Assembly (NCBI GenBank): GCA_964620055.1
Contig: CAZUGW010000004.1
Location: 1 to 29,807 of the forward strand
DNA: 29,807 nucleotides
Source: an uncultured bacterium
GTDB taxonomy: Bacteria; Armatimonadota; Hebobacteria; Hebobacterales; Hebobacteraceae
Direction of reading: 5' to 3'
Shown here: positions 1-29,807 of the stretch, one piece after another
Layout of the letters: each line of letters opens with the position of its first letter
How positions within the stretch are numbered: position 1 is the stretch's first letter
The notes under the pieces: model-generated
Database searches by the model: none
Told to the model about the DNA's origin: nothing
Seen by the model: only the letters and a program-made list of their open reading frames with translations
Translations under genes and position numbers: made by a program

Positions 1-86
1 GGGGCCAGGGGCCAGGGGTCCCTCTGGGGACGGCGTTGCCGCCCCAACGGGACGGCAGAGCCGCCAGGGGCCAGGGGCCAGGGGGT
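1..86. repeat. Short tandem GGGGCCA heptamer repeats in two clusters
   Basis: ggggcca-ggggcca-gggg at 1-18 and gccagggggccaggggccaggggg at 63-86. Confidence 0.7.
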
Positions 87-335
87 TGAGGGGGGAGGGG
101 TAGCGGGGTGGGCTGCTCGTGGCGATAGCCCTCTGCTCATACGTATGAATGTGTGAGGCGGGAGGGTTTGGAGTCTGTGGAGTGAGTCTCCGGGTCGGGG
201 ACTTTGGACGGGAAGTCTCCCGGTTGGGGCGGACTGCGGGGACTTCGCGATTCTGATCTGTGGACTCGGTGAACAGGCAAGGCATGGCCGGAGTGACGGG
301 CGGAGGGGCAGGGCCGAGGCGATCAGGTTGCTCAT
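1..335 (-). CDS. Possible Pro-rich ORF running off the left edge of the window (MSNLIASALPLRPSLRP...)
   Basis: AGGAGG (348-343) lies 7 nt before ATG at 335, and the frame has no stop down to position 1. The translation is low-complexity and overlaps repeats, so it may not be coding. Confidence 0.2.
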   Translation of the reverse strand, partial: MSNLIASALPLRPSLRPCLACSPSPQIRIAKSPQSAPTGRLPVQSPRPGDSLHRLQTLPPHTFIRMSRGLSPRAAHPATPPPSTPWPLAPGGSAVPLGRQRRPQRDPWPLA

Positions 336-379
336 GTCATTTCCTCCTGGAAACAACGGTAAAGCAAGATCTCTCACCA

Positions 380-418
380 CCCTTCGCCCTCGCTACGCTC
401 GGCCTCAGGGTAGGCTCC
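380..418. repeat. REP-like element of the CCCTTCG...CTCAGGG(T/C)AGGCT type
   Basis: cccttcgccctcgctacgctcggcctcagggtaggctcc resembles a common intergenic palindromic repeat class; recognised from memory. Confidence 0.45.
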
Positions 419-447
419 GGCACGAAGACACAAAGGCAAAGGGAAAA

Positions 448-471
448 GGGCACGGCAGGCCGTGCCCCTAC
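448..471 (-). repeat. GTAG-type REP palindrome
   Basis: The minus strand reads GTAGGGGCACGGCCTGCCGTGCCC: a GTAG foot plus a 9-bp stem gggcacggc/gccgtgccc. Confidence 0.65.
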
Positions 472-608
472 TGATTCTCGCTACATTATACCAGGAGCTG
501 TCAAGGGGCGAGGGCGCAAGAGCAGGTGGGTTACTTGTAGTTTATGGTGAAGGGAAGTGGCGGTTCTTGGCGGATTTGGTGCGCGACGGGAGATGGGTTG
601 GTTGGGAC

Positions 609-655
609 GGGTCGAGGAGTCGAAGAGTCGAAAGGCGAGGAGTCGAGAGGCGAGG
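609..655. repeat. Degenerate 7-8 nt tandem repeat (GAGTCGA(A/G) / AGGCGAG)
   Basis: gggtcgag gagtcgaa gagtcgaa aggcgag gagtcgag aggcgagg. Confidence 0.6.
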
Positions 656-688
656 GGCCCGGGCCAAGAACAGGAAGGCAGTGAGTCT

Positions 689-779
689 GTCTCCCCCGCT
701 CCGGCGGTCCCCCGCCCCTGGAACCAGATCGGCCCACGGTGAAGCTGTGCGCCCACCCGACCGCCGGAGCGGGGGAGAC
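689..779. repeat. 91-bp element with perfect 21-bp terminal inverted repeats (MITE-like or long hairpin)
   Basis: gtctcccccgctccggcggtc (689-709) is the exact reverse complement of gaccgccggagcgggggagac (759-779). Confidence 0.75.
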
Positions 780-933
780 GGGAGGGGTGCGGAGTGGCAG
801 AAGACGAGCTTCTGCCCAACGGGTAGCAGATTGTGCCCGAAGCATCCCCTGCACCTTAGAGGGTAACGGGTTCTCAGGGTAAAGTAATGATAAGGCGCGA
901 CGCGGCCTGCACAGCGTCTACAGGGGTAACCCA

Positions 934-1635
934 ATGTTCGTACGGGAATCTGACATGGTTGCGCCGGTGACTCGCTGGATGAGGTCCAGCGTTGGCATCG
1001 AGGCCGTTAAGTCGGAATTTGTGACTCCGTGGGGCATTTGTGACCTCGTCGGCCTCACCTTCAACTCAGAGAATGTCGGTCGTCGCCTCCAACAGAAGCA
1101 GACGCGGGCGATCAGTTCGATCACGCGCGCAGTGCTGCTACTTCAGATCCCCGATGTCGAAAAGAGGAAGGCGACGACGCTCGACAAGCTGATCCGCCAG
1201 TTCGCGCCGTCGATCCCTGAAGAAGTCGTGTCCGCGCAAGTCGCTCGTCTCATTGCTGACAACTTCGTCGTACCCCTGCCGCGCGGGCGACTCAAGAAAA
1301 CAAACGGCTGGATGCCACTGCAAAACCGCCTGGTTGCCGTTGAATTGAAGCTGTCGCGCATAGACGAGGCGATGCACCAGGCGTTGAACAACCTCGGGTT
1401 CGCTGAAGAGTCGTACGTCGCCCTGCCTGCCGAAACGGCGCGTCGCGTGGCATCGGGCGCATCCCGCTGGTCAGGGTTTCTCGACGCCGGCGTAGGGCTG
1501 CTCGGAGCAACGCGCCAAGGCTGCGAGGTCTTGGTGCGAGCCCGCAAGACACGCAAGGCTCGGAACTGGACCGATGCGGCCATCCAGCTCTACTGCGTCG
1601 AGAAGTTCTGGCGTACCCGCGTCAAAGACAACTGA
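934..1635 (+). CDS. PD-(D/E)XK-like (MmcB/sce7726-like) nuclease-fold protein with a probable helical/wHTH insertion, 233 aa
   Basis: RESDM...EFVTPWGICDLVG (acidic residue), a ~95-aa insert, then VAVELKL (ExK) and AMHQALNNLGFAEESYVALP, matching the QA..Y/F...YVALP tail of MmcB-like nucleases. Confidence 0.6.
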   Translation: MFVRESDMVAPVTRWMRSSVGIEAVKSEFVTPWGICDLVGLTFNSENVGRRLQQKQTRAISSITRAVLLLQIPDVEKRKATTLDKLIRQFAPSIPEEVVSAQVARLIADNFVVPLPRGRLKKTNGWMPLQNRLVAVELKLSRIDEAMHQALNNLGFAEESYVALPAETARRVASGASRWSGFLDAGVGLLGATRQGCEVLVRARKTRKARNWTDAAIQLYCVEKFWRTRVKDN

Positions 1636-2830
1636 GCATCAGCGACTCTGCCACGGCCTCGGGTCTGCGATCCGTTCCTTTGTGTTTTAGGGGTGGCAGA
1701 GACTTGCCCAACGCATAGGCTGCCGATAGGTCCTGGAACAACGCTATAGAGCGACCCGCTCTGGGCTCGGCTGCGATGCTGTTGAACCACTGCTTGTAGA
1801 ACGTGGCTACTTGCTCCTTCGCCCGAGCCGAATCGCCTAACTGTGTGTAGCTCCTCTTGATCTCGCTGAGTTCCACGCACACTGGGTGCGCTGGGGCGAG
1901 TTCCGCAGTGGCCTCGTCGAGCCATGCCTTGAGTTCAACTTCGCGGACGACGCGCCGCCGAAGCGACGGCAGTGCCAGCCTGACGGTGGGCTTATCTCTT
2001 CTCGTGATAGGGGTTCCAGGCATAAGGTACTGGTAACCAGTGCCAACGCCGATCGCTGGATAGTCAACGAGGCCCCTAGCCCACAGCACCAGATTCAGTC
2101 CCCAGTAGGGCCCGGCGATCCTTGTATTGGTCGTGATCGCTCTGTTGAGTTCCTCATGCAGAGCGATCACGCCCGGAAATCGCTTATTCCTCAAGGTGGG
2201 CGAGCCGCTGTCGTCTATCAGGTTCGTGTCAACGACCCAGAACCCATCCGCCTGGGCCTCGTGGTAGCACCGTTCGGCCTGCTGTACCTTCGGGTTCCGT
2301 GCAGTCTTCTTGTTGACCTGGTCCTGGTGCGTGAACACGAGCGGTAGGATCAGATGCCCCGGGAAGGTGCTGTTACTCTTCCACATGCCGGTCTCCGCCG
2401 CCAGTGCGCGGTTGATCTTGTTGCGGTACGGGCCATCGACCAGTGGCAACTGCGGCACCGTGATCCAAGCGGGGTTGTGGCGATTACACTCCTGCATCAC
2501 CGCCTCAACGAAGGCATGGACTTGGGCGGCATCTGGCTTCTCATGACCAGCAGGGTCGCCGATACTGTCGAAATAGGGGAACCTGCTCATGAACTTGAAC
2601 CAAGGATTAGCCCTCTCGCTATTGTTGCGGTGATCTCTGATGATGCGCCGTGACCCAAGATCGTCCATCCCATCGACGCACGGGTCCAGCCACACCTTCG
2701 CGCCATGCAAGAGAGGAATCAGCCTATCGGCCCTATCCAGCGGCACCCGGACGAAGGCTGAGTCGGAATACAGGTCATTTACGAGACCGCAGACGTCGTC
2801 ACCCGTGATGAAGGGGATGTGGTCGGCCAT
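1622..2830 (-). CDS. Uncharacterised 402-aa protein, possibly an alpha/beta (TIM-like) barrel
   Basis: Long ORF with RBS GAGGTG 8 nt after the FRG stop. Alternating strand/helix pattern (VWLDP, WITVPQLP, LILPLVF, GFWVVD, RIAGPYWG, ARGLVDYPAIGVG). No family recognised with certainty. Confidence 0.75.
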   Translation of the reverse strand: MADHIPFITGDDVCGLVNDLYSDSAFVRVPLDRADRLIPLLHGAKVWLDPCVDGMDDLGSRRIIRDHRNNSERANPWFKFMSRFPYFDSIGDPAGHEKPDAAQVHAFVEAVMQECNRHNPAWITVPQLPLVDGPYRNKINRALAAETGMWKSNSTFPGHLILPLVFTHQDQVNKKTARNPKVQQAERCYHEAQADGFWVVDTNLIDDSGSPTLRNKRFPGVIALHEELNRAITTNTRIAGPYWGLNLVLWARGLVDYPAIGVGTGYQYLMPGTPITRRDKPTVRLALPSLRRRVVREVELKAWLDEATAELAPAHPVCVELSEIKRSYTQLGDSARAKEQVATFYKQWFNSIAAEPRAGRSIALFQDLSAAYALGKSLPPLKHKGTDRRPEAVAESLMLSCL

Positions 2831-2838
2831 AGCTCACC

Positions 2839-3654
2839 TCATAACCTCGCTGCGCGTCGGAGATGGGAGCAGACATGCTCAGGTTCCGGAAAGATGAACA
2901 TCTCTCCCATGCCTACTCGCTCGAGTTCGTCCAGGAGTGCTGCTTTGTGCTCCTTCAGGATGGGAACGTACAGGAGAGAACTAGCCTGATGCCTGTCCAG
3001 GTCAAACCTGCGAGAGCCGTGTAACGTGAACACCCCATTCTGCATAGCGATGCGTTCGGTATTCCAGGTCGGGTTGATCGCAATGGTTCGTTTCCCTCTG
3101 GCGCTTAGCCGCCCGCCGAGTCCGAAGTATGGGCTGATGATGTCCGCGTCCTTCTGGGGGCTGAAAACGCGAGGCGACCTCGGATCGGCGCGCTGGTTCA
3201 GCTCGATGGGGTTCAGGATGACGACCAGGCCATCTGCATCCTGGTCCTGGGAACACGCGAAGAACAGCGCGACCGCTGCATTCTGAGTCCAATCCAACAG
3301 TCGGGTCGGGAGTCCATAGTGCTGAGCCACCTGCATCCACCCCAGTTCGTCTTCAACTGCAGGAGGGCGTGGCAGCTTCATCTCCAGGAACCGCTTCATG
3401 TCGCTCACGAGGCCTAGCGCCCGATCTCTACTCTCGACTTCGTCATAGCGGAGAGCGGACGGCACGAGCCTGTAGTCCACCCGAGGATGTCCACGAAACC
3501 AGAACACCTTGTTGGGCTCAAGGAGCGAGTGGAACACGCCGAAGAAATCGCTGAGTGAGGCGATGACGTCATCCTTGTACATCGGGCAGTCGATCGGGCA
3601 GCGGCGGTAGCGCCGATCGAGGTCGCGGCGAAGTCCTGTCATCGTTGCGGGCAT
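2839..3654 (-). CDS. FRG domain-containing protein, 271 aa
   Basis: FWFRGH...LVPSALR, QVAQHYGLPTRLLDWTQNAAVALFFAC, RIAMQNGVFTLHG and the C-terminal LLDELERVG...FIFPEPE are FRG (PF08867-type) signatures. Confidence 0.93.
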   Translation of the reverse strand: MPATMTGLRRDLDRRYRRCPIDCPMYKDDVIASLSDFFGVFHSLLEPNKVFWFRGHPRVDYRLVPSALRYDEVESRDRALGLVSDMKRFLEMKLPRPPAVEDELGWMQVAQHYGLPTRLLDWTQNAAVALFFACSQDQDADGLVVILNPIELNQRADPRSPRVFSPQKDADIISPYFGLGGRLSARGKRTIAINPTWNTERIAMQNGVFTLHGSRRFDLDRHQASSLLYVPILKEHKAALLDELERVGMGEMFIFPEPEHVCSHLRRAARL

Positions 3655-3918
3655 ACGAGATCATCTCCACAGATCAGACGGCTATAGACAACCTCCTAGT
3701 ACGAAGCCTTCCCTACTATTTGTTTATTCAGCGCGAGTTTTTTGGTCTTCGAACTTATCCTGCTATTCGTTGACTAGGAGCTTGTCTCCTGCCGCTTCTT
3801 GGTGATTCGACCCTTGCGCTGTGACAGGACGCAGGCTATGGTCAACGCCTCAGGTCGGATTCCCACATGTCCCATGCGCCCTCCCCTCCGGCACCTCTGC
3901 CCGGGCGCAGTCTCTCTC

Positions 3919-4092
3919 TCACCGCTGAACGGTACTGCTCAGGTAGCCCCGCAGTTCCTCCACCAGCGCGTACTTGCGCGCTTTGCGCGAGGGGTCAGCA
4001 ATGGTGAGCCAGCCGTCTGTCACCCACTTGGCGAGGAGGGTGCGGGCCGTGCGCGCGGATAGGCCGAGGGTGTGGGCGACGTCGGATAGGTT
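3919..4092 (-). pseudogene. Start-less gene remnant encoding a C-terminal winged HTH resembling the tail of Fic-family proteins
   Basis: The frame reads NLSDVAHTLGLSARTARTLLAKWVTDGWLTIADPSRKARKYALVEELRGYLSSTVQR*, has an in-frame TGA directly upstream (4095-4093) and no start codon at its 5' end. The Fic assignment is from memory of similar C-termini. Confidence 0.6.
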
Positions 4093-4108
4093 TCAGGGCC
4101 CACAAGAG

Positions 4109-4133
4109 GCAGGCGGGACGCCTGCGCTCCCAG
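4109..4133. repeat. REP-like palindrome GCAGGCGGGACGCCTGCGCTCCCAG
   Basis: 7-bp stem gcaggcg/cgcctgc plus a GCTCCCAG tail, a common REP architecture. Confidence 0.55.
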
Positions 4134-4311
4134 GGGGCGAAGCCACGGAGGGGGGTCGGGGCAGGCTCTGCGCTGCGGTTCCGTGGTCACTGCAGATAGC
4201 GAAGCGCGGTAGTGCTGCTATTTCTCCGATGGGCTGTCGCGGCGCGGCGACAGGTAGATATGAGGAATCAGAGCGCCCTCGGCGCTCTGGCGTGAGCGAA
4301 CGGCGCGGCGC

Positions 4312-4962
4312 CTAGGCCGCGGCCATCATTTTGCGGATGCTCTTGCCGATCTTGCGCTTGGCGCGCTGGAGGGCGTTGTCCACGGACTTGACGCGCCGGC
4401 GCAGTTCCGCGGCGATTTCCTGGTAGGACTTGCCTTCTAGGTGGCCGCGCAGCACGGCGGACTCGAGGTCGCTGAGTTCGCGCTTGATGCGGTGGCGCAG
4501 GTCGTCGGAGAACTGCTGGGTGATGACGACCTGCTCCGGGTCGGACTTGTCGGACTCGGCGAGGGTGTCGAGCAGGGTGCGGTCGGAATCGGAGTCGAAG
4601 AGACTGGCATGCAGGGAGACGTAAGAGTTGAGCGGGATGTGCTTCTGGCGGGTCGCCGCCTTGATGGCGGTGAAGATCTGCCGGCTGATGCACAGTTCTG
4701 CGAAAGCCCGGAACGGAAGGAGCTTGTCGTTGCGGAAGTCCCGGATAGCTTTGAAGAGGCCGATCATGCCTTCCTGGACGATGTCCTCGTGATCGGCGCC
4801 GATCAGGAAGTAGGAGCGGGCCTTGCCCTCTACGATGCTGCGATACTTGGACAACAGATGCTCCGTGGCCCGAGCGCTGCCGCCTTTGGCGTATCGCACA
4901 ACCTCTTCGTCTAGCATGCCGTGGAACGTCATGGGCATGTCGCGCAGGTAAGTGTCAGGCAC
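4312..4962 (-). CDS. sigH: RNA polymerase sigma factor SigH (Spo0H-like)
   Basis: KARSYFLIGADHEDIVQEGMIGLFKAIRDF, FRAFAELCISRQIFTAIKAATRQKHIPLNSYVSL and GKSYQEIA...KSVDNALQRAKRK. Start placed at GTG 4962 (GGAGG 8 nt upstream); the ORF extends to 4980. Confidence 0.93.
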   Translation of the reverse strand: MPDTYLRDMPMTFHGMLDEEVVRYAKGGSARATEHLLSKYRSIVEGKARSYFLIGADHEDIVQEGMIGLFKAIRDFRNDKLLPFRAFAELCISRQIFTAIKAATRQKHIPLNSYVSLHASLFDSDSDRTLLDTLAESDKSDPEQVVITQQFSDDLRHRIKRELSDLESAVLRGHLEGKSYQEIAAELRRRVKSVDNALQRAKRKIGKSIRKMMAAA

Positions 4963-5123
4963 TACTGCCGCCTCCACCATCAGAAGTCAAAGTGAACTCA
5001 ACAGACAGTTGAAGGAGCACAACACACGACTGGGCGGCTTTTCGATAGGCTCCTCCCGCGATGGCAGAGCGGTTTCTCGCAGCTTGGGCCCGGACCTGCA
5101 CCGCCGCTGACCCGGACTTTTCG

Positions 5124-5152
5124 ATTATAGGGGAAGGTTTTCGCGCCGTCAA
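5124..5152 (-). promoter_or_regulatory. Sigma70/SigA-type promoter upstream of sigH
   Basis: TTGACG-N17-TATAAT on the minus strand. Confidence 0.75.
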
Positions 5153-5244
5153 GCGCGACCCCGGTCGGACTTCGTAAATAGTCGGCAAAAAGCCGATTTT
5201 CTGGGAAGTTTTCGCGACGCGCGGCGCCTCCGCGCGCGCTTTGG

Positions 5245-6681
5245 CTACTTTCTACGCCAGGAGGTTCCGTCGGGTCGGTCCTCCAGCGCGATCCCCAACT
5301 CCCCCAGCCGCGCCCGGATTCCGTCGGCGATGGCGTACTGCCCCGCCTCCCGGGCCTGCCGGCGCACCTCGATCAGGAGTTGCATCAGGTCGTTCGCCAG
5401 GCCGTGCGCCGCCGCCGTTTCCTGCTGGAGGTCGAGGCCCAGCACCCCGGCCAGATCCACCAGCGTCCGGTTCACCGCGGCCAGGGTGTCGTGCCCGGCC
5501 TGGGAGGGCGCGAAGGTGACGTTGGCGCTCGCCGAGACGCGGTTGAGCGCGCCCACCAGTCCGTGCAGCGAGGCCAGGGCGCGGGGGGTGTTGAAGTCGT
5601 CGTCCATCGCCTCCTCGAAGTCGGCGGCGGCCGCGACGCGCACCTCGGTCAGCTCCGCCAGGTCCTCCCCTCCGGCCTTCACCGGGGAGGAGAGCAGTCG
5701 CTCCAGGGTCTGGCGGGCGATGTGGAGGCGCTCCAAGGCGCGCTGGGACTGTTCCAGGGCCGATTCCGTGAACGGGATGGCGCTCCCGTAGTGGGCGGCG
5801 AGGCAGAAGTAGCGCAAGGCCGGGCCGCCCGTGCGCAGGATCGCCTCGCTCAACGGGATGACGTTGCCGATTGACTTGCTCATCTTTTCCGCGGAAAGGT
5901 CGAGCATGCCGTTGTGCATCCAGTACCGGGCGAACTGGCACCGGCAGGCGGCCTCGGACTGGGCGATTTCGTTTTCGTGATGGGGGAAGATGAGGTCGCT
6001 CCCGCCGCCGTGGATGTCGAAAGTGTCGCCCAGGTACTTGCGGCTCATGGCCGAGCATTCGATGTGCCAGCCCGGTCGCCCGGGTCCCCACGGGCTGTCC
6101 CAGCTCGGCTCGCCCGGCTTCGCGCCCTTCCACAAGAAAAAGTCGCGGGGGTCGCGCTTGCGGGTGTCTTCCTCCACCCGCGCCCCGGTGAGTTGGGAGT
6201 CGAAGTCGCGCTTGGAGAGCTTGCCGTACCCGGGGAAGCTCGGGACGTGGAAGGCGACATCGCCGTCCAGGGCGTAGGCGTGTCCTTGCGCGACCAGCGT
6301 TTCGATGAGGGAGATGATCTCGGGAATGTGCTCGCTGGCGCGGGGCATGGCGCTGGGAGGGAGGACATTGAGGGCGGCCAGGTCCCGCACCAGGTCCTCG
6401 GTGTAGCCCTCGGCCAACTCTTTCCAGCCGCGCTCCTCCTGCGTCGACGCGGCGATGATCTTGTCCTCCACATCGGTGATGTTGTAGATGAAGGTCACCT
6501 CGTAGCCGCGATGCAGCAACCAGCGGCGGACGATGTCGAACGCGACCGCGGACCGGCCGTGGCCGATGTGGGCCGGGGCGTAGGAGGTGACGCCGCAGAC
6601 ATACATCGCGACCTTGCCCGGCTCGCGGGGGGTGAATTCCTCTTTGGCGCGCGTCAGCGTGTTGTAGATGCGAATGGACAT
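5245..6681 (-). CDS. cysS: Cysteine--tRNA ligase
   Basis: MYVCGVT, HIGH, NITDVEDKII, WDSPWGPGRPGWHIECSAM, DIHGGGSDLIFPHHENEIAQ, KMSKS, C-terminal ADGIRARL...LEDRPDGTSW. Confidence 0.98.
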   Translation of the reverse strand: MSIRIYNTLTRAKEEFTPREPGKVAMYVCGVTSYAPAHIGHGRSAVAFDIVRRWLLHRGYEVTFIYNITDVEDKIIAASTQEERGWKELAEGYTEDLVRDLAALNVLPPSAMPRASEHIPEIISLIETLVAQGHAYALDGDVAFHVPSFPGYGKLSKRDFDSQLTGARVEEDTRKRDPRDFFLWKGAKPGEPSWDSPWGPGRPGWHIECSAMSRKYLGDTFDIHGGGSDLIFPHHENEIAQSEAACRCQFARYWMHNGMLDLSAEKMSKSIGNVIPLSEAILRTGGPALRYFCLAAHYGSAIPFTESALEQSQRALERLHIARQTLERLLSSPVKAGGEDLAELTEVRVAAAADFEEAMDDDFNTPRALASLHGLVGALNRVSASANVTFAPSQAGHDTLAAVNRTLVDLAGVLGLDLQQETAAAHGLANDLMQLLIEVRRQAREAGQYAIADGIRARLGELGIALEDRPDGTSWRRK

Positions 6682-6693
6682 TGCTATGCCTTA

Positions 6694-6775
6694 AGTAAAA
6701 AGTAAAAGGTAAAAAGGCAAAAAAGGATAGGATAACTTACTCTGATTTTTGCCTTTTGCCTTTTTACTTTTGCCT
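6694..6775. repeat. Inverted pair of AAAAGGC/AAAAGTA heptamer-like tandem repeats between cysE and cysS
   Basis: agtaaaaagtaaaaggtaaaaaggcaaaaaagg ... tttttgccttttgcctttttacttttgcc; the cysE TAA stop (6766-6764) falls inside the right arm. Confidence 0.75.
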
Positions 6776-7429
6776 TGCCTCCACCAGCAGCCGCGCCTGC
6801 AACTGCTCTAATCTGCGCTCGTACTCCTCGAAGCGCAGGCTGATCTCTCTCATGCACTGCTCGCACGGGTCAACCTGCGTGGCGCCGGAGGTGGAGGTGA
6901 AGGCGATCCGCTTGCCTTGCTCCCGCACCGTGCGGGCCGGGACTCCCACCACGGTGGAGTCCGCGGGCACGGAGCGGATCACTACCGAGCCAGCGCCGAT
7001 GAGGGCGTTGTCGCCAATGACGATGTTGCCCAGGACGCTGGCTCCCACGCCCACCACCACGTTGTTGCCCAGGGTAGGGTGACGCTTTCCGGTCTCTTTC
7101 CCGGTGCCGCCGAGGGTGACGCCCTGGTAGAGCGTGCAGTTGTCGCCGATCTCGGTGGTCTCGCCGATCACGGTGCCCATGCCGTGGTCAATGAACAGGC
7201 CGCGGCCGATGCGCGCGGCGGGATGGATCTCGATCCCGGTGAGAAAGCGGGCGATCTGGGAAAGGAACCGCGCGCTCAGGCGGAGGCGACGGCCCCACAG
7301 CCAGTGCGCCAGCCGATGCAGAATGCTGGCGTGCAGGCCGGGGTAGCAGAGCAGGACCTCCAGCCGACTCCTCGCCGCCGGGTCCCGCTCCAGCGCGGCC
7401 CTGATGTCGGAACGAATTCCCTGAAACAT
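6764..7429 (-). CDS. cysE: Serine O-acetyltransferase
   Basis: [73 protein letters not shown]. Start at ATG 7429 after GGGAGAGGTG. Confidence 0.97.
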
Positions 7430-7456
7430 CACCTCTCCCGTGACGTGCGCTGGCTC

Positions 7457-7486
7457 AGTATATCGGCGGGCTTTCTTGAGTGTCAA
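7457..7486 (-). promoter_or_regulatory. Sigma70-type promoter for cysE-cysS
   Basis: TTGACA-N18-TATACT on the minus strand, ~28 nt upstream of the cysE start. Confidence 0.7.
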
Positions 7487-7555
7487 GGCGCGCCCAATCC
7501 GGGCGCGCCAATCTGGGCGCCGCGGGCGGGAGGGCGGCACGTGTCATGTCGGTTC

Positions 7556-7825
7556 TCACGAGATCCGGTATATCTTATCTCCCGGGTGCACCTTCTGGGG
7601 CACGGCGATGCCCACCGAGTCGCCGGGATTGGCCTCGGCCACGTCCCCGTGCTCGATCTGCATCGAGTCCACGGTCATCACGAAGTCCTCGGAGTGACCC
7701 TTGATATGGAGCTTGTCGCCGACGTGCAATCGGTCTTTCAACTCCACCGCCATCACCCCGAGGTGGCCGTAGTAGTGAGACACCAGGCCGACCTCTGTCT
7801 CCTGCGGTACGTTCGCGGTCATCAT
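7556..7825 (-). CDS. Small beta-barrel 'translation elongation factor-like' protein (EF-Tu domain II / peptidase U32 C-terminal-like)
   Basis: EVGLVSHYYGHLGVMAVELKDRLHVGDKLHIKGHSEDFVMTVDSMQIEHGDVAEANPGDSVGIAVPQKVHPGDKIY; RBS GAGGTGA before ATG. Confidence 0.8.
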   Translation of the reverse strand: MMTANVPQETEVGLVSHYYGHLGVMAVELKDRLHVGDKLHIKGHSEDFVMTVDSMQIEHGDVAEANPGDSVGIAVPQKVHPGDKIYRIS

Positions 7826-7899
7826 ACTCACCTCTGTCCGTGATCTCCTCTATGTACAGTACAGCCGAGATGGGGCAGGTAGTGTCGAGGAGACAAGAC

Positions 7900-8130
7900 A
7901 TGGGCGGACGGCACGAGCAACTGGTCGCGGCGTGGGGGATCACCTTCGCCATCATGGTCTGGAGCTACGCCTGGACGCTGGTGGCCTTGTGGAAGGCCGC
8001 GCGGCGGGGGCAGACGGGCTGGTATCTCGCGCTCGCCATCCTCACCTTCCCTGGGCTGCTGCAGATGCTCTACGTATTCTTCGTCGCGCCGCGGTATCCG
8101 GAGGTCGGGGAGGAAGCGGACTTCACGTGA
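7900..8130 (+). CDS. Small membrane protein, DUF5652-like, 76 aa
   Basis: WSYAWTLVALWKAARRGQTGWYLALAILTFPGLLQMLYVFF; GAGGAG upstream of ATG 7900. Confidence 0.7.
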   Translation: MGGRHEQLVAAWGITFAIMVWSYAWTLVALWKAARRGQTGWYLALAILTFPGLLQMLYVFFVAPRYPEVGEEADFT

Positions 8131-8288
8131 CGGCGCGCCCGCCGACGGGGGCGCGCGGGGCGTAGAAGCACGCGGGCGGATGTGGAATATGACTTCGACA
8201 AAGACACGTGCCAGACACCCCGGCCCGAGGAGACTCGGGGCCGGTGCGTTGATTTTGCCGGGCGACGGCCGCGTGATGGGAGCGTAAG

Positions 8289-8942
8289 GTGTTGGGAGTG
8301 CTAAGGGTACTAGCGCAGGGCGGGCTGGTGATGGCGCCGTTGGCCGTCTGCTCGATCCTGGCGCTGACGGTGATCATCGAGCGCTATGTGGCGCTCCGCG
8401 GCGCGGAGCGCGGCGGGGCGGAATTGATCGCGCTGATCCGCCTCGCCCTCCAGAGGGGCGAGGGCCTGGAGGCCCTCAAGCGGTGCGAAAAGGCGAGCGA
8501 GCCGGTGGCGAACGTGCTCGCCGCGGGGCTGCGCGCCTATCTCTTGGGCTCCCCGGTGCGCCAGGCGATGGAGGAGCAGGCTCTGGCCGAGCAGCCGGGG
8601 CTGAACCGGCGATTGGCCGTGCTGGATACGACGGTCACCCTGGCACCGCTGCTCGGACTGCTGGGAACGGTGCTCGGAATGATTTCCGCTTTCCGCATCA
8701 TCTCGGTGAGCGGCACGAGCCACCCGGCAGGGATCACCGGGGGCGTGGCCGAGGCGCTGGTTGCCACCGCCACGGGCCTGGGGATCGCGATCTTCAGCCT
8801 GGTCGGGTACAACTGGTGCCGCGACAAGCTGAGGCGGATCACGGAGGAGATCGAACTGCGGGCGACGCAGCTCGAGAATCTGGTCTCTGTCGGCGCGGAG
8901 CGCGCCGTGCCGGAGCGGGAGGAGATCCCCGTTGCGTCTTAA
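8289..8942 (+). CDS. exbB: MotA/TolQ/ExbB proton channel protein
   Basis: GGLVMAPLAVCSILALTVIIER; LDTTVTLAPLLGLLGTVLGMISAF; GGVAEALVATATGLGIAI. Confidence 0.93.
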   Translation: MLGVLRVLAQGGLVMAPLAVCSILALTVIIERYVALRGAERGGAELIALIRLALQRGEGLEALKRCEKASEPVANVLAAGLRAYLLGSPVRQAMEEQALAEQPGLNRRLAVLDTTVTLAPLLGLLGTVLGMISAFRIISVSGTSHPAGITGGVAEALVATATGLGIAIFSLVGYNWCRDKLRRITEEIELRATQLENLVSVGAERAVPEREEIPVAS

Positions 8943-9378
8943 GCGCCGCCCCGTCGAGAAGGCGCGGATCGAGTTGATCCCCATGATAGATACCATGGCC
9001 TTTCTGCTGGTGTTCTTCATGATCGCGTCGCTGGCGATGACGCAGCAGATGGGCCTGACGGTGAGCCTGCCGCGCGCCGGGGCGGCGACGCCGCAGACCT
9101 CCGCGGATCGGATGCTGGTGGTCACGATGGACCGGCAGGGGCAGCTCTTTCTGAACAAACAGACGATTCACCTGGGCGCGCTGGAGCCGGCGCTGCGAGA
9201 ACGGCTGCGCGCGCGACCGGAACTCATCGTGGTCGTGAACGCGGATGAGAATCTGAGGCACGGCGCGGTGGTGCGGGTGATGGACGCGATCCGGCGGGCG
9301 GGCGCCCAGCGGATGTCCATCGCGACGAAGCGGCCCGCGGGGGACGGAGTTGGGCCCGATGAGGCACAGCGGAAGTGA
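8932..9378 (+). CDS. exbD: Biopolymer transport protein ExbD/TolR
   Basis: IELIPMIDTMAFLLVFFMI (TM Asp), VSLPRA, VVNADENLRHGAVVRVMDAIRRAG; overlaps the exbB stop. Confidence 0.93.
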   Translation: MRLKRRPVEKARIELIPMIDTMAFLLVFFMIASLAMTQQMGLTVSLPRAGAATPQTSADRMLVVTMDRQGQLFLNKQTIHLGALEPALRERLRARPELIVVVNADENLRHGAVVRVMDAIRRAGAQRMSIATKRPAGDGVGPDEAQRK

Positions 9379-10276
9379 GAACCGGTTGAAGTGGGCGCTG
9401 GCGGCGGCGCTGCTGCTGCACGGGGCGGCGCTGGCGGCGGCCGCACACCTGCCGCTTCCCAACACGAGGAACGACAGCCTGGAGGCAATCCAGGTCTTCG
9501 ATACCGCGGCCTCCCTGACCGCCACTCCCGTCACCCTGGTGGATCTTCCGTCCTCACCTCCATTTCCGAGTAAAACACGGAACAATATCACGAGTGCGCC
9601 CGCCACGATCGCGGCCCCGAGCGCCACCCGCCTCCCGACGGTCCAACCACTCCCGCGCGCGACGCCCACTGGCACACATGCGACTTCGCGACCGAAACCG
9701 ACCAGGTTGGCGGCGCGACCTGATACAGGCGTGCCGCCCGGCGGGGGAGGCGGAGGTTCGCTCGACCTCGGTTCTCCGAGTCCCAACGGCACGGTGGCTC
9801 TGCCGGCGGCCGGGGGGGAGGGCGCAGAACTGGGCCGCGTCCCTGGGCAGGGCACGGGCGTCGGATCAGGTGACGGGTCGGGCCGCGGCAGCGGCTCGGG
9901 GTCGGGAGCCGGCGAGGGGGAAGGAGCGGGAGTCGGAAGTGGGCGAGGCGGCGGGGGCGGGACGGCCGAGGCCGCGCCGCCGGGGTTCGTCTCGCGGTTG
10001 GCGGATCGGGCCGAGCCGGAGGTGATTCGGAAGGGCCGGCTCGTCTATCCCGAGGCGGCGATTCGCGACGGGGCGGAGGGGGTCTGCGTGCTGAAAGTGC
10101 TGGTCAGCGAGACCGGCGAAGTCGTGGAAACGGAGGTGACCAAGTCGAGCGGGGACCGGCGGCTGGATAAGGCGGCCCTGGAGTTCGTGCGGCAGTGGCG
10201 CTATCGCCCGGCCGTCCAGGATGGCAAGCCTCGCCGCGTCTACACCCGCGCGACAGTGCAATTCGAACTCAACTGA
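9359..10276 (+). CDS. tonB: Energy transducer TonB with a Pro/Thr-rich and Gly/Ser-rich linker
   Basis: N-terminal TM with SHLS-like LLLHG, low-complexity linker, C-terminal LVYPEAAIRDGAEGVCVLKVLVSETGEV...SSGDRRLDKAALEFVRQWRYRPA. Start ATG 9359 or TTG 9350. Confidence 0.92.
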   Translation: MRHSGSENRLKWALAAALLLHGAALAAAAHLPLPNTRNDSLEAIQVFDTAASLTATPVTLVDLPSSPPFPSKTRNNITSAPATIAAPSATRLPTVQPLPRATPTGTHATSRPKPTRLAARPDTGVPPGGGGGGSLDLGSPSPNGTVALPAAGGEGAELGRVPGQGTGVGSGDGSGRGSGSGSGAGEGEGAGVGSGRGGGGGTAEAAPPGFVSRLADRAEPEVIRKGRLVYPEAAIRDGAEGVCVLKVLVSETGEVVETEVTKSSGDRRLDKAALEFVRQWRYRPAVQDGKPRRVYTRATVQFELN

Positions 10277-10390
10277 AGAGATCTGACCGGGAGTCAGGCC
10301 CGTCTCCAGGCGACAGGAGCGGACGCGGCTCTCGGGGTGCCTTAACTGGGACGAGTTGGCATACCTGAGAATCTTGAAGGAGCGGTTATT

Positions 10391-12991
10391 TTGAGGGCAA
10401 CCCAGTGCAGCACAGTCGTAGGATTCATCGTCGCAATCTTACTTACGCTCACGGCCCTATCAGCCTGGGGCGCGGTGACAGGGATCGTGTCCGGGACCGT
10501 CTCGGACGCGAACACCGGAGCGGCGTTGTCGGGGGCGAACCTCGTCCTCTCCGGCTCCGGCCTCACCACGGTCAGTGACGCCGTCGGGAAGTTCACCATC
10601 ACGAACGTCCCGCCCGGCCAGTACACCGTCTGCGTCAGCCTCATCGGGTACACCGACCTGAACATCACCGGCGTCACAGTGAATCAGGGCGAGGAGACCC
10701 GGCTCGAGGCCCGGCTTCAGCCCGCCCTGGTGGAAGCGGCGGGAGCGGTGGAGAAGGTCACCGCGCCGCGGGTGACGCTGCGACAAGACCTGATCTCGCC
10801 GGTCTACGTGGTCTCGTCCGCGGATGAGTACCAGACGCTCTCGCAGCCGAACGACCGGTATCAGTTCCCGGGACTGGTGATTGCGCAGCCCGGCGTCGTG
10901 CCCGACAACACGTTCTACCCGCATATCCGCGGCGCCCGCGCCAACCAGGTGGGCTACTTCCTCGACGGCATTCCCATCACCGAGCCGGACACCAACGTGT
11001 TTGCCACGAACATCGTCTCCATCGGCCTGGACCGCCTGGAGCTGTTCATCGGCGGCTATCCCATCGAGTACGGCGGGTACACCGGCGGCATCATCAACGA
11101 GGTGGTGAAGCGCGGTGACCAGATGGACGGAGGCGTCGTGGACGTCGGCTTCGGCACTCCCTACGACTTCGGCGGGATGATCCTGGAGAAGGGCGAGGTG
11201 GATCACCGCGCCGATTGGTACTACGGACTCTACAACTGGCACAGCAGGTTCAACGAGAACCTCTTCACCTCCGAGGCCCCGACGGTCTCGGACGGCATCG
11301 CCAAGGTGATCTACGATTGCGGCGAACGGGACAAGGTGACGCTGTTCACGCACCACGGCTACTCCCGATATCTCTTCCCGTTCGAGCGCATGTTCACGTT
11401 CAACCCGGACCTGGGGGAGTGGGAGTTCGTGGACCCGAGCGACGACTTCGGCCGCCAGGGGTATGACGTTGACTCACTCTCCCTCAACCACACCCTCAGC
11501 CCGGAGGCGTTCTGGAACCTGCGCTTTTCCCGCGTCACGCACTTTCTGGACCTTGACCTGGGCGACCCGGGGAACCTGTTCTGGCAGCAGCGCAACGAGC
11601 GGATGTCCGTCGGGCAGTTCGACTACCAGCGCCAGATGGGCGCCCACCGCATCTCCGCGGGTCTGTGGCAGATCAACAGCGACAACAACTCGCGCTACAG
11701 TGTGTTCGGCACTCAGTTCAGCCCGTTCGGGTTGCTGGATTCGATCTCGAACAACGACACCGGCAACACGCAGGCCTACCTGGGAGACAAGTGGCAGGTC
11801 ACTGACAGGTTACTGCTCGCGGCCGGCGCGCGGCGGGATGCGATGACCTATGACCGCGAGGTCGCGGGGAGCACCACTCTCGCGGAGACCACCGCCCGCG
11901 GGGGCGCGACGTACGTGCTGACACCTCGGCTGATGCTGCGCGGGTCGCTGGGCACGTATGTGGGTTTCCCGAGGGCCAACTTGATCGCCTCCAGATTCGT
12001 CCCCCACCTCACGGAGAACCCTGACTTCGAGGACTGGGGCCTGACCTGGGACATGCTGTTCTTCCCTAGCTTCCCGCTGCGGCCGCAGATTGACCGCGAG
12101 CGAGAGCTGGGCCTGGAGTGGAAGGCCGGCAGCAATACGTTGGTAACCGCCACCGCGTTCCGCCGCAAGAGCAGCCAGATGATGCAGCGGTGGCAGGGCG
12201 TGCTGCACGACGCGAACGGCGACTGGGTTCTGGACGCGAACGGCAACCCCATCCCGTCGTTCGCGCTCTCCGACTTCGACCCAGATGCACCCATCTGGTT
12301 CGCCGCCAATGGGACAGGGACGGCGCGCGGCGAGGAACTGCAGATTGACCGCAAGTTGAGTGACGGCACGCGGGCCTGGCTCTCGTACACGCACCTGGAG
12401 GCCAAGGCGACGAGTCCGCAAGATAACCTCTATCCGTCCGGGTACGGCTTTCTCAATCAGACGGACTCCGCGTCTCTGGCGCAGGAATTCCCCGTGGACT
12501 GGAATCAGGAGAACACCGCAGTCCTCGCCGTTCATCACCAGTTTGGCAAACTGGCGGTGAACCCGTGGGCGATCTATGGCAGCGGCTTCCCCTACGGGCA
12601 GAGCGGTCTGGATGTGGGCGGCAGCGACCCGGCGCACGTGCCCAACCCGGACTTCAACCCGGACGACCCGAGCAGCCCGGAGGAGCTCGTGATCCCGCAG
12701 AACTACGTTGACCCGAGCGACCCCTCCAAGGGGTTCATCTCCCCCAACTCGCTGATGACGGGGAGCAACTTCACCCTGAACCTGAACTTCTGGTACGACC
12801 TGGGGCCGGGTCGGCAGGTGTACTTCCAGATCTTCAATGCCACCGGTCGCGACGACGTGACCAGCTATGTGATCTATCACCCGCGAACCGGGGGGCTGAT
12901 GGGCGACGTCGCGGGGGAGGCGATCTTCTACGTGCCGTTCTCCCGCACGCCGCCGCGGTTCTTCGCGTTCGGGGTGCGGCAAGAGTTCTGA
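10391..12991 (+). CDS. TonB-dependent outer membrane receptor with an N-terminal carboxypeptidase-regulatory-like domain, 866 aa
   Basis: Signal peptide, GIVSGTVSDANTGAALSGANL...GKFTITNVPPGQYTV, plug motif HIRGARANQVGYFLDGIPI, barrel ending FFAFGVRQEF (terminal Phe); follows exbBD-tonB. Confidence 0.9.
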   Translation: MRATQCSTVVGFIVAILLTLTALSAWGAVTGIVSGTVSDANTGAALSGANLVLSGSGLTTVSDAVGKFTITNVPPGQYTVCVSLIGYTDLNITGVTVNQGEETRLEARLQPALVEAAGAVEKVTAPRVTLRQDLISPVYVVSSADEYQTLSQPNDRYQFPGLVIAQPGVVPDNTFYPHIRGARANQVGYFLDGIPITEPDTNVFATNIVSIGLDRLELFIGGYPIEYGGYTGGIINEVVKRGDQMDGGVVDVGFGTPYDFGGMILEKGEVDHRADWYYGLYNWHSRFNENLFTSEAPTVSDGIAKVIYDCGERDKVTLFTHHGYSRYLFPFERMFTFNPDLGEWEFVDPSDDFGRQGYDVDSLSLNHTLSPEAFWNLRFSRVTHFLDLDLGDPGNLFWQQRNERMSVGQFDYQRQMGAHRISAGLWQINSDNNSRYSVFGTQFSPFGLLDSISNNDTGNTQAYLGDKWQVTDRLLLAAGARRDAMTYDREVAGSTTLAETTARGGATYVLTPRLMLRGSLGTYVGFPRANLIASRFVPHLTENPDFEDWGLTWDMLFFPSFPLRPQIDRERELGLEWKAGSNTLVTATAFRRKSSQMMQRWQGVLHDANGDWVLDANGNPIPSFALSDFDPDAPIWFAANGTGTARGEELQIDRKLSDGTRAWLSYTHLEAKATSPQDNLYPSGYGFLNQTDSASLAQEFPVDWNQENTAVLAVHHQFGKLAVNPWAIYGSGFPYGQSGLDVGGSDPAHVPNPDFNPDDPSSPEELVIPQNYVDPSDPSKGFISPNSLMTGSNFTLNLNFWYDLGPGRQVYFQIFNATGRDDVTSYVIYHPRTGGLMGDVAGEAIFYVPFSRTPPRFFAFGVRQEF

Positions 12992-12997
12992 GGGGAG

Positions 12998-13020
12998 AAG
13001 TAAAAAGGCAAAAGGCAAAA
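12998..13020. repeat. AAAAGGC heptamer repeat, exact 23-nt reverse complement of 6747-6769
   Basis: aagtaaaaaggcaaaaggcaaaa. Confidence 0.7.
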
Positions 13021-13036
13021 CAGAGAAGCGAACATA

Positions 13037-13072
13037 CGAGAGGGACCCGCGGGGCGGGTCCCTCTCGGTTTC
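13037..13072. terminator. Probable bidirectional intrinsic terminator (copy 1 of a duplicated 33-bp hairpin)
   Basis: 14-bp stem cgagagggacccgc/gcgggtccctctcg, then gttt; lies between convergent genes. Confidence 0.7.
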
Positions 13073-13117
13073 TGTCAGAGGGCTACAGCGCACAGCGGGA
13101 TCGCGGGACTACCAGAG

Positions 13118-13146
13118 GGCTTCGGCACTCCCGTGCCGAAGTAATC
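13118..13146 (+). repeat. REP-like palindrome GGCTTCGGCACTYCCGTGCCGAAGYAATC, copy 1
   Basis: 9-bp stem cttcggcac/gtgccgaag; near-identical copies at 14712-14740 (inverted) and 14768-14796. Confidence 0.8.
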
Positions 13147-13259
13147 CTAACTCTTGTACCGAAGCAATCAGCTGAGACCCCCTTCAGTACACGTATGCCG
13201 GAGTCAGTCGCGCTACCGCCAGAGAAGGGGTTGGTGTACCGATGGCGGCACGACTTGCG

Positions 13260-14027
13260 TCAGGCCGACGGCATGTGAACGCCAGCAGCAGGCGACTTGG
13301 CGGTCACCAGAATCACCTCAAACGGGCTATTCGCGCCCGGGGTCACCACCCGCGCGCTCTGCACTCGGAAGCCTGCGCCGGTGAGCAGGGAGACGTGCTG
13401 CCTGACTTCGCGGAAGGCCGTCGGCGTGGACGGACGCACGACCTCAATGGCGCGCCCCTCCACCTCGTATGTGTCCTTCACGGGGTCATCTGGGTCGGAT
13501 CTGCTGGTGCGCTCGCGCCACCAGGCTACTCGCTCGGCCTCCCACGGGCACCACGCCTCCGCGTCGTCGGCCGGAACGAGTTCCTGAAGGTACATGAGGC
13601 CGCCGGGCTTGAGCGCCCGGAAGACGCGGGACAGGTATTGCCGGGCGTCTTCGTCACTCTTGATCAGATGAAGGCAGCCAAGATCAACGGCGATTTCGGC
13701 CGATGCGGATGCCACAGCATCCAACTCGCAGACATCGGCGAGCTCGAACGCGATGCACGGGAACCGCTCACCATGCAGCGCCCGCGCCTTCGCGATCACG
13801 GACGGAGACGAGTCGAGAGCGAGCACGTCATAGCCAAGCTCCGCCGCGAGTGCGGCGGCGCGCCCTTCCCCACACCCCAGATCGACGAGGCGGCCGCGCG
13901 CCGGCTGCTCCCGTAGGAATCGCTCGTAGGGCCCAAAGTCGCCTGTGGTCTTGGTCACAGGAACTCCGGCCGCGTAAGCCACGCGGTACCGTTCCTCATA
14001 ATGCTGGTGCTCAGGGCGGATCTTCAT
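13260..14027 (-). CDS. Class I SAM-dependent methyltransferase, 255 aa
   Basis: Motif I RLVDLGCGEGR, DVLALDSSP, FELADVCEL, IAVDLGCLHLI, RALKPGGLMYL. Confidence 0.9.
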   Translation of the reverse strand: MKIRPEHQHYEERYRVAYAAGVPVTKTTGDFGPYERFLREQPARGRLVDLGCGEGRAAALAAELGYDVLALDSSPSVIAKARALHGERFPCIAFELADVCELDAVASASAEIAVDLGCLHLIKSDEDARQYLSRVFRALKPGGLMYLQELVPADDAEAWCPWEAERVAWWRERTSRSDPDDPVKDTYEVEGRAIEVVRPSTPTAFREVRQHVSLLTGAGFRVQSARVVTPGANSPFEVILVTAKSPAAGVHMPSA

Positions 14028-14066
14028 GGACGGCTATCCTGTCTGCCCACTGTGTTGACCTCGCCA

Positions 14067-14648
14067 CTACGCAAGGAACTCAGATAGGTCTGTGGTGCCG
14101 CGGCCGAGTACGGCCTCGTATATGTGCATCGCCGCCAGCGAGCGCCCGTACTTCGGTTCACGGCAGAGGACCTCCTTGAGCGCCAGGATACAGGACCGCG
14201 CCTCCTCCGTCATCGCACTCCTCCACGCGGCGCGCAAGGCGCGAGTCGGGGCGAACTCCTGGGCCCTCGCTGTCCAGAGGTCGAGGTTCCAGACACTTGG
14301 GTCTCCGGGCTTGGCCAGTCCTTCCCGCGCTGGGTCCACGACCCGCACCTCCCAGTACAGCCCGTAGTCAAGAAAGCCCTCTTTGTAGACATCGCTGCAT
14401 CGGAGGCGGACGCACCAGCCAGTCCCGGCCAACTGCGTGCCCACCTCCCAGTGCCGGGCCCAGTTCGGTTCCTCCGCGCGCTCGAAATCCAGGTCCCGCC
14501 GCGTCATGGTACGCATGGCATACGAGCCCACGACGACGTAGCCAGCACCTGCGAGGATCGCGCCGAGGCCCGATGCGGCGAGCATGGCGTCGGCCTCTGC
14601 GCGCAGGGAAGCTTCGGCAGCGAACAACCGCGATGTGTCTGGGTGCAT
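14067..14648 (-). CDS. Hypothetical protein with a nucleotidyltransferase-like GS-x-DxD motif, 193 aa
   Basis: VVGSYAMRTMTRRDLDF, later WNLDLW (third acidic residue), and a helical C-terminus; AGGAGG upstream. Confidence 0.6.
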   Translation of the reverse strand: MHPDTSRLFAAEASLRAEADAMLAASGLGAILAGAGYVVVGSYAMRTMTRRDLDFERAEEPNWARHWEVGTQLAGTGWCVRLRCSDVYKEGFLDYGLYWEVRVVDPAREGLAKPGDPSVWNLDLWTARAQEFAPTRALRAAWRSAMTEEARSCILALKEVLCREPKYGRSLAAMHIYEAVLGRGTTDLSEFLA

Positions 14649-14711
14649 GTGGAGCAGACCTCCTGGGCTTTTTCAGGTTATGTCCCATCGCCATTTGACA
14701 GCCGCAGGTTG

Positions 14712-14796
14712 GATTGCTTCGGCACGGAAGTGCCGAAGCCTCTTGCCTATCGCCAGGTAGACTCCCCGGCTTCGGCACTTCCGTGCCGAAGTAATC
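14712..14796. repeat. Inverted doublet of the same REP-like palindrome (copies 2 and 3)
   Basis: gattgcttcggcacggaagtgccgaagcc (14712-14740) and ggcttcggcacttccgtgccgaagtaatc (14768-14796) differ at 1 nt when oriented alike. Confidence 0.8.
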
Positions 14797-14805
14797 TCAC
14801 GAGCA

Positions 14806-14838
14806 AGAGGGACCCGCGGGGCGGGTCCCTCTCGGTTT
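14806..14838. terminator. Copy 2 of the 33-bp hairpin; probable terminator for the minus-strand gene ending at 14870
   Basis: agagggacccgcggggcgggtccctctcggttt is identical to 13039-13071. Confidence 0.7.
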
Positions 14839-14869
14839 GCGTAAGGCCACTGCGGACCGTTAGGTGTCG

Positions 14870-16168
14870 CTACGGGGCGTTGGGCGTCGCGCCGGGCCGA
14901 GGTAGCCCTCCGGGGCGCGGCGGGCGCTGCGGCCTCATGGGTCCGGCGGCGCCTCCCGGCGGGGCGGGGCGCGTGGTCGGCGTCGGGAGGTTGGTGACAG
15001 TCCCGGGCGGCGCTTTCGGCGCCTCGAACGAGGGTTTCGCCGCGGTCAGGCGCACCGAGCCGTCGAGATAGAGCACCAGAATCCCGCCCGGGTGCCAGGC
15101 CGACTCGGGCCAGCTCTGACCCGTGTCCGCGGCGTTGCGGGCGTGCAGCGTGGACTCGTAGAGCACCGGGACCATGGTGGGATTGGCGATGTCCCGGCGG
15201 CGCTTGCCGGCCAGGTTGCGGTTCATGGCGTAGCTCACCCCCGCCTTGGGATCGGCGGGGCAATGCAGATGCGCGGGCTGCGGCAGGTACATCGTGATCT
15301 GGTCCAGCCAGCGCCCGGGATCCGGCAGCATGTCGTCAGAGGACGCGGCGTAGAGTTGAATGGCCGAGGAGAGCTGGCGGAGCTGCTCCTCACACGCTTG
15401 GCGGTTGGCCTGGGCCGCGGCTTCCTTCAGCGGTTCCGGCGAGGAGAGGTCAACCTGGGCGAGGGGCCGGGAGAAATCCACCGCCCAGCCGGGGCCGGAG
15501 CGGGTGGCGCGCAGCACCAGGTTGGCGGGCACCTCCGCCGCCACGACGACGTCGGCCCTGGCCTGATCGCCGTCCACGCGCAGAGCGCGGTAGTCCTTTG
15601 CCTGGGGGGACATCATGGCGCGCAGCAGGGGCAGGCCCCCGGAGGGGGCGCGCCCGGCCCGGGACTGGCCGGAGAGCGCGTCATCCCGCACCGCGTCGAG
15701 GAAAAGCTGGCCGGCTTCCTTACTGTTCATCTCGTCGGTGGCGGCGATATCCACCCGCCACCCGCCCGCTTCCTTCACCACCACGACGTGCTGAGTCACC
15801 TGGACGTTTCCCTTGACCTCCAGGTAGGCCTCGCCGGGCTTGACCAGGACTTCGGTGATGCTCGGGGCCTCGGGAGCGGTGGCCAGCGCCCGCAGGACAG
15901 TGGTCGCGGGCGGCTTGAGCGCGGGCTGGCGCTGCTCGAACGCGGTCTGCCACTGCACCGCGTCCGTGCTCTCCCGAGACTTCGTGGAGAGCAACTGCCA
16001 GGCGCGCTGGGTGTTGCCGAGGGCCAGCGCATTGGCGTAGGCGACCGCCGCGTCGCCGGGCCCGGCAGCGGCCTCACTCGGTGACGCCGCGGCCTGGCCC
16101 GCCACGGGGACCAAGGTGATCGCCAACGCGCAGGCGATGAGGAAAGTTACGACCTTTCTGTACATCAT
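14870..16168 (-). CDS. Exported protein with NTF2/DUF4878-like N-terminal repeats and a C-terminal DUF1559-like H-X9-DG domain
   Basis: Sec-type signal MMYRKVVTFLIACALAITLVPVAGQA; two ...GGWRVD / GPGWAVD repeats; CEEQLRQLSSAIQLYA...HCPADP..VSYAMN...WHPGGILVLYLDGSV (H-x9-DG); AGGAGG before ATG 16168. Confidence 0.75.
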   Translation of the reverse strand: MMYRKVVTFLIACALAITLVPVAGQAAASPSEAAAGPGDAAVAYANALALGNTQRAWQLLSTKSRESTDAVQWQTAFEQRQPALKPPATTVLRALATAPEAPSITEVLVKPGEAYLEVKGNVQVTQHVVVVKEAGGWRVDIAATDEMNSKEAGQLFLDAVRDDALSGQSRAGRAPSGGLPLLRAMMSPQAKDYRALRVDGDQARADVVVAAEVPANLVLRATRSGPGWAVDFSRPLAQVDLSSPEPLKEAAAQANRQACEEQLRQLSSAIQLYAASSDDMLPDPGRWLDQITMYLPQPAHLHCPADPKAGVSYAMNRNLAGKRRRDIANPTMVPVLYESTLHARNAADTGQSWPESAWHPGGILVLYLDGSVRLTAAKPSFEAPKAPPGTVTNLPTPTTRPAPPGGAAGPMRPQRPPRPGGLPRPGATPNAP

Positions 16169-16248
16169 TCGCACCTCCTGAGGTACTTGCGATTGCCCGA
16201 TCCAGATAGCTATGACTTAGACACGCCACCGGCGTGGATGTTTCGGCG

Positions 16249-17013
16249 CTACTCGCGCAACGCGACCCGCGCCGCGGCCTGCTCGGCCTGCTTCTTGCTC
16301 TTCCCGCTGCCCTTTCCAAGCGCCCGGCCCGAGAGCCGCACCTCGGCCACGAACGTGCGGTCGTGGTCCGGCCCGGATTCTCCCACCACATGATAGGAGG
16401 GCGGTTTTCGGTGCAGTTCCTGGATCTTCTCCTGGAGCAGGGTCTTGTAGTCCGGCTCGTGCTCGGACCGCTCGATGATCTGAAGATGGTCCAGCAGCAG
16501 GTCGAGGATCACCTTACGCGCCAGGGTGATCCCCCGGTCGAGGTAGATCGCCGCAATCACCGCCTCCAACGCGTCAGCCACGATGGAGGACCGGTTCCGG
16601 CCGCCGCTCTGCTCCTCCCCCTTCGCCAGGGTAAGGTAGGCGCCGAGATTGATCTCGCGCGCCACTTGGGCCAACACCGGCTCGGAGACGGCGACGGCCT
16701 TCACCTTGGTCAACTGACCCTCGGCGAGCTCGGGGTGGGAGCGGTGGAGATAGCCCGCCACAGTCAGCCCCAGCACCGCGTCGCCCAAGAACTCCAGTCG
16801 CTCGTTGGAGGGCAGGCCTAGCTCCTGCTGGGCCGACTTATGCCGCAAGGCCTGCCGCATCAGCTCCGGCCGGCGCAGCGTGATACCGAGGCGCTTCGCC
16901 AGCGCCTCCGCGTTTCCGGCCAGGCGAGGCGCGGCGGCGCGCGCGGGCGCCTTCTTCCCCTTCGCGCGTCCGCGCTTTGCCGCGGGCGGATCGTGTTTCG
17001 CGTCACTTGTCAC
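16249..17013 (-). CDS. rnc: Ribonuclease III
   Basis: [34 protein letters not shown], ds[11 protein letters not shown]...[14 protein letters not shown]. Start is uncertain (GTG 17013 overlapping the aspS end, or ATG 17034). Confidence 0.96.
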
Positions 17014-18796
17014 TGGGCTCGTCCTCTTTCTCATCTGCCGGGAGTTTCACCGCGATGGACAGTTCCTCCAGTTGCTCCGGGGCGACCTCGGAGGGAGCGC
17101 CCATCATCAGGTCCAGGCCGGCCGCGTTCTTCGGGAAGGCGATCACCTCCCGAATGCTCTCCTCCCCGCAGGCCATCGCCACCATCCGATCGAAACCGAA
17201 GGCGATGCCGCCGTGCGGCGGCGCGCCGTATTGGAACGCCTCCAGCAGGAACCCGAACCGTCGCTCGGCCTCCTCGTGCGGCATGCGGATGATCTCCAGC
17301 ACTTTCTCCTGCACTTCCCGGCGATGAATCCGGATGCTCCCCGAGGCGATCTCCGCGCCGTTCAGCACCACGTCGTAGAGGCTGGCCCGCACCTTCAACG
17401 GATCGGTGTCGAGCAGCGGGAGGTCCTCCGGCAGGGGTGCGCTGAACGGATGGTGCATCGGCTGAATCTGCTGCTCGTCTTCGTTCCACGCGAACAGGGG
17501 GAAGTCCACGATCAACAGCCCGCGCCAGGCGGACTCGTCTATCAGTTCCAGCTTCTTTCCCAGGTGCAGGCGAATCCGGCCGAGGGCCTCGCACGCGGTC
17601 GGGAACTTGTCCGCGATCACGAGCAGCAAATCGCCCGGCTGCGCCGAGGTGACGCGGCGCAGTCCCGTCAATTCCTCGGCCGAGAGGAACTTGGCGATGG
17701 GGGACTTCATCTCCTCCTCGCCGACCTGGAACCAGGCCATCCCCTTGGCCTTCGCCTGGCGGGCGATGGACTCCATCTCATCCAACTCGCGACGCGTGAG
17801 GCTGGCCGCGCCGGGGACCCGCAGGCCGCGGATCATCCCACCCTCGGAAAGCGCGAGGGCGAAGCCGCGGAACTGGGTGCCAGCGAAGACGGAATCGAGC
17901 GCGACGAACTCCAGCCCGAAGCGCGTGTCCGGCTTGTCCGAGCCCCAGCGCTCCATCGCTTCCCGGTACGTGAGGCGGGGGAACGGGCCGGGGACGTCAA
18001 TCCCGATCCGCTGATAGACGTATCGGGTCAGTTCCTCGGCCAGGTCGAGCACGTCGCTCTGCTCGACAAAGGACATCTCGAGGTCTATCTGCGTGAACTC
18101 GGGCTGGCGGTCGGCGCGCAGGTCCTCGTCCCGGAGGCAGCGCGCCATCTGATAGTACCGCTCGATCCCGCTCACCATCAGCAACTGCTTGAGCAACTGC
18201 GGCGACTGCGGCAGCGCGTAGAAGTGGCCCGGCCGGGTGCGGGCCGGGACGACGTAGTCCCGCGCCCCCTCCGGGGTGGAGCGGATGAGCAGCGGCGTCT
18301 CTACCTCCATGAACCCGCGCCCCTCCAGGAACTCCCGCGTCGCCCGCGTCATCTCGTGGCGCAGCCGCAGGTTGCGCAGCATCCGCGCGGAGCGCAGGTC
18401 GAGATAGCGATAGCGCAGCCGCACCGACTCATCCACGCGGGCGCTATCTCCGACCTCGAAGGGCGGCGTCTTGGCCGGATTCAGCACCTCGACGCGGGAG
18501 ACGTGCACCTCCACCTCGCCGGTGGGAAGGTTCGGGTTCACCGCCTCCGCCGGCCGCGCCGCCACCTCGCCGGTCACCGCCACCACGAACTCCCCGCGCA
18601 GCCGCTTTGCCACGGTGTGGGCCTGAGGATCGGTGGCCGGGTTGAAAACGAGCTGGGCGAGGCCCTCCCGGTCACGCAAGTCCACAAACGTCAGCCCGCC
18701 GTGATCGCGGGTGGAAGCCACCCAGCCGGCGAGAGTGACGATCTTTCCTACATCGGCGGAGCGGAGGGCTCCGCAGGGATGGGTTCTCTTCATCAC
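17003..18796 (-). CDS. aspS: Aspartate--tRNA ligase, probably non-discriminating (Asp/Asn)
   Basis: [85 protein letters not shown]. His in RDHGG is the residue associated with bacterial ND-AspRS. Confidence 0.98.
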
Positions 18797-18848
18797 GATG
18801 GTGTCTCCTCGAGCTTGGATAGGTGATCTTAGGTAGCGACAGCTAACC

Positions 18849-20121
18849 TCAGGTGGTGGGAGCAGGGCCCAGAAGCGCCTGCACGCGGGCTGCGACCTCC
18901 GCCCGCGGCGCGCTCTGCTGCTCCCCGGTATTCATGTCGCGTAGGGTCACCTGTCCGCTCGAGAGTTCGTCCTCGCCCAGCAAGGCCGTATAACGCGCAC
19001 CCCAGCCGCGAGGCCTCTTTCATCTGGGCCTTCAGGCTGCGCGCGTGGTAATCCAGTTCCGTCGCGATTCCCGCCCGTCGCAGTTCCGTTGCCAGCAGCA
19101 GCGCCGGCCCCCGCGCCTCGGGCGAGGCGGCGGCGATGTACACGTCCGCCGCGGGCGGCGCGACTTGATCGCTCAAGACCAGCAGCAATCGCTCCAATCC
19201 CGATCCGAACCCGATCCCAGGAGTGGGCGGGCCGCCCAGTTGCTCCACCAGGCCGTCGTACCGCCCCCCGCCCATGATCACGTCCTTCGCCCCCAGCCCG
19301 GGATGAATTACCTCGAACGCGGTGCGGGTGTAGTAGTCCAGCCCGCGCACGATGGTCGGGTCCACTTCGTACAGAACGCCGAGCGCGTCCAGCGCGGACT
19401 TCACGCCGTCAAAGTGGGTGCGACACTCCTCGCACAAATGCTCCAGCGCGCTGGGCGCGCCCTGGCGCGCCTCCACATCCTGCGGGACCTTGCAGTCCAG
19501 GATGCGCAGCGGGTTGGTCTCATAGCGCGCCTGGCAGAAGTCGCACATCTCCGCGATCTTGGGCGCGAAGAACTCGCGCAAGGCCGCGAAGAGCGCGGGC
19601 CGGCAGGCCGGGCACCCGATGCTGCTGAGGTGCGTCACCCCGCCCTCCAGGCCGATCTCCGCGAGGAAGCTCTGGTTGAGCGCGATCACCTCCGCGTCTA
19701 TGTCCGGCCCCGGCGCGCCGATGGCCTCGATGCCTACCTGGTGATGCTGCCGATACCGCCCGGCCTGGGGACGCTCGTAGCGGAAGATGGGGGCGATGTA
19801 GAAGAGCTTTTGCGTCCCGCCCTGCGCGCCCAGATTGTGCTCGACGTACGCGCGCACCACCGGAGCGGTGCCCTCCGCGCGGAGGGTCAGACTTCTCCCC
19901 CCGCGGTCTTCGAAGGTGTACATCTGCTTGGAAACGACTTCCGTCCCTTCGCCGACGCCGCGCGCGAACAGCTCCGTCTCCTCGAAGAGAGGAGTGCGGA
20001 TCTCCGCGTACCCGTAGCGGCGGCAGACCTCGCGAAAGGCCGCCTCCACACGCTGCCAGCGCCAGGAGTCGCGCGGCAGAATATCTTGCGTCCCCCGTGG
20101 GGCTTTGAACCTGGGCGCCAT
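18849..20121 (-). CDS. hisS: Histidine--tRNA ligase, containing an apparent +1 frameshift at 19000-19003
   Basis: [81 protein letters not shown]. Removing one G from CTGGGGT restores ...[28 protein letters not shown]... ending at TGA 18851-18849 (span 1273 nt = 3n+1). Confidence 0.95.
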
Positions 20122-20269
20122 GATCCCACCTAACTGAAAGCCAAGCGTCCGCCTGGGGCGGACACTTCCACATGCTCTATTCCCCGCGGCCCGACGCTTC
20201 TCCTTCCCCGCGAAGCGAACCTCCCCAGGCCCATCGGAGCCTGCCGCCTCCGGCGGCCAGAACTGCACG

Positions 20270-20310
20270 CTACCACTTGACATACTATCAATTGAGTGGT
20301 AGATATTATA
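20270..20310. promoter_or_regulatory. Overlapping divergent promoter region with an inverted repeat
   Basis: TTGACA on plus (20277-20282); TATAAT on minus (20310-20305) pointing at hisS; inverted repeat CTACCACT-N17-AGTGGTAG (20270-20302). Confidence 0.55.
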
Positions 20311-20540
20311 GCGGCTGAGGTGCAGTCGCCTCGGCCGACGGTTCCTTCCTCTCGTTGAGTTGTCCTACCCTTGACGGTATTCGTCTCTGACGCGCGTGGC
20401 CATGGCCGCCGATGCGCAGGAGCCCCGGACGGATGGCCTCGGTCGTCCTCCCCACGCGCCCGCTCGGAAACCGGCCTCCCGCCTGACCCGCCATCCGGCT
20501 CCCACGGTTCGTGAGTCGGCGCCCGCGGGGAGCACCTAAG
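20311..20540 (+). ncRNA. Candidate structured ncRNA forming a long rod with a central bubble (6S RNA-like)
   Basis: Nested helices symmetric about ~20426: GGTGC/GCACC (20319-23/20532-36), GCCGAC/GTCGGC (20334-39/20515-20), CGGTATTCG/CGGAAACCG (20375-83/20465-73), GCGCGTGG/CCACGCGC (20392-99/20452-59), GCCGA/TCGGT. G-U pairs favour the plus strand. Confidence 0.45.
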
Positions 20541-20586
20541 CTATCCGTCCGGTCTACCCATTATGGCCTGGACAAGGAGGCAATCG

Positions 20587-21264
20587 GTGCACGAAACCGC
20601 GCTGGACAGTAGGTCGGTCGGGAAACGGAGGCGTTCGCCCGTCCGCGTCTCGCGGCAACTCGTCGTCTTGGCAGTCGCCGTGCTTGCCTCGGTCGCCTGC
20701 CTCGTCTTCGCTCTCCACCGGGCGCGGCCCTGGGTGGAGGCGGGGCTGAAAGAGGTGCGCCCCGACCCGGAGTTCGTGGAGGGGAAGATGCGCGGCGACC
20801 TCCGCCTCGGCGCGGTGGTCAGCCTGCGAGAACTGCGGGACGGGCGCGCCCGCCCCCTGGCCGTGGACACGCGCGCGCAGCATCTCGCCGTGCTCTTCGT
20901 GGCCGGCCCCAAGCTTGCCAAGTGCCCGACGTGCGGCGTGGCGGACTTCATCGAGAAGTTCGACGAACTGGCGCGAACCCACCCTCACCTGGCGATCTAC
21001 GTGATCTGGGCCGGACAGGCCGATCTGAAGGGCAGCGTGTTCGACTCTACGGCGTACAGCCACAACCTGCATTTCGGGGTGGATCCACAGCTCGCGCTGG
21101 CCAAGAGCTTCAACGCCTTCTTCTTCCCCCGGGGCTATCTGCTCTCCGGGAAGGGAGAGCTGCGATACACGGCTCCCTTCGGGGTCGAGGCCAAGGACGT
21201 AGTCGCGGCGATCCGCGCCCTTCTCCCGGAAGCGGCGCCGACACCTGGAAAGGAGCGCACCTGA
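20587..21264 (+). CDS. Membrane-anchored thioredoxin-fold (redoxin/TlpA-like) protein with CPTC, 225 aa
   Basis: Basic N-terminus plus TM, VLFVAG...KCPTC, HFGVDPQLALAKSFNAFFFPRGYLLSGKGELRY (cis-Pro region); AGGAGG before GTG 20587. Confidence 0.8.
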   Translation: MHETALDSRSVGKRRRSPVRVSRQLVVLAVAVLASVACLVFALHRARPWVEAGLKEVRPDPEFVEGKMRGDLRLGAVVSLRELRDGRARPLAVDTRAQHLAVLFVAGPKLAKCPTCGVADFIEKFDELARTHPHLAIYVIWAGQADLKGSVFDSTAYSHNLHFGVDPQLALAKSFNAFFFPRGYLLSGKGELRYTAPFGVEAKDVVAAIRALLPEAAPTPGKERT

Positions 21265-21908
21265 TGGAGCACCCGGAGAAGCCGTCCTCCCGATCTTCCT
21301 ACGTGGCGGCGGTGATGACCTTTGTGATGGGGGGCTTGCTCACCGCCTCGCTGCTGATCACGCTCTACGGCCCCACCTACAGACAGGTGGCGGAGTCGGG
21401 GGCCTACGCGGCCGAAGAGAAGAAGGTGTGGGGGCACCACCTGACGGAGGCGCCGGAGACCGCGGTGCAGTGCTCCGCCAACCTGCTAAAGCTGCATGCC
21501 GCCATCAAGGCTTACGAGAAAGAACACGGGTATCTGCCGGTCGCGACCAAGAAAGGAAACGGACTGTTGGGGCTGCTGCTAAGGCCCTACCTTGGCAGAG
21601 ATGCCAGTTGTCTCATCTGCCCCGCGGACCCCACGAAGGGGCTCCACTACGGCGACAAGGAACACCCCCAGAGCTACCTCTATGGATACTCGGAAGTGGT
21701 ATTCGAGAGAAACCACGGACGCAAACTCCCGCTGGCGCCTGACTCACCCCTGGTCTTGTGCCGTCACCACACCAAAGGCGTGCTCATCCTCCGCTACGAC
21801 GGGACCGTCGAGTTGGCGCCGGAGGGCAGGTACAGCGAGATCCGGGTGCGCTTTGCCGACGAGCCGAAGCAGGGCGCGACCCTGGGCTCACTATCACACA
21901 CGCCCTAA
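21264..21908 (+). CDS. Single-TM protein with a DUF1559-like / H-X9-DG domain, 214 aa
   Basis: TGATG overlap with the redoxin gene; QCSANLLKLHAAIKAYEKEHGYLP, LICPADP, QSYLY, HTKGVLILRYDGTV (H-x9-DG). Confidence 0.75.
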   Translation: MEHPEKPSSRSSYVAAVMTFVMGGLLTASLLITLYGPTYRQVAESGAYAAEEKKVWGHHLTEAPETAVQCSANLLKLHAAIKAYEKEHGYLPVATKKGNGLLGLLLRPYLGRDASCLICPADPTKGLHYGDKEHPQSYLYGYSEVVFERNHGRKLPLAPDSPLVLCRHHTKGVLILRYDGTVELAPEGRYSEIRVRFADEPKQGATLGSLSHTP

Positions 21909-21928
21909 GGGGCGAAAGGAGGCAGGAG

Positions 21929-22228
21929 ATGCTGAAGTTGAAGTTGCGGGAAGTGGCAGGAGCCGCGCTGGTGGCGATGGCCGCGCTCGGCGTAGGCCAG
22001 CAGGTGGGCGCCTACACCATCTGTGAGGACAACATCATGGGCGGCAACTGCAACTACGTGGGCTCGTTCAGCAAGACGTGCTGCGTGGACGACGGCACGG
22101 GCTACAAGTACTTGACCTCCCTCACGGACAAGTACCAGAGGGGCACGGCGGTGTACTGGTCCGGGTACGACTTTAGCGGTACCTGGGGCGGGTCGTGCCT
22201 CCCGTCCACGCCGCGCACTTGCTGCTAG
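21929..22228 (+). CDS. Small secreted cysteine-rich peptide, 99 aa (28-aa signal + 71-aa mature part, 7 Cys)
   Basis: AAAGGAGG and GGAG before ATG 21929; signal MLKLKLREVAGAALVAMAALGVGQQVGA; mature YTIC-x8-C-x9-CC-x37-C-x7-CC; strong hairpin right after the stop. Confidence 0.8.
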   Translation: MLKLKLREVAGAALVAMAALGVGQQVGAYTICEDNIMGGNCNYVGSFSKTCCVDDGTGYKYLTSLTDKYQRGTAVYWSGYDFSGTWGGSCLPSTPRTCC

Positions 22229-22246
22229 TCCTCTCGTGAGGTGCGT

Positions 22247-22274
22247 CAGCGGCGAGCCGCCCGGCTCGCCGCTG
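22247..22274 (+). terminator. Hairpin ending the redoxin-peptide operon
   Basis: 12-bp perfect stem cagcggcgagcc/ggctcgccgctg with no clear U-tract. Confidence 0.55.
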
Positions 22275-22411
22275 GCGATCTTGCCTCGGTCGTCTCCCCC
22301 TCCCTTCCCCTGGCTCCGTTCGATGGCGGCAAGCCTCTTGCCTAATCCCTCCGGTTGTCCTAGAATCAGCCGGCGTGGGTTTCCGCGTCGCCGACAAAGG
22401 AGGCGGCCGCG

Positions 22412-23086
22412 ATGCCAGTTGATTGGTCATTGGTTGCGTACTGGGTGTGTTTCTCCATCGGCGCCGCCTATGCCACGGTCACCGCGTTCTTGGGCGGGTT
22501 CTTCGGCATGGCTCACCATATCGGGGACTTCGGGGCCGGGCACGTGGACATGGGCCACGAATACGGCGCGGGGGGCCACGACGCCTCGGGGCATGGGGAG
22601 GCTTTCGGAGGTCCGAGCGAAACCGAGCCGGTGATCTCCCCGCTCTCGCCGGCGACCATCTCCGTGTTCCTGACGGTCTTTGGCGGCGTGGGGATCATCA
22701 CCACCACGCTCTTCCGCATGAAGCTGCTGCTGACCCTTCCGATCTCGCTCGCCTCGGGATTCGCGGTGGCCGGCCTGGTGCTCGTGCTCTTCTATCATCT
22801 GTTCACCAAGGTGCAGGCCTCCAGCGAGACGCGGGTGGCGGAGGTGGTGGGGTTGAGCGGAGAGGTGACGGTGCCCATCCCGGCGGGCGGGATGGGCGAG
22901 GTGGCCTATGTCTGCCGTGGCGCGCGCATGGTAGCCTCAGCGCGGACGGCGGAGGGGGAGGGTCTGCCGCGGCATGCGGTGGTGCGGATCGCGCGGTACG
23001 TGGGCGGCACGCTGTACGTGGAGCCGCGGTCGGCGGCGGAAGGCGGACCTACCCCTCCGGAGGAAAGCGGACCGCTGAAGGACTGA
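22412..23086 (+). CDS. NfeD-like (YuaF-type) membrane protein with a C-terminal OB fold
   Basis: Several TMs, a His/Gly-rich loop, ISPATISVFLTVFGGVG, GEVTVPIPAGGMGEV...SARTAEGEGLPRHAVVRI; directly upstream of flotillin. Confidence 0.85.
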   Translation: MPVDWSLVAYWVCFSIGAAYATVTAFLGGFFGMAHHIGDFGAGHVDMGHEYGAGGHDASGHGEAFGGPSETEPVISPLSPATISVFLTVFGGVGIITTTLFRMKLLLTLPISLASGFAVAGLVLVLFYHLFTKVQASSETRVAEVVGLSGEVTVPIPAGGMGEVAYVCRGARMVASARTAEGEGLPRHAVVRIARYVGGTLYVEPRSAAEGGPTPPEESGPLKD

Positions 23087-23185
23087 GGCGGCGCGCCTCG
23101 GGGGGCGAGGTGGGGGTCGCGACAAGACTAGGACGACGATGTCCCGAGGCCGCGTCTCGGGACACGAGAGCGAATGGAGGAGAGT

Positions 23186-24694
23186 ATGCCGATTCTGCAA
23201 AACCCAGGCATGTTGGCGCCGTGGATCCTCGGGGTCACGGTCGCCGTCGTGATCATCTTCATCGTTACCTATGCCAGCCGGTACGTGAAGGCCGGCCCGA
23301 ACGAGGTGCTGGTGATCTCCGGCCGTCGCCGGGCAATTGTCTCGGAGGACGGAAGGCACCAGTCGGTAGGCTTCCGCATCCGCGTGGGCGGCGGCGCGTT
23401 CGTGTGGCCTATCTTCGAGCGCGTGGATCTCTTGTCGCTCGAGCTGATGACCCTGGAGGTGAAGACGCCGGAGGTCTACACCGAGGCCGGCGTGCCCATC
23501 ATCGTGGATGGGGTAGCGCAGACCAAGGTACAGAGCACCGACCTGGCGATTCGGAACGCGGCGGAGCGCTTTCTGGGAATGAGCCGGCAGGAGGTGGCGA
23601 ACATCGCCCTCCAGACCCTGGAAGGGCACCTGCGGGCGATCGTCGGCACGATGACGGTGGAGCAGGTCTATAAGAACCGGGACATGTTCGCGCAGAGAGT
23701 GCAGGAGGTCTCAGCCAGCGACCTCGCCAACATGGGTCTGGTGATTGACTCCTTCACGATCCGCGACATTCGGGATTCGCACGGCTACCTGGACGCCCTG
23801 GGTAAGCCGAGCATCGCCCAGGTGAAGCGGGATGCCACCATCGGGGAGGCGGAGGCGATGCGAGACTCCAACATCCGCTCCGCCGCCGCGAAGCAGGCCG
23901 GAGAGATCGCGCGGATCGCGGCCGAAACGAAAATCGCCGAGGCGAACCGGGACTACGAGATGCGACTGGCGGAGTACAAGGCCTCGGTCCAGGAGAAGCA
24001 GGCCGGGGCCGACCTGGCCTATGACCTGCAGAAGTTCAAGACCCAGCAGGCGGTGCGCGCCGAGGAAGTCCAGGTCCAGGTAATCGAGAAAGAGAAGCAG
24101 ATCGAGGTCCAGGAGAAGGAGATCCTGCGCCGGGAGAAAGAGCTGGTCGCGACGATCGAGAAGCCGGCTTCGGCCGAGCGCCAGCGGATCCAGACCCTGG
24201 CCGAGGCCGAGCAGTACCGCCTCAGCACCACCGCCTCCGGCCAGGCCGAGGCCACCCGCGCCATCGGTACAGCGGAGGCCGACGCCAACCGCGCCCGCGG
24301 TCTCGCGCAGGCGGACGTGATCAAGGCCCAGGGTTTCTCCGAGGCCGAGGCCATGGCAAAGAAGGCCGACGCCTGGCGTCAGTACAACGAGGCGGCGATC
24401 ACGCAGATGTTCGTGGACAAGCTGCCCGAGATCGCCTCTGCGGTGTCGGCGCCGCTGGCCAAGATGGAGAAGATAGTGGTGATCTCCGCCGGCGGTGACG
24501 GGCACACCGGGGCGGGAGCGAGCAAGGTGACCCGCGACGTGGCGGACATCATCGCCCAAATCCCCGCGGTGATCGAGGCCCTCACCGGCGTGAAGCTCCA
24601 GGAGATCGTCCAGCGCCTGCCGGGGGTGGCGTCGGCCGCGGCCCAGTCGCCGCAAGCGCCGCAAGCTGACGTTGCCAAGGGCACGGAGGCGTAA
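23186..24694 (+). CDS. Flotillin family SPFH protein (FloT/YuaG-like)
   Basis: YVKAGPNEVLVISG, GGGAFVWPIFE, TLEGHLRAIVGTMTVEQVY, DSHGYLDALG, EA/AE-rich coiled coil, KLPEIASAVSAPL; GGAGG before ATG 23186. Confidence 0.95.
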   Translation: MPILQNPGMLAPWILGVTVAVVIIFIVTYASRYVKAGPNEVLVISGRRRAIVSEDGRHQSVGFRIRVGGGAFVWPIFERVDLLSLELMTLEVKTPEVYTEAGVPIIVDGVAQTKVQSTDLAIRNAAERFLGMSRQEVANIALQTLEGHLRAIVGTMTVEQVYKNRDMFAQRVQEVSASDLANMGLVIDSFTIRDIRDSHGYLDALGKPSIAQVKRDATIGEAEAMRDSNIRSAAAKQAGEIARIAAETKIAEANRDYEMRLAEYKASVQEKQAGADLAYDLQKFKTQQAVRAEEVQVQVIEKEKQIEVQEKEILRREKELVATIEKPASAERQRIQTLAEAEQYRLSTTASGQAEATRAIGTAEADANRARGLAQADVIKAQGFSEAEAMAKKADAWRQYNEAAITQMFVDKLPEIASAVSAPLAKMEKIVVISAGGDGHTGAGASKVTRDVADIIAQIPAVIEALTGVKLQEIVQRLPGVASAAAQSPQAPQADVAKGTEA

Positions 24695-24721
24695 GCACCG
24701 CGCGATGGCGCGCGAAGGTCT

Positions 24722-24752
24722 GCGGGCAGGGCGCGACGTGCGCCCTGCCCGC
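24722..24752 (+). terminator. Hairpin after the flotillin gene
   Basis: 13-bp stem gcgggcagggcgc/gcgccctgcccgc. Confidence 0.55.
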
Positions 24753-25080
24753 TCCGCGTTCGACCGAGGCGGAAGCTCTTTTCGACAGAGCGCGTGCGAA
24801 GAGCGCGACACGGTTCTGCACGACCTGAAGACGCTTTCTTTCCTCCTCAGCAGACCGTATCACCTAGCTTCGACTATCGCTGTCCCTACTCGATGTAGTG
24901 TGCTTGGCCGTAGGGACGGCAGGCTTGTCTGACTTCTGGACAGGGGGGGGCGCGAGGAGTGCTGTACAATGCGTGGCGGTGGGGAGAACAGCGTCGTATC
25001 GTTCATGGGGTCAGGGGGTCTTTGCTCGGCGTCATTCGGTAGCCACCTCCTCTCTTCCCGCGGACATGTAAGGAGCGGGT

Positions 25081-26814
<1,734 letters not shown>

Positions 26815-26820
26815 ACTCGG

Positions 26821-28035
26821 ATGGCAGTTTTCAGCTATCTCGCGCGCGATATTGACGGCGGGCTCGTCACCGGCACCACCGCCGGCCTGGACGAAGTGAT
26901 CGTCCGTCGGGAGTTGCGGGACAATGGCCTTTACGTGGTTTCGCTCACCGAGCGGGTGGAGCGGGAGGCGCTGCGGGACCGACTCGCCCGGCTGCGCGGG
27001 GTGAAGCTCGGCGATCTGGTCGTGTTCAGCCAGCAACTCGCCGCTATGGTGTCGGCGGGCATTCCCATCCTCGAGTGCCTGCACGAGTTGATCGAGGAAA
27101 CCGACAACCCGGCCCTCCGTCGCGCTGTGATGAAGGTGACGCAGGACATTCAGGCCGGCTCTACCTTCAGCCAGGCCCTGGCCCGGCATCGGAGGGTTTT
27201 CCCCGAGTTGTTCGTGGCGCTGGTGCACGCCGGCGAGATCGGCGGAGTGCTCGAGGCCAGCCTGCACAACATCGCCGACAACCTCGACAAGGAAATGGAG
27301 TTGCGCGAAAAGGTCAAGTCGGCCTTCGTCTATCCCCTCGCGGTGCTGCTGGTGGCCGCCGGGGTGGTCACCTTCATGCTGCTCTGCGTGATCCCGGTCT
27401 TCCAGCGGGTGTACACGCAGTTCCACGCGGAGTTGCCCGCCCCCACTCAAGCCCTCATCGCGGTGAGCATGTTCGTCTCGCACTTCTGGTGGATCGCGCT
27501 GCTCGGGCTGACCGGCCTGGGGCTCGGGTTTCGCGCCTTCATCGCCACCGAGAAGGGCAAGATGCTCTGGGACCGCGCCAAGCTCCGCCTGCCCCTGTTG
27601 GGCCGGCTCATCCGCAAGATCGTCGTCACGCGCTTCGTTCGCACCCTGGGCGCACTGGTCGGCGCGGGCGTGCCGCTGCTGGCTGCGCTCGAGACTTCGG
27701 CCCGGGTGGCGAACAACGCCGAGTTCACCGTCGCCGTCAAGAAGATCTCGGAGGAGGTGTCCCGCGGCGCGTCGCTTTCCGCACCGCTGCGGGCCAGCCA
27801 CCGCTTCCCGAATCTGGTCCCTCGCCTCGTCCAGTCCGGCGAGGAGTCCGGGGATCTGGAGGGGATGCTGAATAAGATCGCGCACTTTTTCGACCGCGAC
27901 ATCGAGCACTCGGTCCGGCGTCTCACGGCGCTCATGGAACCGGTGCTCACCATCGTCCTGGGAGGGATCGTCGGCGCCATAGTGATTTCGTTGTACATGC
28001 CAATCTTCACCCTGGCCGCCGTGATTCATCGGTGA
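26821..28035 (+). CDS. pilC: Type IV pilus / T2SS inner membrane platform protein (PilC/GspF family)
   Basis: MAVFSYLARD..G, FSQQLAAMVSAGIPIL, ALVHAGEIGGVLE, VKSAFVYP, QSGEESGDLEGML, ALMEPVL...ISLYMPIF. Confidence 0.95.
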   Translation: MAVFSYLARDIDGGLVTGTTAGLDEVIVRRELRDNGLYVVSLTERVEREALRDRLARLRGVKLGDLVVFSQQLAAMVSAGIPILECLHELIEETDNPALRRAVMKVTQDIQAGSTFSQALARHRRVFPELFVALVHAGEIGGVLEASLHNIADNLDKEMELREKVKSAFVYPLAVLLVAAGVVTFMLLCVIPVFQRVYTQFHAELPAPTQALIAVSMFVSHFWWIALLGLTGLGLGFRAFIATEKGKMLWDRAKLRLPLLGRLIRKIVVTRFVRTLGALVGAGVPLLAALETSARVANNAEFTVAVKKISEEVSRGASLSAPLRASHRFPNLVPRLVQSGEESGDLEGMLNKIAHFFDRDIEHSVRRLTALMEPVLTIVLGGIVGAIVISLYMPIFTLAAVIHR

Positions 28036-28151
28036 AGAGCCGCGGGGACCTGACCGGAAAGGGGGTGGAACGAGCCGGAAGGTGGGTCGGGGGATCGTGG
28101 GCGTGGCGGCAAGAGATGCGAAGTCAAATACCCTTGTGGAGGAAAGGCGAG

Positions 28152-28574
28152 ATGAAGCTGTTCCGAGGACGCTCCGGTTTCACGCTGATCGAGTTGCTGG
28201 TAGTGATCCTCATCCTGGCCGTGTTGATGGCGATTGCGCTTCCGCTCTACCTACGGGCGGTCCGCGATTCCGAGCGGCAGACCTGCCGCAGCAACATGCA
28301 GACCGTCGCCAACGCGGAGCAGGCCCACCGGGTCCGCAGCGCCGGGCACACCTATGTCCCGGTCACCGGCTCTACTTCCGACCTCTCACTCCTGATCGGC
28401 CCCACCGAGGACCTGCAGGCCTTGCCGCAGTGTCCCTCGGACACCGACCTGGCCACCCTCGACGACTACACGGTGGAGGTGCTGGAGACCGGCGGACTGG
28501 TCACGGGCATCACGATCACCTGCAATCGCGATGCCACCCACGGGAGTTTCACGCCCGGCGTGGACTCCCAGTAA
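28152..28574 (+). CDS. Type IV pilin / pseudopilin, 140 aa
   Basis: Class III signal RGRSG|FTLIELLVVILILAVLMAIALP (G-1, F1, E5); C-terminal Cys pair. Confidence 0.9.
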   Translation: MKLFRGRSGFTLIELLVVILILAVLMAIALPLYLRAVRDSERQTCRSNMQTVANAEQAHRVRSAGHTYVPVTGSTSDLSLLIGPTEDLQALPQCPSDTDLATLDDYTVEVLETGGLVTGITITCNRDATHGSFTPGVDSQ

Positions 28575-28668
28575 ACGCGATACTGTTCGGCCGCCGGGGG
28601 AGGGGCCGCGCGCTTCTCCCCCGGTCGGACCTGTGCGCGTAGTGCGACGCGCCGCAAGGAGGCACGCG

Positions 28669-29807
28669 ATGAGTAATCCATACCGCTGCTCTCGGGGGAT
28701 GGCCCTGGTCCTGGCGCTCGTGGTGACCGCGATTATCAGCGCCCTGCTGAGCGGGATTCTCCTGCTCAGCGCGTCCCATCTCGCGCTCAGCCAGACCAAC
28801 AGCTCCTATGCCAACGCCCTGAACCTGGCCGAGGCCGGAATCAATTGGGAGCTGTGGAAAATCAGCTATGACCACGGTGCCGCCGACCAGTCGCCGCGCA
28901 CGGTGGAAGTCCCGCCTGGGTCGGGCCGGTTCTTCACAGTGCACGTGGAGGCGTACCCCGACGGCGGGACCTGGGTCCCGCCCTCCGACCTGCGGGTCAT
29001 CGGTGTCGGCGCCGTGGACGGGGTGAGCCGGACAGTGCGGCTGGTGACCAATGGCGCCCCGGACTACCTCGGCCAATACTCGCTGTTCGGGATCAACGAA
29101 CTGAACGTGGGCGGCAACGCCGCCATTCTCGGCGCGGCCGGCAGCAACGGCCTGGTGGATGTCCACGGTGGCCCGAGCTTCGACGGCAATTTCTGGTACT
29201 GCGGCTCAGCCACGGGCGATGACGTGACCGACCTCGTCGCGGGCGAGGTCTACCACGCTCCCCTGCCGGAGTATTGGCCGACGGTGAACGACTATGCCAG
29301 CCGCCGCGCGGAGGAGAAGTACGGCGCCGTCCCGCCGCAGACCTTAGACTACTTCAAGCGCCACAACGACAACGACAAGATCGTGGACAGCCTGGGGGCG
29401 AAGGTGCAGATCAAGGGCTTCGCCCTCGACAACCACACCTTCAAGGACGATGGCATGATCGTTCTTCCCCCTGGCGATTACTATTTTGAGGAGGTGTCCC
29501 TCCCCTCCAACAATACCATTAAGGTGGACTCCCTGGCCGGAGTGGTGAATATCTGGATCGGCCCCTCCGGCGGAACGGGTAGCGCCGACACTATCAACGG
29601 CAGCATGCTCTTTACCTCCCAGGACGCCGACCGTTTCCATATCTTCGACGGCTCCGCGCGCGTGCTCAAGATGAACGGCGGCACAGACTTCTACGGTCAG
29701 ATCTTCGCCTACAACGGCCCCGACAGGCAGGGGGAGTACTACGGTTCGATCGAGGTCCTCGGGACTGGCGACATCTATGGATCGGTGATCGGATGGGACG
29801 TCTCGCG
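28669..29807 (+). CDS. PilX/GspK-like large minor pilin, truncated by the window end (absent from the ORF track)
   Basis: AAGGAGG then ATG 28669; SRG|MALVLALVV lacks Glu5; NALNLAEAGINW motif; I read the frame open to 29807 through Gly/Asn-rich beta-repeat-like sequence. Confidence 0.85.
   Translation, partial: MSNPYRCSRGMALVLALVVTAIISALLSGILLLSASHLALSQTNSSYANALNLAEAGINWELWKISYDHGAADQSPRTVEVPPGSGRFFTVHVEAYPDGGTWVPPSDLRVIGVGAVDGVSRTVRLVTNGAPDYLGQYSLFGINELNVGGNAAILGAAGSNGLVDVHGGPSFDGNFWYCGSATGDDVTDLVAGEVYHAPLPEYWPTVNDYASRRAEEKYGAVPPQTLDYFKRHNDNDKIVDSLGAKVQIKGFALDNHTFKDDGMIVLPPGDYYFEEVSLPSNNTIKVDSLAGVVNIWIGPSGGTGSADTINGSMLFTSQDADRFHIFDGSARVLKMNGGTDFYGQIFAYNGPDRQGEYYGSIEVLGTGDIYGSVIGWDVS

Follow-up and report, generated by a model that had tools for sequence, protein, structure and literature searches.

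Near one end of a 29,807-nt stretch of contig from an uncultured bacterium of the Armatimonadota (the whole of this stretch is called the window below), three adjacent genes encode an FRG-domain protein, a 402-aa protein and a nuclease-like protein. An initial annotation of the sequence proposed that they form a defense cassette of a kind not yet named. We asked whether the three genes belong together, which known systems they resemble, and what they may do. The ORFs were found with the sizes, positions and strands first described, and the features of the cassette are as follows:

2839..3654, minus strand: FRG-domain protein, 271 aa; first gene of a two-gene operon, predicted ART-superfamily-like effector
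1622..2830, minus strand: TIM-barrel protein with a TGT-like fold, 402 aa; predicted enzyme acting as regulator or partner of FRG
934..1635, plus strand: predicted PD-(D/E)XK nuclease, 233 aa; convergent to the FRG-barrel operon
1063..1314, plus strand: predicted winged-helix (wHTH) domain in the nuclease, residues ~44-127; from AF2 secondary structure and Foldseek
2831..2838, minus strand: spacer of 8 nt from the FRG stop to the barrel start; read from the sequence
1622..1635, both strands: overlap of 14 nt where the barrel and nuclease genes converge at their 3' ends; read from the sequence

Gene organization and flanks

The FRG and barrel genes are translationally coupled on one strand. As the initial annotation had noted, their junction is tight: the barrel ATG at 2830 is closely preceded by a ribosome-binding site, GAGGTGA, that shares bases with the FRG stop codon. 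The 14-nt overlap of the barrel and nuclease genes, the low GC content of the cassette and the presence of a repeat-rich stretch on one side were likewise confirmed. Measured in 500-nt segments, the GC fraction was 0.57-0.61 over positions 1001-4000, against 0.63-0.73 almost everywhere else in the window, and the left flank (1-933) is a G-rich contig end bearing repeats. The right flank contains an ECF-type sigma-70 factor (4312-4980) and cysS (5245-6681); the interval 3655-4311, previously taken for a decayed gene, gave no family match.

Scanning the window for Rfam families and tRNA genes returned nothing, and a sigma-70 promoter scan over positions 600-4400 detected no promoter. A search for a shared promoter or operator turned up one box, TAnAAT..GATGA, some 60 nt before the start of the nuclease gene, but just 5 of the 70 distinct loci have it; they form a single subclade, and the window's locus lies outside it.

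Conservation and mobility of the cassette

The occurrence of the arrangement was examined in 107 related loci, with co-occurrence counted only where a locus has room for the gene concerned. All 89 loci that could hold the nuclease gene have it alongside the barrel gene, and the FRG gene is present in 76 of 81, immediately upstream of the barrel gene and on the same strand. Overlapping 3' ends of the convergent genes are seen in 93 of 96 loci, the length being 14 nt in 55, 20 nt in 22 and 4 nt in 7, and the gap between FRG and barrel ranges from -8 to 17 nt, with 8 nt as the commonest value. Because gene order and overlap recur in ~100 independent loci, the arrangement is far beyond chance. Across 59 trios, the three proteins also correlate in their pairwise distances (Spearman rho 0.62-0.75). 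The three genes form an obligate unit with a fixed geometry, and the co-occurrence check, which had been set beforehand as a refutation test of the cassette, thus came out strongly in its favor. A variable effector slot was not supported, as the divergent barrel relatives in 80 metagenome loci pair with no effector besides FRG.

The order in which the cassette decays can be read from five loci only, some of them from error-prone MAGs, in which FRG is missing; truncation, a frameshift or reduction to a fragment has damaged the barrel in three of these, and the nuclease is full-length with all of its catalytic residues. Conversely, FRG was found beside a lost barrel in no locus, except for one frameshift in a long-read MAG.

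The loci span at least six phyla (Planctomycetota, Binataceae, Proteobacteria, Gemmatimonadetes, Verrucomicrobiae, Acidobacteriota), and their distribution is patchy although the sequences are highly similar. One homologous locus is that of a cultured planctomycete, Rosistilla carotiformis Poly24 (CP036348). A sample of 400 further genomes of the window's phylum, 14 of them from the same family, contained no copy of the cassette. Its flanks vary between loci and are rich in mobile elements, and it often adjoins restriction-modification (R-M) genes, GmrSD, integrases or transposases. Among the neighborhoods inspected, one has a type I R-M system directly upstream of the cassette, another a type III-like R-M system, and a third a TIR protein and an integrase; DUF1156/DUF499/SNF2 systems, GmrSD, transposases, HicAB and BrnT are further neighbors. 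The trio is horizontally mobile.

Domain and fold analysis of the three proteins

The product of the first gene matches Pfam PF08867 (E 5.5e-21), in line with its original assignment to FRG. Alignment of 65 homologs showed invariant residues that include W52, R54, G55, H56, H112, T117, R118, D121, W122, T123, N198, R201, Q205, H212, E251, E257, E259 and H260. FRG was reportedly first described as ART-like in a J Bacteriol paper of 2020. The ART-like nature given to FRG in the initial annotation agrees with the literature, where the domain is treated as ART-like and as a predicted NADase or effector (PMC9503650, PMC12522546). The protein also matches over its full length the PADLOC model PDLC04938 of PDC-S15 (E 6e-47, residues 25-268). 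PDC-S15 is catalogued as a single-gene candidate, and no experimental validation of it was found in the literature; the FRG subfamily of the cassette instead invariably occurs with the barrel and nuclease genes, two genes that PADLOC does not model. The initial annotation named no system with this composition, but FRG by itself is a named PADLOC candidate.

For the nuclease and the members of its alignment, no Pfam, NCBIfam or PADLOC family match was obtained, and PDB sequence searches with the cassette proteins gave nothing significant. The AF2 model of the nuclease (pLDDT 91.3) has as its top Foldseek match 3dnx (SPO1766; probability 0.96, E 3.8e-3), which we take to be a representative of a PD-(D/E)XK (MmcB-like) family. 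Residues E5, E28, D37, E137, K139 and Q149 are invariant among 82 homologs. The D...(D/E)xK motif by which the PD-(D/E)XK group is recognized lies on an alpha-beta-beta-beta-alpha-beta core, and the predicted catalytic residue set is intact; the fold and the invariant E28, D37, E137-x-K139 and Q149 thus uphold the first description of the protein as PD-(D/E)XK-like. In the model, the winged helix is inserted between the strand bearing D37 and that bearing E137-x-K139, and Foldseek found this segment to resemble the winged helices of MarR, Fur, IclR, BrxR and Rpa2.

The 402-aa protein had been called barrel-like, and its AF2 model is indeed a TIM barrel (pLDDT 92.6, pTM 0.91), ending in a hairpin at residues 381-388 (strands 381-383 and 386-388) and a helix at 392-401. 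The barrel and 34 family members have no Pfam, NCBIfam or PADLOC family match, and the family comprises 312 clusters at 50% identity in metagenomes. The best Foldseek matches of the model in the PDB are the tRNA-guanine transglycosylases (TGTs) 2ash and 6rkq (E ~4e-4, TMq 0.47-0.52). TGTs occupy ranks 1, 3 and 5 among the PDB fold matches, and phage TGTs are within the top 10 matches in BFVD. The likeness is modest (TMq ~0.5, rmsd ~7 A), with other TIM barrels scoring nearly equally. The conserved polar residues R28, D49, Q127, Q169/Q171, D206, Y242/W243/N246 and R291-R293 lie at or just after predicted strands. The zinc-binding motif of TGT is CxCxxC...H; in 34 sequences of the barrel family CxCxxC is absent, and C188 and C401 are the only invariant cysteines.

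Comparison with known systems

The gop-beta-cII module of phage P4 gives protection from lambda and P1, and its gop is toxic when beta is absent (PMC9122126). The gop gene is followed by beta, and cII is convergent with a gap of 27 nt. A 2026 preprint describes beta as a TGT-like 'TIM-B' TIM barrel that occurs with swappable effectors, RES-type ARTs among them, and reports that the REase gene of TIM-B systems is convergent and overlapping (bioRxiv 10.64898/2026.10.19.760177). The window's cassette shares with these systems an effector gene followed tightly, on the same strand, by a gene for a ~355-400-aa TGT-like barrel, as well as a PD-(D/E)XK-type REase gene converging on the 3' end of the barrel gene. 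The C-terminal hairpin and helix of the modeled barrel also appear to have a counterpart in the TIM-B barrel as the preprint describes it, and all of these systems are mobile and found in defense hotspots. A further shared trait is that the TIM-B effectors, too, include an ART clade, RES. Being laid out like P4 gop-beta-cII, the trio is, by analogy, a strong candidate for a new branch of such defense.

The systems differ in their effectors. P4 has the membrane protein Gop where the window's cassette has FRG, and FRG is not among the effectors named in the main text of the TIM-B preprint (bioRxiv 10.64898/2026.10.19.760177). The window's nuclease carries a winged helix within its catalytic core, whereas TIM-B and cII REases have helical or HeH extensions at their ends, and where P4 leaves 27 nt between the convergent genes, the cassette has its 14-nt overlap.

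No sequence relationship to the P4 proteins was detected. The barrel and its 34 family members did not match PF14350 (Beta_protein) or the PADLOC beta model even at E <= 10. PADLOC has models for gop, beta and cll, and P4 beta, as a positive control, matched the beta model at 8e-188. Profile comparison of the barrel with a 26-sequence P4 beta alignment gave a probability of 0.2-0.5% (hhalign), and the 50 best fold matches of the barrel in BFVD do not include P4 beta. The nuclease had no HMM match to PF26915 or NF033832, and its profile aligned to a 29-sequence cII alignment with a probability of 0.4% (hhalign). With the winged-helix insert removed, the comparison with cII gave E 0.0048 and a probability of 7% with the ExK strands aligned (hhalign), which is suggestive but not significant. 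In a control, P4 beta against canonical TGT was likewise undetectable (probability 0.07%, hhalign), so that negative profile comparisons of this kind cannot exclude distant homology. On these comparisons, the likeness of the trio to P4 and TIM-B is one of architecture only.

The initial annotation had drawn a parallel to the sce7725/sce7726 pair (NF033831/NF033832) and the RES gene often found beside it. In these a ~300-400-aa protein is likewise paired with a small PD-(D/E)XK nuclease. P4 cII is a member of the sce7726 family (NF033832 match, E 2.5e-44), and the sce7725/sce7726 pair thus belongs to the same kind of system as P4. The parallel was apt in architecture, since P4 cII is of the sce7726 family and the effectors of beta include RES. 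It did not extend to family membership, as the window's barrel and nuclease, homologs included, did not match NF033831 or NF033832 even at E <= 10.

The best fold matches of the modeled barrel in the PDB and BFVD point to a further possible resemblance, to TGT/DpdA (PF01702) of the Dpd system. The barrel has no Pfam match to PF01702, and its comparison with canonical TGT gave a probability of 0.1% (hhalign).

Proposed function and alternatives

We propose that the trio is a self-contained, mobile three-gene conflict module, most likely serving anti-phage abortive infection in the manner of a toxin and antitoxin, on the P4/TIM-B layout, and give this reading about an even chance. We favor it because of the co-occurrence of the genes, their mobility, their defense and mobile-element neighbors, the predicted folds, the PDC-S15 match, the parallel to P4 and the order of decay. 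Counted against it are the lack of a detectable sequence relation of the barrel and nuclease to P4 beta and cII, the modest TGT likeness, the absence of FRG from the effectors in the TIM-B main text, and a decay order drawn from five loci.

In the proposed mechanism, FRG would be an ART-superfamily enzyme and the toxic effector, acting as an NADase or ADP-ribosyltransferase. The barrel enzyme would hold it harmless in uninfected cells, either through an inhibitory small molecule or through covalent modification of FRG, and infection would break this restraint, upon which FRG would stop the cell. The convergent nuclease may be a second, DNA-directed effector as well as a regulator, with its winged helix supplying DNA binding, and the overlapping convergent units could pit nuclease expression against that of FRG and barrel.

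A modification-restriction system of the Dpd type, in which the barrel exchanges or modifies a base of host DNA or tRNA and the nuclease restricts unmarked incoming DNA, seems unlikely to us. By fold, the barrel comes closest to base-exchanging transglycosylases, phage TGT homologs among them, the nuclease carries a predicted DNA-binding winged helix, and a separate convergent unit recalls the independent control seen in R-M systems; the barrel might even use a substrate made by FRG. However, the barrel does not have the zinc motif of TGT, queC/D/E or folE-type 7-deazaguanine genes were found in none of the nine neighborhoods inspected, and the only hit of a PF01702 search of the window's genome is its own canonical Tgt, on another contig. 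The decayed loci also argue against this reading, since a nuclease whose restriction depends on protection by the barrel should not be tolerated with a broken barrel, and in three of these loci it is intact beside one, with no FRG. The same order of decay fits the relation of toxin to antitoxin, and the trio could be a selfish addiction module, maintained by post-segregational killing with no anti-phage benefit to the host. The tight coupling of FRG and barrel, the movement of the cassette between phyla, and its frequent position beside integrases, transposases and other TA pairs are all consistent with such a module. We nevertheless consider it improbable, as the cassette is often directly beside R-M, GmrSD and DUF1156-type defense genes, protection against phages is established for the P4 module, its architectural analog, and simple addiction needs no third gene, here a nuclease that is always present.

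A bolder and rather less probable proposal is that FRG and the barrel form a new two-enzyme nucleotide pathway, in which the barrel would be a new catalytic branch of the transglycosylase fold and not merely an antitoxin. FRG would make an ADP-ribose-linked intermediate from NAD+, free or on a nucleic-acid base, on which the barrel would then carry out base or ribosyl exchange; the product, a new signaling nucleotide or a new modification of nucleic acid, would control the nuclease or be recognized by it. An operon with a housekeeping or metabolic task unrelated to conflict, such as tRNA modification or nucleotide salvage, would agree with the resemblance of the barrel to an enzyme with a conserved active-site face. 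This we hold to be very improbable, given the absence of the cassette from all other sampled genomes of the phylum, its patchy occurrence across phyla with highly similar sequences, its low GC content and its variable, mobile-element-rich flanks.

P4 gop-beta-cII and PD-Lambda-2 are the tested examples of systems built on TGT-like barrels. Should the trio prove to be an immune system, it would be a widespread addition to this little-understood group, and the FRG domain, so far a computational 'ART-like' candidate, would gain a genetic partner and a testable biochemical role. The analysis also yields two protein families outside Pfam, NCBIfam and PADLOC, with high-confidence models and candidate catalytic residues, and the convergent overlap, being conserved, could serve as a compact model of regulation through colliding transcription. 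Annotation tools that call the FRG gene a single-gene PDC-S15 should model three genes.

Related nucleases in kinase-containing cassettes

Searches with the nuclease profile brought up distant homologs in 16 further genomes of the phylum to which the window belongs (E 2e-27 to 1e-5). A Ser/Thr protein kinase adjoins the nuclease homolog at four of those loci; in three of the four the kinase is followed by a 405-434-aa protein without a Pfam family, and the fourth encodes a kinase with a fused ~400-aa region. No description of cassettes of a kinase, a ~400-aa protein and a winged-helix nuclease was found in the literature. They differ from the window's cassette in having the kinase in the place of FRG and, in three loci, all three genes on one strand. 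Profile comparison of their ~400-aa proteins with the window's barrel family was not significant (hhalign, probability below 1%). These loci suggest that the core of a nuclease and a large protein is shared between the two kinds of cassette, and that the first enzyme is swappable.

Organization of the three-gene cassette and its surroundings

Three ORFs near the left end of the window, encoding an FRG-domain protein (P0003), a barrel protein (P0002) and a nuclease (P0001), were recovered exactly at the positions given in the initial annotation. These ORFs and their surroundings are listed below.

Features at the left end of the window
1-18 and 63-84, GGGGCCA heptamer repeats, contig end
621-655, 15-nt tandem repeat, contig end
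689-709 / 759-779, perfect 21-nt inverted repeat, ~155 nt ahead of the nuclease start
934-1635, + strand, nuclease P0001, 233 aa
1622-2830, - strand, barrel protein P0002, 402 aa
2839-3654, - strand, FRG protein P0003, 271 aa
4312-4980, ECF-type sigma-70 factor gene, right of the trio
5245-6681, cysS, right of the sigma-70 factor gene
beyond cysS, serine-acetyltransferase-like gene, right flank

Inspection of the sequence bore out the tight coupling and the convergent overlap described initially: 8 nt separate the FRG stop from the ATG of the 402-aa gene, with a ribosome-binding site (GAGGTGA) overlapping that stop, and the convergent 402-aa and 233-aa genes have their last 14 nt in common (1622-1635). 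The lower GC content noted for the block was also seen, at 0.57-0.61 over positions 1001-4000 versus 0.63-0.73 in almost all of the remaining window. The window as a whole is the entire contig C4 of a MAG with 84% completeness. No Pfam-recognisable ORF lies in the 657 nt that separate the ECF sigma gene from the start of FRG (3655-4311). Left of the trio is a G-rich contig end with repeats (1-933), in which no convincing ORF was found, and which may be an island boundary mark or a REP-like element. Across the whole window (1-29807), no RNA family was detected by Rfam at gathering thresholds and no tRNA by ARAGORN; a "6S-like RNA" proposed at 20311-20540 fell below the Rfam 6S threshold.

Identity and predicted folds of the three proteins

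P0003 matches Pfam PF08867 (FRG, E 5.5e-21), and its full length matches a PADLOC model of the phage-defence candidate PDC-S15 (E 6e-47). FRG was reportedly first presented as ADP-ribosyltransferase (ART)-like in a 2020 J Bacteriol paper.

Neither P0002 nor P0001 has a family match in Pfam, NCBIfam or PADLOC, or a sequence match in the PDB. A confident AlphaFold2 model of P0002 built with family alignments (pLDDT 92.6, pTM 0.91) consists of an eight-stranded beta/alpha barrel with helices after it and, at the terminus, a hairpin plus helix. In a Foldseek comparison with the PDB, the top matches were the tRNA-guanine transglycosylases (TGTs) 2ash and 6rkq (E ~4e-4, TMq 0.47-0.52), a modest resemblance with other TIM barrels scoring close behind, and phage TGT homologues were among the best named matches in BFVD. 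The TGT zinc motif is absent from P0002. The invariant polar residues (R28, D49, Q127, Q169/Q171, D206, Y242/W243/N246 and R291-R293) lie at or just past the predicted strands, a placement expected of an active enzyme. The barrel family is compact: HMMER, run exhaustively over 1.84 billion representatives, returned 312 clusters at 50% identity, with members almost all 385-430 aa long, and a word-based search returned at least 443 homologues.

The P0001 model (pLDDT 91.3) contains a PD-(D/E)XK core, with catalytic residues E28, D37, E137-x-K139 and Q149 invariant in 82 homologues. This core is interrupted between strands 2 and 3 by a winged-helix domain (approximately residues 44-127), which matches the winged helices of MarR, Fur, IclR and BrxR in Foldseek. 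The PF08867 match, the barrel model, and the conserved catalytic set with its modelled core agree with the FRG, "barrel-like" and "PD-(D/E)XK-like" calls initially made from the sequence.

Conservation and spread of the trio

The loci gathered comprised 24 from reference genomes, 3 from IMG/VR and 80 from metagenomes, the last seeded from the most divergent barrel-family members, and were searched with profiles of all three proteins. The initial annotation had proposed co-occurrence in other genomes as a check, and the genes do co-occur: the nuclease gene was present in 89/89 loci with downstream room, and FRG in 76/81 with upstream room. Gene order and strands were identical in every trio locus, the FRG-to-barrel gap was most often 8 nt, and the convergent 3' overlap was found in 93/96 loci (14 nt, n=55; 20 nt, n=22; 4 nt, n=7). 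Pairwise distances among the three proteins were correlated (rho 0.62-0.75, 59 distinct trios), so the genes move jointly and are not reshuffled. The three genes form an obligate, mobile unit, almost certainly a true conserved module.

The cassette occurs, among others, in Planctomycetota, Binataceae, Proteobacteria, Gemmatimonadetes, Verrucomicrobiae and Acidobacteriota. No copy was found in 400 other genomes sampled from the phylum of the window, 14 of them from the same family; together with the low GC, this shows that the cassette was acquired horizontally.

Neighborhoods were annotated for nine trio loci, and the flanks vary between them. In one (L035, 82-7885, IMG/VR UViG_3300048836_000712), a complete type I restriction-modification (R-M) operon, hsdM, hsdS and hsdR, ends 32 nt before FRG; this contig is classed as viral, and glycosyltransferase genes lie on the other side of the trio, so that it may represent an island and not a phage. 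Other neighborhoods contain a type III-like R-M system, DUF1156/DUF499/SNF2 systems, GmrSD, TIR and PIN proteins with an integrase, an integrase with a D5 primase, transposases, or HicAB and BrnT. Its behaviour is that of an autonomous gene set carried by the cassette as island cargo, of the defence or toxin-antitoxin type.

Five loci of one subclade (L002, L003, L004, L011 and L012) share a TA(G/T/A)AATC(C/T)GATGA box at a distance of 42-64 nt upstream from the start codon of the nuclease; it occurs in 5/70 distinct loci versus a shuffled mean of 0.5. It is probably the promoter or operator of that subclade; the window contains no match to it.

Comparison with P4 gop-beta-cII and TIM-B systems

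In phage P4, a gap of 2 nt separates gop (247-648) from the beta gene after it (651-1718), and cII (1746-2540) is convergent. P4 cII is annotated as an "sce7726 family protein" and matches NF033832 (E 2.5e-44). The P4 system guards E. coli against lambda and P1, gop being toxic without beta (PMC9122126). Its cell-death response is set off by a phage gene (bioRxiv 10.1101/2023.04.06.535777). An October 2026 preprint joins beta (PF14350) to the deazaguanine transglycosylase TIM barrel as TIM-B, and describes swappable effectors (HigB, REase, Pol-beta, GNAT, sirtuin, RES-type ART, caspase and 2TM proteins), a convergent and overlapping REase gene, and a proposed role of TIM-B in constitutive restraint of the effector (10.64898/2026.10.19.760177). 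The window cassette follows this architecture in every point, the ART-like FRG taking the place of the effector. The analogy drawn initially, to sce7725/sce7726 with a RES partner, is therefore sound. FRG does not appear in the main text of the preprint.

None of the sequences aligned for the barrel or the nuclease matches PF14350, NF033831, NF033832, PF26915 or the PADLOC beta or cll models, which the P4 proteins, as positive control, match strongly. Profile-profile comparison gave a probability of 0.5% for the barrel alignment, with 155 sequences and Neff 5.1, against the beta-family alignment, and 0.4% for the nuclease against the cII family; removing the winged-helix insert raised the latter to 7% (E 0.0048), with the ExK strands aligned. 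In a control, the beta family and canonical TGT were equally undetectable to each other (0.07%), so these negatives show separate families without showing that the families lack a relationship. We conclude that the cassette is a strong candidate for a distinct, uncatalogued branch of TIM-B/P4-type systems, or else a convergent version of them.

P4 beta (L030, 651-1715) also matches PADLOC PD-Lambda-2_C (E 8e-14), so the experimentally found PD-Lambda-2 contains a TIM-B-type barrel too. True PF14350 Beta_protein genes, relatives of P4 beta, occur in 3/401 sampled phylum genomes (L031, L032 and L033), so canonical TIM-B systems are rare in the window's phylum too.

Proposed mechanism

The anatomy, folds, conserved catalytic-type residues, co-inheritance and genomic context of the trio are established, and it is likely to be a conflict or defence system. 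FRG would be a toxic NAD-using effector that the barrel enzyme neutralises until infection, and the winged-helix nuclease would be a second effector and regulator, tied to the FRG-barrel operon via convergent transcription. For such a TIM-B-like mechanism, variants included, we put the chances at roughly even.

Alternatively, the barrel could mark host nucleic acid and the nuclease cut unmarked incoming DNA. The order of decay, read from five FRG-less loci, some of them from error-prone assemblies, argues against this modification-restriction model: 3/5 have a barrel that is truncated, frameshifted or fragmentary, while in those three the nuclease is full-length with all six conserved residues intact. 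No locus has FRG beside a lost barrel, apart from one frameshift in a long-read MAG. This pattern is expected with an FRG that depends on the barrel and a nuclease that needs no barrel-made protection, as in the effector-restraint mechanism.

Kinase-bearing sister cassettes

Within the phylum of the window, the nuclease profile detected distant homologues in 16 further genomes (E 2e-27 to 1e-5), in 4 of which a Ser/Thr protein kinase adjoins the homologue. No relationship between the ~400-aa proteins of these cassettes and the window barrel family was found by sequence. The kinase is followed, on one strand throughout, by a 405-434-aa protein without a Pfam family in L153 (2796-5762), L157 (2817-5672) and L159 (2793-5780), and is fused to a C-terminal region of ~400 aa in L152 (4863-7666).

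Follow-up and report, generated by a model that had tools for sequence, protein, structure and literature searches.

A Reduced Three-Gene Cassette of Armatimonadota Encoding a Thioredoxin-Like Protein, a Degenerate Pilin-Fold Protein and an Exported Cys-Rich Mini-Protein Predicted to Bind the Pilin Head

The window analyzed here (the whole stretch of DNA, 29,807 nucleotides) carries a three-gene locus that, judging from its sequence, is a reduced copy of an undescribed cassette of the Armatimonadota. The locus encodes a membrane-anchored thioredoxin-like protein (P0001), a degenerate pilin-fold protein (P0002), and the precursor of a small Cys-rich peptide (P0003). On balance we lean slightly toward the view that the peptide is a pilin-docked, disulfide-stabilized partner or cargo with a private oxidoreductase, resembling the TcpB-TcpF and CofB-CofJ pairs.

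Organization of the Locus

The three genes, all on the forward strand, are real; the ORFs, the overlap, the gap, the hairpin and the Cys spacing were all confirmed in the sequence. The ORF of P0001 (20563..21264) encodes 233 aa, or 225 aa if translation starts at the alternative GTG at 20587. It overlaps by one base, within the TGATG at 21262-21266, the gene of P0002 (21264..21908, 214 aa). An intergenic gap of 20 nt (21909..21928, read directly from the sequence) contains the ribosome-binding site GGAGG at 21918-21922, 6 nt upstream of the ATG of P0003 (21929..22228, 99 aa). A GC-rich hairpin lies 3' of the peptide gene (22236..22283, forward strand; folding energy -42.3 kcal/mol, z -4.56). 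It has a perfect 15-bp GC-rich core without a U tract, was not called by a consensus terminator scan, and is likely the end of the operon. This layout, with overlap, gap, ribosome-binding site and terminal hairpin, had been described in the first-pass annotation and was recovered in every element. The longer ORF from 21758 had also been dismissed there, rightly in our reading: it is a spurious 5' extension, because it overlaps the 3' end of the P0002 gene and because the ortholog at locus L002, in a second species, has a stop followed by the ATG of the 99-aa form as the first start.

The trio is syntenic at L002, with dN/dS of 0.30 for P0001, 0.145 for P0002, and 0.32 for P0003. This synteny under dN/dS below 1 and the co-occurrence of the components in at least 12 further loci indicate that the association is more than chance. 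The neighbors of the trio are aminoacyl-tRNA synthetases, an NfeD-like gene, a flotillin gene and filament genes. No RNA run was listed as covering the operon or its last two genes, and the stretch was present in sediment-metagenome DNA runs only.

The Exported Peptide and Its Family

Residues ~1-28 of P0003 (21929-22012, forward strand) form a predicted Sec-type signal with an A-x-A-like cleavage site, leaving a mature part of 71 aa (22013-22225, forward strand). The Cys residues at positions 32, 41, 51, 52, 90, 98, and 99 give the spacing C-x8-C-x9-CC-x37-C-x7-CC; the lengths of precursor and mature part, the seven Cys and their spacing had thus been given correctly before. Six of these Cys are invariant in the family, which includes a vicinal CC pair, and D34 and P92 are likewise kept. 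The terminal seventh Cys, which completes a CC in the clade of the window, is not conserved, and the odd Cys that had earlier been singled out as a feature is a clade-specific addition at the terminus and not a family-wide trait. P0003 has no match in Pfam or NCBIfam and on that evidence is a new family. The earlier view of an exported, disulfide-rich peptide is supported: P0003 is a genuine small protein with a Sec-type signal, and its Cys pattern is conserved. The AF2 model of the peptide is beta-rich with moderate confidence (pLDDT 67), and a Foldseek search with this model against the PDB and the AFDB clusters gave no match at E 0.001 or better, defensin and knottin folds included.

Word-index searches found only orthologs of the peptide and of P0002 at 76-88%, even with the peptide profile A1, and a search of the atlas features gave no usable match. 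A lipoprotein reading of the peptide was rejected, as most members have no lipobox before the first Cys (by eye, alignment A2). A phmmer match to P0009, a 3128-aa G2F-repeat protein, was set aside as a chance match multiplied by the repeats, with 1 of 4 Cys kept in the matched stretch, and a peptide match in G030 (E 4.8e-4), which lies in an alternative frame within another gene, was likewise discarded.

The peptide had first been likened to defensins, knottins and bacteriocins. It would then be a secreted antimicrobial, oxidized by a dedicated enzyme, with the H-X9-DG protein P0002 as immunity protein or receptor. A small, exported, Cys-rich peptide adjoining a private thiol-disulfide oxidoreductase would suit such a role, as would the rarity and patchiness of the family and the faster evolution of the mature part (dN/dS 0.40) compared with the signal (0.04) and the neighbors (0.145). 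However, the window has no double-glycine leader, no C39 peptidase/ABC exporter, no glycosyltransferase and no separate immunity gene, and the fold search brought up neither defensins nor knottins nor any toxin. The gene is moreover single-copy, lies between housekeeping genes, and is conserved across families of the phylum under purifying selection (dN/dS < 1). These observations do not support the analogy, and we consider an antimicrobial function unlikely.

The Thioredoxin-Like Protein

P0001 has an N-in TM anchor at residues ~31-52 and a Cys-Pro-Thr-Cys active site at residues 121-124, whose codons were read at 20923..20934 on the forward strand. The protein by itself has no match in Pfam or NCBIfam. 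Its relatives match Thioredoxin_8, AhpC-TSA and Redoxin, and the family profile A5 matches the structures of Etrx1/2, StoA, ResA and TlpA with E values of 1e-9 to 1e-4. The CPTC aligns with the CxxC column of the relatives; in A5 the second Cys does not vary, and the two residues between the Cys differ among relatives (PT, PM, SA, TP, SQ, GQ, GR, GG). At the profile level P0001 is therefore TlpA/ResA/StoA/Etrx-like with a putative redox activity, in agreement with the membrane-anchored CPTC thioredoxin-fold protein of the first-pass annotation.

The CxxC of the cassette redoxin is kept in 10 of the 11 peptide-carrying cassettes that were checked; the exception, G069, has the peptide and a redoxin with one Cys only. 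In G020, two cassettes without the peptide have thioredoxin-like proteins without the CxxC. This co-occurrence supports a link between redoxin and peptide, and to that extent backs the earlier proposal that the peptide is folded by its own oxidoreductase; that P0001 takes the peptide as its substrate is what we infer from it.

Among solved structures, those nearest to the redoxin profile (Etrx1/2, StoA, ResA and TlpA) are mostly extracytoplasmic reductases, which would fit thiol or metal handling. A TlpA-like reductase would keep the six-Cys protein reduced for metal (e.g., copper) or thiol chemistry, like TlpA on Sco and CoxB, with the pilin-like protein as a membrane scaffold, and the invariant vicinal CC pair and the terminal CC of this clade could serve such chemistry. 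But oxidases with the same thioredoxin fold exist (SdbA-type), a metal motif rich in His or Met is absent from the peptide, and the even count of invariant Cys, together with the beta-rich fold, suits structural disulfides. The cassettes read also lack a CcdA/DsbD electron donor and any cytochrome or copper gene, and we regard this role as decidedly improbable.

The Pilin-Fold Protein

P0002 begins with an N-in TM helix, and no prepilin cleavage motif is present there. P0002, P0005 and P0013 have no class III signal (Gly, then hydrophobic residues, Glu at +5; N_methyl PF07963, TIGR02532), and the prepilin leader is intact in 11 of the 14 relatives of P0002 (N_methyl and GspG matches). In the alignment with these relatives the prepilin motif of P0002 is replaced and a 19-aa clade-specific insertion is seen, indicating that the leader was lost in the clade of the window. 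Loading into a filament does not apply to P0002 as it stands, since the prepilin motif is absent.

The literal motif H169-x9-D179-G180 is present (21768-21803), and the earlier description of a single-TM H-X9-DG protein lacking a prepilin leader was accurate. Among the relatives H169, R177 and G180 are nearly invariant, and the spacing and the Asp vary. P0002 also carries a DUF1559-type C-x-x-N-L motif and a CPADP motif. The NCBIfam H-X9-DG model (TIGR04294) matches neither P0002 nor its relatives. Against DUF1559 (PF07596) P0002 scores 17.7 bits, below the gathering cut-off of 23.3 (E 0.004, residues 68-97 only), and a match to this family was obtained for 10 of the 14 relatives (E up to 0.01).

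Profile A6 matches pilin structures. The AF2 model of the P0002 ectodomain (pLDDT 85) has a pilin-fold head of ~150 aa, and in a VIA-align comparison 12 of the 13 top matches of the head model were pilins or pseudopilins (rmsd 2.7-4.1, 80-97 residues aligned), with Z of 4.1-6.2, modest values (~6) in the range where common arrangements also occur. The best-ranked matches, type IV pilins and pseudopilins, reached Z 5.0-6.2. A Foldseek search of the PDB with the P0002 model gave nothing at E 0.001 or better. According to its model, P0002 is a type IV pilin fold in degenerate form, with the C-terminal half of alpha-1 packed on a beta-sheet.

Predicted Binding of the Peptide to the Pilin Head

The co-fold of the P0002 head with the peptide passed the ipSAE mark, with 0.67 against 0.01 for the best control. 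Of 80 solved complexes, 58 attain this mark, as do 2 of 110 mismatched pairs; both figures are approximate here because the author's own alignments were used. At least 76% of contacts are shared between runs, partner pLDDT is at least 53, and the predicted interface lies on conserved strands of both P0002 and the peptide. The peptide is thus predicted, at the level of the model, to bind the head of P0002. For the peptide family there is no solved complex similar to this pair. Display, immunity and receptor had all been suggested for the H-X9-DG protein; the co-fold backs display or receptor, and immunity finds no separate gene in the window. A pilin-fold partner predicted to bind the peptide through conserved strands also argues against the antimicrobial function discussed above.

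The Cassette across the Armatimonadota

A search for homologous trios, as had been proposed, recovered the peptide with its redoxin and H-X9-DG partners at no fewer than 12 other loci. All of these come from Armatimonadota or were assigned to that phylum, Ca. Fervidibacter among them. The partners adjoin every peptide relative with readable context (L002, L025, L026, L027, L029, L035-L040, L045). The trio as first proposed stands, since its peptide is linked across lineages to both partners, rather than occurring apart from them, and keeps its Cys pattern. The usual order is thioredoxin-like, pilin-like, peptide, and a second pilin-like membrane protein, the fourth gene and the pilin-like gene being paralogs (hhalign probability 96%, E 2.7e-9). 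Pattern scans with the profile of the fourth gene added just two loci, one in a genome and one, also new, in a metagenome. The window is without this fourth gene.

A type IV filament cluster, comprising an ATPase (T2SSE with MshEN), a platform protein (T2SSF) and a prepilin (N_methyl) by domain matches, lies at 25081..28574 on the same (forward) strand, 2.9 kb downstream of the trio, as nearby context that may possibly belong to the cassette. The genome encodes a prepilin peptidase and contains many T2SSE genes as well as 22 prepilin motifs, and in G232 a Tad-like cluster lies 1.2 kb from the cassette; filament machinery is not adjacent to most cassettes. The pilin nature of the H-X9-DG protein, the fourth gene and the downstream filament cluster had been missed in the first-pass annotation.

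G020 retains genes for the thioredoxin-like and pilin-like proteins although the peptide is missing; the peptide is therefore not an obligate partner. One may ask, then, if the core is a structural or chaperone complex of the thioredoxin-like protein and the pilin-like membrane proteins, with the peptide a dispensable, lineage-specific accessory or client without a filament role of its own. The two G020 cassettes, with their Cys-less thioredoxin-like proteins and pilin-like proteins, point in this direction, as do the in-frame fusion of the fourth protein to the redoxin domain at L045, which also speaks for the pilin-docked reading favored here, and the loss of both prepilin leader and fourth gene in the clade of the window. 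Against this, the peptide is kept in five or more lineages, usually between the two pilin-like genes; its Cys and motifs are invariant, and the interface in the co-fold falls on conserved strands of both sides. The lineages are few (about five) and related to each other, which weakens the case for the favored reading. We would be rather surprised if the peptide proved to be such an accessory.

Proposed Mechanism

Under the favored reading, a peptide partner docked on the pilin-like protein, Sec would export the peptide, which would acquire three disulfides in the periplasm, where the membrane-anchored CxxC protein P0001 may form or reshuffle them; a P0001-type protein probably also acts on the disulfides of the pilin-like heads. 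The folded peptide would then dock on the head of P0002, the model placing its first long beta-strand beside the C-terminal strand of the head. In the canonical cassettes the pilin-like protein retains its prepilin leader, so that a type IV filament could take up the pair and display or expel it in the manner of TcpB-TcpF and CofB-CofJ. As the leader has decayed in the clade of the window, the complex should here remain tethered to the inner membrane. The final role may be adhesion, ligand capture or signaling.

Tentatively, and with more doubt than confidence, this could be extended to a whole class of Armatimonadota cassettes that each join a pilin to a mini-protein of its own, in which short DUF1559/H-X9-DG-type pilins are adaptors, each with a different disulfide-knit exported mini-protein matured by the thioredoxin-like protein of the cassette and displayed or ejected by type IV filaments. 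If so, the leaderless copy of the window would be a derived, membrane-tethered receptor form, and the enigmatic H-X9-DG/DUF1559 pilin-like proteins would have a first concrete role; none is apparent from the titles and abstracts of the literature that mentions them. The cassette is a small testable system, with a pilin-fold head of 150 aa, a partner of 71 aa, an interface predicted to run strand to strand, and a dedicated thioredoxin-like protein whose catalytic Cys co-occurs with that partner. Should the binding be borne out, it would show how such pilin-like proteins pick up cargo, and the peptide would add a new family of disulfide-rich bacterial mini-proteins.

Comparison with Known Systems

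DUF1559/prepilin-type H-X9-DG proteins (PF07596, TIGR04294) are common in Planctomycetota, Verrucomicrobiota and Armatimonadota. P0002 shares with them the C-x-x-N-L after the N-terminal helix, the C-terminal His...DG and the pilin-type architecture, but it is much shorter, leaderless, below the Pfam cut-off, and without a TIGR04294 match. P0001 resembles ResA, StoA, TlpA and the pneumococcal Etrx1/2 in its thioredoxin fold (by profile), N-terminal anchor, CxxC, and conserved Pro-Arg at the expected cis-Pro loop. Unlike these proteins it is unmatched in Pfam, its CxxC dipeptide is highly variable, and the Cys are lost in some cassette copies; no cytochrome, spore or Msr client lies nearby, and the proposed client is the neighboring mini-protein.

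The sublancin cluster (sunA-sunS-sunT-bdbA-bdbB) likewise places a Cys-rich exported peptide beside a private thiol-disulfide oxidoreductase. Here, however, genes for a leader peptidase/ABC exporter, a glycosyltransferase and immunity are all absent, a Sec signal replaces the double-glycine leader, and the partner has a pilin fold. In the split pilin PilA-N/PilA-C of Geobacter, the head of a short pilin-type protein is completed or extended by a beta-rich protein from a separate gene, as may be the case for P0002 and the peptide. The two systems are not homologous, P0002 already comes with a beta-sheet head, and the peptide family is rich in Cys.

In V. cholerae TcpB-TcpF and ETEC CofB-CofJ, a Type IVb minor pilin has a cognate Sec-exported exoprotein whose binding to the pilin head was shown (PMC9565799, PMC10120004, PMC6048534). 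The peptide has no homology to TcpF or CofJ. The systems differ in that they have no relation in sequence or fold, the partner here is only ~71 aa and disulfide-rich, and the cassette has its own thioredoxin-like protein and a second, non-cleavable paralog of the pilin head; the pilin leader of the window is lost, and secretion or display would follow only by analogy. Nevertheless, as in TcpB-TcpF and CofB-CofJ, a pilin-type gene lies next to the gene of a soluble protein, which bears an ordinary signal peptide and, in the present case, is predicted to attach to the pilin head. A true prepilin leader is found in the canonical cassettes, and filament machinery is encoded in the genome.

Gene Organization of the Trio

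The three genes lie on one strand of the window. P0001 (20563–21264, +; possible GTG start at 20587) encodes a membrane-anchored thioredoxin-fold protein, the redoxin, with its CPTC motif at 20923–20934. The start codon of P0002, the pilin-like H-X9-DG protein (21264–21908, +), lies within the P0001 stop (TGATG), and P0003, the 99-aa Cys-rich precursor (21929–22228, +), begins after 20 intergenic nt, with GGAGG 6 nt upstream of its ATG. P0003 carries a Sec-type signal (basic N-terminus, hydrophobic core of 14 residues, V-G-A site) and a 71-aa mature part high in Gly, Thr, Tyr, and Ser, with Cys at positions 32, 41, 51, 52, 90, 98, and 99. 3' of P0003 lies a hairpin whose GC core pairs perfectly over 15 bp (−42.3 kcal/mol, z −4.6); lacking a U tract, it went uncalled in the terminator scan. 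A 156-aa ORF from 21758 is the P0003 frame extended 5' into the end of P0002 and was rejected as the gene start. The ATG of the 99-aa form is the first start downstream of a stop in the ortholog on L002, a metagenome contig of a second species, which bears out the claim that the peptide is hidden in a longer spurious ORF. The first-pass annotation described the trio accurately, since the overlap, 20-nt gap with RBS, seven Cys, hairpin, and ORF 21758 were all found as it gave them.

About 280 nt of non-coding DNA (20284–20562), conserved in L002, separate the redoxin gene from the divergent hisS and could be the leader of the trio operon. Directly 3' of the trio are genes for an NfeD-like membrane protein and a flotillin (Band_7/Flot) at 22412–24694.

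Conservation of the Peptide and of the Cassette

L002 harbors the same trio at the same place, with hisS/aspS on one side and the NfeD-like gene, which follows the trio there too, on the other. Between the window and L002, dN/dS was lowest for the pilin-like gene (0.145), against 0.30 for the redoxin gene and 0.32 for the peptide gene; within the latter, the signal gave 0.04 and the mature part 0.40. Only the L002-type orthologs were matched by word-index searches; phmmer, run in full against 1.84 billion representatives, gave five further peptide clusters (E 5e-15 to 1e-5), and profile searching across 400 genomes from the phylum detected the peptide in five further genomes. With the trio syntenic in L002 and relatives in other lineages, the genes proved real and linked.

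Among 12 aligned peptides, C32, C41, C51, C52, C90, and D34 are invariant and C98 and P92 nearly so, the one C98 exception looking like an alignment shift. The seven-Cys pattern first proposed is complete in the window peptide, but the terminal C99 occurs in a few members only, and several have an extra Cys pair in its place. The Cys are conserved across the aligned members, and peptide relatives with readable context lie beside cassette partners, so that neither of these two refuting conditions of the first-pass annotation (unconserved Cys positions, peptides apart from the neighbouring genes) overturns its reading.

Component HMMs were built and the flanks of the loci scanned. The order thioredoxin-like, pilin-like, peptide, and fourth TM protein was found in genomes G131, G203, G225, and G232, on a contig of Candidatus Fervidibacter canadensis (Armatimonadota), and, with two peptide genes, at locus L026. 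These tandem paralogs (P0007 and P0008, L026:3628–4402) both keep the six Cys. At loci L027 and L029 the parts are the same but differently ordered, and L025 is a fragment with the pilin-like, peptide, and fourth genes. The fourth protein and the pilin-like protein are paralogs (hhalign probability 96%, E 2.7e-9) in which the motifs follow one order, C-x-x-N-L, C-P-x-D-P, S-Y, C-P-x-H, D/G; the fourth gene is absent from the window and L002. Since the flanking genes vary from genus to genus (transketolase, phosphate transport, ferrochelatase, aminoacyl-tRNA synthetases), the conserved unit is the cassette.

The Redoxin and Its Cysteines

P0001 alone matched no family model. Its family profile matched the solved Etrx1/2, StoA, ResA, and TlpA (E 1e-9 to 1e-4), its relatives match Thioredoxin_8, AhpC-TSA, and Redoxin, and P0001 itself has an N-in anchor, the CxxC, and a conserved Pro-Arg at the expected cis-Pro loop. 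A TlpA-Sco-like pairing of a reductase with a thiol/metal protein would agree with these nearest solved relatives, but a metal motif is missing and no gene for an electron donor lies close by, and we regard it as very unlikely.

The CxxC is kept in 10 of the 11 checked peptide-bearing cassettes. In the exception, genome G069, the cassette redoxin copies have one Cys only, and a separate Thioredoxin_8-NHL protein with CxxC lies 1.8 kb away. Genome G020 has two cassette loci. In one (L041:6107–9829), five short prepilin-type paralogs stand in tandem around a thioredoxin-like gene that lacks the Cys; the other (L042:5936–7799) combines a pilin-like gene and the fourth gene with a redoxin that is likewise Cys-less. 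Neither has a peptide gene. The redoxin Cys, absent in both, thus tracks the presence of the peptide, a co-occurrence that is suggestive rather than statistical because the lineages are few and related. The G020 cassettes also suggest that the redoxin and the pilin-like proteins could form the core and the peptide be an optional, dispensable addition, which we consider improbable.

On the soil metagenome contig L045 (25–1499), a divergent peptide (C-N-A instead of C-x-D, CC end) is followed 3' by the fourth pilin-head-like protein fused in frame to a thioredoxin-like domain (CGSC). Such a fusion speaks for a physical association of the redoxin with the pilin-like proteins.

The G069 locus (L039:7036–10896) also carries a second prepilin-type gene, then a gene for an unrelated exported protein (121 aa, 13 Cys) and, 3' of it, one for a 664-aa Thioredoxin_8-NHL repeat protein with CINC. 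This arrangement suggests that other mini-protein families may also accompany pilin-like genes in Armatimonadota.

P0002 and Its Predicted Binding to the Peptide

A canonical prepilin leader is present in 11 of 14 P0002 relatives, which match N_methyl, GspG, and TIGR02532, and 10 of 14 match DUF1559. The family profile matches pilin structures via the N-terminal helix. P0002, its ortholog, and its relative P0013 have lost the Gly/Glu prepilin motif and gained a 19-aa insertion, confirming the first description of an H-X9-DG protein without prepilin leader. The literal H169-x9-DG is present; P0002 scores under the DUF1559 cut-off and gives no match to TIGR04294. The first structural matches of its AF2 ectodomain model (pLDDT 85) are type IV pilins and pseudopilins (PilA4, EpsG, PilV, ComP, PulG), in a modest range (Z 5.0–6.2, 82–95 residues aligned); Foldseek gave nothing significant. 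The description that suits P0002 best is a membrane-tethered head derived from a pilin. A literature search for H-X9-DG and DUF1559 gave few papers, and to judge by title and abstract none of them appears to assign a function.

No family assignment was obtained for the P0003 peptide, which belongs to a new family. Its AF2 model (pLDDT 67) has three or four long beta-strands and found no match in the fold search. The faster evolution of the mature part and the patchy distribution speak for an antimicrobial, but every accessory hallmark is missing and the fold gives no support, so that the defensin, knottin, or bacteriocin reading first put forward is unlikely.

Co-folding passed for the P0002 head with the mature peptide (ipSAE 0.67, three runs 0.62–0.74; best control 0.01). 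Of 80 solved complexes 58 attain this mark, and of 110 mismatched pairs 2 do, counts that are only rough here as the alignments were made for this analysis. The runs had at least 76% of contacts in common, with partner pLDDT of at least 53. The predicted interface involves P0002 residues 190–195 (the strand after H-X9-DG), 139–146, and 165–173, and mature peptide residues 13–20 and 36–44; these segments are conserved in both proteins. Because no similar complex has been solved, the pass is unlikely to reflect a structure already known to the predictor. The P0002 head is therefore predicted to bind the mature peptide.

Proposed Mechanism and Comparison with Known Systems

We propose that the peptide would be exported by Sec, that the private thioredoxin-like protein would form or reshuffle its disulfides, and that it would then dock on the pilin-fold head. 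The peptide-pilin complex of canonical cassettes could ride a type IV filament; in the window copy it would remain at the membrane. Genes for a prepilin peptidase and for many T2SSE ATPases are present in the genome, along with 22 prepilin motifs. A filament cluster lies 2.9 kb downstream of the trio on the same strand (25081–29805, +), with a T2SSE ATPase with MshEN domain (25081–26814), a T2SSF platform protein (26821–28035), a prepilin with N_methyl (28032–28574), and an unassigned ORF of >425 aa that runs off the window. In G232 a Tad-like cluster is found 1.2 kb from the cassette.

The closest working analogues of the cassette are the minor-pilin/exoprotein pairs TcpB-TcpF and CofB-CofJ (PMC9565799, PMC10120004, PMC6048534). 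The cassette has no homology to either. To our knowledge, no such minor-pilin/exoprotein pair comes with a thioredoxin-like gene of its own together with a second paralog of the pilin head, as the cassette does.
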